Of a stretch of 64,000 nucleotides of DNA, positions 1-64,000 are shown one piece after another; position 1 is the first letter of the stretch; each line of letters opens with the position of its first letter. The translations under genes and the position numbers were made by a program. Below the pieces are notes generated by a model that saw nothing but the letters and a program-made list of their open reading frames with translations, was not told the origin of the DNA and made no database searches. Source of the DNA: Escherichia coli (GTDB lineage Bacteria; Pseudomonadota; Gammaproteobacteria; Enterobacterales; Enterobacteriaceae); the NCBI RefSeq assembly GCF_048403405.1, contig NZ_CP183129.1. One strand, given 5' to 3'.

Positions 1-1
1 T

Positions 2-784
2 TTTGCTTGAGTTGGCTAGTTTTCGGATGAAATCAATGTCATTACCTTTATAAAAAACAGCCTTTGTATCTGTAGATACTAGCCAGTTTCGCTCAACTGC
101 TTTCTGTTTATCAAGGCGATAAAGCATGCTGGTTTGTTCAAGGCCTAAATATACATCCCAACTAAGAAATACTTCGGTTTTCTTTTCTCGGCAAGCTATA
201 AAAAGAGTAGGAGTAACCGCTTCTCCAAATGGAGTTCTGATATAATCATCACTTTCTAACGATAAAATTACATTTTTCGAATCATCAATTGGCGATGTAG
301 TAATGGATGTGTGCCATTTTCCTACATCTGTGGCTTTCTCTAATTTTGATTCAGCTTGAGCGATTTTATCCTGTGGGAATAGTTTATCGTAGCAGTTTAG
401 TCTGGCTTCTTTATCATTTTCTGCACGACATTTAGATATCTCAGAAAGATTTGGTTGCTGAGCCTCTGTTGTTACTGGCTTTTCCGTTTTAGATTTTGAG
501 TTTACAGATGGAGTAAATGTTGGAGAAAAGAAACGATCATAACAAGATAAACGTCTATCATCATCTTTCTCATCAGGGCATTGATCTCTGCTTTCGAATT
601 TTTCAGCAACTTTCGTTCGAGTCGGTTGTATTGACTTATCGTAACAAGAAAGTCTGTCTTTATTATTTTCTATTGCTCGGCACTGGAGTACTGCATTGAA
701 GTTCTTATGTTCAGTTGCTGCTTGAACAGGCAGTACACTAATTGATATAAATGATGCACCTATAGAAAAAATTATATTTTTCAT
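2..784 (-). CDS. Secreted protein with three C-x(8-10)-RL-x-CYD repeats; start at 784, C-terminus runs off the window start (partial)
   Basis: Manual minus-strand translation from ATG at 784-782 is open to position 2 (about 261 codons); N-terminal signal-peptide-like MKNIIFSIGASFISISVLPVQA; repeats QCRAIENNKDRLSCYDK / QCPDEKDDDRRLSCYDRF / KCRAENDKEARLNCYDKLF; AT-rich. Absent from ORF track because no stop lies in the window. Confidence 0.6.
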   Translation of the reverse strand, partial: MKNIIFSIGASFISISVLPVQAATEHKNFNAVLQCRAIENNKDRLSCYDKSIQPTRTKVAEKFESRDQCPDEKDDDRRLSCYDRFFSPTFTPSVNSKSKTEKPVTTEAQQPNLSEISKCRAENDKEARLNCYDKLFPQDKIAQAESKLEKATDVGKWHTSITTSPIDDSKNVILSLESDDYIRTPFGEAVTPTLFIACREKKTEVFLSWDVYLGLEQTSMLYRLDKQKAVERNWLVSTDTKAVFYKGNDIDFIRKLANSSK

Positions 785-788
785 TTTA

Positions 789-1121
789 TTATCCCTTTGG
801 TTTAGTAAGAAATACTAAAATTCCGATAATGATATCGCCAATAACCCATAAGCTTCCAATGGTAATTAAACCTAAGCCTGTACCAATAACTGCACCGGCT
901 TTTTCGGCATCGGATGTGGCATTATTTATTATTTCACTAGTGCCTCCTAGTCCAACTAAAAGCGTATAGATCATAAAAATATTAAATAATATAAAAACCC
1001 ACTTAATGATCCGTCCAAAAAATGAACGCTTAAGTTTTTGCAGTTGTTTACCACAAGCAGGGCAATACAATGCTGAATCGCTCACCTCTTTCTGGCATTC
1101 AGGACATTTGATTAATGCCAT
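789..1121 (-). CDS. Small zinc-ribbon (CPxC...CPxC) membrane protein, hypothetical
   Basis: ORF track 110 aa; N-terminal CPECQ...CPACG zinc-ribbon motif followed by two hydrophobic helices; AT-rich; stop 4 nt before the start of the 2..784 gene. Confidence 0.6.
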   Translation of the reverse strand: MALIKCPECQKEVSDSALYCPACGKQLQKLKRSFFGRIIKWVFILFNIFMIYTLLVGLGGTSEIINNATSDAEKAGAVIGTGLGLITIGSLWVIGDIIIGILVFLTKPKG

Positions 1122-1383
1122 GTAATCCGCCTCCTTTGGATTAATACGAGTTGATATTTGTTACAAAACATTTTGATTTTATCAGATTTATTTTTATTGA
1201 TAAGTGTCAATTGATTAGCTGGTATAGAGTGAGGCATATAGAAGGGCTGGTCTGTATCAGTATGTGATGCAAAAATCCCACAGTTTCATGGAATTTTTGC
1301 ATTTAGAGCTGTGAGATAGGGTGCCTTATCGACCTTACCCTGGCAACCGATTGACGGGGGATTACTCCCCCGTCGCGGTTTCC

Positions 1384-1524
1384 TTACTGCTTACACTGTA
1401 AGAACGCCGCAAACTCCGCTCCCCAGAAGCTCATCCGTATTTCACACAGCGAACCGTGCAGCATCCAGATGATGAGGATTACCGTCACGCAGAACGTGAT
1501 GGCCGTAAGCGATTTTTGCGACAT
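1384..1524 (-). CDS. Hok/Gef-family type I toxin (small membrane peptide)
   Basis: Manual translation MSQKSLTAITFCVTVILIIWMLHGSLCEIRMSFWGAEFAAFLQCKQ (46 aa); AAGGAG Shine-Dalgarno upstream; SLCE(I/L) and E-x-AAFLxCK motifs resemble HokA-like proteins (from memory); strong hairpin GACGGGGG-AGTAAT-CCCCCGTC downstream. Below ORF-track size cutoff. Confidence 0.55.
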   Translation of the reverse strand: MSQKSLTAITFCVTVILIIWMLHGSLCEIRMSFWGAEFAAFLQCKQ

Positions 1525-1714
1525 AGCGCTTGCTCCTTTTTCGGGGAGGCGCTAACCTATCACTTGCTTAGGGTAGACGGTTAGGGCCTCGGTTAAACAA
1601 AAGTGTTTTCCGGGGCCTTTCCACATCCGGCCATCGGGTATTCCCTCCGACCATCAGCCGAAAGGCACCCGCGCGTAATCTATCGCTTTTTTGTTACTCC
1701 GGCAATTCTGCCTG

Positions 1715-1975
1715 TTAATTCTGAGGTAAAGGCAAACTCATCTGATTGTTTCCCCTGTGTGAAGCTGGCAGCTCATGCCACGGGATACCTTCTGAAGAGT
1801 GAACGCCGGAGGCGTGTTTTGATGTGAATTTATGGAAGGCTTCCAGTGTTGAGAAGCATACGCCGCATTCCAGATTGTTACACTGGTAATACTTTTGCCG
1901 CACGGTGTTTGAATCATTTTCCGGACGACTGGTGCGGATACGGGCAGATGCGCCACAAAGCGGACAACGGAACAT
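1715..1975 (-). CDS. ogr: Late gene transcriptional activator Ogr (zinc-finger)
   Basis: Starts MFRCPLCGASARIRTSR...YYQCNNLECG, matching the P2 Ogr/phage 186 B pattern; lies immediately downstream of D. Confidence 0.85.
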   Translation of the reverse strand: MFRCPLCGASARIRTSRPENDSNTVRQKYYQCNNLECGVCFSTLEAFHKFTSKHASGVHSSEGIPWHELPASHRGNNQMSLPLPQN

Positions 1976-2017
1976 AGCGACCTCCCTTAACGTGGTGCTG
2001 CCGCTATTCTAAGTTGC

Positions 2018-3127
2018 TCACTCTGTTTCCGCTATCCATTCCGGGATTTTTGCCTCAAGCTCAAGCTGCGTGGTAAAGCCGCTGTTATCAATAGTGTGCT
2101 CGGCTTTTGCAATGATCCAGTCCTGATTATCAATCTCGCTTTTAAATCCTGTTACCGTACCATGCATTTCGGGGTAGAGTTCTGCACGTCCACGCGCCAG
2201 CGTGATGGAGAATGATGCGGCTCCGCGTTGTAGTTGCTGCCACTTTGCCGCCGCTGCGCGTCTTGCTGCCTGTTCGTTCTGATAGGTCTTGCGTAACACA
2301 AACACATTGCCTTCCGCGCCTTCCATATAATCACCTTCACGGCTGCTGCTTTTCTCCTTTTGGGGTTTTGGTGGTTTGCGGCGTTTCACGCTGACTTTTT
2401 TCTTTTCCCCGTAATTAAGATCAAGCCAGTAGGCGCGTACCCCCGTATACGCCTCGCGGTCAGCAATACGGAACTGATGGCGATCGCCGCTGCTGCGTGT
2501 AATGGCGAACGAGGGCAACGGCTGGCCCTGTGCGTTCACGCCACCACCTGGCATGATGAATAACAGATTGCCGCTTTTTACCGTGGTGATTGCGCCCAGC
2601 ATTTCCGCCATGCGCGTAAGGAAGGACATGTCGCTTTCTTCGGTCTGGTCGGCGTGGTCGATTTCGATATCCATCAGCATTTCGCTGATTTGTGGTTTCA
2701 GACCATACCGATGAGCGATGGCGGATACCACACGCTCAACGGTCACATCATGCCAGGACACCTCACGTTTAACGTTAAATTCATCCCGAAAATCTGCGCT
2801 TCTGGCTGAAACAGTCAGCCTGTCCGGCGGTCCTTCGTGAGCGATTTCATCAACAATGTAAGTGCCTTTTTCTGTCAGCGGTTCTCCTTTCCAGCCAATG
2901 AGAACCGTCAGGCGCGCGCCCCGTGGCGGTAGCTGCAACTGACCATCCGCATCATCCAGCGTGATGGTGAGCTGGTCCGCCTCAAATCCCCGGTTGTCGG
3001 TCAGTGACAGGCTCATCAGGCGCTCTGCCACGCCTGACAGCGTTTTACCCTCCGCGAGAATATCAAAATCCGGCATTTTCACGGGGTCTGTGCCCTGACT
3101 GAGCAATTGCATGGTGGTGTCGGTCAT
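2018..3127 (-). CDS. D: Tail protein D (late control gene D)
   Basis: ORF track frame 2018..3259; start trimmed to ATG at 3127 (MTDTTMQLLSQGTDPVKMPDFDILAEG...) preceded by a GGGAGGGAA ribosome-binding site; P2 gpD-like length and sequence. Confidence 0.85.
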   Translation of the reverse strand: MTDTTMQLLSQGTDPVKMPDFDILAEGKTLSGVAERLMSLSLTDNRGFEADQLTITLDDADGQLQLPPRGARLTVLIGWKGEPLTEKGTYIVDEIAHEGPPDRLTVSARSADFRDEFNVKREVSWHDVTVERVVSAIAHRYGLKPQISEMLMDIEIDHADQTEESDMSFLTRMAEMLGAITTVKSGNLLFIMPGGGVNAQGQPLPSFAITRSSGDRHQFRIADREAYTGVRAYWLDLNYGEKKKVSVKRRKPPKPQKEKSSSREGDYMEGAEGNVFVLRKTYQNEQAARRAAAAKWQQLQRGAASFSITLARGRAELYPEMHGTVTGFKSEIDNQDWIIAKAEHTIDNSGFTTQLELEAKIPEWIAETE

Positions 3128-3284
3128 CTGTTCCCTCCCTGTGCGGCATGGTCGCATGTGCGTGCGGAGGGGGTTACTGCTTTTTGTTGTCGCCGGGTCG
3201 GGAGAACGGCGCAGGGGTGAGATTACGCGCGTGGTGGGTGATGATTGTTGCCGAATCATTTAACGGATACAAGGGGCTGAAGCT

Positions 3285-4469
3285 ATGAGTGAAACTCGTT
3301 TTCATGGTGCCCGTGTTACGGAAAATACCGACCTGGTAACAGCGATTAACGATGTTGATTCCAGCGTTATCGGTATCGTGGCAACGGCGGATGATGCGGA
3401 CGCGAAGCTGTTCCCGCTGAATAAGCCCACACTGCTGACCCGCGTCAATGACGTGCTGGGAAAATGCGGGACAACGGGGACGCTTTATCGTGCGCTTAAG
3501 GCCATCGCAGACCAGGTGAGCACAAAGGTGATCGTCGTTCGCGTGGCTGAACACAAAGAAGAAGACGGAAAGACGCAGGATCAACTGGTTATCGGTGGTT
3601 CTGAGGATGACGGCAGCTATACGGGGATGTATGCGCTGCTTGTTGCAGAGCAGGATGAAAGCATCGGATACCGTCCGCGTATTCTGGCCGCGCCGGAGCT
3701 GGACACGGAGGCTGTAACAAAATCCCTGTGCGTGATTGCAGGTAAACTGCGCGCGTTTGTGTATGCCTCATGTCACGGCTGTAACACGATGGCTGAGGCG
3801 ATTACCTACCGCCAGAAATTCAACGAACGTGAGGTGATGCTCTTATGGCCGGACTTCATCGCCTACAACCCGAAAAGTGGCAAAAACGAAACGTTCCCCG
3901 CGCCTGCCTATGCGTGCGGCCTTCGTGCGTACATTGACCATGAGCAGGGCTGGCACAAATCGCTGTCCAACGTTCCGGTTAAAAATGTGCTGGGAATGTC
4001 CAGGCATGTGTTCTGGTCGTTGCAGGCCGAAGACAGCGATGCCAACAGCCTCAACAACAAAGAAATCACGACCATTATTCGTCGCAACGGGTTCCGCTTC
4101 TGGGGCAACCGCACACCGGAAACGAACGCCTACATCTTTGAGGTGTATACCCGAACCGCACAGGTGCTGGCTGATTCAATTGCGGAAGCGCAGTTTGAAA
4201 CCATCGACAGTCCACTGACACCTGCGAACGTGAAGGATGTTATCAGCGCCATCAGGGCAAAACTGGATTCGCTGGTTACTGCCGGGAAACTGATTGGTGT
4301 GGAGTGCTGGTATGACGTGGTGGATAACGGCACCACGAATTTACGTCAGGGACGTGTGCGTATTCGCTACAAATATACGCCTGTTCCCCCGCTGGAAGAC
4401 ATGGAGCTTTACCAGACGTTTACTGATGAATTCTTTGGTCCCGCATTTGCGGTGCTGGGAGGTGCCTGA
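3285..4469 (+). CDS. FI: Tail sheath protein FI
   Basis: 394 aa; GIVATADDADAKLFPLNKP...DGFRFWGNRT...YTPVPPLE motifs as in P2 gpFI. Confidence 0.9.
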   Translation: MSETRFHGARVTENTDLVTAINDVDSSVIGIVATADDADAKLFPLNKPTLLTRVNDVLGKCGTTGTLYRALKAIADQVSTKVIVVRVAEHKEEDGKTQDQLVIGGSEDDGSYTGMYALLVAEQDESIGYRPRILAAPELDTEAVTKSLCVIAGKLRAFVYASCHGCNTMAEAITYRQKFNEREVMLLWPDFIAYNPKSGKNETFPAPAYACGLRAYIDHEQGWHKSLSNVPVKNVLGMSRHVFWSLQAEDSDANSLNNKEITTIIRRNGFRFWGNRTPETNAYIFEVYTRTAQVLADSIAEAQFETIDSPLTPANVKDVISAIRAKLDSLVTAGKLIGVECWYDVVDNGTTNLRQGRVRIRYKYTPVPPLEDMELYQTFTDEFFGPAFAVLGGA

Positions 4470-4981
4470 TGGCTGTACCAAAACATCTTCGCTTTTTTAC
4501 GTTGTTTGTGGATGGTGAAAACGAAGTGGGTAAAGTGACATCCGTCACGCCGCCCAAACTGACGCGCAAAACCGACAGCTATCGTGGTGGTGGCATGATG
4601 GGGGCGGTAAGTATTGATCTCGGTCTGGACGACTCCGCGCTTGATGCGAGTTTTGTCATGGGGGGAGCTGTTCGTGCGCTGTTCCTTAAATATGGCGGCA
4701 CGATTGACGGCACGCTGCTGCGTTTTGCGGGTGAATACTACACCGATGCAGAAAGCGATCTGTATGAAATCGAGATGCGCGGGCGTGTGACGGAAATTGA
4801 TATGGGGGAAGCCAAACAGGGCGAAGCCACATCACACACTTACGCTGTCAAAAACACCTACTACAAGCTGAGCGTTAACGATCGCCCGCTGTGGGAAATC
4901 GACCTGTTGAACCACATCTACCGGAAGGACGGCAAGGACATTGTGCCTGACCGTATCCGTTCCGCGCTTGGGCTTGGCTGA
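4469..4981 (+). CDS. FII: Tail tube protein FII
   Basis: 170 aa, directly follows FI; P2 gpFII-like. Confidence 0.9.
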   Translation: MAVPKHLRFFTLFVDGENEVGKVTSVTPPKLTRKTDSYRGGGMMGAVSIDLGLDDSALDASFVMGGAVRALFLKYGGTIDGTLLRFAGEYYTDAESDLYEIEMRGRVTEIDMGEAKQGEATSHTYAVKNTYYKLSVNDRPLWEIDLLNHIYRKDGKDIVPDRIRSALGLG

Positions 4982-5036
4982 TAAGTAATATGCAGGCGGC
5001 GCAGTGCGTCGCCTCTGACTGAAAAGGAGACAACTG

Positions 5037-5411
5037 ATGAAAGACATCGATACTGAAACCCGGAATAACACCGTGGCGGATGATGTGACGGCAGGTGAGG
5101 ATATGGCTGTCGAACGTGGCGTAAAACTGACCCGACCAATTGAGCGTGGTGGCGAAAAAATCACGTATGTGGAGATCACCGGGGCTATTGAGCAGGCTGG
5201 ATCCCTGCGTGGTCTGTCGCTGTCTGATGTGCTGAATCTGAAAGCGGATACCATGTTTACGCTGTTGCCTCGCGTGACCTCGCCACGACTGGATGAAGTG
5301 ATGATTAAAAAAATGTCGTCACGCGATTTTATTCAGTTGTGCGCTGTGGCTGTAAATTTTATGAGCGAGCCAGACTCTGGCGCGAAGAGCGTGCAGGAGA
5401 CGGCAGCGTAA
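5037..5411 (+). CDS. E: Tail assembly chaperone E (zero-frame product)
   Basis: ORF between tube and tape-measure genes, the position of P2 gene E. Confidence 0.75.
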   Translation: MKDIDTETRNNTVADDVTAGEDMAVERGVKLTRPIERGGEKITYVEITGAIEQAGSLRGLSLSDVLNLKADTMFTLLPRVTSPRLDEVMIKKMSSRDFIQLCAVAVNFMSEPDSGAKSVQETAA

Positions 5412-5575
5412 TCACCCTGGTGTGCTTTGAGCACATCGAAGATCTGGTGGCGGATATTGCCGCCATTTTTAACTGGTCGCCCGCCGAAATCTTCATGATG
5501 ACGCCCGGCGAAGTGGTTAGCTGGCGCGAGCGGGCGGCACTTCGCAGCGGGAATGCAGATAATGAAGACTCTTGA
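5037..5575 (+). CDS. E+E' fusion by programmed -1 ribosomal frameshift
   Basis: The -1 frame is open from 5309 to 5575 and overlaps the E frame; an A7 run (5307-5313) in ATT-AAA-AAA-ATG is a plausible slippery site; 3' end overlaps the T start, as in P2 E/E' and lambda G/GT. Confidence 0.55.
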
Positions 5576-8369
5576 TATCCGGGTCGCTTTCAGCGCCGTT
5601 GACAGGCTGACCCGGCCTGCCGAAAACGCCCGCCGCCTGATGGGGCAGTTTGGTGACTCCATCCAGCGAACGCAGGGGGCGATCAAAAATCTCGAGCGTC
5701 AGGCGCGTTCATTTGAGCGCGCCCGTGACGCTGTCAGTAAAGCGGATGCTGGCATCGTGAAAGCACGACGCCAGCTTAACGCCCTTAATCAGTTACAACG
5801 CACGGGTACAGTGCTCAGCGAAAAACAACAAAAGCTGATGCAGCAGTTAAGCACCCGGCTTGAACGCCTGAATGAATCGCGCACACGGGAAATTCAGAAA
5901 ATGCGGGAGCTTGGCGGAGAGCTGAAACGCCACGGCATTTCCCTGACAGGCAGCGATAACACCATCCAGCAGGCCATCAGACGCACCGAACAGTACAACA
6001 ACCAGCTTGAACGCGAACGGCAGGCGCTTGCGCGTGTAACGCGGGCGCGTGAGCGGTATTCGCGCGCGCAGGAAACAGCGGGAAAACTGAAAACAGGTGG
6101 TGCGCTGGCAATTGGTGCGGCAGCGGCGGGCGGCTATGCTGCCGGGCGTTTTTTGCAGCCTGCGATCGGGTTCGGCAAAGAGATGTCCCGCGTTCAGGCA
6201 CTGACGCGAATCGACCAGAACAGCCCGCAGTTTAAGGCGCTGCGTGAGCAGGCGTTAAAACTTGGCTCTGAAACGCAGTTCACCGCAGGCGATGCCGCCA
6301 GTGGACAGGCATTTCTTGCAATGGCTGGCTTCACTCCGCAGGCCATTCAGGCTGCGCTTCCCGGCGTGCTGAGCATGGCAACGGCTGGCGGTATGGATCT
6401 CGGCGAGACGGCAGATATTGGCTCAAATATCCTGACGCAGTTCGGCCTTTCTGCTGACCAGATGGACCGGGTCGGTGACACACTCACCGCAGCGTTTACC
6501 CGTACCAACACTGACCTTCGCGCACTGGGCGAAACCATGAAATATGCAGGTCCGGTGGCGGGTAAGCTGGGAATATCGCTGGAGCAGGCCGCAGCGATGG
6601 CTGGCGTGCTGGCGAATATGGGCATCAGAGGGAGTGATGCCGGGACGGCAATGCGTGCCAGCCTGGCTCGTCTGGCATCACCGCCAAAGGCGGCGGCAGA
6701 AGCTCTGAAAGAGCTGGGCGTGTCCGTCTCGGATGCCGGGGGCAAAATGCGCCCGATGGAGGATGTGCTGGCCGACCTTTATAAAGCCACCCGTAAATAC
6801 GGGGAAGTTGACCGGGTATCGTTCTTTAAGGACATTGCCGGAGAAGAGGCTTTCACATCGTTTATGGCGCTCGTTGATGCAGCGGGTGACGGTTCCTTAC
6901 CCAAACTGAGAAAAGAACTTGAAGGCGCGCGCGGTGAGGCTGAACGCACAGCAAAGGTTATGGCCAACAACCTTGACGGCGATCTGAAATCACTCGGCAG
7001 TGCATGGGAAGGGTTGCGCATCCGCATTGCAGATCTGATTGACGGTCCGCTGCGTTCTGTCACGCAGTGGCTCACGCGGGTGGTCTCAAAAGTGACGGCA
7101 CTGGCGCAGGCCCATCCGGCACTGACGCGCCAGTTACTGATAGCGGGAGGTGCACTGCTGGCGACAACAGCAACGGTTGGTTCGTTGTCTCTGGTTATTG
7201 GGGTGCTTCACGGGAAGCTGGCTACGTTACGTCTCGGTTTTTCTCTCCTGACCGGATCAATGAATGCTGTCAGGGGCCTGCCAGCACTATGGGGAATGGT
7301 GACGGGTTCCGTTTCTTTACTGGGAGGCGCTATCGGGGCGCTGATCAGTCCGGTTGGTCTTATCGTGGCTGCGCTTGCCGGAGCTGCCGTTCTTATCTGG
7401 AAATACTGGGATCCCATCAGGGCATTTTTTGCCGGGGTGTTCAGCGGGATTATGGAAAGGCTGACCCCGTTGCGCGAAACCTTTGAACGGTTTGGTCCTG
7501 TTTTTGACGCAATCGGAAGCGGGATCAGCCAGGTGTTTAACTGGTTTAAATCGCTGCTGTCACCGATGGAGTCCAGCAAGGAAACGCTGGATAAATGTAC
7601 CAGTGCTGGCGAGATATTCGGTAACGTTCTTGGCGGTGCGTTACAGCTTGTTCTGACACCTGCAAAAATGCTACTGGATACGCTGGCGTGGATACTTGAA
7701 AAACTTGGCGTCCTTCCGGATGAAGCGGAAAAGGCGCGCAAGAAAATCGAAGACGCACAGCGTGCGGCCATTCTTCAGGACAAGGTTGCCTTGCTTCAGG
7801 GGGACCTTGCGAAAATCAATCCGCCGAAGCCTGTGGAAAATGGCAATGGCACCGGAGGTGATAAACCCAAAGACAACAAACCGCTCACAGACAGCAATAC
7901 CGGGACGCTACGCAGACTCAGCAAAATTGCTGATAACACAGGTAAGCTGGTTGATGAGACGAAAAAACGCATTGGCCCTGGCGATATTGTCTTTAAGAAC
8001 CTGCCCCGCGCACTTGCTGTTCGTGGGGAGTGGCAGGAGCGGAAGATTGCGCAGGTCAGTAAGCCTGCCCCCGCAATTAATATCACACCCGTAGTCCCGG
8101 CTCCGCTGCCTCCGGCGCTGGTCCCTGTTGTTGCGGCCAGCTCCCGCCCGGTGGCGGAGGCCATACGATCGCCAGTGGCATCAGTTCCTGCAGCTTCCCG
8201 TAATCGGGAGCCTGCTGTCTCCAGATTTGGCGGTGAAATTCATGTTCATCTGCATAACGTTGTTACGCAGAATCCCCGCGAACTGGCGAAACTGGTCGGT
8301 GAAATGGTCAGGGCAGAGATGGAACGGCGCGCCCGTGCCGGACGTGGCAGTTTTTACGATAAAGATTGA
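5553..8369 (+). CDS. T: Tail tape measure protein T
   Basis: 938 aa; coiled-coil-rich N-terminal part, Gly/Ala-rich hydrophobic middle; position after E/E'. Alternative start ATG at 5562. Confidence 0.85.
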   Translation: MQIMKTLDIRVAFSAVDRLTRPAENARRLMGQFGDSIQRTQGAIKNLERQARSFERARDAVSKADAGIVKARRQLNALNQLQRTGTVLSEKQQKLMQQLSTRLERLNESRTREIQKMRELGGELKRHGISLTGSDNTIQQAIRRTEQYNNQLERERQALARVTRARERYSRAQETAGKLKTGGALAIGAAAAGGYAAGRFLQPAIGFGKEMSRVQALTRIDQNSPQFKALREQALKLGSETQFTAGDAASGQAFLAMAGFTPQAIQAALPGVLSMATAGGMDLGETADIGSNILTQFGLSADQMDRVGDTLTAAFTRTNTDLRALGETMKYAGPVAGKLGISLEQAAAMAGVLANMGIRGSDAGTAMRASLARLASPPKAAAEALKELGVSVSDAGGKMRPMEDVLADLYKATRKYGEVDRVSFFKDIAGEEAFTSFMALVDAAGDGSLPKLRKELEGARGEAERTAKVMANNLDGDLKSLGSAWEGLRIRIADLIDGPLRSVTQWLTRVVSKVTALAQAHPALTRQLLIAGGALLATTATVGSLSLVIGVLHGKLATLRLGFSLLTGSMNAVRGLPALWGMVTGSVSLLGGAIGALISPVGLIVAALAGAAVLIWKYWDPIRAFFAGVFSGIMERLTPLRETFERFGPVFDAIGSGISQVFNWFKSLLSPMESSKETLDKCTSAGEIFGNVLGGALQLVLTPAKMLLDTLAWILEKLGVLPDEAEKARKKIEDAQRAAILQDKVALLQGDLAKINPPKPVENGNGTGGDKPKDNKPLTDSNTGTLRRLSKIADNTGKLVDETKKRIGPGDIVFKNLPRALAVRGEWQERKIAQVSKPAPAINITPVVPAPLPPALVPVVAASSRPVAEAIRSPVASVPAASRNREPAVSRFGGEIHVHLHNVVTQNPRELAKLVGEMVRAEMERRARAGRGSFYDKD

Positions 8370-8375
8370 GGAGTC

Positions 8376-8870
8376 ATGGTCATGATGATGATCTACGGCA
8401 TGTTTGTTTTTGAGCTGCGCACACTGCCGCATCAGCAGTTACAGCAAAACAAAAGCTGGCGGCATGTGAAAAATGAACGCGTTAACCGTTCAGCAAGCTG
8501 GCAGTATATAGGTGCAGGTGATGATCGCATTGTGCTTTCCGGCGTGCTTTATCCTGAAATTACAGGTGGCGAAGTGTCGCTTTCGTTGCTGACCACGCAG
8601 GCATATACAGGACGCCCCTGGCCTCTGATTGATGGTGTCGGGCAGATTTACGGCATGTATGTGCTGACTGAAACGAATACGACCCGTTCCGAGTTTGATC
8701 GCTACGGTAAGGCGAAAAAGATAGAATTTTCACTGACCCTTGAACGCTGTGATGAGGATTTGCGGGAGCGCCTGCAATCCTCATCATTCAGCGATATGCT
8801 GTCCGGCTTCAAAGATAAGGTGACATCATCTCTTAACAGCGCGGCCAGTTCAGTTAAAGGGCTGTTCTGA
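8376..8870 (+). CDS. U: Tail protein U
   Basis: 164 aa; MMMIYGMFVFELRT... resembles P2 gpU. Confidence 0.85.
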   Translation: MVMMMIYGMFVFELRTLPHQQLQQNKSWRHVKNERVNRSASWQYIGAGDDRIVLSGVLYPEITGGEVSLSLLTTQAYTGRPWPLIDGVGQIYGMYVLTETNTTRSEFDRYGKAKKIEFSLTLERCDEDLRERLQSSSFSDMLSGFKDKVTSSLNSAASSVKGLF

Positions 8871-8883
8871 TTTAACACAAAAA

Positions 8884-8912
8884 CCGCTAATGGTCAGATT
8901 AGCGGTTATTTT
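8884..8912. terminator. Bidirectional intrinsic terminator between convergent U and invertase genes
   Basis: Hairpin CCGCTAA-tggtcaga-TTAGCGG flanked by T-rich tracts on both strands. Confidence 0.5.
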
Positions 8913-9493
8913 GTTTCCTGACTCTTCTCTATTGTTCCGATTGATTCTCCTGCGGGGTGGTAACGATAAATCGTCGATATACCAATGCCGTAAATTATTG
9001 CCAGTTGTTTTCTGTCGTGCCCGTTTTTGATCAGCCTTGCTATTTGCTCATGCTGTTCTTTTGTCAGCTTCGGTCGACGTCCGCCTGTGCGCCCCCGTGC
9101 GCGTGCTGCCGCCAGTCCGGCCAGTGTACGTTCAACAATTAATTCACGTTCCATTTCAGCCAGGGCACCCATCACGTGGAAGAAAAAACGCCCCATTGGA
9201 GAAGATGTATCTATGCTGTCGGTCAGACTGCGAAAATTAATTCCTCGCTCCCGTAGTTCCCCGACGAGAGAAATCAGATGTTTCATGCTTCGCCCGAGGC
9301 GATCCAGTTTCCAGACAACCAGCGTGTCACCTTTTTGAAGGCGCTTTAAAGCGCGTTTTAATCCCGGTCGGTCTGTCTTTGTCCCGCTTAATTTATCTTC
9401 AAATATTTGTTCACATCCTGCACAAACAAGAGCGTTTCGTTGCAGGTCTGTATTCTGGTCATTTGTTGATACCCTTACATAGCCAATCAGCAC
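8906..9493 (-). CDS. Site-specific DNA invertase, Gin/Pin/Cin/Hin serine recombinase family
   Basis: (V)LIGYVRVSTNDQNTDLQRNALVCAGCEQIFEDKLSGTKTDRPGLKRALKRL... is near-identical in pattern to Mu Gin / e14 Pin; start trimmed to GTG at 9493. Confidence 0.9.
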   Translation of the reverse strand: MLIGYVRVSTNDQNTDLQRNALVCAGCEQIFEDKLSGTKTDRPGLKRALKRLQKGDTLVVWKLDRLGRSMKHLISLVGELRERGINFRSLTDSIDTSSPMGRFFFHVMGALAEMERELIVERTLAGLAAARARGRTGGRRPKLTKEQHEQIARLIKNGHDRKQLAIIYGIGISTIYRYHPAGESIGTIEKSQETK

Positions 9494-9547
9494 GCTGAAT
9501 CTCCCGTCCAAAAGCGCAAATCATGCCATGCAGGCCGGAAACGGCCA

Positions 9548-9580
9548 TTATCTAAAACCTCGGTTTACAGGAAACGGTAA
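9548..9580. other. gix-like inversion crossover site (right)
   Basis: TTATCTAAAACC-TC-GGTTTACAGGAA matches the gix/cix-type 26-bp site; an inverted copy lies at 12614-12646. Confidence 0.8.
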
Positions 9581-10581
9581 ACAAGGCTGGTAACGCCGTC
9601 CAAAAGACAGGCGATATCTTGTCCGGTGGGCTTACTTTTGAAAACGACTCAATCCTTGCCTGGATTCGGAATACTGACTGGGCAAAGATTGGTTTTAAAA
9701 ATGATGCCGACAGCGATACTGATTCATACATGTGGTTTGAAACAGGCGACAACGGCAATGAATATTTCAAATGGAGAAGCAAACAAAGCACCACAACAAA
9801 AGACCTGATGAATCTTAAATGGGATGCTTTGTCTGTTCTTGTTAAAGCCCTTTTCAGCAGTGAAGTAAAAATATCGACAGTCAATGCACTGAGGATATTT
9901 AATTCATCTTTTGGTGCTATTTTTCGCCGTTCTGAAGAATGCCTGCATATCATCCCGACACGAGAGAATGAGGGAGAAAATGGTGATATAGGGCCACTAC
10001 GCCCCTTTACGCTTAATCTCAGAACTGGTCGGATAAGCATGGGGCATGGTCTTGATGTTACAGGGGATATATTTGCAAACCGTTTTGCAATTAACAGTAG
10101 TACCGGCATGTGGATTCATATGCGTGACCAGAATGTTATTTTGGGACGCAATGCGGTATCCACCGATGGTGCACAGGCATTACTTCGTCAGGACCATGCT
10201 GATCGCAAATTTATGATTGGTGGGCTGGGAAATAAGCAATTTGGCATCTACATGATTAATAACTCAAGGACAGCTAATGGCACCGATGGTCAGGCGTACA
10301 TGGATAATAACGGGAACTGGCTTTGCGGTTCGCAAGTTATTCCCGGCAACTATGGCAATTTTGATTCCAGATATGTGAAAGATGTTCGACTTGGTTCACA
10401 GCAATATTATGGAGTGAACAACTGGCAAACATGGAATTTCCAGTGCCCGTCAGGTCATGTATTGTCTGGTATTAATGTTCAGGATACAGGGTCCAACTCT
10501 GCCGATAATATAGCGGGCGTTTATTACAGACCCGTTCAAAAGTATATAAATGGCACCTGGTATAATATAGCGAGCGTTTAA
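9559..10581 (+). CDS. Alternative tail-fiber C-terminal variable cassette (promoterless, silent in this orientation)
   Basis: Frame opens inside the crossover site and encodes LGLQETVN, the same peptide encoded at the other site within H; C-terminus [12 protein letters not shown] parallels the H C-terminus [12 protein letters not shown]. Confidence 0.75.
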
Positions 10582-10582
10582 T

Positions 10583-11110
10583 ATGATGCACTTAAAGAAC
10601 ATAAAAGCGGGTAATGCTAAAACACTGGAACAGTATGAGTTAACAAAGAAGCACGGAGTCATCTGGCTTTACTCTGAGGACGAAAAAAACTGGTATGAGG
10701 AAGTGAAAAACTTTCAGCCAGACACCATAAAGATTGTTTACGATGCAAATAATATTATTGTCGCCATCACTAAAGATGCCTCCACGCTTAACCCTGAAGG
10801 TTTTAGCGTCGTTGAGGTTCCAGATATTACAGCCAACCGCCGCGCTGATGATTCAGGAAAGTGGATGTTTAAGGATGGAGCTGTAGTTAAACGGATTTAT
10901 ACGGCAGACGAACAGCAACAACAGGCCGAATCACAAAAGGCCGCATTGCTTTCCGAAGCTGAATCAGTCATCCAGCCGCTGGAACGCGCTGTCAGGCTGA
11001 ATATGGCAACAGACGAGGAACGCACACGACTGGAAGCATGGGAACGCTACAGTGTTCTGGTCAGCCGTGTGGATACGGCAAATCCTGAATGGCCACAAAA
11101 GCCTGAATAA
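10583..11110 (+). CDS. Alternative tail fiber assembly protein (silent orientation)
   Basis: 175 aa; N-terminus [23 protein letters not shown] nearly identical to the active copy at 11139..11672, C-terminal part divergent. Confidence 0.8.
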
Positions 11111-11115
11111 AAATT

Positions 11116-11137
11116 AAGGCCCGCTATCGGGCCTTGT
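11116..11137. terminator. Bidirectional hairpin between the two convergent tail fiber assembly genes
   Basis: AAGGCCCG-ctat-CGGGCCTT perfect stem at the centre of the invertible segment. Confidence 0.5.
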
Positions 11138-11138
11138 C

Positions 11139-11672
11139 TCATTCAGGTTGTTCGGGAAATGTTACTGGCAGGCTGGAGGTGTCTGTAGATTCGACTTTCT
11201 GCGCATAGAGCATCCACTCGGTTAATTTTGGTTTATTCTCGTCGGAAATGATGCCCAGCCGTAGCTGTGAGTCCCATAGCTGGGTTTTATCCCTGACAAG
11301 TTGCAACAGGCTTTGCTTTTCATTTTCCGCCTGCTGCCTCTGCTCTTCCTCGGTATAAGTTCGCTTTACCACTACGCCATCTTTGAACATCCATTTACCC
11401 GAAATGTCAGCACGGCGATTTGCTGTAATATCAGGTAATTCAACGACGCTTGCGCCTTCCGGATTAATTGCTGAAACATCCTTTTCAATACAAATAATAA
11501 CGCCGTTATGGTCATAGACCATTTTTAAAGTGTCTGGCTGGAAATTCTTTTGTTCCTCATACCAGTTTTTTCCATCCTCTGAATAAAGCCATTTGATGTT
11601 AAATTGTTTCGTTAGCTGGTATTGCTCTTTTGTTTTAGGGTTGCCAGCAGTAATGTTTTTTAAGTGCATCAT
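11139..11672 (-). CDS. G: Tail fiber assembly protein (P2 G-like), active orientation
   Basis: 177 aa, immediately downstream of H. Confidence 0.85.
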
Positions 11673-11674
11673 CG

Positions 11675-13777
11675 TTAAATACTCCCCGCGTTATACCACG
11701 TCCCATTAATGCAATACTGAATTGGCCTTGCCTGAGTTGTATCAATTAATTCATCACGGTTTCCGTTAACTGAACCCGTAACGACATAACCTGACCTGTC
11801 AGACCAGCCGGGACCATTCCATGTCTGAACAGATGACAGACCGCCAAGGCGAATACCTGTAATAAACCTTGAGTTACATTCTGCCTGCGTGTATGCACCA
11901 ACATCTCCCGCTGAGGGTTTGCGGGTCGTGGTGTAAAACTCTGACCAGTCAGCTTCAAAGCCATAACCATCACGCGCTGAACGATAAAAAATGCCGCCGT
12001 TCCTGTAATTCACGCGGAACTGTACAGCAGGGCAACTCCCCGCATTCATATTGAAATGAAGAATTAACGTTGATGCGCCGGTGATTCTGGCGCAATAAAC
12101 TCCGCTGTTCCAGTTCCAGCCAACAGCTTTATCATTTCCGACAGTGCTTCCTGTTTGCCCTAAAGCAAATGCAGGTTGTTGATTTTTCGTGTTGTAGTCT
12201 CGTCGCCAGCCAGGAGCGTAAGCATCACCATGATTGATATAAGTGAATTGAGCGTTAGTAATTCCGCCACCGCTGGACGTGCTCGGCGTGGTAACGCGTA
12301 TGGTCATTGCGCCGCGAGTGCCAATAACTTCCACCACAGCACCTGCAAGACAAATATTTCCGCAACCTGTATCTGTAATGACCTTATTATTTGCATAAGC
12401 CCATGAGCCTTTGCACATCCAGTAAGGATGGTTAAATGCTCCCTGACTCTCCAGCCACGAAATAAATTGCGCGGTTGTCCAGACCTGACTATCGCCACCA
12501 ATATTCAGCCATGCGCTATATGCGCGGCAGGCACCAATATTTTTGGTGAAGGTATCTTTTCCTGGAATATCTGCGCCGTTCTGGTTTTTCTGTAATGCGC
12601 CAGAAGCCTGATTTACCGTTTCCTGTAAACCGAGGTATTCGATAACGGCAGCAACGGTCGATTTCGCAAGAATATCCCGCCCGACTTTTGTCAGGGTTGC
12701 CAGGCTGGCGACATCATTCCCCGTAAAATACGGAAACCTGTCTGCCGCAGTAGCAAGCCCGGCCAGCGCCGTCAGGGTGGCATCTTTCGGTTGCTTACCC
12801 GCAAGCGCTTTAGTCATGGTGGTCGCAAAATTCGGGTCGTTTCCCAGCGCCGCCGCTAACTCGTTCAACGTATTCAGTGCGTCAGGCGACGAGTCTACAA
12901 GTGCGGCAATCGCGGCCATCACATAAGCCGTGCTTGCGATCTGAGTATTATTAGTCCCTTTTGGCGCAGTTGGCGTTGTTGGCGTTCCGGTCAGTGCAGG
13001 ACTATTTAAGGGCGCTTTCTTGTTCGTTTCATCCATTACCGCCTTAACCGCTTTTGGCGTCGCAGCCAGCGTTTCAGATGTGCTGTTGGTGGCGCTACTG
13101 AGCTGAACTATCCCTTTTCGCGCAGTGGTAGCGTCCTGTGCGGTGTATTTGCCATTAGCCAGGTCATATGCCGCCTTAACAGCCTTTGGCGTTGCCGCAA
13201 GCGTTTCAGACGTGCTGTTAGTGGCGCTGCTAAGTTGAACAAAGCCTTTTGCGGTCAGCGAGGCGTCCGGGTGACGTCGTGAGTGTTCATGCTCTTTCAG
13301 TTTGTCATCCACGTAATCCACTGTGGCCATCACCATGGTGTTATCCACGGTAAGCGCCACGGTGGCAGTGCTGGATACGGTCAGAATGGTGCGAAATGTT
13401 TGTGCACGTCCTGACCCTTCGGCAACGGCTGGCTTGTAACTTTCGGCAGTATTGCCTACTGCGATTAAATCGCCGTGCTCATCAAACACACCAATTTCCC
13501 GGATCCAGAATCCGCCCGTTTCTGGAGGAATAACCAGCTCCGCAATAATGCGGTTCTGATGTGTTGCGTCCAGTATGACGCGATTAACAGTGTGTCGCCA
13601 CACCTCATGCACCAGACGGGTCTGCTTACTGTCTGGTGTGGGCAACGTGCCGCCACCGTCGCCCACGGCCATATGAGTCAGGCGGACAGGCTTACCATCT
13701 GGCGCGGCTGCCTGAGCTAATTTTTTTGCACCCGTATCGGTGATAACGGTTTTAAATTTTCGTGTTGTGGTACTCAT
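11675..13777 (-). CDS. H: Tail fiber protein H (constant N-terminal part 13777-12634, variable C-terminal part inside the invertible segment)
   Basis: 700 aa; conserved P2 H-like N-terminus, internal tandem repeat [22 protein letters not shown] x2; crossover site within the coding sequence. Confidence 0.9.
12614..12646. other. gix-like inversion crossover site (left), inside H
   Basis: TTACCGTTTCCTGTAAACCGAGGTATTCGATAA is the reverse complement of the 9548-9580 site, with 31 of 33 positions matching. Confidence 0.8.
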
Positions 13778-13779
13778 GC

Positions 13780-14310
13780 TTAATCGTCCGGATAAATGGT
13801 AATGACTTCACCGTCGTAAGTTGCTGCCGCCGCGAAAATATCTCCCGGGATCTCCTGAATGATATTCAGCCCTGTCATGTGGCGGCTGACCGGGCGGGCA
13901 TCAGCAATCAACCGCTCCATTTCCAGATACATTTCCTCCGTCACGCCACTGTCCAGCGTGCCGACTTCAACGGTAAATGTTCCCGGTTCTCCGCCGAACT
14001 CCCACCACTCAGACACGCGAATGAGGTATCCCAGCGGCTCAATGGCCCGGCGCAGTGCGCTGATGGTCCCTTTGTGTCGGTGTATCAGCCATGCATCACG
14101 AATCACCTGTCGCTTTGTCTCTTCCGGCCAGTTGCGATCCCAGCGGTCAACGGAAAATGCCCAGGCGAGATAAGGCAGCAAATGCACCGGGCAGGTGTCC
14201 GGTGACCACAGCGTGTTGAGGTCTACCGGGATGTCTGTAATGCGCGCTCCGACAGCTTCGGCGCAACGCATGAAACGGCTGGCTGATGGCGGTAACAGTG
14301 AATTACTCAT
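13780..14310 (-). CDS. I: Baseplate/tail protein I
   Basis: ORF track frame 13780..14343; start trimmed to MSNSLLPP as in P2 gpI. Confidence 0.8.
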   Translation of the reverse strand: MSNSLLPPSASRFMRCAEAVGARITDIPVDLNTLWSPDTCPVHLLPYLAWAFSVDRWDRNWPEETKRQVIRDAWLIHRHKGTISALRRAIEPLGYLIRVSEWWEFGGEPGTFTVEVGTLDSGVTEEMYLEMERLIADARPVSRHMTGLNIIQEIPGDIFAAAATYDGEVITIYPDD

Positions 14311-15199
14311 TGCGCCCACCTTCGCTGATGGTGAATGACTCACAGCGCGCCGCCTGTATGTCGCTGATGGCCAGATTCTGTGTGGGTTCGATTATCTCCA
14401 CGCGTTGCACACCGTGCACATGCAGTGCGGCAGCAATGGCGGACAACGCCACGTCCTGACCGATAAGCCCCTGCTCAGCCAGCCACTTCCTGAACGACGA
14501 TTCAGCCGCCGCCAGAATAGGTTCGGATTCCGGACCGGGGTAAAAGTACAGTTTTGCATTCAGCCGCCATGTCACGATTCTGGCGCTCTGTACGGTCAGG
14601 CGGTCGGCCACCGGGCGGGTATCCTCTGCATTCAGAACGGCGCGAACGGTATTAAGCAACGCCTCCGTTGCTGTGCCGTCGCCTTCAGTGGACAGGATGG
14701 AAACCGTCACATTTGCCGGAGACGGACTGATAGCCCGCGCATCACGCACCAGACCGCTGGCGCTGCGGGCAAAATACTCGTATGCACCTGACGGGCCAGC
14801 AACACTCAGGCCGTCGTACGCCCGCTGCGCCCGCAGTCTCAGCGAGGTGTCGCTCTCCATCACCGCGTCGGTGGTATCCGTTGCCGGAGTGATAACCAGG
14901 CGCTTTGTGTTCATATTGCCCGCGAGGTTGTCCAGGTCTGTCCCGGCGCTGTGGCTTAACATGCAGGCGCGTGCCCCCTCGTTAACCCGCTGGCGTAACA
15001 GCATTTCACGAAACGACATGGTTTGAGCGATAACGTTCAGGGGTTCCGATTCCAGCTCCAGCGCGGCGGAAACGGCTTCACGCTGTTCGGCGGGATAGGA
15101 CGCAATCATCATGGCTTTTGTGTCAGCCAGAATTGCTTCAAAGTCAGGCTCCGCGATGATGGCGGGTTCCGGTAACTGGGAAAGGTCAACGGCGGGCAT
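14303..15199 (-). CDS. J: Baseplate assembly protein J
   Basis: 298 aa; P2 gpJ-like, overlaps the I start. Confidence 0.85.
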   Translation of the reverse strand: MPAVDLSQLPEPAIIAEPDFEAILADTKAMMIASYPAEQREAVSAALELESEPLNVIAQTMSFREMLLRQRVNEGARACMLSHSAGTDLDNLAGNMNTKRLVITPATDTTDAVMESDTSLRLRAQRAYDGLSVAGPSGAYEYFARSASGLVRDARAISPSPANVTVSILSTEGDGTATEALLNTVRAVLNAEDTRPVADRLTVQSARIVTWRLNAKLYFYPGPESEPILAAAESSFRKWLAEQGLIGQDVALSAIAAALHVHGVQRVEIIEPTQNLAISDIQAARCESFTISEGGRNE

Positions 15200-15202
15200 G
15201 AT

Positions 15203-15553
15203 TTACTCCCTCAGCGTGATGGTTAACTCAATATTCTGCATGGTCTGCATGACAGTGCCCGACAGCGTCACCCCGGCGCGGCCTCCCGCTTTCCAGACAA
15301 CGTCGATGGCATCCAGGGCAATGCGGGGTTCCCATCGTGTCAGCGCAATCACGGCAGCACTCATGCATTGCAGACGCGTGGTGTTATTCATGGGTTCGTC
15401 AATCAAATCAGGCACAAGGCTGCCATATTCCCGTCGCATAACCCGGCTGGCCAGCGGGGTGGTCAGGATGTCCCTGACTGACTGTTTCAGGTGCTCCATA
15501 TCGTTCAGGTTTCCCGTTCCGTCCGGGTTCATTCCTGTGTAGCGGGTTGTCAC
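15203..15553 (-). CDS. W: Baseplate protein W (gp25-like)
   Basis: 116 aa, position between V and J. Confidence 0.85.
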   Translation of the reverse strand: MTTRYTGMNPDGTGNLNDMEHLKQSVRDILTTPLASRVMRREYGSLVPDLIDEPMNNTTRLQCMSAAVIALTRWEPRIALDAIDVVWKAGGRAGVTLSGTVMQTMQNIELTITLRE

Positions 15554-16131
15554 TGCGGGCCTCCTGTCGAATCGCTGCCACCTTTAACGCCACCGTGCTT
15601 ATGCGTATGCACTGTGATGCCGTTTGAGGTGAAGTTGCCGCCGCTGTGCGTGATATTGCCGCTCATCTTTCCCCCTTTTGTGACGTCAAGCGTCGCTGTT
15701 CTCAGAAGGTTTGTGCATTCCACGACGGGCGTATCCAGTGTCACGCTGACGGATGCCTGCAGGGTGGCTGTTTTCATGCCGCTGGCGCTCAGTGCGCCTG
15801 CGTCTGCGTCGTAGCGGAACACCGCGCCATCCGGCGCGCTGACCACGATTTCTTTCAGGCTTTTGCCGGGGGCCGGACTGGCATCACTCCACAGGCTGCC
15901 AATTATCATGGCGGTTTCCGGGTTGCCGCCAATGCAGGCAATTACCACCTGTTCGCCTGGTGATGGCGGCAGCCACACATTGAAGGCTCCCGCGCGCGTG
16001 GTGTTCCAGCGCAACCAGCCTGTTTCCAGTTCGCCGCTGCGAACGCGCACGCGCCAGGACTTCTCATCAACTTCAGAGATGATCCCGGTGCGGATGATAT
16101 TACTCAGCAGTCGCATGAGTTCTGCGCTCAC
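15550..16131 (-). CDS. V: Baseplate spike protein V
   Basis: 193 aa; overlapping stop/start with W. Confidence 0.85.
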   Translation of the reverse strand: MSAELMRLLSNIIRTGIISEVDEKSWRVRVRSGELETGWLRWNTTRAGAFNVWLPPSPGEQVVIACIGGNPETAMIIGSLWSDASPAPGKSLKEIVVSAPDGAVFRYDADAGALSASGMKTATLQASVSVTLDTPVVECTNLLRTATLDVTKGGKMSGNITHSGGNFTSNGITVHTHKHGGVKGGSDSTGGPQ

Positions 16132-16772
16132 CGTACAGCCTCCGCAATCCGGCCCAGCACCGTGTTATAAATCAGGCGCTCATCTGCCTGGCTGATACCC
16201 AGCAGCTCACGTACCGGGTAATCGGTGAAAATGCCCGGCGCAACCTGATCGCGCTCACCGAACTGATGAACGCGGGCAATACGTGCGGCCACGCCGCTGT
16301 AACCCACCGTCACACCGGAAGCATCTGCACGGGCTTTCAGGTAGCGGGCGGTGCGCAGTTTTACGAACATGGGGACGCGCTTTGTGCTGTCCTGGTTGAT
16401 GCGCCGGGTGCGTATTTCCAGAAAACGGTCGATGTCATCCCGGTAAAACGTGCGGATATTGTTTTTATCCTCATCCCACCCGGTAATGGTTCGCCCGTAT
16501 TTCCCCGTGTCGTGATGCCAGTTTTTCAGCGTGCGTGCTTCGTTATTCCAGATAAAGCGAATGCGTTCCTGTATCCGGGTTACGCGGCGTCTGCGTGGTG
16601 TCCACGCGGTCCCGTCCGGCGCTTTCTGTGACCGGATACGCGCCTGCTGGGCGCGGCGTAAATCCTGTGCCAGCTTTCTGGCGATGTTATTGATGGCCTG
16701 CTGATTCAGGCTGTCGCGGATGGCCTCAAAGGTTTCATCCACGCGTGTGAATGCCTTATCCATCGCTTTCAC
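16128..16772 (-). CDS. S: Tail completion / virion morphogenesis protein S
   Basis: Position between R and V; longer than P2 gpS, so start uncertain. Confidence 0.7.
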   Translation of the reverse strand: MKAMDKAFTRVDETFEAIRDSLNQQAINNIARKLAQDLRRAQQARIRSQKAPDGTAWTPRRRRVTRIQERIRFIWNNEARTLKNWHHDTGKYGRTITGWDEDKNNIRTFYRDDIDRFLEIRTRRINQDSTKRVPMFVKLRTARYLKARADASGVTVGYSGVAARIARVHQFGERDQVAPGIFTDYPVRELLGISQADERLIYNTVLGRIAEAVR

Positions 16773-17223
16773 CCCACGTCACATCCTGGAATACATGCGA
16801 CCAGTCGCCTTCGGAAGATGGCAGGCGGGGTTTTGGCTCCGGCAGGTGTTCTGCCTGCGGTGTGCCCTGACTGCTGCGCGTGATGCGAACGCGTTCCCGC
16901 AGGGGGAGCGTAAACAGGAGATCGGCGCTGTCATCGTCATTGATAACGGCGGAGAATTTGATGTCCTGATTACGCTCCGGATTGAGCAACAACTGTGGCT
17001 GATTTTCGGATAACCACGCCAGCAGCGGCAGCGTGAGGTCGTCCAGCTCCCCGGCGTAATCCATGACAAACATCACCATCTGATAGCGGTAAACAAACGA
17101 GGGCGTTTCTCCGGTCGTTTCAATGTTGCCGCTCTCCACGAAAATGGTGAATTTTTCCGGGTTGGCCTGACACCATCGGCATGAACGGGTCATGGCTTCA
17201 CGCAGGGAATCAGTTTTCAGCAT
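16756..17223 (-). CDS. R: Tail completion protein R
   Basis: 155 aa, same length as P2 gpR, position after the lysis genes. Confidence 0.75.
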   Translation of the reverse strand: MLKTDSLREAMTRSCRWCQANPEKFTIFVESGNIETTGETPSFVYRYQMVMFVMDYAGELDDLTLPLLAWLSENQPQLLLNPERNQDIKFSAVINDDDSADLLFTLPLRERVRITRSSQGTPQAEHLPEPKPRLPSSEGDWSHVFQDVTWGESDG

Positions 17224-17500
17224 GGTTGTTGTCCTCGTTGTTCAGTCGTTGCAGCCTGCGCTGTTCCAGTAATTCAATGGCCCGTTTATCCGCGTTACAG
17301 GTTTCCAGTGCATCCAGAAGGCGGTCGCCCCATATACCGAGATTTCCCCATGTGGGAGTATCAGGGAAGGGGGGAGGCGTTACCGGTATGGTCAGCGTCT
17401 GCGGTATAAGCCGGACTGACGGCGCTGGCAGTGGCGCGTTCTGCGTGCCTGCGCAGCCTGTCAGTAAAACGAGCGTCAGGCAAAGCGTGGGCGCATTCAT
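17210..17500 (-). CDS. lysC: o-spanin (LysC/Rz1-like outer-membrane lipoprotein) embedded in the lysB frame region
   Basis: Lipobox LLTGC after the signal sequence MNAPTLCLTLVLLTGCAG; Pro-rich; overlaps the 3' part of lysB in another frame. Confidence 0.65.
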   Translation of the reverse strand: MNAPTLCLTLVLLTGCAGTQNAPLPAPSVRLIPQTLTIPVTPPPFPDTPTWGNLGIWGDRLLDALETCNADKRAIELLEQRRLQRLNNEDNNHAEN

Positions 17501-17768
17501 CTTTTGCAATATCGTTGCGTAGCTGTTCACGTCTTGCCTCTCCGTCCTGATTGCGTTGCTGATTTTCCACGCGGAGTTGCGCCAGCACCTGCTGCATATC
17601 CTGTACCCCGGCGCTGATGATATTCAGGGTGTCGGCGGTACGTTTCAGGGTGCTGGCCTGCGCTTCGTTTCTGGCGTTCTCCCGGCCCAGCGACCATGAC
17701 AGACGCATGGATGTTCCCCATGCGGCAATCAGAAGGAAAGCGACACCCAGCGTGGGCCAGAGCTTCAT
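17361..17768 (-). CDS. lysB: i-spanin (LysB/Rz-like)
   Basis: Start trimmed to MKLWPTLGVAFLLIAAWG (N-terminal transmembrane helix) followed by a coiled-coil region. Confidence 0.7.
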   Translation of the reverse strand: MKLWPTLGVAFLLIAAWGTSMRLSWSLGRENARNEAQASTLKRTADTLNIISAGVQDMQQVLAQLRVENQQRNQDGEARREQLRNDIAKDECAHALPDARFTDRLRRHAERATASAVSPAYTADADHTGNASPLP

Positions 17769-18157
17769 GCGGGATAGGCTCCGTGTGGTAACTGAAAATG
17801 CGGTCCGTCTTTCAGGGTCTTCCAGTCGCCGCCCCATTCCACCGGAATATTCAGCTCCCGGCTGGCCTGTCTGAATGCTGCTGCGATTTTTTCGTACAGC
17901 GGCCATTCCCATGACACCTGGCTGCCGATATAAGCCACAACATCCACGGCATGTCCCGTAAGGTGGCGGCTGTTCATGGTCTGGCTCTTACCTGTGGCCA
18001 CAAGTTGCTTCTGGCGGTAACGGCTGCGCAACCCTTCGGTGATACCAAAATCCACTTCCGAAATTTCCAGTGCCCGTCGGGTCACTTTCACCAGATCAGG
18101 ATTTACACCCTGCAAATTCTTTTCGCTCCGGCTGCTGAATTTAAATGTGTTGCTCAT
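17765..18157 (-). CDS. Endolysin, peptidase M15-type (L-alanyl-D-glutamate / D-Ala-D-Ala peptidase fold)
   Basis: 130 aa with HxxxxxxD...H metal-binding pattern typical of M15 phage endolysins; not the P2 K lysozyme type. Confidence 0.7.
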   Translation of the reverse strand: MSNTFKFSSRSEKNLQGVNPDLVKVTRRALEISEVDFGITEGLRSRYRQKQLVATGKSQTMNSRHLTGHAVDVVAYIGSQVSWEWPLYEKIAAAFRQASRELNIPVEWGGDWKTLKDGPHFQLPHGAYPA

Positions 18158-18477
18158 TCGTCCTTCTCCTTCACCCTGCGATTAAAGGCCGCAATAACCT
18201 TGTCGCGTGCTTTCTCTGCGCCCATAAAACCGATTGATGCGCCGATAAACGTCACGGCATCTTCAGGAAACCCGAAGAAGCGCAACGACCCGGCCACGGC
18301 CATGGCAAGAACGCCGCACGCCAGCGATCCCGTTACGGTCTGAACCAGTGTTCGTCCGTCATAAAGACTCATCAGCGCGGAAATGCTGACCGCCGCGCCT
18401 ACTGCATACACCGTTGGCAGGTGGTCAAAGAGCCACGCAATAACCTGCTCTGTGATCCCTGTTTGAATGGTGCTCAC
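18154..18477 (-). CDS. Holin (multi-transmembrane small protein)
   Basis: GTG start at 18477 preceded by GGGGGGAG; three hydrophobic helices; immediately follows the X stop and precedes the endolysin. Confidence 0.6.
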   Translation of the reverse strand: MSTIQTGITEQVIAWLFDHLPTVYAVGAAVSISALMSLYDGRTLVQTVTGSLACGVLAMAVAGSLRFFGFPEDAVTFIGASIGFMGAEKARDKVIAAFNRRVKEKDE

Positions 18478-18479
18478 TG

Positions 18480-18686
18480 CTACTCCCCCCACAACTGAAT
18501 CATTTCTCGTTTCTTCTTCTCCGGCTCCGGCATCTCCACGTCCTGCCCGGCGTCCAGAAATACCTGCTGACAGAGTCCGGGGTTGGCATCCAGCACCTTT
18601 TCGGTGGCGCCCTGCGTCGTGCCGTAGTACCGGAAACAGAGCGAATCCACGGTGTCGCCTTCCAGTGCCTTCACTTTCATCAGCAC
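18480..18686 (-). CDS. X: Tail protein X (LysM-like)
   Basis: 68 aa, ...GDTVDSLCFRYYG...ANPGL... as in P2 gpX. Confidence 0.8.
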   Translation of the reverse strand: MLMKVKALEGDTVDSLCFRYYGTTQGATEKVLDANPGLCQQVFLDAGQDVEMPEPEKKKREMIQLWGE

Positions 18687-19183
18687 AGCTCCGCAAAAAT
18701 TCGCGGGCGGCGCAGAATGTCAGAGATGGCCCAGCTCACATCGCGCCACAAATCCGATGTCTGTATATCCAGTGCGTCCGCCCGGCGGTCGCCCTTATCC
18801 GTTGTGTCCGCATCGCGGTAACGCTCCAGAATCAGGGCGCGCGTGGCGGTATAAACCGCATTGCGCCAGTGCCAGAGATTGACGCTTTCTCCGTTAATTA
18901 CGGGTGCCGGAACATCGGCCAGCGTCTGATGGCCAGCCGCCTGCTGTTCCTGCTGCCATGCTTCCAGCTCGCGGGTAACGTGAGCCACCGCCCCGGTGGC
19001 GGTATGCAGCAGGCGGGAGGTGGTCACGCGCCCCGGCAGTCGTACCGCCAGACGCAGCTCACGCAGCACAATATCCGGCCAGAATGCACCCGCTGAAATA
19101 CGGGTATCACCATCATCGGTATCGGTGATGTCGTCCTCTGCGGGGCCGGGGTTGGTTCTGGCAACCATACTCATGGGGTTCAC
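18680..19183 (-). CDS. L: Head completion/stabilization protein L
   Basis: 167 aa, position between M and X. Confidence 0.8.
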   Translation of the reverse strand: MNPMSMVARTNPGPAEDDITDTDDGDTRISAGAFWPDIVLRELRLAVRLPGRVTTSRLLHTATGAVAHVTRELEAWQQEQQAAGHQTLADVPAPVINGESVNLWHWRNAVYTATRALILERYRDADTTDKGDRRADALDIQTSDLWRDVSWAISDILRRPRIFAELC

Positions 19184-19275
19184 TCCTGAAAAAATCGGGC
19201 GGTGGGTGCGCGGTGTAAACGGTCACGGAGTCAAACCGGAACACCGCGCACGCCGCCCGCTGACGGGGTCAGTCG

Positions 19276-20076
19276 TTAACCGCGCTTCGCCTTCTGCGTC
19301 GCGGTGGTTTTTCGTGTTGCAGGCTTCCGCGTTGTCTTTTTACTTTTGCTGCTTTCGTCCTGCGCCTGCGGTGCGCTGGCGTCTTCTGGTTCGGCTGCGG
19401 AATCGGCTTTTTTCAGGGCGCGGGAAAGGGTTGCAATCTCGCGTTTCACACCTGCGTTCGGGTTCAGGTGCATCGCTTCGCGCAGCAGCTTCAGTGATAA
19501 GGCCATGTTGTCTGCATCGGTCAGACCACGACGGGCAAAGGCGCACGCCTTGCATAATTTGGCGCGCACTTCGTCCGGCATATCCTGGTTGGCGACAATT
19601 TCCCAAAGTGTGTCCAGTGGTTCGATAAAGGCGGACAAATCCGCGTCGGCATCCGTCCCGGCCTGCGTCAGTACCGGGTTGCAGATTTCTTCGGTCAGTA
19701 CCGTGGCAGCAGTACGGCCAAAGTTATCCGGCATGATGAGGTTGTGACGGACCACATACGCACCAATACGCAGCGCAAGCGGAAGATCGCCGCAGTCAAT
19801 TGCCCACACCATCAGCGTGGCAATCACTTCATCCTGCTGCCCGCCGTCAGCCTCCAGCGTTCCCTCAATCCAGCCGGAAAAATCCGGCAACAACTCTTTT
19901 TTGATGGCGGCTTTCGCGCTTCTGGCCTGTACGCCCTTAAGCCGGGCCTGTGCCAGACGCAGACGATACAGCACCTCTTCATGCGCGGTACGCGCGGCGT
20001 GGTCCACGCCTTCATTCGCCCGGCCTGCGCGCTGTGCCATCACGTTCTGCCAGTGTTGCTGTGCAGGAGTAATCAT
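19276..20076 (-). CDS. M: Terminase small (endonuclease) subunit M
   Basis: 266 aa, position after the major capsid gene; basic C-terminal tail. Confidence 0.8.
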   Translation of the reverse strand: MITPAQQHWQNVMAQRAGRANEGVDHAARTAHEEVLYRLRLAQARLKGVQARSAKAAIKKELLPDFSGWIEGTLEADGGQQDEVIATLMVWAIDCGDLPLALRIGAYVVRHNLIMPDNFGRTAATVLTEEICNPVLTQAGTDADADLSAFIEPLDTLWEIVANQDMPDEVRAKLCKACAFARRGLTDADNMALSLKLLREAMHLNPNAGVKREIATLSRALKKADSAAEPEDASAPQAQDESSKSKKTTRKPATRKTTATQKAKRG

Positions 20077-20121
20077 TTGTTCTCTCCGTTACTGGCGGGC
20101 ATGATGCCCGCCGTGAGTTGA

Positions 20122-21174
20122 TTAGCTGTCGGCGAACTTCAGGCCAGTGACCATCGCGCACTTGCCATAGTCTTCAACGACATAAGCGTCATTGATGGAC
20201 TGGTAGGTGGCGATGCGGTTGTATTCCGGCTCGTCTTTCATCAGACGACGCATTGAACCTTTCTGCCAGTAAATCGACAGGTTGTTGAACGAGGTGATCA
20301 GCATCGTTGCATCCGGGAAGAACGGCGCAAGGAACACACCCAGCCCGCCAATGGTGCGCGATGACAGGATGAGCTGCCCGGCGAGTAATTCCGCATTGGG
20401 ATTCTGGCCGCTGATGCTGTTCAGCACGGGCAGACGCAGCGAGTTAAACAGGTTGCGCCCCATAATCACCACGAGGTCGTCAGCTTCCTTGTGCCATTCA
20501 TCCAGCAGGGATGAGCGTGCGTCCTGAACCAGTGCATCAGCATTCGCATACTTACCCGCGTGCGCCACGGTGTTGTCCATGTTGCGGGAGGTCAGCGTCA
20601 CGTCATTCATTACGCGCGCGCTGGCATTGGTTCTGATGTGCTTCAGCCACCCCACGTTAACGTCCTGAAGCAGCTTGTTGGTGCTGAAGTTGGACTCATC
20701 CGCGTGAGACGTGCCGTTGAAACCGATCATGATGCGGTCAAGCGCCACCTGCCGGGCAATCTGTGTGCTGACGCGTGACTGAAAATCAGGGTGTGCCGCC
20801 CAGGCATCAAGCTGCGGATACGAAATAAACGTGTCGTAGTTCACCTGTTCGCACTGATATTTGCGGTTTTTCAGATCAACCACGTTATTCGGGTTACGGC
20901 GTTTTGTGCCGTCATAACTGGTATTCGTGCGCGCAATCGGCCCGGTGGTGTCCAGGAGGATTTTTTCGCCTTTCTGGTCGGTCACACCGAACACGTTAAT
21001 TTTTTTTGTAAATTCAGTGCTCTCCTTTACTGCGTTTTCAAAACGCTGCTGCACCGAGGGTTCCACGGTAAATCGCGATACCAGTGCAGATACCGGGATG
21101 TTGTTAAGCGACGCCTGCTGCGCCATATAGCAACCCAGCTTGTTGCGGGTAATATCTGACATCACCAGATTCAT
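20122..21174 (-). CDS. N: Major capsid protein N
   Basis: 350 aa; KFTVEPSV...NKYECEQVN...IDYVVEDY motifs as in P2 gpN. Confidence 0.9.
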   Translation of the reverse strand: MNLVMSDITRNKLGCYMAQQASLNNIPVSALVSRFTVEPSVQQRFENAVKESTEFTKKINVFGVTDQKGEKILLDTTGPIARTNTSYDGTKRRNPNNVVDLKNRKYQCEQVNYDTFISYPQLDAWAAHPDFQSRVSTQIARQVALDRIMIGFNGTSHADESNFSTNKLLQDVNVGWLKHIRTNASARVMNDVTLTSRNMDNTVAHAGKYANADALVQDARSSLLDEWHKEADDLVVIMGRNLFNSLRLPVLNSISGQNPNAELLAGQLILSSRTIGGLGVFLAPFFPDATMLITSFNNLSIYWQKGSMRRLMKDEPEYNRIATYQSINDAYVVEDYGKCAMVTGLKFADS

Positions 21175-21197
21175 AAAAAATTTGCTCCTTTGTCTTA

Positions 21198-22067
21198 TCA
21201 GAAGTCAGCCAGTTGATCGGAGGCTGCGCCTGTTGCGGTGAACCGGTTCTGCGGATCGCCGTCCTGCGTGCGCAGTTTTTCCTTCAGTGCTGTCAGCTCT
21301 GTGGTCAGTAAAGTGATTTTCTGGCTGTCCTGCTGATGGCGGGTTTCCAGCGCATTAAAACGGTCGATAATGTCGGCCTGTGACGTTGCGACACCTTCCA
21401 CCGCTTCCTGAATACGGGAGAAACTGGCGTCATCCGCTTTGCGGCCACGGCCAATAATCCCCATAACGCGGTTAAACCACTGGGTGCCTTCTTCCTGACG
21501 TTGTTCGGTGAGTTCGATAAGTTCTGACTCCATAGCGGCGGTAAACATCGCCACGTCTCCCTGCTGACAGTTGAATGTCATCAGTTGCATACGTTGTTGT
21601 GCCGCAAAGGCCAGACGTTCCGTGCCCAGGCTGGCGGGGGTGTCGGTCATTGCCAGCCCGCGCAGGTAAGGGCCTCCCGTGATGGTTGACTGTGGTTCCA
21701 GCTCAATACTGGAGTAAATTTTTTTACCATCGTTAAGCAGGGACATCATGCGAGCGGTCGGCTCAATTTCGGCATACAGTGCCGTGCGACCTGCCAGCGG
21801 GCCATCGGTTATGTCTTCGGTGCTCAACCCCACAACATCGCCCATAGCGGAAAACTCGCTACCGGGGAGTGGTGACAGGATGTGCTCAATATTCACACGT
21901 GCACCATAAACGGACGGGTTATAACTGGTGGCGGCAGCTTTCAGCATGTCGCCGTTGATTTCGCGCCCGTCTGCCGTTACACCGGAGACAGCCACGCGAA
22001 ACTTTTTGCGGGATGTCTTTTTTTCATTAGCCATAGTTTTTGCCCCTCTGACTGGTTCTTCAGTCAT
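21198..22067 (-). CDS. O: Capsid scaffolding protein O
   Basis: 289 aa, first gene of the O operon, divergent from P. Confidence 0.85.
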   Translation of the reverse strand: MTEEPVRGAKTMANEKKTSRKKFRVAVSGVTADGREINGDMLKAAATSYNPSVYGARVNIEHILSPLPGSEFSAMGDVVGLSTEDITDGPLAGRTALYAEIEPTARMMSLLNDGKKIYSSIELEPQSTITGGPYLRGLAMTDTPASLGTERLAFAAQQRMQLMTFNCQQGDVAMFTAAMESELIELTEQRQEEGTQWFNRVMGIIGRGRKADDASFSRIQEAVEGVATSQADIIDRFNALETRHQQDSQKITLLTTELTALKEKLRTQDGDPQNRFTATGAASDQLADF

Positions 22068-22188
22068 GATGGCAAAGCGTAACAGGCTGATACAAAGGGC
22101 TTTTGTTGTAAGAAAACAGTCAGAACAGGGGGTTAAGGAGAACGGTTTCGCGCGCGGGTAATCTTCCTGTAATTACTCAGGGGGAGCA

Positions 22189-23940
22189 ATGATTCAGGAC
22201 GCTTTTGTGCGCCAGCGTGCGCGACAACTTTACTGGCAGGGTTATCCGCCCGCAGAAATATCACGTCTGATGGGAATAAACCCGAACACGATTTATGCGT
22301 GGAAAAAACGCGACCAGTGGGATGAAACGCCACCCGTGCAGCGTGTCACGCAGTCCATCGATGCGCGCCTCATCCAGCTTACTGAAAAACAGAATAAAAC
22401 AGGCGGTGACTTTAAGGAAATAGACCTGCTGACCCGGCAACTTAAAAAGCTGCATGATGGCCAGCCGGATGTGATGGCCGCAGGAAAGAAAGGCCGGGCG
22501 AAAAAACTCAAAAATCATTTCACGCCGGAACAGATTGCCGCACTGCGGGAAAAAATCATCAGCAGGCTGGAGTGGCATCAGCGGGGCTGGTTTGACTCCC
22601 TGACCCTTTGCAGGGAAGCCGGGATACGTAACAGGATGATCCTGAAATCCCGACAGATTGGGGCGACCTGGTATTTTGCACAGGAAGCACTGCTGATGGC
22701 GCTGCGTGACGATGTGGTGCAACCTTATCAGCGTAACCAGATTTTTTTGTCTGCGTCGCGTCGTCAGGCGTTCCAGTTTAAAAGCATTATTCAGAAGGCC
22801 GCGGCTGAAGTTGATGTGGAGCTGAAAGGGGGCGATAAAATCATCCTCTCCAACGGCGCAGAGCTGCATTTTCTCGGCACTTCTGCTGCGTCGGCACAGT
22901 CCTATACGGGCAATTTTTATTTTGATGAATTCTTCTGGGTCAGTCGCTTTGCTGAACTGCGCAAGGTGGCTGGCGCTATGGCAACCCTCAGCGGACTGCG
23001 GCGCACCTACTTCTCCACGCCATCCACCGAAACGCACGAGGCATACGCCTACTGGAACGGCGACCGCTGGAACGAGAAAAAGGCCACGCATAAACGCCAG
23101 CGTTTTTCTGTGGACTGGAAAACGCTGCATAACGGGCTTATCTGCCCTGACCGGACGTGGCGGCAAATTGTCACGCTGGAAGATGTGGTTAATCACGGCT
23201 GGAAACACACCGATATTGATGAAATTCGTGATGAAAACACCGAAGACGAGTTCCTCAATCTCTATATGTGTGAGTTTGTCCGCGAAGGGGAATCGGCATT
23301 TAACCTGAATATCCTGATTGGCTGCGGTGTTGACGGATACGACGACTGGAAAGACTGGAAACCTTTTGCTCCCCGCCCGATGGGGAATCGCCCGGTATGG
23401 ATTGGGTATGACGCAAACGGCAGCAGTGGCAACGGCGACAGCGGCGCTGTGTCCGTGGTGGTTCCTCCGGCTGTTCCTGGTGGCCGTTTTCGAACGGTGG
23501 AGACGCGACGCGTTCAGGGGCTGGAGTTTGAAGAACAGGCCAGAGTCATTGAAGAGTTCACGTGTCGCTACAACGTGGAACACATCGGCATTGATGTGAC
23601 GGGCGGGAACGGGGAGGCTGTTTATCAGATAGTGAAACGGTTTTTCCCTGCCGCTATTCCGTACACCTTCACGCTGTCATCAAAACGGTCGCTGGTACTG
23701 AAAATGCTGCAAATAATGCGTGCCGGGCGGTGGGAATACGATCGCGCCGAACGCGAGCTGGTCGCGGCCTTTAACGCCGTGCGTAAGGTGAAAACACCGG
23801 GCGGCTTTATCACTTACGAAACGGACCGCGCGAGGGGGATCAGCCACGGCGACCTTGCGTGGGCAACCATGCTTGCTGTCATTAACGAACCAATTGGCGG
23901 CGAAGGAGAAAACGAGCGTTTCACGGTTATGGAGTTCTGA
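22189..23940 (+). CDS. P: Terminase large (ATPase) subunit P
   Basis: 583 aa; N-terminus ...RARQLYWQGYPPAEISRLMGINPNTIYAWKKRDQWD as in P2 gpP. Confidence 0.9.
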   Translation: MIQDAFVRQRARQLYWQGYPPAEISRLMGINPNTIYAWKKRDQWDETPPVQRVTQSIDARLIQLTEKQNKTGGDFKEIDLLTRQLKKLHDGQPDVMAAGKKGRAKKLKNHFTPEQIAALREKIISRLEWHQRGWFDSLTLCREAGIRNRMILKSRQIGATWYFAQEALLMALRDDVVQPYQRNQIFLSASRRQAFQFKSIIQKAAAEVDVELKGGDKIILSNGAELHFLGTSAASAQSYTGNFYFDEFFWVSRFAELRKVAGAMATLSGLRRTYFSTPSTETHEAYAYWNGDRWNEKKATHKRQRFSVDWKTLHNGLICPDRTWRQIVTLEDVVNHGWKHTDIDEIRDENTEDEFLNLYMCEFVREGESAFNLNILIGCGVDGYDDWKDWKPFAPRPMGNRPVWIGYDANGSSGNGDSGAVSVVVPPAVPGGRFRTVETRRVQGLEFEEQARVIEEFTCRYNVEHIGIDVTGGNGEAVYQIVKRFFPAAIPYTFTLSSKRSLVLKMLQIMRAGRWEYDRAERELVAAFNAVRKVKTPGGFITYETDRARGISHGDLAWATMLAVINEPIGGEGENERFTVMEF

Positions 23941-24986
23941 TGAGCAGAAAAAATAAAAAAGTGCGCATGAGTTCACGCATTGATCTCGCTGATGCGCTCA
24001 GGAAAGAATCATCGCTCAGTGCATTCACATTTGATGGTCCTTATCGCCTGACCGGGCATGACCTGCTGGACAATATGTACTGTGCTGATAACGGGCGGTG
24101 GTATGAAACCCCGGTGGACTGGTACGGTCTGGCAAGAGCCGCCCGGCAAACGTCCTGGCATCAGTCTGCGCTTTACTTTAAGCGCAATGTATTACTCGGT
24201 TGCTACATCCCGCACCCGCTGCTTTCCCGGCAGGATTTCTCGGCGCTGGCGCTGGACTGGTTTGTGTTCGGTAACGCATTCCTTGAGCTTCGGAGCAATA
24301 TGCTCGGCGAACCGCTTAAATTACGGCACGCCCTGGCGAAATACATGCGACGCGGAAGCGATCTTGAATCATGGTGGTATGTGCAGGATGGCAAGGACGC
24401 GTTCCAGTTTCGCCCTGGCAAAGTGTGCCACCTGATGAATCCGGATATTAACCAGGAAATCTACGGCATGCCGGAATATCTTGGCGCATTACTCTCGGCC
24501 AGCCTTTCTCATTCGGCGGACATGTTCAGAAAACTGTACTACGACAACGGATCCCACGCCGGGTGCATCATCTACATCGGTGCAGCGCAGGTAAACCGCG
24601 AAAGCATGGACTCCCTGAAAGAAACGTTACAGGGTGCGCGTGGTGGTGGTGCATTTAAAAACGTGCTCATTCATGCGCCCAACGGGGGCAAAGAAGGGGT
24701 GCAAATTTTGCCGTTCCAGCAGATCACCGCAAAAGATGAGTTCATGAATGTTAAGGCGGCATCCCGTGATGATGTGCTGGCTGCGCACCGCGTTCCGCCG
24801 CAACTGATGGGGGCGATGCCGGGCGAAAAAAGTGCGTTTGGTGATGTGGAGAAGGCCGCGCGGGTTTACGCAATTAACGAGCTGATGCCCGTCATGGAGG
24901 CCATGAAGCACATCAATGACTGGCTTGGCGAAGAGGTGATCCGCTTTAACCCTTACGCACTGTTAGACACCCAGCCCACATCCTGA
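23940..24986 (+). CDS. Q: Portal protein Q
   Basis: 348 aa; ...NGRWYETPVDWYGLA...RVPPQLMG...GDVEKAARV...EEVIRFNPYALL as in P2 gpQ. Confidence 0.9.
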   Translation: MSRKNKKVRMSSRIDLADALRKESSLSAFTFDGPYRLTGHDLLDNMYCADNGRWYETPVDWYGLARAARQTSWHQSALYFKRNVLLGCYIPHPLLSRQDFSALALDWFVFGNAFLELRSNMLGEPLKLRHALAKYMRRGSDLESWWYVQDGKDAFQFRPGKVCHLMNPDINQEIYGMPEYLGALLSASLSHSADMFRKLYYDNGSHAGCIIYIGAAQVNRESMDSLKETLQGARGGGAFKNVLIHAPNGGKEGVQILPFQQITAKDEFMNVKAASRDDVLAAHRVPPQLMGAMPGEKSAFGDVEKAARVYAINELMPVMEAMKHINDWLGEEVIRFNPYALLDTQPTS

Positions 24987-25013
24987 CGCGCTTCGCTTGT
25001 CTGCTGCTTCGCC

Positions 25014-25036
25014 GGGGCATAAAAAATTTATGCCCC
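25014..25036 (+). terminator. Hairpin downstream of Q
   Basis: GGGGCATAAA-aaa-TTTATGCCCC inverted repeat just after the Q stop. Confidence 0.4.
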
Positions 25037-25289
25037 GACTCTCCAGCTCCTGTATCAGTCAGATAATTTCACGACGCTTTCCTGCTGATTGCCATCATCG
25101 ACAGTCAGACTCTTACGCAATCCCACCGCGTTGACTGCATGTTCTCGCCGTCTCAGTGCGATTTTGACGGCCTTACCTTTCACCCCATCAAATCAAAAGC
25201 CCTCACGTCTTTTTCACGCTCAGCGTGAGAAATACAGCCATTCTGTTGTGTCTCTGCGACATCGTTCAGGGGATGCTATTTACCCCCTG

Positions 25290-25325
25290 AAACGCGGGCT
25301 GTTCCCCCGTCACCTGCGCGCAGAA
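25290..25325. other. Candidate cos (cohesive-end) region
   Basis: Lies between portal Q and the accessory region, where P2-family cos sits; GC-rich 19-mer ending CAC followed by TGCGCGC resembles the remembered P2 cos end. Low confidence. Confidence 0.3.
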
Positions 25326-25537
25326 AAAGCGCGTTTTTTTGTGCACGCACGGATCCTTGACGGATCCAGCCGCCATGCGGGCCGGAAGGGTAAAAAGTCG
25401 TTCAAAAAAATTGTGCAAATTTGTGCACTTTTGTGCAGGTAAGCATGCCTATATATTTGACCGTGGCTTGCCTTTGATGTAGTTTATACGTCACAAAAAC
25501 CACAAAACGTGGTTATGATTTCTATGAGGGGGTTGAT

Positions 25538-25573
25538 ATGAAAAAAATGTATGATGAATTTGATGGTTTCTAA
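25538..25573 (+). CDS. Candidate 11-codon mini-ORF (MKKMYDEFDGF) upstream of the AT-rich cassette
   Basis: GAGGGGG ribosome-binding site 6 nt upstream of ATG; followed within 20 nt by a strong intrinsic terminator; TATGAT -10-like hexamer at 25513-25518. Confidence 0.35.
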   Translation: MKKMYDEFDGF

Positions 25574-25593
25574 GCTACGTTGACCTCTAATGA

Positions 25594-25620
25594 GGCGGGG
25601 ATTTGCTCCCCGCCTTTTTT
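25594..25620 (+). terminator. Intrinsic terminator / candidate attenuator hairpin
   Basis: GGCGGGGA-tttgc-TCCCCGCC stem followed by T6, 15 nt upstream of the next gene start. Confidence 0.6.
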
Positions 25621-25634
25621 ATGGATGAAATAGG

Positions 25635-26132
25635 ATGAACCCAATAACACTACAAATCATCAGCAATGCTATTGTTCTGCTTGGCGTTTTGGTTGCCATT
25701 GGAACCATTATCTACAATGTGCGTACCGCAAAAAAAACTCAAACGGCCAACTTTCTTTTTGAGAGTCGGCAAGATATGCAATATATAGAGTCATTGCATA
25801 CCCTGAAACAAGTGCATCGTTCAGGCAAATCATTTCGTTCTTATGTTTTTCCTTGTGATGGTTGCATAATAACAGATGAAGAAATGGCCGAGCGTCGAAA
25901 ATTTCAATATATTTTAAATTTTTACGAGCGAGTTGCTGTAAGTATTCGTGAAGGTATTTATGATGAAAAAATGATAAAAAGAACATCTTACACAACAGTT
26001 GTAGAGACATATGATATTGCCGAGCCATTAATTAAAGCAATCAGAGAAAGCATTAATTCGGATACTACATATCAAGAATTCGAATGGTTAGTAAGAAGAT
26101 GGAAAGCTAATCCTTTACGGAAAAACAAATAA
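25635..26132 (+). CDS. Hypothetical protein, single N-terminal transmembrane helix plus ~130-aa soluble domain (unassigned family)
   Basis: 165-aa ORF in strongly AT-rich DNA, where long open frames are unlikely by chance; N-terminal hydrophobic helix ITLQIISNAIVLLGVLVAIGTIIY. Confidence 0.75.
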   Translation: MNPITLQIISNAIVLLGVLVAIGTIIYNVRTAKKTQTANFLFESRQDMQYIESLHTLKQVHRSGKSFRSYVFPCDGCIITDEEMAERRKFQYILNFYERVAVSIREGIYDEKMIKRTSYTTVVETYDIAEPLIKAIRESINSDTTYQEFEWLVRRWKANPLRKNK

Positions 26133-26171
26133 TGTTTTACCCTTTAATTTACAAGTAACACAGGGGGAAGT

Positions 26172-27014
26172 GTGACACAGAATCCGTTTTCATTTTATGA
26201 CTTTTTGGGCTATCTAATTCCAGGTGGGTTATTCCTGTTTATCCTTTTTTTGTTTTCTATTGAAATTAACCCTGTTTATATAGAAGGTATTCTTAACCAT
26301 ATCCTGAAATATAAAGAAATAATAAGTGTATTTATATATGTGGCATTAATCGTTCTATCATATATTTCAGGTCACTTCATATCTATTCTATCATCCTGTT
26401 TAATTGAAAAATACATGAACAGTAAACTTGGGTATCCTTCAATTTATCTGTTTTCTAAAAGAAGCTCCCTGAAAATAAAACGACATAATACTAAGTTCAG
26501 TATAGTTAATTTTATTCGTGGAGTTTTTTTATTTCCTGTATCAGCTTTTGATAAAGCAGAACATCATAAAACCACACTGCATTCTATACTTATTAAAGTC
26601 TTTTGGCCGCAAATACGAGATGGTTATATAAATGTTTTTTCTGTATCTACGCTATATCGACGTAAGGGCTTGAGGGGCAATCTTTTTCGCCTTGCTTATC
26701 ATTATGTGTATGAACATTCTAAAAATCATCAGGTGAAAATGCAAAACTATGTTGCTTTGTATGGTTTTTGTAGAAACATTACATTTGTTTTTCTCGCTTC
26801 AGTCTGGTTGCTTATGTTCCTGCTCCTTCTATCCTTTTTAATAGATATAAATATCAGACTGTTACCTTTTTGTTTTCTTCTCTTGTTTTGTATTGCTGTA
26901 TCCCGAGTATTTTATTATGGTTTTGTTAAGTATTATCGCCGCTATTCTCTTGAGGTTTTAATGGCATTTGCGGTACTTCAGCACGATAAAAAAACTTCGG
27001 CAATTTCATCATGA
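26172..27014 (+). CDS. Hypothetical polytopic inner-membrane protein (unassigned family)
   Basis: 280-aa ORF, GTG start after CAGGGGGAAG ribosome-binding site; several long hydrophobic segments at the N- and C-termini; AT-rich; 39 nt downstream of the preceding gene. Confidence 0.75.
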   Translation: MTQNPFSFYDFLGYLIPGGLFLFILFLFSIEINPVYIEGILNHILKYKEIISVFIYVALIVLSYISGHFISILSSCLIEKYMNSKLGYPSIYLFSKRSSLKIKRHNTKFSIVNFIRGVFLFPVSAFDKAEHHKTTLHSILIKVFWPQIRDGYINVFSVSTLYRRKGLRGNLFRLAYHYVYEHSKNHQVKMQNYVALYGFCRNITFVFLASVWLLMFLLLLSFLIDINIRLLPFCFLLLFCIAVSRVFYYGFVKYYRRYSLEVLMAFAVLQHDKKTSAISS

Positions 27015-27023
27015 TTTGAAACA

Positions 27024-27046
27024 TTGGCACCCTGTTAGCAAGGGTG
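27024..27046. terminator. Hairpin between the convergent cassette and parR-like gene
   Basis: GGCACCCT-gttagca-AGGGTGCC perfect stem. Confidence 0.4.
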
Positions 27047-27097
27047 CCAGAATGATGTGTTGGTCTGTATTTTATTAGTTCACATACAATTATCAGA

Positions 27098-27412
27098 TTA
27101 TTCTGGGAATAAGGTCTGAATATTCTTTTTTATTCTATAAAAATTGCATTCAACTCCGCTAGGCTGATTATCCTGGTATGTTTCCTTGATGCTAACGGTA
27201 TTGAAGGGGAGGTTGTCCTCTGGCCATTCGGCCATCCAGTAGGCAAATGCTGGGTTGCGCTTTATGAGCGCTAGCCCAGCCAGAAAGGCCGCGCGTTGCG
27301 CGCGGCTGCGTTCGGAGGCTGGTAGGCTATCGAGGTAATTGCACGCCTCCTGTTCACTCTTGACGGCGGCGGGCTTCAGATAGAAACTTATCCGTCTGGT
27401 TGGTGTCGTCAT
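27098..27412 (-). CDS. ParR/StbB-like partition adaptor
   Basis: Start trimmed to MTTPTRRISFYLKP...; YLDSLPASERSRAQRAAFLAGLAL resembles the R1 ParR motif as remembered; lies directly downstream of the ParM-like gene. Confidence 0.65.
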   Translation of the reverse strand: MTTPTRRISFYLKPAAVKSEQEACNYLDSLPASERSRAQRAAFLAGLALIKRNPAFAYWMAEWPEDNLPFNTVSIKETYQDNQPSGVECNFYRIKKNIQTLFPE

Positions 27413-27416
27413 TGGT

Positions 27417-28376
27417 TTACTCCTTGTCCATTGCGTACAGCCCATTAACCAGAGCAAACTGTGGCACCCCGTCCGCGATGAAAGTCGCATTAACTCCGCA
27501 GACTTCGCGGATAGCGGGTGCCACAATCTCCGCCCCTCCACCGACAACCATCACCCGCCCGTAACCCGAAAAAACCGCCAGCGCGCGGATCACGCGTTGT
27601 TTCAGTGTTTCTTCCTTTTCACGAATAACCGCCATCAGGCTGGCGTAATGCGCGTCATTGTGGATGTGCTGGCGCAGCCAGGCTTCATCATGGCGATGTT
27701 CGATAATGGTATTGGCGATGTGGTGACTGGTGCGCATACCGTTAGTGGCCATCACCGACAGTACGGCATCGGCCATCAGGGAAACGCCTACGTGTGGATC
27801 GCAAAACACCTGGCTGATACCTGCCAGTTGCCCTTGAACCTTTGCCACATCCAGCGTGGTTCCGCCTAAATCCACAATCAGCAGGGATTCAAACGGACTC
27901 ATGTCAGCCAGTGCTTTAAAGCCAGCCGGAATGGATTCAGGCATAACCCGCACGTTACGGATAGTGAATGCTTCGCCGTTCTGGTACTCCACCGAGCGCA
28001 TAACGTTCGCTTTTTTGCGGTTGATGTTGGCCATGTCCGGCTGTGCGTTTGTCTCGAAATACTCGCTCAGTGGCAGGGTGACAACCACATCCACCTCTTG
28101 TGGCGTGATGCCTGATTTGACCAGCGCGTGATGAATGGCGATTACATTCACATCGCTGTACTGGTATTGCGTGTCGGTCGTCTGGACAAAGCGATCGCTG
28201 ACCGGATCAAAACCATAGCGCACGCCATCAAGCATGTAGTTCGCGGGCTGCATGCCACCGAACGGCGCAGACCATTCCGACTTGAAGCTGTTCGGGCTGA
28301 TGGCGTTGCGGCGTTCGCCATTCTCAGTCCATGCCAGCTTGATGTTGGTGGAGCCGTCGTCGATACAAATTTTCAT
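27417..28376 (-). CDS. ParM/StbA-like actin-type partition ATPase
   Basis: 319 aa; IDDGSTNIKL, ISPNSF, QYSDVNV..HHAL, RKKAN, PESIPAG, LIVDLGGTTLD, GVSL, VVGGGAE and LVNG motifs as in plasmid R1 ParM (from memory). Confidence 0.8.
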   Translation of the reverse strand: MKICIDDGSTNIKLAWTENGERRNAISPNSFKSEWSAPFGGMQPANYMLDGVRYGFDPVSDRFVQTTDTQYQYSDVNVIAIHHALVKSGITPQEVDVVVTLPLSEYFETNAQPDMANINRKKANVMRSVEYQNGEAFTIRNVRVMPESIPAGFKALADMSPFESLLIVDLGGTTLDVAKVQGQLAGISQVFCDPHVGVSLMADAVLSVMATNGMRTSHHIANTIIEHRHDEAWLRQHIHNDAHYASLMAVIREKEETLKQRVIRALAVFSGYGRVMVVGGGAEIVAPAIREVCGVNATFIADGVPQFALVNGLYAMDKE

Positions 28377-28402
28377 GTCGATTTTCCTTATGTTGGTTAA
28401 TT

Positions 28403-28520
28403 AACCGTTTACGGGATTTTTAAATCCCGCTTTCGCCTGTTTTGTGCGCGCTTCATATATCGCGGCGCGTTTTTTGCTCATTTACGGGATTTGTGAATCC
28501 CGTTTCTGTCTGTTTTTTGT
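28403..28520. repeat. Two ~40-bp direct repeats, each with an internal palindrome (candidate parC-like centromere/operator)
   Basis: TTTACGGGATTT(T/G)T(A/G)AATCCCG...CTGTTTT occurs at 28403-28445 and 28477-28520, upstream of the ParM-like start and overlapping the 3' end of gene A. Confidence 0.45.
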
Positions 28521-31293
28521 TTCCACTGGTCAGGCCAGTCCTCAGCAGGTTTGCTTTGCGGCGGGCGCGTTCAGTGGTTTCTCTGATTCTCTGTGCGTGC
28601 TCTGCGTCACGAATGGCGCGCAGCATGTCAGAAAGCACGGTAACGGGTGTTTTCATGGTGTTCTGGACCTGCTGAAGTGTGGATGCCAGGCGTGCGGCGG
28701 CTTCGGGGTCTGATGCCCCGAGCTGTGCCAGATAGCTGGAGACCGGGTTATGGCGGATCTCCGTGCTGCTTACGCCGTGATTACGGCTCAGGCGCTGCCA
28801 GAGCTGCGTGATTCGGCTGTCCGGGCGGGCATCCGGTTTGCGTACAATTTCAAATCCCTGCGGTGCAATGATGCTGCCGTCAACGTACAGACTGCCGCCC
28901 CGTAACAGGTGCTGCATCTGTTGTTCACCGATATGCAGGCCGAGAGATTCAGCAGACTCCCGCCATTCTTTAGCGAGTAATTCGTGGTTATCAGGCAAAG
29001 GCCGCTGCTGTTTGCGGCTCTGTGTCCAGCTCTGCATTTCATCGCTGCTGTTTTTTGCCTGTTTGTCACGAAGCGAACGCATCAGCGCCCGGCGTTCGTG
29101 TCGTTTCAGTGAGCGCATCCATTCGTTCACTTCAACGCCGTTAGGGAGCTGCGGCCACGGTGCTGGCCGTTCTTCCGGCTGTTCTGTCCCGTTGTTGTCC
29201 GTTTCCTGTACACGGGGACAGTTATTGCCACGAGTCCAAGGGGCGGCAGGGCCGCCCTGAAGGTCAAAACCATTTTCGCGGGCGCTGTCTTCCGCTTCCG
29301 GTTTGCGTCTTACCAGCTTCCAGTTATCCGGATGCGTGCACACACGGGAGGATTCCCCGATGAGTGGTGACCAGATCCCGTAAATCTGTACGCTCTGTTC
29401 GCCGTAATCGTTCATCTCATCGGCGAGGTCGTAGGCGGTGCGAATCAGGTAGTCTTTGCGTGGAACAAGTACGCCGCCCTGTTTCTCTATGTAGGTGGCA
29501 AAACATCCGGCATCAGCGGCGGCAAGAACCGCATCCATTGCGTCATCCTTCAGCCGTTGCGGGCCTTCCGGGTTGCGTGCCATCTGGCTGGCAAGGCGGC
29601 GCAGTTCACGCCATACCTGGCGGGAGGGGATGCCAAAGAACTGGAACTGGCGGACCCGGTGAAGGCGCGCCCAGCCGATGGCGCGTTCCACGCTCTCGGC
29701 CATTGATTTTCCGGTTTCGTGGTCAACGCGTGGCTTGCCCGTTTTCGGGTCGATGCCATCCACGGCACGGCTGTCCAGGTTTTTCCCGATGTAGGTGGCG
29801 ATGTAGCTGGTCGGTGTGCCTTTTGAGCCGTCGACGTACTCCGCCTTAAAGCGTGGGGTAATATCATCACCCAGCTCGTGACGATCTTCCTGAATGGCAA
29901 TATCGCGGGTGTGGGACACAATAGTGTCGATTTCTTCCGGATGAGCAAAGACCATCATATGCCAGTGCACGGTGCCGTCATGGTGAGGCTCCACCGTGCG
30001 GATGCCATACCAGCGCAGGCCGTCGCGGTTCAGTTTCTTGCGGACCGCCGCAAAAAACGTGTTAACCAGGTAATCGCTGGAGTCGCGCATGGTGGCCCCG
30101 TTCCATTTGGGATTCGGATGACCGTTCTCTGTTGTGGCGTGGTATTTTGACGGGCAGGTGACAGTCAGAAACACCGCTCTGTCGCCACGGGCTTCGGCCA
30201 GAAGTTCCAGCCCCTTCATGGTGGCCATCATTTCTGCCTTACGGTGAACCGGGTTACTTACTCCCGCGTAATACACTGTCTCGAGATCAATCGTGAACCC
30301 ATCTTCGTTTTCCAGCATGAAACTTTTCAGGAAATCGCGTGTTTTCTCGCGCTGTGCGCGAAACTCGCTTAATGCGTCCTGGCTCAGATAGGGCGATGTT
30401 TTTCTGGAAACCAGACAGGCGGCGCGGAGTTGTTCTTCTCTCCACTCGCAACGTAACAGCCACAGTTTGCGTTTCCACCATTCCGCACAGGTCAGGCGAA
30501 GGATTGCGCCCGGCAGCAGCTCCGTGTCCGGTTCGTTCCTCCGGTCTTTATCTGTTGTCAGTGCGTCATAATGTGGAGGCATGATGTGCAGGTGTAACGC
30601 CATGCGGGCCAGCATCTGATACGCCTTCAGCGTTACATCCATGGTCAGTTCGCCATCGGTCGCGCCAAAGCCATCGCAGAGTTTTTCGAAGGTGCTGCTG
30701 AACATCGCCGCCGTCATGGTGGCCAGCGTCTGTATCTGGTGTTTGTTGAGCTGCGGCAGGTAAAGCAAATCGTCCAGGCGTTCGCGTCCGGCAAGGGAGC
30801 GATAACCAGGTGTCAGCCAGCGCCCGTCAGTGCGATCCAGACGTTCGAATATTTTGCGCAGGGTTCCGCGTGCATAGCGTTCCGCCTGCCAGGTCTTTTT
30901 GCCTTTCTGACGATCGGCTTCCTGCTTCTTGCGCAGGAAAGAGAGGTGGCGGCTCAGAGGTTCTCGCAGATAACCGGGAAGCGCCTTCAGTGTGGCAAAG
31001 GCACGGGCTACCGGGTCTTGTTCTGTTGCCCGGCGCTTACTGATGATGCTCTGTGCCAGCTTTTCACGCTGTCCGGCTTCCTCAAGGGATGCCATGAGTT
31101 TTTTACCCATGGCGGATTGTGCGAAAAAGGCTTCTTCCTTCGCTTCCTGTTCTTCCTGTGCCCTTTTGTCCGCCTCAAGGTAGTAACGGATGGCGCGTTG
31201 CAGGTCGGTTTCAGTTTCCTGCCTGCGCTCCGTAAATCTGGCCGGATCAATAGCTGGTCGTGGTTCATTCCAGCTCCATGCAAACGCACTCAT
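28453..31293 (-). CDS. A: Replication initiation protein A (rolling-circle HUH endonuclease)
   Basis: Long ORF with HWHMMVF HUH-like motif and P2 gpA-like region; start trimmed to MSAFAWS, abutting the upstream gene stop. Confidence 0.85.
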   Translation of the reverse strand: MSAFAWSWNEPRPAIDPARFTERRQETETDLQRAIRYYLEADKRAQEEQEAKEEAFFAQSAMGKKLMASLEEAGQREKLAQSIISKRRATEQDPVARAFATLKALPGYLREPLSRHLSFLRKKQEADRQKGKKTWQAERYARGTLRKIFERLDRTDGRWLTPGYRSLAGRERLDDLLYLPQLNKHQIQTLATMTAAMFSSTFEKLCDGFGATDGELTMDVTLKAYQMLARMALHLHIMPPHYDALTTDKDRRNEPDTELLPGAILRLTCAEWWKRKLWLLRCEWREEQLRAACLVSRKTSPYLSQDALSEFRAQREKTRDFLKSFMLENEDGFTIDLETVYYAGVSNPVHRKAEMMATMKGLELLAEARGDRAVFLTVTCPSKYHATTENGHPNPKWNGATMRDSSDYLVNTFFAAVRKKLNRDGLRWYGIRTVEPHHDGTVHWHMMVFAHPEEIDTIVSHTRDIAIQEDRHELGDDITPRFKAEYVDGSKGTPTSYIATYIGKNLDSRAVDGIDPKTGKPRVDHETGKSMAESVERAIGWARLHRVRQFQFFGIPSRQVWRELRRLASQMARNPEGPQRLKDDAMDAVLAAADAGCFATYIEKQGGVLVPRKDYLIRTAYDLADEMNDYGEQSVQIYGIWSPLIGESSRVCTHPDNWKLVRRKPEAEDSARENGFDLQGGPAAPWTRGNNCPRVQETDNNGTEQPEERPAPWPQLPNGVEVNEWMRSLKRHERRALMRSLRDKQAKNSSDEMQSWTQSRKQQRPLPDNHELLAKEWRESAESLGLHIGEQQMQHLLRGGSLYVDGSIIAPQGFEIVRKPDARPDSRITQLWQRLSRNHGVSSTEIRHNPVSSYLAQLGASDPEAAARLASTLQQVQNTMKTPVTVLSDMLRAIRDAEHAQRIRETTERARRKANLLRTGLTSGNKKQTETGFTNPVNEQKTRRDI

Positions 31294-31679
31294 GGCTGGT
31301 ATCCCGTCACGCGCTGCCACTCCTGCGAGAAGAGGGCGGAAAGGCGGTTAAATTCAGCGGTGTATTCACTCAGCGAGGCACACCCGCCAGCAGTGCGATG
31401 CGCCAGCATTGCTGCAAATACGGAGGCCGGAGAGTCGTAATACGCCAGCAGTGATTCGCCGTGCGGTGTCAGGCAGTGCAACGCCAGTCCGTGTGGTGTG
31501 AAGTCCACGCGGTAGCAGTCGTCTACTGTGAAATAAAGGGTGTCTGCATTCTCCGGTTTTGTGGTGCGTGCTCTGTTGTCACGACCACGGATGTAGAGAT
31601 CAAATAACCCCTGAAGAACGGGAGCCAGACGGGTGTCCTGTGTGCGCACCCATCTTGTGAAGTCATGAGCGTCAATCAT
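31290..31679 (-). CDS. Hypothetical early-region protein (position of P2 B / orf80-83)
   Basis: 129-aa ORF ending at the A start. Confidence 0.55.
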   Translation of the reverse strand: MIDAHDFTRWVRTQDTRLAPVLQGLFDLYIRGRDNRARTTKPENADTLYFTVDDCYRVDFTPHGLALHCLTPHGESLLAYYDSPASVFAAMLAHRTAGGCASLSEYTAEFNRLSALFSQEWQRVTGYQP

Positions 31680-31751
31680 GCTGCAATTCTCTTTACTACA
31701 GATGTGCGAAGGCCTCCCGCCGCAAGGTGCAGAAAAGGCCCGGAACAGGAA

Positions 31752-31982
31752 TTAATGGAGTTTGTTTTGCTGCTGGATGAGCTGTTGAAGCTCGTGCAGA
31801 TCATCCGCCAGATAGCTGAAAACAGAGGCGGAATAAATGTTTGATAGTGCGTGGCTGCGCTCATGCAGCATATTGATGTGCATGATTTGCGCGACGCGTG
31901 ATGCGCGGGAAAGTCTGCGGTTGATTTCAGTCTGGATGTGACGACGCTCCGCGATAGCGCGGTGCTGTTTGCGGTCTGCCAT
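31752..31982 (-). CDS. Hypothetical small protein
   Basis: 76-aa ORF in the early operon; no family recognised. Confidence 0.4.
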   Translation of the reverse strand: MADRKQHRAIAERRHIQTEINRRLSRASRVAQIMHINMLHERSHALSNIYSASVFSYLADDLHELQQLIQQQNKLH

Positions 31983-32161
31983 GGTGTGGCCTCTTTGCTC
32001 GGTGATAGAAATAACTCACCATCCAGAGTTGAGAATCTCGGGGTGGCGAGACGTACAGGGTTCTCAACACCGGAGAGCAAAGAATCCGGCCCGACCGAAG
32101 TCGGCCCCGTACGCCCCGCCATAATTCTGACGCGAAAAAGACGTGGCAATACAGTACGCAC

Positions 32162-32186
32162 AAAAAAACCGCTTGCGCGGTTATGC
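32162..32186 (-). terminator. Intrinsic terminator on minus strand
   Basis: Minus-strand hairpin AACCGC-GCAA-GCGGTT followed by T7. Confidence 0.45.
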
Positions 32187-32304
32187 GCTTTGCTCTGTAT
32201 CGGGTTGAGAATCCCGGCACCCGTTTTATGAGGTGCAGCGGAAATGTAACCTGACCGATTGAGGCATGGCAAGCGGTTTTTTTGTGTGTGCATGTTCTGG
32301 TTTC

Positions 32305-32604
32305 TTACTGGTTCAGAAAAAAATCAAAAACGTTATCGATGCGTTGCAGCAGCTCTTGCTGCATTGCTTCCGGCGTTTCCGGTTCGCCAGGTGCCCCCAG
32401 CGTTGCGCAGAAATCAGCGATTTCATGATGGAGCGTGAGGCGAATGGCAGGAGCCGTGGTTCTGGCGTGCTCCAGCTGATCCAGCAGTGCCAGCACAGCA
32501 GACGGCGAGAGCATTGCGCGAAATGCCAGTAATTTTTGAGGCGTTGCCATTCGTTGCAGGGCAAATGCCAGTTCGCGTAGCTTCTGGTGGTTGATGGTGC
32601 TCAT
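32305..32604 (-). CDS. Hypothetical early-region protein
   Basis: 99-aa ORF overlapping its neighbour by 4 nt. Confidence 0.55.
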   Translation of the reverse strand: MSTINHQKLRELAFALQRMATPQKLLAFRAMLSPSAVLALLDQLEHARTTAPAIRLTLHHEIADFCATLGAPGEPETPEAMQQELLQRIDNVFDFFLNQ

Positions 32605-32846
32605 GCTCTGGCTTCCTTCAGTAGCTGGTTAAACATGTTGGTAAGTGGATTGCCGCACCCGAACGGCATCGGGTTTATCTGGTAAGAAAAGCGACCGCCT
32701 GTTTTGCGCTCTTTTCTTATGACTGAACCGCTGCGCCAGAGTCGGCGTAACTCCGCATTAATGGCTGTGGTTGGGGTATTCAGTGCTGCGGCGATTTCTC
32801 CACCGCTACACCCCGGATTGGCAGCGATATAATCCAGAATGGTCAT
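32601..32846 (-). CDS. Hypothetical early-region protein (possible winged-helix DNA-binding)
   Basis: 81-aa ORF, operon-style overlaps on both sides. Confidence 0.55.
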   Translation of the reverse strand: MTILDYIAANPGCSGGEIAAALNTPTTAINAELRRLWRSGSVIRKERKTGGRFSYQINPMPFGCGNPLTNMFNQLLKEARA

Positions 32847-33046
32847 CTGCGTGACTCCTGTACCTGTCGGATAAGGTTCACCTGCACCACATTCGTGGCG
32901 CAGAAGTAAGTGCCGTCAGTGAGATAGATGTGATGTGCATCCTTTTCTGAACGGTGTTTGTCGATTGTGGTAATCAGGCGTTCGTCGACTTCGTATTCAC
33001 GTCCTCTGGAGGTAAAACGAACGACAGGAAAATGCTTAATTGCCAT
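32843..33046 (-). CDS. Hypothetical early-region protein
   Basis: 67-aa ORF. Confidence 0.5.
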   Translation of the reverse strand: MAIKHFPVVRFTSRGREYEVDERLITTIDKHRSEKDAHHIYLTDGTYFCATNVVQVNLIRQVQESRR

Positions 33047-33132
33047 TACGCCTCCTTGGCGTATGCGAATACCTCCGCGAATGCGGATTGTTTTTACATT
33101 TTCTTATTTAACCTGTGGTTTTATTTGCTCTG

Positions 33133-33246
33133 TTATTCGCCAGTGAAAAAGCGTTCAATCTTTTTTACTGAATGAATAATTCGCATAATCCCAATGGCGC
33201 AGGCCACAGAAATAATCAGAACAAGCCATGAGATAAATATACTCAT
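33133..33246 (-). CDS. Small hydrophobic peptide (37 aa), translationally coupled
   Basis: Manual translation MSIFISWLVLIISVACAIGIMRIIHSVKKIERFFTGE; its ATG overlaps the TGA stop of the upstream 80-aa gene (ATGA); below ORF-track cutoff. Confidence 0.4.
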   Translation of the reverse strand: MSIFISWLVLIISVACAIGIMRIIHSVKKIERFFTGE

Positions 33247-33485
33247 GCGATATTCCCCAGCTTATACGGTTCAATATGTTCCCCGCATTCTGCGGCACAG
33301 ATTAGCTCGGAAAGTTCGTTAAGTGCATCCAGATCATCAGCGTAAAAAGCCACGTCATACAGACTCCGGATTGCCCTGGTCAATGAGTCACGGGCTGCAC
33401 GTTCAGCATGAGAGCCTGATGCACTTAAGCGAAAATAAAAACGCTCAAGTGCTTTGTTGATGAGTGTTTTATATTCTTTGCCCAT
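33243..33485 (-). CDS. Hypothetical early-region protein
   Basis: 80-aa ORF. Confidence 0.55.
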   Translation of the reverse strand: MGKEYKTLINKALERFYFRLSASGSHAERAARDSLTRAIRSLYDVAFYADDLDALNELSELICAAECGEHIEPYKLGNIA

Positions 33486-33496
33486 TGCAACACCCT

Positions 33497-33784
33497 TTAA
33501 TCTGCTTTCTGAATTTCAGCTTCTGAATCCATGCAAATAATTTCGATATAGGGTTCATTGCCATTAGCCTGGCGCGCTTTTTCAGCTTTGCTAATGATTT
33601 CTCGTACGGTCTGGTACGGAAGTTCCACAAGCAGTCGCGTGCCGTTCAGATAAACGTAAGTGGCTTCGTCGGCTCCGTTTTTACCCGCCGGAGCCACTCC
33701 ATCAATAGCGGATGCGCGTAATAACAGTTCACCGCGAAAATCAATAAAACGGATAAATACACCTTGTGCATGGTCTTTGGTCAT
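33497..33784 (-). CDS. Hypothetical early-region protein
   Basis: ORF track frame 33497..33844, start trimmed to the internal Met (MTKDHAQ) to avoid overlap with the upstream gene. Confidence 0.5.
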   Translation of the reverse strand: MTKDHAQGVFIRFIDFRGELLLRASAIDGVAPAGKNGADEATYVYLNGTRLLVELPYQTVREIISKAEKARQANGNEPYIEIICMDSEAEIQKAD

Positions 33785-33794
33785 AAAGCACCTG

Positions 33795-34136
33795 TTATAA
33801 ATCAGCCTGTTTAATAAAACTTTGTCCGCGAAGCAGACGATCAACCGTGCGTAGTGCTTCGTATAATGTGAAATCCTGCCCGAACTGATTTTCGCCGCTG
33901 CTTAGAGCAAAAATGCGGTTTCCAGTAAACGGGTTGCGTGGGCATTTGTGGACCACGATTCCAGCTTTCTCAATCAGCCAGGCATGCTCGCCGATTTGTT
34001 TTACTGGGTAGCCATCCGGCGTTGCGTGTGTATCACTCAGGCTGTAGCGGATGTTGCTGCGTGATGCACTGGTAGCGAAACGATTAGCGTGACGTTCAGC
34101 ACCATTACGAAAGCGTGAATTACGTTGCTGTTTCAT
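33795..34136 (-). CDS. Hypothetical early-region protein
   Basis: 113-aa ORF. Confidence 0.5.
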   Translation of the reverse strand: MKQQRNSRFRNGAERHANRFATSASRSNIRYSLSDTHATPDGYPVKQIGEHAWLIEKAGIVVHKCPRNPFTGNRIFALSSGENQFGQDFTLYEALRTVDRLLRGQSFIKQADL

Positions 34137-34388
34137 GTTAAAGACTCTGTACAGATTTAATTATTCCGGCATAGCGGCCGAACTCAAAATATTTGCGATT
34201 AAATCGCATCGCATTGTTTTCACGTTGTGCGGACTGCTGGTTCATTTTCGTTTGCCTCCGCACATGAGAATTACGCCGCTTAAGAGGTAACCGAAGTTAA
34301 TTGATAGTATTACAATTAACATAAGGTCCAATTTGTCCATGCCACACATAATTACCCTCATTGCAGTAGTTGTGGTTTATCAGGTTTC

Positions 34389-34595
34389 TCACCCGATAAA
34401 CCAGATAACAAACGCTATAAACATCGCCCCAATAGCTGCCGGGAAAAGCCCTTTGGTATAAGCGGCGATATATTCAATGCTGAGTTCAATAAAGCGTTCT
34501 TCATGTCCCGTTAACTTACGAAACAAATAGATCGCTATTACGCCTATCTCAATAAAAACAAGGGTCAGAATGGCGCTGATGATATGGCTGGTCAT
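34389..34595 (-). CDS. Small membrane protein (two transmembrane helices)
   Basis: 68 aa, hydrophobic; immediately downstream of cox. Confidence 0.5.
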   Translation of the reverse strand: MTSHIISAILTLVFIEIGVIAIYLFRKLTGHEERFIELSIEYIAAYTKGLFPAAIGAMFIAFVIWFIG

Positions 34596-34601
34596 TTATG
34601 A

Positions 34602-34889
34602 CTAAAGCCCCAGCCACAACAACCATGCATCGCGGCGTTCTTTCGGTTGCTCAAAAAACGCTTTGCGCATGCCTTCGTTAAATGCTGGCAGATATACCCA
34701 GTTTTCTGATGCACGCGTCTTTACTGAACCTGGTTTCACAAAGTCAATTGTCGGTAGCTTTGCTGCGTCAATCATGGTTCTGACTGTGGATTCCTTGCGG
34801 CCGATCATCTTGGCGAATAGTTGATATGGCACCGCTTCAAGTGGATATGGTGCTACCTGAATGAAGCCCCCAAGCTCTGATTCGCTCAT
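34602..34889 (-). CDS. cox: Cox (excisionase / early-promoter repressor)
   Basis: 95 aa; ...PYQLFAKMIG...WVYLPA...WLLWLGL resembles P2 Cox; divergent from C. Confidence 0.8.
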   Translation of the reverse strand: MSESELGGFIQVAPYPLEAVPYQLFAKMIGRKESTVRTMIDAAKLPTIDFVKPGSVKTRASENWVYLPAFNEGMRKAFFEQPKERRDAWLLWLGL

Positions 34890-34954
34890 TGTGGTAATCT
34901 CCCTAATTCGTTCGAATGGCTCAAAATGGCTTATATCGGCTTATTTGAGTGTTT

Positions 34955-35010
34955 TTATGTTTGTGCCCGATGTGGCATGTTGCGATGGAGGATATGCCCG
35001 ATATGGCATC
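34955..35010. promoter_or_regulatory. Immunity switch region with direct-repeat operator candidates
   Basis: GTGCCCGATGTGGCATG and ATGCCCGATATGGCATC direct repeats about 32 bp apart between divergent cox and C (P2 C binds direct repeats). Confidence 0.4.
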
Positions 35011-35323
35011 TTTGTCAAGCATGGGTGAAAAATTTCGCCTGATTCGTGAAGCAGAAGGTATGACCCGCCAGGAGTTTGCGGATTGTGTTGGGCTGCCTTA
35101 TGGGACGGTAACTAACTATGAGGTGAGGGGGAAGCAAGTAACAGAGGGTGCCTTACTTAAGGTTACGAAACACCCTAAATTTAAGAAATATGCTTATTGG
35201 TTATCAACAGATGAAACGATGCCGGAGGTTGGGCAAATTTCTCCGGCTCTCTCTCTTGATGGTTCCTGCAATTCGGAGGGAGATCGTGTTTCAACCGAAA
35301 CAATCCAAAAATTATCCCGCTGA
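35003..35323 (+). CDS. C: Immunity repressor C (helix-turn-helix)
   Basis: ...MTRQEFADCVGLPYGTVTNYE... helix-turn-helix region as in P2 C; start ambiguous among 35003, 35021 or upstream Met codons. Confidence 0.8.
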   Translation: MASLSSMGEKFRLIREAEGMTRQEFADCVGLPYGTVTNYEVRGKQVTEGALLKVTKHPKFKKYAYWLSTDETMPEVGQISPALSLDGSCNSEGDRVSTETIQKLSR

Positions 35324-35419
35324 GGCCAGAAAACTGGTTAGACCTGCTTTTTGTCTGGTCTGATTATTGCTGGAAAGAGGCTGGAGAAATTGTAGAGCGG
35401 TTCATTGGAGGGCTTCGCA

Positions 35420-36424
35420 ATGTCGATTAAGAAGCTCGAAGATGGTCGTTATTTGCTGGACATCAGGCCGAACGGACGCAAGGGAAAGCGCGTGCGTAAG
35501 GTATTTGACAAAAAATCGGTAGCGGTGGCCACTGAACGCTACATCATGGCGAACGCTGAAAAGCGGGAATATATACAGGGCTACCGTGATCGTCGAACGC
35601 TAAATGATTTGCTTGAGTTGTGGTGGATGTATCACGGCCAGCACAGGCGTAAGGCAGAAGAAGACCGAAAACAACTGCGCAACATAATCAATGAGCTTGG
35701 CGCTGATATGCAGGCTGTGGATCTTGATAAGCTAAAAATTATCGCGTGGCGTTCTCAAAAGATAGCTGATGGATTGAAACCGTCATCTGCTAACAGATAC
35801 ATGAATCGGTTATCCGGAATGTTTACCGTACTGAAGAAAATAGGCCTCTGGGATGCAGAACATCCGGTAAGGGGAATTTCTATTCTTTATGTATCTCCAC
35901 GAGAAATGGCTTTCCTGTCCCAGAAGGAAGTGGCGTTATTGCTCGATACACTGGAGGGCGATTACTGGCGTGTTGCGCTTTTGTGTTTAAGCACGGGGGC
36001 GCGCTGGAGTGAAGCCTGTAAGCTTCGTGGTGAACAGATAGTTCATAACCGTGTAACGTTTCTTGAAACCAAAAATGGCCGAAAGAGAACAGTGCCAATT
36101 TCGCAGGCAGTTTGTGAGGCGATCAAAACCAGAGAAACAGGCGGCTTGTTTGAGGTGAAGTACCGGGAATTCTGCTTGGCGCTGAAAAGAGTTAAGCCCG
36201 ATTTGCCAAAAGGCCAGGCTGCACATGTGCTGCGGCATACGTTCGCCAGCCATTTTGTGATGAACGGAGGAAACATTATTGCGCTTCAGAAGATTCTTGG
36301 CCACGCAACCATTCAGCAAACAATGGCATATGCACATTTTGCACCGGATTACCTGCAGGATGCGGTGGCCCTTAATCCGCTGAAAGGTGGCGTGAGTGTC
36401 CACGCAGTGTCCACGGGGGATTAA
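35420..36424 (+). CDS. int: Tyrosine integrase (P2 Int-like)
   Basis: MSIKKLEDGRYLLDIRPNGRKGKRVRKVFDKK...LSTGARWSEA...HVLRHTFASHF...MAYAHFAPDYLQDA closely parallels P2 Int. Confidence 0.9.
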   Translation: MSIKKLEDGRYLLDIRPNGRKGKRVRKVFDKKSVAVATERYIMANAEKREYIQGYRDRRTLNDLLELWWMYHGQHRRKAEEDRKQLRNIINELGADMQAVDLDKLKIIAWRSQKIADGLKPSSANRYMNRLSGMFTVLKKIGLWDAEHPVRGISILYVSPREMAFLSQKEVALLLDTLEGDYWRVALLCLSTGARWSEACKLRGEQIVHNRVTFLETKNGRKRTVPISQAVCEAIKTRETGGLFEVKYREFCLALKRVKPDLPKGQAAHVLRHTFASHFVMNGGNIIALQKILGHATIQQTMAYAHFAPDYLQDAVALNPLKGGVSVHAVSTGD

Positions 36425-36582
36425 TTTTATATAGCCTGAAACGGCTTAAAGGGCGATACTGAATAACAATTTTTCAGTATTGCCCGTCTAAATGGTTATG
36501 TTGTTATCTGTATGATTATGAATGTTTTTTCAGATTAAACAGCAGTTTGCAAATGGGCGTTTGTTAATAAAGGAGCCTTAGA

Positions 36583-37740
36583 TTGTCAGAGACTGAAAAA
36601 TGGTTAAAAATCCTTGTTGATGAAAATATGCCTTATGCCCGCGACTTATTTAGCCGTTTGGGTGAGGTGACCGCGGTTCCCGGGCGTCCAATTCCCGTGG
36701 CTCAACTGGCAGACGCGGATGCGATGATGGTGCGTTCGGTCACGAAAGTGAATGAATCTTTGCTGGCAGGAAAACCCATTAAATTTGTTGGCACTGCCAC
36801 CGCGGGGACCGACCATGTCGATGAAGCGTGGTTAAAGCAGGCGGGAATTGGTTTTTCCGCGGCACCTGGCTGTAATGCGATTGCGGTGGTGGAATATGTT
36901 TTCTCCTCACTGCTGATGCTTGCCGAACGCGATGGATTTTCACTGCACGAGCGTACCGTGGGGATCGTGGGCGTTGGTAACGTTGGTCGCCGTTTACAGG
37001 CGCGACTGGAAGCGTTAGGGATTACAACCTTGCTTTGCGATCCGCCCCGCGCCGACCGTGGGGATGAGGGGGATTTCCGCTCGCTGGATGAATTAGTTCA
37101 GCATGCGGATATTCTGACTTTCCATACGCCACTCTTTAAAGATGGTCCGTACAAAACGCTGCATCTGGCGGATGAAAAACTGATCCGCAGCCTGAAGCCG
37201 GGAGCGATTCTGATTAACGCCTGCCGTGGCGCAGTTGTCGATAATACCGCCCTGCTGACCTGCCTGAACGAAGGCCAGAAGTTAAGCGTAGTGCTGGATG
37301 TCTGGGAAGGCGAACCGGAACTTAACGTGGAATTGCTGAAAAAAGTGGATATCGGCACGCCGCATATCGCAGGCTATACCCTGGAAGGTAAAGCACGCGG
37401 TACTACGCAAGTGTTTGAAGCTTATAGCAAGTTTATTGGGCATGAACAGCACGTTGCGCTGGATACATTACTGCCCGCGCCAGAGTTTGGTCGCATTACG
37501 CTGCATGGCCCGCTCGATCAGCCAACGCTGAAAAGGCTGGTGCATTTGGTGTATGATGTGCGCCGCGATGACGCACCGCTGCGTAAAGTCGCCGGGATAC
37601 CGGGTGAGTTCGATAAACTGCGCAAAAACTATCTTGAGCGCCGTGAATGGTCATCTCTGTATGTGATTTGTGATGACGCCAGCGCGGCATCATTGCTGTG
37701 TAAACTGGGTTTTAACGCCGTTCATCATCCGGCACGTTAA
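36583..37740 (+). CDS. pdxB: Erythronate-4-phosphate dehydrogenase
   Basis: Full-length match to E. coli PdxB pattern ([15 protein letters not shown]...); exact start codon uncertain. Confidence 0.9.
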
Positions 37741-37805
37741 TCTCTTCTTCATGCTCTCTGCTGTAATATTGGCAGGGAGCTTTGCTATTTCTGGAGTAAA
37801 CCACC

Positions 37806-38819
37806 ATGTCTGAAGGCTGGAACATTGCCGTCCTGGGCGCAACTGGCGCTGTGGGCGAAGCCCTGCTTGAAACGCTGGCTGAACGTCAGTTCCCGGTTGG
37901 GGAAATTTATGCACTGGCACGTAACGAAAGCGCAGGCGAACAACTGCGCTTTGGTGGTAAGACAATCACCGTGCAGGATGCTGCTGAATTCGACTGGACG
38001 CAGGCGCAGCTGGCGTTTTTTGTCGCAGGCAAAGAAGCTACCGCTGCCTGGGTTGAAGAAGCGACCAACTCAGGTTGTCTGGTGATCGACAGCAGCGGAT
38101 TGTTTGCTCTCGAACCTGACGTACCGCTGGTGGTGCCGGAAGTAAACCCGTTTGTACTGACCGATTACCGCAACCGGAATGTCATCGCCGTACCGGACAG
38201 TCTGACCAGCCAACTGCTGGCGGCACTGAAACCGTTAATCGATCAGGGCGGTTTGTCGCGTATCAGCGTTACCAGCCTGATTTCAGCCTCCGCCCAGGGC
38301 AAAAAAGCGGTCGATGCGTTAGCGGGGCAGAGTGCGAAATTACTCAATGGCATTCCGATTGACGAAGAAGATTTCTTCGGGCGTCAGCTGGCGTTCAACA
38401 TGCTGCCGTTACTGCCGGATAGCGAAGGTAGCGTGCGTGAAGAACGTCGTATCGTTGACGAAGTACGCAAAATCCTGCAGGACGAAGGGCTGATGATTTC
38501 GGCAAGCGTCGTCCAGGCACCGGTATTCTACGGTCATGCCCAGATGGTCAACTTTGAAGCACTGCGTCCGCTGGCAGCAGAAGAAGCGCGTGATGCGTTT
38601 GCTCAGGGCGAAGATATTGTGCTCTCTGAAGAGAACGAATTCCCGACTCAGGTGGGGGATGCTTCTGGTACGCCGCATCTTTCCGTTGGCTGCGTACGTA
38701 ATGACTACGGTATGCCGGAGCAAGTTCAGTTCTGGTCGGTGGCCGATAACGTTCGCTTTGGCGGCGCGCTGATGGCAGTAAAAATCGCCGAGAAACTGGT
38801 GCAGGAGTATCTGTACTAA
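37806..38819 (+). CDS. usg: Usg protein (aspartate-semialdehyde dehydrogenase paralog)
   Basis: 337 aa, conserved position between pdxB and truA. Confidence 0.9.
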
Positions 38820-39631
38820 TGTCCGACCAGCAACAACCGCCAGTTTATAAAATTGCGCTGGGCATTGAGTACGACGGCAGTAAGTATTACGGCTGGCAAC
38901 GGCAGAACGAAGTCCGCAGTGTGCAGGAGAAGCTGGAAAAGGCGCTCTCCCAGGTGGCGAACGAACCGATCACCGTCTTCTGCGCCGGGCGTACTGACGC
39001 AGGTGTACACGGCACCGGGCAGGTTGTGCATTTCGAAACGACCGCGCAGCGCAAAGACGCTGCGTGGACGTTGGGCGTAAATGCGAATTTACCTGGTGAC
39101 ATCGCCGTGCGTTGGGTTAAAGCTGTACCTGATGATTTTCATGCCCGATTTAGCGCCACGGCTCGCCGTTATCGCTACATCATCTACAATCATCGGCTGC
39201 GCCCGGCGGTATTGAGTAAAGGGGTAACCCATTTTTACGAACCGCTGGACGCTGAACGGATGCATCGGGCCGCGCAATGCTTGCTGGGCGAGAATGATTT
39301 CACCTCGTTCCGTGCGGTGCAGTGCCAGTCCCGAACCCCGTGGCGCAACGTTATGCATATTAATGTCACGCGTCACGGTCCTTATGTGGTGGTAGATATC
39401 AAAGCGAATGCCTTTGTACATCATATGGTCAGGAATATTGTCGGCAGCCTGATGGAAGTCGGTGCCCACAACCAGCCGGAGAGCTGGATAGCAGAGTTGC
39501 TGGCGGCAAAGGACAGAACGCTGGCGGCAGCAACGGCAAAAGCGGAAGGGCTGTATCTGGTCGCGGTGGATTACCCTGACCGGTATGATCTTCCAAAACC
39601 GCCAATGGGCCCGCTATTTCTGGCGGACTAA
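38819..39631 (+). CDS. truA: tRNA pseudouridine(38-40) synthase
   Basis: 270 aa, conserved TruA sequence and position. Confidence 0.95.
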
Positions 39632-39713
39632 CAAGAATAATGCTCGGAACATTTCAGGCTGTAGCCAACGTAGTTACAGCCTGAAAGATGACGAGTACAA
39701 GGCATAGGCTAAT

Positions 39714-40373
39714 ATGGACCTGATTTATTTCCTCATCGATTTTATCCTGCACATTGACGTGCATCTGGCAGAACTGGTCGCGGAGTATGGCGTCTGGGTT
39801 TATGCCATTTTGTTCTTAATTTTGTTCTGTGAAACCGGTCTGGTGGTAACGCCGTTTTTACCGGGTGATTCATTGCTGTTTGTTGCCGGTGCGTTGGCAT
39901 CACTGGAAACCAACGATCTCAACGTCCATATGATGGTGGTGCTGATGCTGATCGCCGCGATTGTGGGTGACGCGGTGAACTACACCATTGGACGGTTATT
40001 TGGTGACAAACTGTTCAGTAATCCGGATTCGAAAATCTTTCGTCGCAGTTATCTTGATAAGACTCATCAGTTTTACGAGAAACATGGCGGCAAAACGATT
40101 ATTCTCGCCCGTTTTGTGCCGATCGTCAGAACGTTCGCGCCGTTCGTTGCGGGAATGGGCCACATGTCGTATCGTCATTTCGCCGCTTTTAACGTCATCG
40201 GCGCGTTGCTATGGGTACTGATTTTTACCTACGCGGGTTATTTCTTCGGAACGCTCCCCTTCATTCAGAGCAACCTTAAACTGATGATTGTTGGCATTAT
40301 TTTTGTTTCAATATTGCCAGGTGTTTTCGAATTTATTCGCCACAAACGCGCTGCGGCACGCGCCGCAAAATAA
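39714..40373 (+). CDS. dedA: DedA family inner-membrane protein
   Basis: 219 aa, hydrophobic; conserved position. Confidence 0.9.
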
Positions 40374-40528
40374 AAAGTAACTCCGCGGTTCGACCACTTT
40401 TTTATCCAAAGTTTCGGGCTGTTATGTTTTAATGTGCAACATTCATGGTCTGTTGGGGGCAAAAATGGCATTATGCGTCCCCAAAGATAAAACTGGCATC
40501 GAACCAGGTTCAGACAGAAAGGTCCCTA

Positions 40529-41443
40529 ATGAGCTGGATTGAACGAATTAAAAGCAACATTACTCCCACCCGCAAGGCGAGCATTCCTGAAGGGGTGTGG
40601 ACTAAGTGTGATAGCTGCGGTCAGGTTTTATACCGCGCTGAGCTGGAACGTAATCTTGAGGTCTGTCCGAAGTGTGACCATCACATGCGTATGACAGCGC
40701 GTAATCGCCTGCATAGCCTGTTAGATGAAGGAAGCCTTGTGGAGCTGGGTAGCGAGCTTGAGCCGAAAGATGTGCTGAAGTTTCGTGACTCCAAGAAGTA
40801 TAAAGACCGTCTGGCATCTGCGCAGAAAGAAACCGGCGAAAAAGATGCGCTGGTGGTGATGAAAGGCACCCTGTATGGAATGCCGGTTGTCGCTGCGGCA
40901 TTCGAGTTTGCCTTTATGGGCGGTTCCATGGGGTCTGTGGTAGGTGCACGTTTCGTGCGTGCCGTTGAGCAGGCGCTGGAAGATAACTGCCCACTGATCT
41001 GCTTCTCCGCCTCTGGTGGCGCACGTATGCAGGAAGCACTGATGTCGCTGATGCAGATGGCGAAAACCTCTGCGGCGCTGGCAAAAATGCAGGAGCGCGG
41101 CTTGCCGTACATCTCCGTGCTGACCGACCCGACCATGGGTGGTGTTTCTGCAAGTTTCGCCATGCTGGGCGATCTCAACATCGCTGAACCGAAAGCGTTA
41201 ATCGGCTTTGCCGGTCCGCGTGTTATCGAACAGACCGTTCGCGAAAAACTGCCGCCAGGATTCCAGCGCAGTGAATTCCTGATCGAGAAAGGCGCGATCG
41301 ACATGATCGTCCGTCGTCCGGAAATGCGCCTGAAACTGGCGAGCATTCTGGCGAAGTTGATGAATCTGCCAGCGCCGAATCCTGAAGCGCCGCGTGAAGG
41401 CGTAGTGGTGCCACCGGTACCAGATCAGGAACCTGAGGCCTGA
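40529..41443 (+). CDS. accD: Acetyl-CoA carboxylase carboxyltransferase beta subunit
   Basis: Start trimmed to MSWIERIK; zinc-finger CDSCG...CPKCDHH. Confidence 0.95.
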
Positions 41444-41512
41444 TAACTGATAAGGGCAGGGCCACTGGCTCTGCCCTTTTGCTATTCTCACCGTAACGAA
41501 TCAGCGGATACC

Positions 41513-42781
41513 ATGATTATCAAACGCACTCCTCAAGCCGCGTCGCCTCTGGCTTCGTGGCTTTCTTATCTGGAAAACCTGCACAGTAAAACTATCGATC
41601 TCGGCCTTGAGCGCGTGAGCCAGGTCGCGGCGCGTCTTGGCGTCCTGAAACCTGCGCCATTTGTGTTTACCGTTGCGGGTACGAATGGCAAAGGCACCAC
41701 TTGCCGTACGCTGGAGTCGATTCTGATGGCGGCAGGGTACAAAGTGGGCGTCTACAGTTCGCCGCATCTGGTGCGTTATACCGAGCGCGTACGTGTGCAG
41801 GGCCAGGAATTGCCGGAATCGGCCCACACCGCCTCTTTTGCGGAGATTGAATCGGCACGCGGTGATATTTCCCTGACCTATTTCGAGTACGGTACGCTGT
41901 CGGCGTTGTGGCTGTTCAAGCAGGCACAACTTGACGTGGTGATTCTGGAAGTAGGGCTGGGCGGTCGTCTGGACGCAACCAATATTGTCGATGCCGATGT
42001 CGCGGTAGTAACCAGTATTGCGCTGGATCATACCGACTGGCTGGGGCCAGATCGCGAAAGTATTGGTCGCGAGAAAGCAGGTATCTTTCGCAGCGAAAAA
42101 CCGGCAATTGTCGGTGAGCCGGAAATGCCTTCTACCATTGCTGATGTGGCGCAGGAAAAAAGTGCACTGTTACAACGTCGGGGCGTTGAGTGGAACTATT
42201 CCGTCACCGATCATGACTGGGCGTTTAGCGATGCTCACGGCACGCTGGAAAATCTGCCGTTGCCGCTTGTCCCGCAACCGAATGCCGCAACGGCGCTGGC
42301 GGCACTGCGTGCCAGCGGGCTGGAGGTCAGTGAAAATGCCATTCGCGACGGGATTGCCAGCGCAATTTTGCCGGGACGTTTCCAGATTGTGAGCGAGTCG
42401 CCACGTGTTATTTTTGATGTCGCGCATAATCCACATGCGGCGGAATATCTCACCGGGCGTATGAAAGCGCTACCGAAAAACGGGCGCGTGCTGGCGGTTA
42501 TCGGTATGCTACATGATAAAGATATTGCCGGAACTCTGGCCTGGTTGAAAAGCGTGGTTGATGACTGGTATTGTGCGCCACTGGAAGGGCCGCGCGGTGC
42601 CACGGCAGAACAACTGCTTGAGCATTTGGGTAACGGCAAATCATTTGATAGCGTGGCGCAGGCATGGGATGCCGCAATGGCGGACGCTAAAGCGGAAGAT
42701 ACCGTGCTGGTGTGTGGTTCGTTCCACACGGTCGCACATGTCATGGAAGTGATTGACGCGAGGAGAAGCGGTGGCAAGTAA
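41513..42781 (+). CDS. folC: Dihydrofolate synthase / folylpolyglutamate synthase
   Basis: 422 aa, GTNGKGTT P-loop. Confidence 0.95.
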   Translation: MIIKRTPQAASPLASWLSYLENLHSKTIDLGLERVSQVAARLGVLKPAPFVFTVAGTNGKGTTCRTLESILMAAGYKVGVYSSPHLVRYTERVRVQGQELPESAHTASFAEIESARGDISLTYFEYGTLSALWLFKQAQLDVVILEVGLGGRLDATNIVDADVAVVTSIALDHTDWLGPDRESIGREKAGIFRSEKPAIVGEPEMPSTIADVAQEKSALLQRRGVEWNYSVTDHDWAFSDAHGTLENLPLPLVPQPNAATALAALRASGLEVSENAIRDGIASAILPGRFQIVSESPRVIFDVAHNPHAAEYLTGRMKALPKNGRVLAVIGMLHDKDIAGTLAWLKSVVDDWYCAPLEGPRGATAEQLLEHLGNGKSFDSVAQAWDAAMADAKAEDTVLVCGSFHTVAHVMEVIDARRSGGK

Positions 42782-43421
42782 GTTTCAGAATCGGTTAGTG
42801 GGCACGATCGTGCTGGTGGCGCTGGGGGTGATTGTACTTCCAGGGCTGCTGGACGGGCAGAAAAAACATTATCAGGATGAGTTCGCGGCTATCCCGCTGG
42901 TGCCGAAAGCGGGCGATCGCGATGAGCCTGATATGATGCCAGCCGCCACCCAGGCGTTGCCGACGCAGCCGCCGGAAGGCGCAGCGGAAGAGGTGCGGGC
43001 AGGTGATGCCGCAGCACCGTCGCTCGATCCGGCCACTATTGCAGCCAATAACACCGAGTTTGAACCGGAACCTGCACCGGTCGTCCCACCGAAGCCGAAA
43101 CCGGTGGAGCCGCCTAAGCCGAAGGTTGAAGCACCACCTGCGCCGAAGCCGGTCGTGGAAGAAAAAGCAGCGCCAACGGGTAAAGCCTATGTTGTACAAC
43201 TGGGCGCACTGAAAAATGCCGATAAAGTGAATGAGATTGTCGGTAAGCTGCGCGGTGCCGGTTATCGGGTTTATACGTCGCCATCCACGCCAGTGCAGGG
43301 TAAAATTACCCGTATTCTGGTTGGGCCAGATGCCTCGAAAGATAAGCTGAAAGGTTCGCTGGGTGAGTTGAAGCAACTTTCTGGCTTAAGTGGCGTGGTA
43401 ATGGGCTATACGCCGAATTAA
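42771..43421 (+). CDS. dedD: Cell division protein DedD (SPOR domain)
   Basis: GTG start (VASKFQNRLVGTIVLVALG); Pro/Lys-rich linker; overlaps the folC stop. Confidence 0.9.
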   Translation: MASKFQNRLVGTIVLVALGVIVLPGLLDGQKKHYQDEFAAIPLVPKAGDRDEPDMMPAATQALPTQPPEGAAEEVRAGDAAAPSLDPATIAANNTEFEPEPAPVVPPKPKPVEPPKPKVEAPPAPKPVVEEKAAPTGKAYVVQLGALKNADKVNEIVGKLRGAGYRVYTSPSTPVQGKITRILVGPDASKDKLKGSLGELKQLSGLSGVVMGYTPN

Positions 43422-43430
43422 TACGGTCTT

Positions 43431-43612
43431 GCCTGATGCGACGCTGGCGCGTCTTATCAGTCCTACGCAGGAGTAGAACCGTAGGTCGAATAAGGCGTTC
43501 ACGCCGCATCCGACAGCCGTTGCCTGATGCGACGCTGGCGCGTCTTATCAGGCCTGCGCAGGGGTAGAACCGTAGGTCGAATAAGGCGTTCACGCCGCAT
43601 CCGACACGCATT
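43431..43612. repeat. Tandem REP/BIME-type extragenic palindromic repeats (two ~90-bp units)
   Basis: GCCTGATGCGACGCTGGCGCGTCTTATCAGGCCT... unit repeated at 43431-43520 and 43522-43611. Confidence 0.7.
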
Positions 43613-43698
43613 GCCCGATGCCGCAAAGGCATAAAAAGTCGATGGCGTTGAATATTTTTTCAGCGCCATTTTTATTGATGCGTGGGAAGGAAATCCCT

Positions 43699-43714
43699 AC
43701 GCAAACGTTTTCTT
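43699..43714. promoter_or_regulatory. PurR operator (PUR box) upstream of cvpA-purF
   Basis: ACGCAAACGTTTTCTT matches the PUR box consensus; -10-like TTAGAAT follows. Confidence 0.5.
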
Positions 43715-43770
43715 TTTCTGTTAGAATGCGCCCCGAACAGGATGACAGGGCGTAAAATCGTGGAACACAT

Positions 43771-44259
43771 ATGGTCTGGATTGATTACGCCATAATCGCG
43801 GTGATTGCTTTTTCCTCTCTGGTTAGCCTGATCCGCGGCTTTGTTCGTGAAGCGTTATCGCTGGTGACATGGGGTTGTGCTTTCTTTGTTGCCAGTCATT
43901 ACTACACTTACCTGTCAGTCTGGTTTACGGGCTTTGAAGACGAACTGGTTCGAAATGGGATTGCCATCGCGGTACTGTTTATCGCTACCCTGATTGTTGG
44001 TGCTATCGTGAACTTCGTGATAGGCCAGTTGGTGGAGAAAACGGGGTTGTCAGGCACCGATCGGGTGCTGGGCGTCTGTTTCGGTGCGTTGCGCGGTGTG
44101 TTGATTGTTGCCGCCATTCTCTTCTTTCTCGACTCCTTTACCGGGGTGTCGAAAAGCGAAGACTGGAGCAAATCACAGCTGATCCCGCAGTTCAGTTTTA
44201 TCATCAGATGGTTTTTTGATTATCTGCAAAGCTCGTCAAGTTTCTTGCCCAGAGCGTAA
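43771..44259 (+). CDS. cvpA: Colicin V production membrane protein
   Basis: 162 aa, hydrophobic; upstream of purF. Confidence 0.9.
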   Translation: MVWIDYAIIAVIAFSSLVSLIRGFVREALSLVTWGCAFFVASHYYTYLSVWFTGFEDELVRNGIAIAVLFIATLIVGAIVNFVIGQLVEKTGLSGTDRVLGVCFGALRGVLIVAAILFFLDSFTGVSKSEDWSKSQLIPQFSFIIRWFFDYLQSSSSFLPRA

Positions 44260-44295
44260 GTGCTCTGAGATGTGGCTTAACGAGGAAAAAGACGT

Positions 44296-45813
44296 ATGTG
44301 CGGTATTGTCGGTATCGCCGGTGTTATGCCGGTTAACCAGTCGATTTATGATGCCTTAACGGTGCTTCAGCATCGCGGTCAGGATGCCGCCGGCATCATC
44401 ACCATAGATGCCAATAACTGCTTCCGTTTGCGTAAAGCGAACGGGCTGGTGAGCGATGTATTTGAAGCTCGCCATATGCAGCGTTTGCAGGGCAATATGG
44501 GCATTGGTCATGTGCGTTACCCTACGGCTGGCAGCTCCAGCGCCTCTGAAGCGCAGCCGTTTTACGTTAACTCTCCGTATGGCATTACGCTTGCCCACAA
44601 CGGCAATCTGACCAACGCTCACGAGTTGCGTAAAAAACTGTTTGAAGAAAAACGCCGCCACATCAACACCACTTCCGACTCGGAAATTCTGCTTAATATC
44701 TTCGCCAGCGAGCTGGACAACTTCCGCCACTACCCGCTGGAAGCCGACAATATTTTCGCTGCCATTGCTGCCACAAACCGCTTAATCCGCGGCGCGTATG
44801 CCTGCGTGGCGATGATTATCGGCCATGGTATGGTTGCTTTCCGCGATCCTAACGGGATTCGTCCGCTCGTACTGGGAAAACGTGATATTGACGAGAACCG
44901 CACAGAATATATGGTCGCTTCCGAAAGCGTTGCGCTCGATACACTAGGCTTTGATTTCCTGCGTGACGTCGCGCCGGGCGAAGCGATTTACATCACTGAA
45001 GAAGGGCAGTTGTTTACCCGTCAATGTGCTGACAATCCGGTCAGCAATCCGTGCCTGTTTGAGTATGTATACTTTGCTCGCCCGGACTCGTTCATCGACA
45101 AAATTTCCGTTTACAGCGCGCGTGTGAATATGGGCACGAAGCTGGGCGAGAAAATTGCCCGCGAATGGGAAGATCTGGATATCGACGTGGTGATCCCGAT
45201 CCCGGAAACCTCGTGTGATATCGCGCTGGAAATTGCTCGTATTCTGGGCAAACCGTACCGTCAGGGCTTCGTTAAAAACCGCTATGTAGGCCGTACCTTC
45301 ATCATGCCGGGTCAGCAACTGCGTCGTAAGTCCGTGCGCCGTAAACTGAACGCCAACCGCGCCGAGTTCCGCGATAAAAACGTCCTGCTGGTCGACGACT
45401 CCATCGTCCGTGGCACCACTTCTGAGCAGATTATCGAGATGGCACGCGAAGCCGGAGCGAAGAAAGTGTACCTCGCTTCTGCGGCACCGGAGATTCGCTT
45501 CCCGAACGTTTATGGTATTGATATGCCGAGCGCCACGGAACTGATTGCTCACGGTCGCGAAGTAGATGAAATTCGCCAGATCATCGGTGCTGACGGGTTG
45601 ATTTTCCAGGATCTGAACGATCTGATCGAAGCCGTTCGCGCTGAAAACCCGGATATTCAGCAGTTTGAGTGTTCGGTGTTCAACGGCGTCTACGTCACCA
45701 AGGATGTTGATCAGGGCTACCTCGATTTCCTCGATACGTTACGTAATGACGACGCCAAAGCAGTGCAACGTCAGAACGAAGTGGAAAATCTCGAAATGCA
45801 TAACGAAGGATGA
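44296..45813 (+). CDS. purF: Amidophosphoribosyltransferase
   Basis: 505 aa, N-terminal MCGIVGI. Confidence 0.95.
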
Positions 45814-45907
45814 TGCCTTCGCTCAGGGTGCCGGTCTGGCACCCTGACTTGCAACTCCCGCCGAAATCCTGCAAAGTCTGCCTGCAAGTCTGACAGGGCA
45901 ACTATTT

Positions 45908-46477
45908 ATGAAACGACTTATTGTGGGCATCAGCGGTGCCAGCGGCGCGATTTATGGCGTGCGCTTATTACAGGTTCTGCGCGATGTCGCAGATGTTGAA
46001 ACGCATCTGGTAATGAGCCAGGCCGCGCGCCAGACCTTATCTCTTGAAACGGATTTTTCCCTGCGCGAAGTGCAGGCATTAGCCGATGTGACGCACGATG
46101 CGCGCGATATTGCTGCCAGCATTTCTTCCGGTTCTTTCCAGACACTGGGGATGGTGATTTTACCCTGTTCAATCAAAACCCTGTCCGGCATTGTCCATAG
46201 CTATACTGATGGCTTACTGACCCGTGCGGCAGATGTGGTGCTGAAAGAGCGTCGCCCGTTGGTGCTCTGCGTACGTGAAACACCATTGCACTTAGGCCAT
46301 CTGCGTTTAATGACTCAGGCAGCAGAAATCGGTGCGGTGATTATGCCTCCCGTTCCGGCGTTTTATCATCGCCCGCAATCCCTTGATGATGTGATAAATC
46401 AGACGGTTAACCGTGTACTCGATCAATTCGCCATAACGCTTCCTGAAGATCTCTTTGCCCGCTGGCAGGGCGCATAA
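45908..46477 (+). CDS. ubiX: Flavin prenyltransferase
   Basis: 189 aa, MKRLIVGISGASGAIYG. Confidence 0.9.
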   Translation: MKRLIVGISGASGAIYGVRLLQVLRDVADVETHLVMSQAARQTLSLETDFSLREVQALADVTHDARDIAASISSGSFQTLGMVILPCSIKTLSGIVHSYTDGLLTRAADVVLKERRPLVLCVRETPLHLGHLRLMTQAAEIGAVIMPPVPAFYHRPQSLDDVINQTVNRVLDQFAITLPEDLFARWQGA

Positions 46478-46489
46478 CTCCGCTGTTGC

Positions 46490-46516
46490 CCTGTTTCAGG
46501 GCAATTTTGCAACCGC
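46490..46516 (+). terminator. Intrinsic terminator after ubiX
   Basis: TTGCCCTG-ttt-CAGGGCAA followed by TTTTG. Confidence 0.4.
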
Positions 46517-46658
46517 GATCAAATCCTCGACATTTTGTTCCTTTCGATGAATCGAAACGCTGCGATTCAACCGCCATACCTGCTATCTTCAACTTCAGGA
46601 CAATAATGCAACGTCTTATTAACATATTTAACGTTGAATGTTACTGCTGTCGTAAAGA

Positions 46659-46675
46659 TGGCATAAGACCTGCAT
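46659..46675 (+). promoter_or_regulatory. Candidate sigma-54 promoter of argT
   Basis: TGGCAT-N5-CTGCA with GG and GC elements spaced as in the -24/-12 consensus. Confidence 0.45.
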
Positions 46676-46742
46676 GAAAGAGCCTGCAAACACACAACAC
46701 AATACACAACATAAAAAAGCCATTTTCACTTGAGGGTTATGT

Positions 46743-47525
46743 ATGAAGAAGTCGATTCTCGCTCTGTCTTTGTTAGTCGGTCTCTCCGCAGCGGCTTCCA
46801 GCTATGCGGCGCTACCGGAGACGGTACGTATCGGAACTGATACCACCTATGCGCCGTTCTCATCGAAAGATGCCAAAGGTGACTTTGTTGGCTTTGATAT
46901 CGATCTCGGTAACGAGATGTGCAAACGGATGCAGGTGAAATGTACCTGGGTTGCCAGTGACTTTGACGCGCTGATCCCCTCACTGAAAGCGAAAAAAATC
47001 GACGCCATTATTTCGTCGCTTTCCATTACCGATAAACGTCAGCAGGAGATTGCTTTCTCCGACAAGCTGTACGCCGCAGATTCTCGTTTGATTGCCGCCA
47101 AAGGTTCGCCGATTCAGCCAACGCTGGATTCACTGAAAGGTAAACATGTGGGTGTGCTGCAGGGATCAACCCAGGAAGCTTACGCTAACGAGACCTGGCG
47201 TAGCAAAGGCGTGGATGTGGTGGCCTATGCCAACCAGGATTTGGTCTATTCCGATCTGGCTGCAGGACGTCTGGATGCCGCACTGCAGGATGAAGTGGCG
47301 GCCAGCGAAGGTTTCCTCAAGCAACCAGCCGGTAAAGAGTTCGCTTTTGCTGGCTCATCAGTGAAAGACAAAAAATACTTCGGTGACGGTACCGGTGTAG
47401 GGCTACGTAAAGATGATGCCGAACTGACGGCTGCCTTCAATAAGGCGCTTGGCGAGCTGCGTCAGGACGGCACCTACGACAAGATGGCGAAAAAGTATTT
47501 TGACTTTAATGTCTACGGTGACTGA
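46743..47525 (+). CDS. argT: Lysine/arginine/ornithine periplasmic binding protein
   Basis: 260 aa with signal peptide; paralog of the downstream hisJ. Confidence 0.9.
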
Positions 47526-47745
47526 TACGTCGCAGGGAAGCTGTACCTGATGGAATGATCATCATGGTGCACGCCAGGTTTGTTGCACTATCGTGGTGCA
47601 TTGAAATGCATACTTAAGCATTTTTAATGAAAAATAATACGTCTAACGGGGCGGGATATTTTGCCTTGATGGTCAATTTTATGGCACGATAAGTGTAACA
47701 AACCTGTAAATATTCCCTATAAAAAGACTGTCAGTTGAGGACATT

Positions 47746-48528
47746 ATGAAAAAACTGGTGCTATCGCTCTCTCTGGTTCTGGCCTTCTCCAGCGCAACTG
47801 CGGCATTTGCTGCGATTCCGCAAAACATCCGCATCGGTACCGACCCGACCTATGCGCCATTTGAATCAAAAAATTCACAAGGCGAACTGGTTGGCTTCGA
47901 TATCGATCTGGCGAAGGAGTTGTGCAAGCGCATCAATACGCAATGTACGTTTGTCGAAAACCCACTGGATGCGTTAATCCCGTCCTTAAAAGCGAAGAAG
48001 ATTGACGCCATCATGTCATCGCTTTCCATTACGGAAAAACGTCAGCAAGAAATAGCCTTCACCGACAAACTGTACGCTGCCGATTCTCGTCTGGTGGTGG
48101 CGAAAAATTCCGACATTCAGCCGACAGTCGAGTCGCTGAAAGGCAAACGGGTAGGCGTATTGCAGGGCACCACCCAGGAGACGTTCGGTAACGAACACTG
48201 GGCACCAAAAGGCATTGAAATCGTCTCTTATCAGGGGCAGGACAACATTTATTCTGACCTGACTGCCGGACGTATTGATGCCGCGTTCCAGGATGAGGTC
48301 GCTGCCAGCGAAGGTTTCCTCAAACAACCCGTCGGTAAAGATTACAAATTCGGTGGCCCGTCTGTTAAAGATGAAAAACTGTTTGGCGTAGGGACCGGCA
48401 TGGGCCTGCGTAAAGAAGATAACGAACTGCGCGAGGCTCTGAACAAAGCCTTTGCCGAAATGCGCGCTGACGGTACTTACGAGAAATTAGCGAAAAAGTA
48501 CTTCGATTTTGATGTTTATGGTGGTTAA
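47746..48528 (+). CDS. hisJ: Histidine periplasmic binding protein
   Basis: 260 aa with signal peptide. Confidence 0.95.
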
Positions 48529-48617
48529 TCGCCATCGGTGAAAGAAAGTCCGCTCCCTTCGGGTAACCGGAGGGAGACAAGAGGCGGTAATTCACCACAC
48601 ACGACAGGACAGGCAGC

Positions 48618-49304
48618 ATGTTGTATGGGTTTTCAGGTGTTATTTTACAGGGGGCGCTCGTCACGCTGGAGCTGGCTATCAGCTCTGTAGTGCTCGCTGT
48701 AATCATCGGTTTAATTGGCGCTGGCGGTAAGCTCTCGCAAAATCGGCTTTCGGGGCTGATTTTCGAAGGGTACACCACGCTGATTCGAGGCGTGCCGGAC
48801 TTGGTGTTGATGCTGCTAATTTTCTACGGTTTGCAGATTGCACTAAACACGGTGACGGAGGCGATGGGCGTCGGGCAGATTGATATTGATCCGATGGTCG
48901 CAGGTATTATCACTCTCGGTTTTATCTACGGTGCTTACTTTACCGAAACGTTCCGTGGCGCGTTTATGGCTGTGCCGAAAGGGCATATAGAGGCGGCGAC
49001 GGCGTTCGGTTTTACTCGTGGGCAAGTGTTTCGGCGGATCATGTTTCCGGCGATGATGCGTTACGCCCTGCCAGGCATTGGCAACAACTGGCAGGTGATC
49101 CTCAAATCTACCGCTCTGGTTTCGTTACTTGGCCTGGAAGATGTGGTCAAAGCCACGCAGCTGGCAGGCAAAAGTACCTGGGAACCGTTCTATTTCGCCA
49201 TCGTCTGTGGCGTGATTTACCTGGTTTTCACCACTGTTTCCAATGGTGTGCTGCTGTTCCTTGAGCGCCGCTACTCCGTGGGTGTGAAGAGGGCTGACCT
49301 GTGA
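48618..49304 (+). CDS. hisQ: Histidine ABC transporter permease
   Basis: 228 aa, hydrophobic. Confidence 0.95.
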   Translation: MLYGFSGVILQGALVTLELAISSVVLAVIIGLIGAGGKLSQNRLSGLIFEGYTTLIRGVPDLVLMLLIFYGLQIALNTVTEAMGVGQIDIDPMVAGIITLGFIYGAYFTETFRGAFMAVPKGHIEAATAFGFTRGQVFRRIMFPAMMRYALPGIGNNWQVILKSTALVSLLGLEDVVKATQLAGKSTWEPFYFAIVCGVIYLVFTTVSNGVLLFLERRYSVGVKRADL

Positions 49305-50017
49305 TCGAAATCTTACATGAATACTGGAAACCGTTGTTGTGGACCGACGGTTATCGCTTTACTGGCGTGGCGATCACTCTGTGGCTGCTTATTTTGTCGG
49401 TAGTGATAGGCGGAGTTCTGGCGCTGTTTCTGGCGATTGGTCGCGTCTCAAGTAATAAATACATCCAGTTTCCAATCTGGTTATTTACCTATATTTTTCG
49501 CGGTACGCCGCTGTATGTTCAGTTGCTGGTGTTCTATTCTGGCATGTATACGCTGGAGATTGTTAAGGGGACCGAGTTCCTTAACGCCTTTTTTCGCAGT
49601 GGCCTGAACTGTACCGTGCTGGCGCTGACGCTTAACACCTGTGCTTACACCACCGAGATTTTTGCCGGAGCGATCCGTTCAGTGCCGCATGGGGAAATCG
49701 AAGCCGCCAGAGCCTATGGCTTCTCGACCTTTAAAATGTATCGCTGCATTATTTTGCCTTCTGCGCTGCGTATTGCGTTACCGGCATACAGCAACGAAGT
49801 GATCCTGATGCTGCACTCTACTGCGTTGGCATTTACTGCCACGGTGCCGGATCTGCTGAAAATAGCCCGCGATATTAACGCCGCCACGTATCAACCTTTT
49901 ACCGCCTTCGGCATTGCCGCGGTGCTCTATTTAATCATCTCTTATGTCCTGATCAGCCTCTTTCGCAGAGCGGAAAAACGCTGGTTGCAGCATGTGAAAC
50001 CTTCTTCAACGCACTGA
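49301..50017 (+). CDS. hisM: Histidine ABC transporter permease
   Basis: 238 aa, overlaps the hisQ stop. Confidence 0.95.
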
Positions 50018-50024
50018 GAATACG

Positions 50025-50798
50025 ATGTCCGAGAATAAATTAAACGTTATCGATTTGCACAAACGCTACGGCGAACACGAAGTGCTGAAAGGGGTTTCAC
50101 TGCAAGCGAATGCCGGAGATGTAATTAGCATCATCGGATCGTCGGGATCGGGGAAAAGTACCTTTCTGCGCTGCATTAACTTCCTCGAAAAACCGAGCGA
50201 AGGATCGATCGTGGTCAATGGCCAGACGATCAATCTGGTGCGCGACAAAGATGGTCAACTCAAAGTCGCCGATAAAAATCAGCTGCGCTTACTGCGCACA
50301 CGCCTGACGATGGTATTCCAGCACTTCAATCTCTGGAGCCATATGACGGTGCTGGAAAACGTCATGGAAGCGCCGATTCAGGTGTTGGGCCTGAGCAAGC
50401 AGGAAGCGCGCGAGCGGGCGGTGAAGTATCTGGCAAAAGTCGGGATAGACGAGCGTGCGCAGGGGAAATATCCGGTGCATCTTTCCGGCGGTCAGCAACA
50501 GCGTGTTTCCATCGCAAGGGCGCTGGCAATGGAACCGGAAGTTTTACTATTTGATGAACCTACCTCGGCGCTCGATCCTGAACTGGTAGGCGAAGTGTTA
50601 CGTATTATGCAGCAACTGGCAGAAGAGGGGAAAACCATGGTGGTAGTGACTCACGAAATGGGCTTTGCTCGCCATGTTTCTACTCACGTCATTTTCCTCC
50701 ATCAGGGGAAAATAGAAGAAGAGGGCGCGCCAGAACAGTTATTCGGTAACCCGCAAAGTCCTCGTCTGCAACAGTTCCTTAAAGGTTCGCTGAAATAA
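50025..50798 (+). CDS. hisP: Histidine ABC transporter ATP-binding protein
   Basis: 257 aa; Walker [10 protein letters not shown], signature LSGGQQQR. Confidence 0.95.
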
Positions 50799-50993
50799 TT
50801 TCCTCTCCGGTGGCTAACGCTGCCGGAGTATTTCATGGGGAATTTGCGAGTCCGCTTCCGCTGAAATGTAAAAGTTGCAGTCCGCTAAAAATAGTTCTGA
50901 ATTCGCTGTCCAAAGATAAAAACTGCCTGCTGCATTGGGTGTAAATCGTGGTTATTGTCGCGTCATCTTAAATTTGAGGGGTGACGGAACGCC

Positions 50994-51884
50994 ATGACAA
51001 TATCGACAACTTCCACGCCGCATGATGCGGTATTTAAATCTTTTTTACGCCATCCAGACACCGCGCGGGATTTTATTGATATTCATCTTCCCGCGCCGCT
51101 GCGCAAACTGTGTGATTTAACAACACTTAAACTGGAACCAAACAGTTTTATTGATGAAGACCTGCGGCAATATTATTCCGACCTCTTGTGGTCTGTGAAA
51201 ACGCAGGAGGGAGCGGGTTATATTTATGTGGTGATAGAGCACCAAAGTAAGCCAGAGGAATTAATGGCTTTTCGCATGATGCGCTATTCCATTGCGGCGA
51301 TGCAAAACCATCTTGATGCGGGCTATAAAGAGCTTCCATTAGTGATCCCGATGCTGTTTTATCATGGTTGCAGAAGCCCTTATCCATATTCACTCTGCTG
51401 GCTTGATGAATTTGCCGAGCCTGCGATTGCCCGCCAAATTTATTCATCGGCTTTTCCGCTGGTGGATATTACCGTGGTGCCGGATGACGAGATTATGCAA
51501 CATCGCAAAATGGCGCTGTTGGAGTTAATTCAGAAACATATTCGTCAGCGCGATCTGTTGGGATTAGTCGACCAAATTGTTTCGCTGCTAGTTACAGGGA
51601 ACACTAATGACAGACAGCTAAAAGCCCTGTTTAATTACGTATTACAAACGGGGGATGCCCAGCGTTTCCGTGCATTTATTGGTGAGATAGCGGAACGCGC
51701 ACCACAAGAAAAGGAGAAACTGATGACTATTGCTGACAGATTACGTGAAGAAGGCGCAATGCAGGGCAAACACGAAGAAGCCCTGCGTATTGCTCAGGAG
51801 ATGCTGGAAAAAGGATTTGACTACGAAGTCATCCTGACGCTGACCCGACTTTCGCCAGACGATCTTATCGCGCAAAACCACTAA
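50994..51884 (+). CDS. rpnB: Rpn-family recombination-promoting nuclease (transposase_31-like, YfcI)
   Basis: 296 aa; conserved position after hisP. Confidence 0.8.
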
Positions 51885-51931
51885 TCCTGTAACACCGGGA
51901 ATTAACTGGCGGATGTTTGCAGTAGACCACA

Positions 51932-52825
51932 TCAGCGAACAACATCCGCCAGCGCCTCTTCTAAATCGTACCAGCGAAACGCAAAACCCGCTTCTTCCAA
52001 CCGTTTAGGCAAGGCGCGTTGACCGCCTAATACCAGTACTGAAGATTCGCCCATTAACAGTCGAATAGCGGTCGCGGGGACGCGCAAAATGGCCGGGCGA
52101 TGCAGCGCATGACCGAGCGCATGGGCAAATTGTTCATTGCGTACCGGGTAGGGCGAAACCATATTAAATGGCCCGCGCAGCTCGTTATCGAGCAGCCAGA
52201 GAATGCCGTTGACCATATCATCAATATGAATCCAGGCCAGATACTGCCGACCGGAACCAATCGGCCCGCCCAGGCCAAGACGAAACGGCGGCAGCATTTT
52301 ACCGAGAATACCGCCATCCGGTGCCAGCACTACGCCGGTACGCAGCAGGCACACTCGCGTTTTGTCACTTTGTGCCCGACAGGCAATTTCTTCCCAGCGG
52401 GCGCAGAGTTTATGAGTAAATTCGTTATGCGGCGGTTCCTCTTCGGTAACCACCACTTCACCTAAGTCGCCATAATAGCCCGTTGCCGAGCCGGAAATGA
52501 GTACCGACGGCGGCGTGTCGCTGGCATTAATCAAATCGACCAGTTTTTGCGTGATATTCCAGCGGCTTTGGCAGAGACGCTCTTTTTGCTCGTGAGTCCA
52601 GCGTTTATCAGCAATCGGTTCTCCGGCCAGGTTGATTACCGCATCAACGCCGTTGAGGTTACTTTGATCGGCAAGCCCTTGCCATAGTGTCACCCGAGGG
52701 CCGAGAACGGAACTGGCTTTCTGCGGGTTACGCGTCACTACCGTGATTTGATGGCCCAGATCCAGCAAACGCGGAATCAAATGGCGACCAATTAATCCCG
52801 TCCCTCCGGTGATCACTATCTTCAT
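51932..52825 (-). CDS. yfcH: Epimerase-family protein YfcH (NAD-binding)
   Basis: 297 aa; [13 protein letters not shown] Rossmann motif. Confidence 0.85.
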
Positions 52826-52845
52826 GCAGCCTCCCGATATGGCGG

Positions 52846-53208
52846 TTAACGCTGCCAGCTTAAGGTCATGGATACCGAATCGGCGTAGCGCAGCGCGTGC
52901 AGTTTATCGATCTCCACTTCAGCATACGTCACCCAGTGATGTTCACGTGCGATATCGAGCACATTCTGAGTTAATTTTTCCAGCAAAGAGAAACGGTTAT
53001 TCTCTACATGCTGAATAATGTTTTTCGTTACGGTGCGATAATTCAGCGCATCGTTGATATCTTCGCTAGTGCGCGCTTTATCGGCGGGGTAGTGGATCGT
53101 CACATTGATAACAATATCCTGACGGTTGTTAATTTCTTCTTCCTTAATTCCGATAAACGTACGTAAACGAAGGTTCTTTATACGAATAATAGCGGCAGGT
53201 TGTGCCAT
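52846..53208 (-). CDS. folX: Dihydroneopterin triphosphate 2'-epimerase
   Basis: 120 aa. Confidence 0.9.
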
Positions 53209-53264
53209 TGCAGGTTCTCCGTTGTTTTACTTAGAATGAAATAATACACGAGAACCTGTTTCTG

Positions 53265-54741
<1,477 letters not shown>

Positions 54742-54744
54742 TGA

Positions 54745-55299
54745 GTGATGAAACTGATGTTTGCATCGGACATTCATGGGTCGTTACCGGCGACGGAACG
54801 TGTTCTGGAGTTGTTTGCCCAAAGCGGTGCCCAGTGGCTGGTGATCCTTGGCGACGTGTTGAATCACGGCCCGCGTAATGCTTTACCGGAGGGTTACGCG
54901 CCAGCCAAAGTCGCTGAACGGCTTAATGAAGTGGCACATAAGGTTATCGCTGTGCGCGGCAACTGCGACAGCGAAGTGGATCAAATGCTGCTGCATTTCC
55001 CGATAACCGCGCCGTGGCAACAGGTATTACTGGAAAAACAACGTCTGTTTTTGACGCATGGTCATCTTTTTGGCCCGGAAAACCTACCTGCTTTAAACCA
55101 GAACGATGTGCTGGTGTACGGTCATACCCATCTGCCAGTGGCAGAACAGCGGGGGGAGATTTTCCACTTCAACCCCGGCTCGGTGAGTATTCCGAAAGGC
55201 GGTAATCCGGCGAGTTATGGCATGCTGGATAATGACGTACTTAGTGTAATCGCACTCAATGATCAAAGTATCATTGCGCAGGTCGCGATTAATCCGTAA
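54745..55299 (+). CDS. yfcE: Metallophosphoesterase YfcE
   Basis: 184 aa; DIHG...GDVLNHGPRN...GHTH motifs. Confidence 0.85.
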   Translation: MMKLMFASDIHGSLPATERVLELFAQSGAQWLVILGDVLNHGPRNALPEGYAPAKVAERLNEVAHKVIAVRGNCDSEVDQMLLHFPITAPWQQVLLEKQRLFLTHGHLFGPENLPALNQNDVLVYGHTHLPVAEQRGEIFHFNPGSVSIPKGGNPASYGMLDNDVLSVIALNDQSIIAQVAINP

Positions 55300-55356
55300 T
55301 TTACCCACAACTCAAAATGCGCCGTAAGAGCGCCAGAAAAAGAAGGTTTCCTGATA

Positions 55357-55899
55357 ATGGAACAGCGTCGTTTGGCAAGTACTGAATGGGTGGATATTGT
55401 CAATGAAGAGAACGAAGTCATTGCACAAGCCAGCCGGGAACAAATGCGGGCACAGTGTCTGCGTCATCGTGCAACTTACATCGTCGTGCATGATGGCATG
55501 GGCAAAATTCTGGTCCAGCGTCGTACCGAGACAAAAGACTTTTTACCCGGCATGTTAGATGCGACCGCAGGCGGTGTGGTCCAGGCCGATGAGCAACTGC
55601 TGGAATCCGCGCGTCGCGAAGCGGAAGAAGAGTTGGGCATTGCCGGTGTCCCCTTTGCCGAGCACGGGCAGTTCTATTTCGAAGATAAAAATTGCCGTGT
55701 CTGGGGCGCGTTGTTCAGTTGCGTCTCTCACGGTCCCTTCGCCCTACAGGAAGATGAAGTCAGTGAAGTTTGCTGGTTGACGCCGGAAGAAATCACCGCA
55801 CGCTGCGATGAGTTCACTCCAGACTCGCTGAAAGCGCTGGCGTTGTGGATGAAGCGCAATGCCAAAAATGAAGCCGTAGAGACTGAAACGGCAGAATGA
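55357..55899 (+). CDS. yfcD: Nudix hydrolase YfcD
   Basis: 180 aa; Nudix box region REAEEELG. Confidence 0.85.
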
Positions 55900-55931
55900 A
55901 AAAAGAGCCGCAATTGCGGCTCTTAACATTT

Positions 55932-57452
55932 TTAGTGGTAGCCCATCAACTGAGCGCCGATCACTACGACGCTGGACATAATAAACAGCAGTCCAAGCAG
56001 GGTCGCGCCCACCTTCAGCCAGTTACGGAAGTCCACCCGGCACACACCGAGCGTCGCCATTAACGAAGCTGAGGTTGGGTAAATGATGTGGCTGAAGCCA
56101 TCACCAAACTGGAACGCCAGCACGGTAACCTGACGGTTAACACCGACCAGATCGCCAAGCGGTGCCAGTAACGGCATGGTTAACGCCGCCTGACCAGAAC
56201 CGGACGTCACGAAGAAATTAAATACTGCCTGGAAGAGCAACATAAACCAGGCCGCGACCGCATTGTCCAGACCGCTAATGGCATTGGCAATGCTGTTGAG
56301 GATGGTATTTAACACGCTGGCATCACCCGCTTCACCATTACCGACCAGCAGCAAAATCCCTTTGGCGAAACCCACCAGCAGGGCAGGGGCGATCATCATT
56401 CGCGCCCCTTCGGTAAAGGATGAAGCCATGGTATTAACCGTCATGCCGTTAAGGCGGAAAACAACGCCGATGATGCCAATCACCAGACCCATGGTGAAGA
56501 ACTGGCTGGCAATTTCTGGAATAAACCAGGCATTAACGATCACGCCCCAAATCACCCAGACCATTACGGCGGTCAGGACAATCAATACCAGCCAGTCACC
56601 AAAGGTAAACGGACGTTGTTCAACATCCGCCTGCTTTTCACGAAAGAAGCGGTCGGACTCATGCACGCGTGACAGAAGAGGATTCTTTTTCACTCGTGAG
56701 GCGTACACCATGGTAAAGATCAGGCCAATCAGAGTGGCGATAACCCACACCACGATGCGCAACCCGGAGCCAGAAAGCACCGGAACGCCGGCAATCCCCT
56801 GAGCAACAACCACACAAAACGGGTTCATCCACGAACTGGCAAAACCGATTTGCGTGGCGATATAGGTCACCAGGACGGTGGTAATACTGTCATAGCCTAG
56901 CCGGACCATTAGCGGTGCGATGATAATGGCAAAGGCGACGGCCTCTTCTCCCATACCAAATACCGCGCCGCCAAGTGAAAACAGAATAAAGAGCGCAGGA
57001 ATAAAGAGAATTTCATTTCCGCGGGTATGGCGAATAAGCGCCAGGATACCGTTATCAATGGTTCCTGTACGCATCACAATGCCAAACGCGCCGCCAATCA
57101 CCAGCATAAACATGATGATGCCAACGGCTGTCCCGTATTTCGATCCTGAGGTTAACCCTTCAAACGGGAAGTTCATCAGACCCGGGCGTTCATCGCCCGT
57201 CGTGAACAGCTGTACGCGGTGATACTCAGGTTCGCCTGCTTCGTTAGTCAGAATGCGAAAAGAGTGTGGATCTACGACTTTGCGAGTTTTTGTTTGACCA
57301 TCAACCTGATACTGCACTTCCTGACTGTCAAACATCCCCACCGGAACTACCCAGGTGGCAAGGCTGGTTAAAATAGCAACAAAAAAGATAATCACCAACG
57401 TATCGGGCATTGCCCATCTTCTTGTTGGTTTAGATTCAGTGATTGCGGACAT
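55932..57452 (-). CDS. yfcC: Putative transporter YfcC (C4-dicarboxylate anaerobic carrier family)
   Basis: Start trimmed to MSAITESKPTRR; polytopic membrane protein. Confidence 0.85.
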   Translation of the reverse strand: MSAITESKPTRRWAMPDTLVIIFFVAILTSLATWVVPVGMFDSQEVQYQVDGQTKTRKVVDPHSFRILTNEAGEPEYHRVQLFTTGDERPGLMNFPFEGLTSGSKYGTAVGIIMFMLVIGGAFGIVMRTGTIDNGILALIRHTRGNEILFIPALFILFSLGGAVFGMGEEAVAFAIIIAPLMVRLGYDSITTVLVTYIATQIGFASSWMNPFCVVVAQGIAGVPVLSGSGLRIVVWVIATLIGLIFTMVYASRVKKNPLLSRVHESDRFFREKQADVEQRPFTFGDWLVLIVLTAVMVWVIWGVIVNAWFIPEIASQFFTMGLVIGIIGVVFRLNGMTVNTMASSFTEGARMMIAPALLVGFAKGILLLVGNGEAGDASVLNTILNSIANAISGLDNAVAAWFMLLFQAVFNFFVTSGSGQAALTMPLLAPLGDLVGVNRQVTVLAFQFGDGFSHIIYPTSASLMATLGVCRVDFRNWLKVGATLLGLLFIMSSVVVIGAQLMGYH

Positions 57453-57641
57453 AGCGCAAATATTCCCTTGCACAAAACAAAGTGGTAAGTATGCAAAGTG
57501 AGATGGCGCAATTCATTGATGCAGCGCAGCTAAGCAAGATAATCAGAAAGGATTAATGCAAATTAAGAGAATAAAAAACCGGAAATAGTGACTATTTCCG
57601 GTTCAGATATCCGCAGCGCAAAGCTGCGGATGATGACGAGA

Positions 57642-59786
57642 TTACTGCTGCTGTGCAGACTGAATCGCAGTCAGCGCGATGGTGTAGACGATATCGTCAA
57701 CCAGTGCGCCACGGGACAGGTCGTTAACCGGTTTGCGCATACCTTGCAGCATCGGCCCGATGGAGATCAGGTCGGCAGAACGCTGTACCGCTTTGTAGGT
57801 GGTGTTACCGGTGTTCAGATCCGGGAAGATGAACACGGTAGCGCGACCTGCAACCGGAGAGTTCGGCGCTTTGGATTTCGCAACGTCAGCCATTACCGCA
57901 GCGTCGTACTGCAGCGGACCGTCGATCATCAGGTCAGGACGTTTTTCCTGCGCCAGACGAGTTGCTTCGCGAACTTTTTCTACGTCGCTACCAGCACCAG
58001 AAGTCCCGGTGGAGTAGGAGAGCATAGCAACGCGCGGTTCGATACCGAAGGCCGCAGCGGAATCAGCGGACTGAATCGCGATTTCTGCCAGCTGTTCTGC
58101 GGTCGGATCCGGGTTGATCGCACAGTCACCGTAAACGTAAACCTGTTCCGGCAGCAGCATGAAGAACACGGAAGATACCAGGGAGCTGCCCGGTGCAGTT
58201 TTGATCAGCTGCAGCGGCGGACGGATGGTGTTTGCGGTGGTGTGAACAGCACCGGAAACCAGACCATCAACTTCATCCTGTTCCAGCATCAGCGTACCGA
58301 GAACCACGTTGTCTTCCAGCTGTTCGCGGGCAACGGTTTCGGTCATGCCTTTGTTCTTACGCAGTTCGACCAGACGACCAACATAGCTTTCGCGAACCAC
58401 TTCTGGATCAACGATTTCAATGCCTGCACCCAGTTCTACACCCTGAGACGCTGCAACACGGTTGATCTCTGCCGGATTACCCAGCAGTACGCAAGTTGCG
58501 ATACCACGTTCAGCACAGATAGCGGCTGCTTTAACGGTACGCGGTTCGTCACCTTCCGGCAGAACGATACGTTTGCCCGCTTTGCGCGCAAGTTCAGTCA
58601 GCTGATAACGGAACGCTGGCGGAGACAGACGACGGCTGCGCTCAGAAGTGGCAGTCAGAGAATCGATCCAGTCAGCGTTGATGTAGTTAGCAACGTATTC
58701 CTGAACTTTCTCGATACGCTCGTGATCGTCAACCGGAACTTCCAGGTTGAAGCTCTGCAGGCTCAGAGAAGTCTGCCAGGTGTTGGTGTTCACCATAAAT
58801 ACCGGCAGGCCGGTAGCGAAAGCACGTTCGCACAGTTTAGAAATGCGCGCGTCCATTTCGTAGCCGCCAGTCAGCAGCAGGGCACCGATTTCTACGCCGT
58901 TCATGGCAGCCAGGCAAGCGGCAACCAGCACGTCAGGACGGTCTGCGGAAGTCACCAGCAGAGAACCGGCACGGAAGTGCTCCAGCATGTGCGGAATGCT
59001 GCGTGCGCAGAAAGTGACGGATTTAACGCGGCGAGTATTGATGTCGCCTTCGTTGATGATGGTCGCATTCAGGTGGCGAGCCATATCGATCGCACGAGTC
59101 GCGATCAGGTCAAAGCTCCACGGAACCGCGCCGAGAACCGGCAGCGGGCTGGATTCTTGCAGCTTCGCCGGATCAACATTGTTTACTTTAGCTTTGGAAG
59201 AGTCGTCGAAAATCTCGGACAGATCCGGGCGAGTACGACCCTGTTCATCAACCGGTGCGTTCAGTTTGTTAACGATAACGCCGGTGATGTTGGTGTTTTT
59301 GGCACCGCCGAAGCTGTTGCGGGTCAGTTCGATACGCTCTTTCAGCTGTTCCGGGGTGTCAGTGCCCTGAGACATAACGAAGACGATTTCCGCATTCAGC
59401 GTTTTAGCGATTTCGTAGTTCAGAGACTGGGCAAACTGGTGCTTACGTGTCGGGACCAGACCTTCAACCAGAACGACTTCAGCGTCTTTGGTGTTAGCGT
59501 GGTAGTTTGCGACGATCTCTTCCATCAGCACATCTTTCTGATTGCTGGAAAGCAGACCTTCAACGTAGCTCATTTTCAGCGGTTCAGCGGCCGTCGTGGT
59601 GGAAGAGTTCGCACGCACGATAGTGGTAGTCTGATCGGGCGCATCGCCACCGGTACGCGGCTGAGCGATAGGTTTGAAAACGCTCAGACGAACGCCTTTG
59701 CGTTCCATTGCACGGATCACGCCAAGGCTGACGCTGGTCAGACCGACGCTGGTTCCGGTAGGGATCAGCATAATAATACGGGACAC
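57642..59786 (-). CDS. pta: Phosphate acetyltransferase
   Basis: 714 aa, [32 protein letters not shown]. Confidence 0.95.
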
Positions 59787-59860
59787 GGTTTATCCTCTTT
59801 CGTTACCGCCGATTTGGCGGGTTACAAAACAGCACCGCCAGCTGAGCTGGCGGTGTGAAA

Positions 59861-61063
59861 TCAGGCAGTCAGGCGGCTCGCGTCTTGCGCGATAACCAGT
59901 TCTTCGTTGGTTGGGATAACCACCGCAGGACGGGTACCTTCTTTGTTGATGAAACCAGATTTGCCGAAACGTGCAGCCAGGTTGCGTTCATGATCAACTT
60001 CAAAGCCCAGCACGCCCAGTTTGCCCAGAGACAGCTCACGAACCATCGCGGCATTTTCACCGATACCACCGGTGAATACAACAGCGTCCAGACGACCATC
60101 CATCAGCGCAGTGTAGGCACCGATGTATTTCGCCAGGCGGTGGCAGTAAACGTCCATTGCGCGCTTCGCGTCTTCTTTCGTCGCGTAGTTGTCTTCAACA
60201 TAGCGGCAGTCGCTGGTCACTTCGGTCAGACCCAGCAGGCCAGACTCTTTGGTCAGCAGTTTGTTGATTGCGTCAACGCTCATGCCCAGGGTGTCGTGCA
60301 GGTGGAAGATGATCGCCGGATCGATATCACCAGAACGGGTACCCATGACCAGACCTTCCAGCGGGGTCAGGCCCATAGAGGTGTCAACGCATTTACCGTT
60401 GCGGATAGCAGAAACGGAACCACCGTTGCCCAGGTGGCAGGTGATGATGTTCAGTTCTTCTACCGGTTTGTTCAGCATTTTTGCCGCTTCCTGGGTTACA
60501 TAGAAGTGGCTGGTGCCGTGCGCGCCGTAACGACGGATGCCGTGCTCTTTGTACAGGTTGTACGGCAGGGCGTAGAGGTAAGACTCTTCCGGCATAGTCT
60601 GGTGGAACGCGGTGTCAAATACAGCAACGTTTTTGTCTTTCAGCTGTGGGAAAGATTTCAGAGCTTCTTCGATACCGATCAGGTGAGCCGGGTTGTGCAG
60701 CGGTGCAAAAGAAGCTGCATCTTTGATACCCTGAATAACAGACTCATCGATCACTACGGAGCTGGTATACTTTTCGCCGCCGTGTACGATACGGTGACCG
60801 ATAGCAGTCAGCTGCGCAGACAGTTCTGGTTTTTGTGCCAGAATAGTATTAACGATAAAGTTGAGCGCTTCGCTGTGAGCGGCGCCTGCACCTAAAGCCG
60901 CTTCCTGTTTATTGCCGTCCATTTTCCATTTGATACGTGCTTCGGGCAGGTGGAAACATTCGGCTAAACCAGAAAGGTACTCTTCACCATTTACTGCATC
61001 GATGATGGCAAATTTCAGTGAAGAACTACCGCAGTTCAGAACCAGTACTAACTTACTCGACAT
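59861..61063 (-). CDS. ackA: Acetate kinase
   Basis: 400 aa, [20 protein letters not shown]. Confidence 0.95.
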
Positions 61064-61400
61064 GGAAGTACCTATAATTGATACGTGGCTAAAAAAACGT
61101 CAGGGAGCCATAGAGCGTAGCGCATGATGACACCGACATTTATGATTAACATCATGCACTGCAAATTTTTTTTGCATGATGGAAGAAATATCTTGAGTCT
61201 ATGCCATTTTGCGTAATTTTCAGCCAATGGCATAATGTATATGAATTTGACGACTCAATGAATATGTACTACTTAGGCCTTCAGGCTGCTAAAGGATACC
61301 TGATAGTGGGTATGGAAGACAAAATGTTTTGAACGTTGTCCCGCTGAGTTGTGAATTTGCACAAATTTTTGAATCTTTATATGTGAAGTTGAGGTGAAGC

Positions 61401-61856
61401 ATGTCAACGCCGGATAATCGTTCTGTTAATTTTTTTAGCTTGTTTCGCCGGGGACAGCATTACTCAAAGACGTGGCCGATGGAAAAACGCCTTGCCCCGG
61501 TCTTTGTCGAAAATCGCGTTATCAAGATGACGCGTTATGCGATCCGTTTTATGCCGCCGATCGCCGTATTTACTCTCTGCTGGCAGATTGCCCTGGGCGG
61601 TCAGCTTGGGCCGGCAGTTGCCACTGCGCTGTTCGCTTTAAGTTTACCCATGCAGGGATTGTGGTGGCTGGGCAAACGTTCTGTAACGCCATTACCCCCT
61701 GCAATCCTTAACTGGTTTTATGAAGTTCGCGGTAAATTGCAGGAGTCTGGACAGGTGTTGGCACCCGTTGAAGGCAAGCCTGATTACCAGGCATTAGCTG
61801 ACACGCTTAAGCGCGCATTCAAACAACTGGATAAAACTTTCCTTGATGATTTGTAA
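61401..61856 (+). CDS. yfbV: UPF0208 membrane protein YfbV
   Basis: 151 aa. Confidence 0.85.
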
Positions 61857-61860
61857 TTGA

Positions 61861-62433
<573 letters not shown>

Positions 62434-62443
62434 GGAGGCCCGC

Positions 62444-63094
62444 GTGCGGTGCAAAGGTTTTCTGTTTGATCTTGATGGAACGCTGGTGGATTCCCTGCCT
62501 GCAGTAGAACGGGCGTGGAGCAACTGGGCCAGACGTCATGGGTTAGCGCCGGAAGAGGTGCTGGCTTTTATTCACGGTAAACAGGCGATCACCTCTCTGC
62601 GCCATTTTATGGCGGGCAAATCCGAGGCTGATATTGCCGCCGAGTTTACGCGTCTGGAGCAAATCGAGGCCACGGAAACCGAGGGTATTACCGCGCTTCC
62701 GGGGGCAATCGCCTTACTCAATCATTTGAATAAAGCAGGTATTCCGTGGGCCATTGTGACTTCTGGCTCCATGCCGGTAGCGCGAGCGCGCCATAAAGTA
62801 GCTGGGCTTCCCGCACCAGAGGTGTTTGTAACCGCTGAGCGAGTGAAGCGCGGAAAACCAGAACCTGATGCGTATCTGTTAGGCGCGCAGCTGCTTGGGC
62901 TTGCGCCGCAGGAGTGTGTGGTGGTGGAAGATGCTCCCGCTGGCGTGCTTTCTGGCCTGGCGGCGGGTTGTCATGTCATTGCGGTTAACGCTCCGGCAGA
63001 TACCCCGCGCCTGAATGAGGTCGATTTGGTCCTCCACAGTCTGGAGCAAATTACTGTGACCAAACAGCCAAATGGCGATGTTATTATTCAGTGA
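62444..63094 (+). CDS. yfbT: HAD-family sugar phosphatase YfbT
   Basis: 216 aa; FDLDGTLVDS HAD motif I. Confidence 0.85.
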   Translation: MRCKGFLFDLDGTLVDSLPAVERAWSNWARRHGLAPEEVLAFIHGKQAITSLRHFMAGKSEADIAAEFTRLEQIEATETEGITALPGAIALLNHLNKAGIPWAIVTSGSMPVARARHKVAGLPAPEVFVTAERVKRGKPEPDAYLLGAQLLGLAPQECVVVEDAPAGVLSGLAAGCHVIAVNAPADTPRLNEVDLVLHSLEQITVTKQPNGDVIIQ

Positions 63095-63111
63095 AACACC
63101 TGATCATGATT

Positions 63112-63137
63112 TAGCCCCGTCTCGTCGGGGCTTTTTT
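63112..63137 (+). terminator. Intrinsic terminator after yfbT
   Basis: AGCCCCG-tctcgt-CGGGGCT followed by T5. Confidence 0.5.
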
Positions 63138-63180
63138 ATGGCAGAATCAAGTCATCCCCCTCAATTAACAAGGATAAGTT

Positions 63181-64000
63181 GTGAACGGTGAATTGATTTG
63201 GGTTCTTTCATTACTGGCCGTTGCCATCGTCTTGTTTGCGACGGGCAGAGTGCGTATGGATGCGGTCGCTTTGTTTGTTATTGTCGCGTTTGCATTAAGC
63301 GGAACGCTGACGGTCCCCGAAGTATTTTCCGGCTTTTCCGATCCTAACGTTGTCCTGATTGCCGCCTTGTTCATTATTGGCGATGGTTTGGTCCGTACCG
63401 GTGTTGCCACTGTAATGGGGACATGGCTGGTCAAAGTGGCGGGCAACAGTGAAATCAAAATGTTGGTTTTGTTGATGCTGACCGTCGCGGGGCTTGGCGC
63501 GTTTATGAGTTCAACCGGCGTTGTCGCTATCTTTATTCCTGTGGTGTTAAGCGTTGCCATGCGTATGCAAACGTCGCCGTCGCGCCTGATGATGCCGTTA
63601 AGTTTTGCCGGGCTGATAAGCGGCATGATGACGCTGGTGGCGACGCCGCCGAACCTGGTAGTCAACAGTGAATTGCTGCGTGAAGGCTATCATGGTTTTA
63701 GTTTCTTTAGCGTAACACCTATTGGCCTGGTCGTGCTGGTGCTGGGTATTTTGTATATGTTAGTGATGCGTTTCATGCTGAAAGGGGATACCCAGACCCC
63801 GCAGCGCGAAGGCTGGACGCGTCGAACCTTTCGCGATCTTATCCGTGAATATCGACTGACCGGGCGTGCGCGTCGTCTGGCTATTCGCCCCGGTTCGCCA
63901 ATGATTGGTCAACGGCTGGACGATCTCAAACTACGTGAGCGTTATGGCGCTAACGTCATCGGTGTTGAACGCTGGCGGCGTTTTCGTCGCGTTATCGTGA
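63181..64000 (+). CDS. yfbS: Putative transporter YfbS, N-terminal part (3' end beyond window)
   Basis: GTG start; manual translation [37 protein letters not shown]... continues open to the window end; the ORF track only shows an antisense ORF here. Confidence 0.85.

Follow-up and report, generated by a model that had tools for sequence, protein, structure and literature searches.

Three regulatory elements can be read from a single region of the Escherichia coli chromosome—tandem REP/BIME units after dedD, a PUR box before cvpA-purF, and a sigma-54-type promoter before argT—and the question that the locus raises is whether these are the standard equipment of a conserved region, or whether any of them sets this strain apart. 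All three lie in the window, by which we mean the whole 64,000-nucleotide stretch of DNA that was analysed. The best explanation, to which we assign a probability of roughly 0.93, is that they are three independent, already-characterised elements of the conserved dedD-cvpA-purF-ubiX-argT region.

The setting is that of the core chromosome. Six complete E. coli chromosomes match positions 42700-47000 at 100% identity, and 5,425 of 5,426 complete genomes match at least 80% of this stretch, nearly all at 95–99% identity. The gene order across the matched stretch, dedD-cvpA-purF-ubiX-argT, is also that of the K-12 annotation, which runs hisP-hisM-hisQ-hisJ-argT-ubiX-purF-cvpA-dedD-folC-accD-dedA. 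The genes concerned, all present in both the open reading frame list and the RefSeq annotation, are these:

42771-43421, + strand: dedD (cell division protein DedD), with a TAA stop at 43419-43421
43771-44259, + strand: cvpA
44296-45813, + strand: purF
45908-46477, + strand: ubiX
46743-47525, + strand: argT (lysine/arginine/ornithine periplasmic binding protein), first in argT-hisJQMP

In NZ_CP128875.1, a 100%-identical record, RefSeq annotates dedD at 1671579-1672229, which maps to 42771-43421 of the window. The preliminary description had taken the right half of the window for ordinary core genome, and the K-12 gene order bears this out. Collinearity of the whole window with NZ_CP128875.1 was considered and rejected, as it is true of the right part only; a P2-family prophage adjoins pdxB in the left half of the window, and NZ_CP128875.1 carries no such annotation there. 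No tRNA was found in the 64-kb window.

The first of the three elements, the tandem REP/BIME that had been described after dedD, proves to be a pair of BIME-2 units at 43429-43610. The two 91-nt units are 93% identical, and TRF and a second repeat finder agree on them. In each, a Z2 palindromic unit (PU) comes first and a Y PU in inverted orientation second, giving the array order Z2-Y-Z2-Y:

43429-43519, + strand: BIME-2 unit 1, with a Z2 PU at 43431-43466 (last bases CTAC), joined through a tail-to-tail linker of 14 nt to a Y PU at 43481-43515 (first bases GTAG)
43520-43610, + strand: BIME-2 unit 2, with a Z2 PU at 43522-43557 and a Y PU at 43572-43606

The Z2 start of each unit, TTGCCTGATGCGACGCTGGCGCGTCTTATCAG(G/T)CCT(A/G)C, matches the Z2 consensus at 97–100% (E down to 6e-15), and the inverted Y part, GTAGGTCGAATAAGGCGTTCACGCCGCATCCGACA, matches the Y consensus at 94% (E = 1e-9), in blastn-short comparisons with the two consensus sequences (E = 6e-15 to 1e-9). 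The foot tetranucleotides are CTAC at 43463-43466 and GTAG at 43481-43484 and 43572-43575; the fourth foot, that of the Z2 PU in unit 2, is CTGC (43554-43557), one substitution from CTAC. The PU stems are imperfect, with internal mismatches: in unit 1 a G>T at 43461 leaves the Z2 PU with a shorter stem, and both Y stems carry an A-C mismatch. By alignment, unit 2 is the counterpart of the single unit of K-12.

By the definition of Ton-Hoang et al. (2012, PMC3333891), BIME-2 elements combine Z2 and Y with short linkers, stand in tandem copies, and differ from strain to strain in copy number at a given locus. The array in the window has Z2 and Y PUs alternating in inverted orientation, the foot tetranucleotide, a variable number of tandem copies, and an extragenic position, between the dedD stop (43421) and the cvpA start (43771). 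It also belongs to a high-copy dispersed family; queries containing it match a median of 11–13 places per E. coli genome, and up to 32. Regular expressions and blastn-short found no other REPs in the 64-kb window, and the RefSeq K-12 record used lists no REP features. Neither a CRISPR-like array nor a tandem repeat within a coding sequence explains the segment, the units being palindromic REPs with no unique spacers. The open reading frames listed there, 43306-43632 and 43499-43669 on the - strand, owe their existence to the repeat and are artefacts.

What is particular to the window is the number of units. K-12 carries exactly one, with a dedD-cvpA spacer of 258 nt versus 349 nt in the window and a clean 91-nt gap in the alignment. 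Spacers of 167, 258, 349, 440 and 531 nt correspond, in exact 91-nt steps, to 0, 1, 2, 3 and 4 units. Allele frequencies come from a single sample, evenly spaced, of 60 among the 5,431 records that matched, and six loci were read over their whole length:

0-unit allele: about 3% of the 60-record sample
1-unit allele: about two-thirds of the sample (39 rows)
3-unit allele: about one-sixth of the sample
4-unit allele: about 8% of the sample

Internally deleted units of 71 nt (locus L008) and 68 nt (locus L130) also occur. The flanks are constant in every allele: on the left, the 7-nt TACGGTC (TACGGTT in locus L009), and on the right, a 160-nt segment that starts TTGCCCGATGCC and whose first 11 nt resemble the unit start, TTGCCTGATGC. 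The part of this flank that adjoins the array is fixed and is still present in the 0-unit allele; it holds a small hairpin, ATGCC/GGCAT (-7.1 kcal/mol):

43611-43632, + strand: right flank of the array, TTGCCCGATGCCGCAAAGGCAT

Of the 5,426 complete genomes, only the six that rank highest carry exactly this two-unit allele, which was absent both from the next 54 best matches and from the 60-record spread sample; the type strain of E. albertii also has two units, of 90 and 91 nt. The description of the units as tandem is allele-specific: K-12 has a single unit, and the two-unit form is rare among complete genomes. An A at 43489, and again at 43580 (GTCGAAT vs GTCGGAT), is common to the two Y PUs of the window and absent from 17 other sampled units; this points to duplication or homogenisation within the lineage of the window, and the rare two-unit allele probably arose or was homogenised there. 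Gain and loss of units by a REP-associated transposase, by slippage, or by unequal recombination between 91-nt units could have generated the series of 0–4 units. Copy-number variation of this kind at the dedD locus is known, published behaviour of BIME-2.

The array starts 9 nt past the dedD stop codon and lies upstream of an intrinsic terminator recovered by the terminator scan, and its four PUs can therefore be taken as part of the 3′ UTR of the folC-dedD mRNA:

43641-43677, + strand: intrinsic terminator of the folC-dedD transcript, with a 12-bp stem and a 6-nt loop, then TTTTTATT

The terminator folds at -18.0 kcal/mol (z = -5.7). Single PUs fold at -11.9 to -21.4 kcal/mol; the hairpins of unit 1 lie at -14.9 (Z2) and -11.9 kcal/mol (Y), and the Z2 hairpin of unit 2 at -21.4 kcal/mol (z = -4.1). 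The entire dedD 3′ UTR folds at -117 kcal/mol (z = -4.85). Cross-species alignment indicates that the terminator hairpin upstream of the PUR box is kept in other genera with changes on both arms, the arm pairs being GGCGTTGAA/TTCAGCGCC, GGCGATTGTTG/AAAATCGCC and GGGCAATTCC/GGAATTGCCC, each followed by a T run. A REP within 15 nt of a stop codon is reportedly a cause of ribosome stalling (Liang, Rudd and Deutscher are said to have described this in 2015), and with only 9 nt separating the dedD stop from the first Z2 stem, dedD translation might be affected, an idea that we give as a lead only.

The segment between the dedD stop and the terminator varies by lineage. It consists of BIME-2 in E. 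coli and E. albertii; of a single, different REP in Citrobacter werkmanii; and of tandem palindromes of the CCCTCTCCC...GGGAGAGGG type in Enterobacter and Pseudocitrobacter, with about seven units in locus L066. Such lineage-specific content is in line with earlier descriptions of palindromic units that differ between species and occupy conserved positions.

The junction between the two units has a further property, a match to the Rfam naRNA4 model:

43484-43554, + strand: Y-linker-Z2 head-to-head pair over the junction of units 1 and 2, matching naRNA4 (RF02564)

The match scores 75.1 bits against a gathering threshold of 59.5 (E = 1.8e-11), and checks the Z2 and Y assignments independently of the blastn-short comparisons. 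The threshold is passed because the two-unit junction makes a Y-GCCGTT-Z2 pair on the transcribed strand, and the model was built on the Y-linker-Z2 repeats of REP325; the single-unit locus of K-12 stays below threshold, at 38 bits at most. The linker at the junction is the short GCCGTT, with 6 nt deleted relative to the 13-nt 'l' linker of REP325, and the match departs in this respect from REP325 itself. A role in HU binding and in the nucleoid has been proposed for the naRNA4 of REP325 (PMC4550694), and a 2026 preprint disputes it (bioRxiv 10.64898/2026.03.23.713779). Given the shorter linker and the disputed role, we read the match as the Y-linker-Z2 pair of a BIME-2 array and do not take it to indicate a functional sRNA; such pairs seem to be what the Rfam model picks up in BIME-2 arrays generally.

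What, then, might the array do? On the RNA, four GC-rich hairpins would most likely act as a local modulator within the 3′ UTR, one that bars the way to 3′ exonucleases and partly blocks readthrough into cvpA-purF, and the role of the array would most likely be one of modulating dedD mRNA stability and cvpA-purF readthrough locally. REPs have been described as terminators and stabilisers in 3′ UTRs (bioRxiv 10.64898/2026.03.23.713779); their effects in published work are context dependent, and mRNA half-life is not uniformly affected. As DNA, BIME-2 elements have been reported to be targeted by gyrase and to serve as substrates for the REP-associated transposase. A tenable reading, which we nevertheless hold to be clearly the less probable, is that the array is selfish or neutral DNA without host function, which found a landing site in a permissive 3′ UTR and whose unit number has drifted since. 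The coexistence in one species of alleles with 0–4 units and of deleted 71- and 68-nt units speaks for this reading, as do the unrelated palindromic arrays at the same position in other genera and the substitutions that weaken stems in several PUs of the window (43461, 43489, 43580). Drift sits less easily with the retention of exactly one intact unit in about two-thirds of the sampled genomes, or with published genome-wide data that tie REPs to a bias toward expression of the upstream gene.

Rather unlikely, in our estimation, is a role mainly at the level of DNA, with the array serving as a site of gyrase binding and cleavage that relieves supercoiling between folC-dedD and cvpA-purF, and the RNA hairpins being incidental. 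In its favour, in vivo cleavage by gyrase has been reported for the BIME-2 class (Espeli and Boccard 1997, cited in PMC3333891), and the array sits between two co-oriented transcription units. However, the sequence does not separate this from an RNA-level role, the two can hold at once, the 0-unit allele in natural isolates makes the array dispensable, and recent work favours local effects on the transcript (bioRxiv 10.64898/2026.03.23.713779). Far more speculative is the idea that unit number forms a heritable tuning knob, in which an naRNA4-like RNA module, present from at least two units upward and missing from the common one-unit allele, could alter dedD mRNA stability, PurR-independent readthrough into cvpA-purF, or HU binding differently from strain to strain. 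The same idea makes the terminator region a preferred target of REP-type elements, which it might be given that the 3′ UTR holds unrelated palindromic arrays in other genera; we regard the proposal as a whole as very improbable. Local modulation from the dedD 3′ UTR is the most likely role of the array, although computation on the sequence does not separate it from the DNA-level and neutral readings.

The second element, a PUR box before cvpA-purF, was found as described, 43714 being its last base. It is followed after 7 nt by a likely -10 hexamer and ends 56 nt before the cvpA ATG (43771):

43699-43714, + strand: PUR box (PurR operator) of the cvpA-purF-ubiX operon, ACGCAAACGTTTTCTT, an exact match
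43722-43727, + strand: TAGAAT, the likely -10 hexamer of the cvpA-purF promoter, as read from the sequence

The box has 0 mismatches and is the sole site in the window at up to 3 mismatches, a count that is not above chance, with 0.85 sites expected at that stringency. The box can be accepted as real not because of the number of sites, but because it is exactly identical to the K-12 operator and conserved across species. By alignment, the box and promoter are identical to K-12. The box, an imperfect palindrome, corresponds on the opposite strand to AAGAAAACGTTTGCGT, which PurR ChIP-chip lists as the motif for cvpA-purF-ubiX in K-12 (Cho et al. 2011, PMC3159470).

Conservation was assessed by scanning one genome per species for ACGCAAACGTTTTC-N9-TAGAAT, which matched in at least 120 species genomes; the first 80 of these loci were examined for cvpA and dedD as neighbours. 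A cvpA homologue starts 29–167 nt downstream in 77 of the 80, at a modal distance of 44 nt, as in E. coli, and dedD lies upstream in 75. Of the three loci without a cvpA match, two end too early and one is a chance match in a Eubacterium metagenome-assembled genome. The matches span the Enterobacterales (Escherichia, Providencia, Photorhabdus, Yersinia, Dickeya, Pantoea, Plesiomonas) and include two Pasteurellaceae. The nine unspecified bases between box and hexamer, together with the T before the box, are at least 90% conserved across species; the box and TAGAAT are invariant by construction, and since the box served as the search pattern, the comparison covers only species in which it has not diverged.

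From the placement of the PUR box 7 nt before the -10 hexamer, we infer that the operator covers the -35/spacer region in a geometry of occlusion, although the cvpA promoter was not called by the sigma-70 scan and its -35 hexamer is poor. The 16-bp box would bind PurR loaded with hypoxanthine or guanine, and PurR bound over the -35/spacer region would exclude RNA polymerase from the cvpA-purF promoter. PurR binding at this box is presumed from the literature on the identical K-12 sequence. The downstream end of the operon is putatively marked by a hairpin after ubiX, which would close cvpA-purF-ubiX, and which the terminator scan, with its demand for a longer T run, missed:

46485-46509, + strand: terminator-like hairpin after ubiX, TTGCCCTG TTTC CAGGGCAA, then TTTT (-15.1 kcal/mol, z = -3.3)

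The third element precedes argT in the correct orientation, its core ending 69 nt before the ATG:

46659-46674, + strand: sigma-54 promoter core of argT, TGGCATAAGACCTGCA, with TGGCAT (-24) and CTGCA (-12)

The core has GG and GC at the canonical spacing of TGGCAC-N5-TTGCW, with 2 mismatches outside GG/GC, and the predicted transcription start, near 46685, leaves about 58 nt of leader before the ATG at 46743. As a consensus match the site does not stand out. Sites with up to 2 mismatches number 34 in the window, versus 47 expected in shuffles, and the best match to the NtrC site TGCACC-N5-GGTGCA within 220 nt upstream reaches 8/12, a level common in the window. Both results are what one would see if 46659-46674 were a chance match and argT were transcribed from another promoter. 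Yet that reading has next to no probability in our judgement, as the core equals the 17-mer ATGGCATAAGACCTGCA, the sigma-54 ChIP-seq site assigned to argT (b2310) in K-12 (Bonocora et al. 2015, PMC4591121), and is matched at every base by the Salmonella LT2 argT site TGGCATAAGACCTGCATG, where argT responds to sigma-54 in microarray and ChIP-chip data (Samuels et al. 2013, PMC3844500). Its orientation and distance from the argT ATG also argue against chance, and in reporter assays argTp was sigma-54-dependent and the strongest of a panel of sigma-54 promoters (PMC7045595).

Other published data converge on the same promoter. Genomic SELEX, which selects genomic DNA fragments in vitro, gave a peak for RpoN holoenzyme in the argT-ubiX spacer (PMC8743547), in NtrC ChIP-seq the peak at argT was weak and that at hisJQMP stronger (PMC4066584), and a review describes the argT sigma-54 promoter as activated by NtrC (PMC6640053). 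The element is therefore accepted for where it lies and for the binding that has been published for its exact sequence. At this promoter the sigma-54 holoenzyme would bind as a closed complex, which NtrC would open under nitrogen limitation; for the window, binding of both proteins is projected from literature on identical sequences. The sigma-54-type promoter noted before argT is thus confirmed through identity with the K-12 ChIP-seq site. Of the tests that the preliminary description had proposed, consensus matching would not have been decisive for the sigma-54 element, whose match is not above chance; comparison with K-12 regulatory sites succeeds, the PUR box with its promoter and the argT core being identical to K-12.

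All three elements are already known, and the two-unit allele and its naRNA4 match are minor strain-level details. The value of the elements is mainly that of an anchor: the window from 36.6 to 64 kb is core chromosome with its standard regulatory sites intact, so that anything out of the ordinary would have to come from other parts, such as the P2-family prophage of the left half. The rare two-unit BIME-2 allele is the only strain-specific feature. It could serve as a typing marker, and it adds a further example of the known copy-number polymorphism of BIME-2.

Each element can be set beside a known system. The junction pair resembles naRNA4 of REP325 (Qian et al. 2015, PMC4550694) in being a two-hairpin Y-linker-Z2 unit on the transcribed strand that scores above the gathering threshold; it differs in that the window has one pair versus six in REP325, and a linker 6 nt shorter. 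Within the BIME-2 family of the Bachellier/Gilson classification, the array is alike in its alternating Z2 and Y, short linkers, 3′ UTR site and tandem variable units, with no essential difference; only the CTGC foot, the G>T at 43461 and the A-C mismatches set it apart. The argT sigma-54 promoter, reportedly described in Salmonella by Schmitz et al. in 1988, has the same core in the window as in E. coli K-12 and Salmonella LT2; the sequence downstream of the core is identical to K-12 throughout, and upstream the window differs from K-12 by nine substitutions, 4 to 120 nt from the core. The PurR operator of purF, which Rolfes and Zalkin are said to have described in 1988, recurs here without difference, as the same 16-bp sequence in the same position relative to cvpA.

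Both Y units in the window carry A at the equivalent positions 43489 and 43580, where all 17 of the other units sampled from E. coli and E. albertii carry G, and the resulting A-C mismatch weakens the Y stem. This shared substitution suggests that the two BIME units of the window, in the dedD 3' UTR, were duplicated or homogenised within their own lineage. Units with internal deletions were also recovered at the dedD-cvpA loci of two other genomes, parts of Z2 and/or Y having been lost in both:

L130 41423-41657, strain EC476: 68-nt unit, internally deleted
L008 573-901, isolate DCE7: pair of units of 91 and 71 nt, the 71-nt unit internally deleted

In Citrobacter, Enterobacter, and Pseudocitrobacter (loci L012, L017, L066, and L084), the position that the BIME units take up in the window, after the dedD stop codon and before the conserved terminator, is occupied by unrelated, lineage-specific palindromic repeats, some of them in tandem, with about seven units in Pseudocitrobacter faecalis and three in Enterobacter sp. 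ENT03.

One noncoding RNA model is matched across the junction of the two units:

43484-43554, + strand: Rfam naRNA4 match, above threshold

The threshold is passed here only because two BIME units adjoin; the one-unit K-12 allele scores 38 bits at most. Given this dependence on adjacent units, the Rfam family appears to be a general detector of Y-linker-Z2 pairs in BIME-2 arrays.

In the left half of the window, pdxB is adjoined by an integrated P2-family prophage, for which NZ_AP027419.1 is the top complete-genome match (99.5%); the interval 14001-39000 is covered at ≥80% in just 251 of 5,426 genomes. Matches to C4 antisense RNA and isrK are neighbors within the early region of the prophage. 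The features are as follows:

about 2000-36400: prophage genes (tail sheath/tube, tape measure, baseplate, capsid, terminase, portal)
about 2000-36400: other genes (ParM-like segregation gene, replication endonuclease, Cox, repressor-like HTH protein, integrase)
32039-32126, - strand: C4 antisense RNA, Rfam match, 78.5 bits
32162-32236, - strand: isrK Hfq-binding RNA, Rfam match, 63.1 bits

A genomic SELEX survey of the RpoN holoenzyme in K-12 reported a weak peak (31-32%) in the cvpA-dedD spacer, besides one in the argT-ubiX spacer (Shimada et al., 2021; PMC8743547). No convincing sigma-54 motif was seen in the corresponding spacer of the window (43422-43770), the two-mismatch matches nearest to it lying within dedD on the opposite strand; nor was a cvpA-dedD site found in the text of the Bonocora ChIP-seq paper (PMC4591121). 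Upstream of the argT promoter, six clustered substitutions separate the window from K-12 at 46540-46556 (CCTTTCGATGAA in the window vs. TCTGCCATTCAA in K-12). The cluster and the sigma-54 core are ~110 nt apart, a spacing that might be compatible with an enhancer site.
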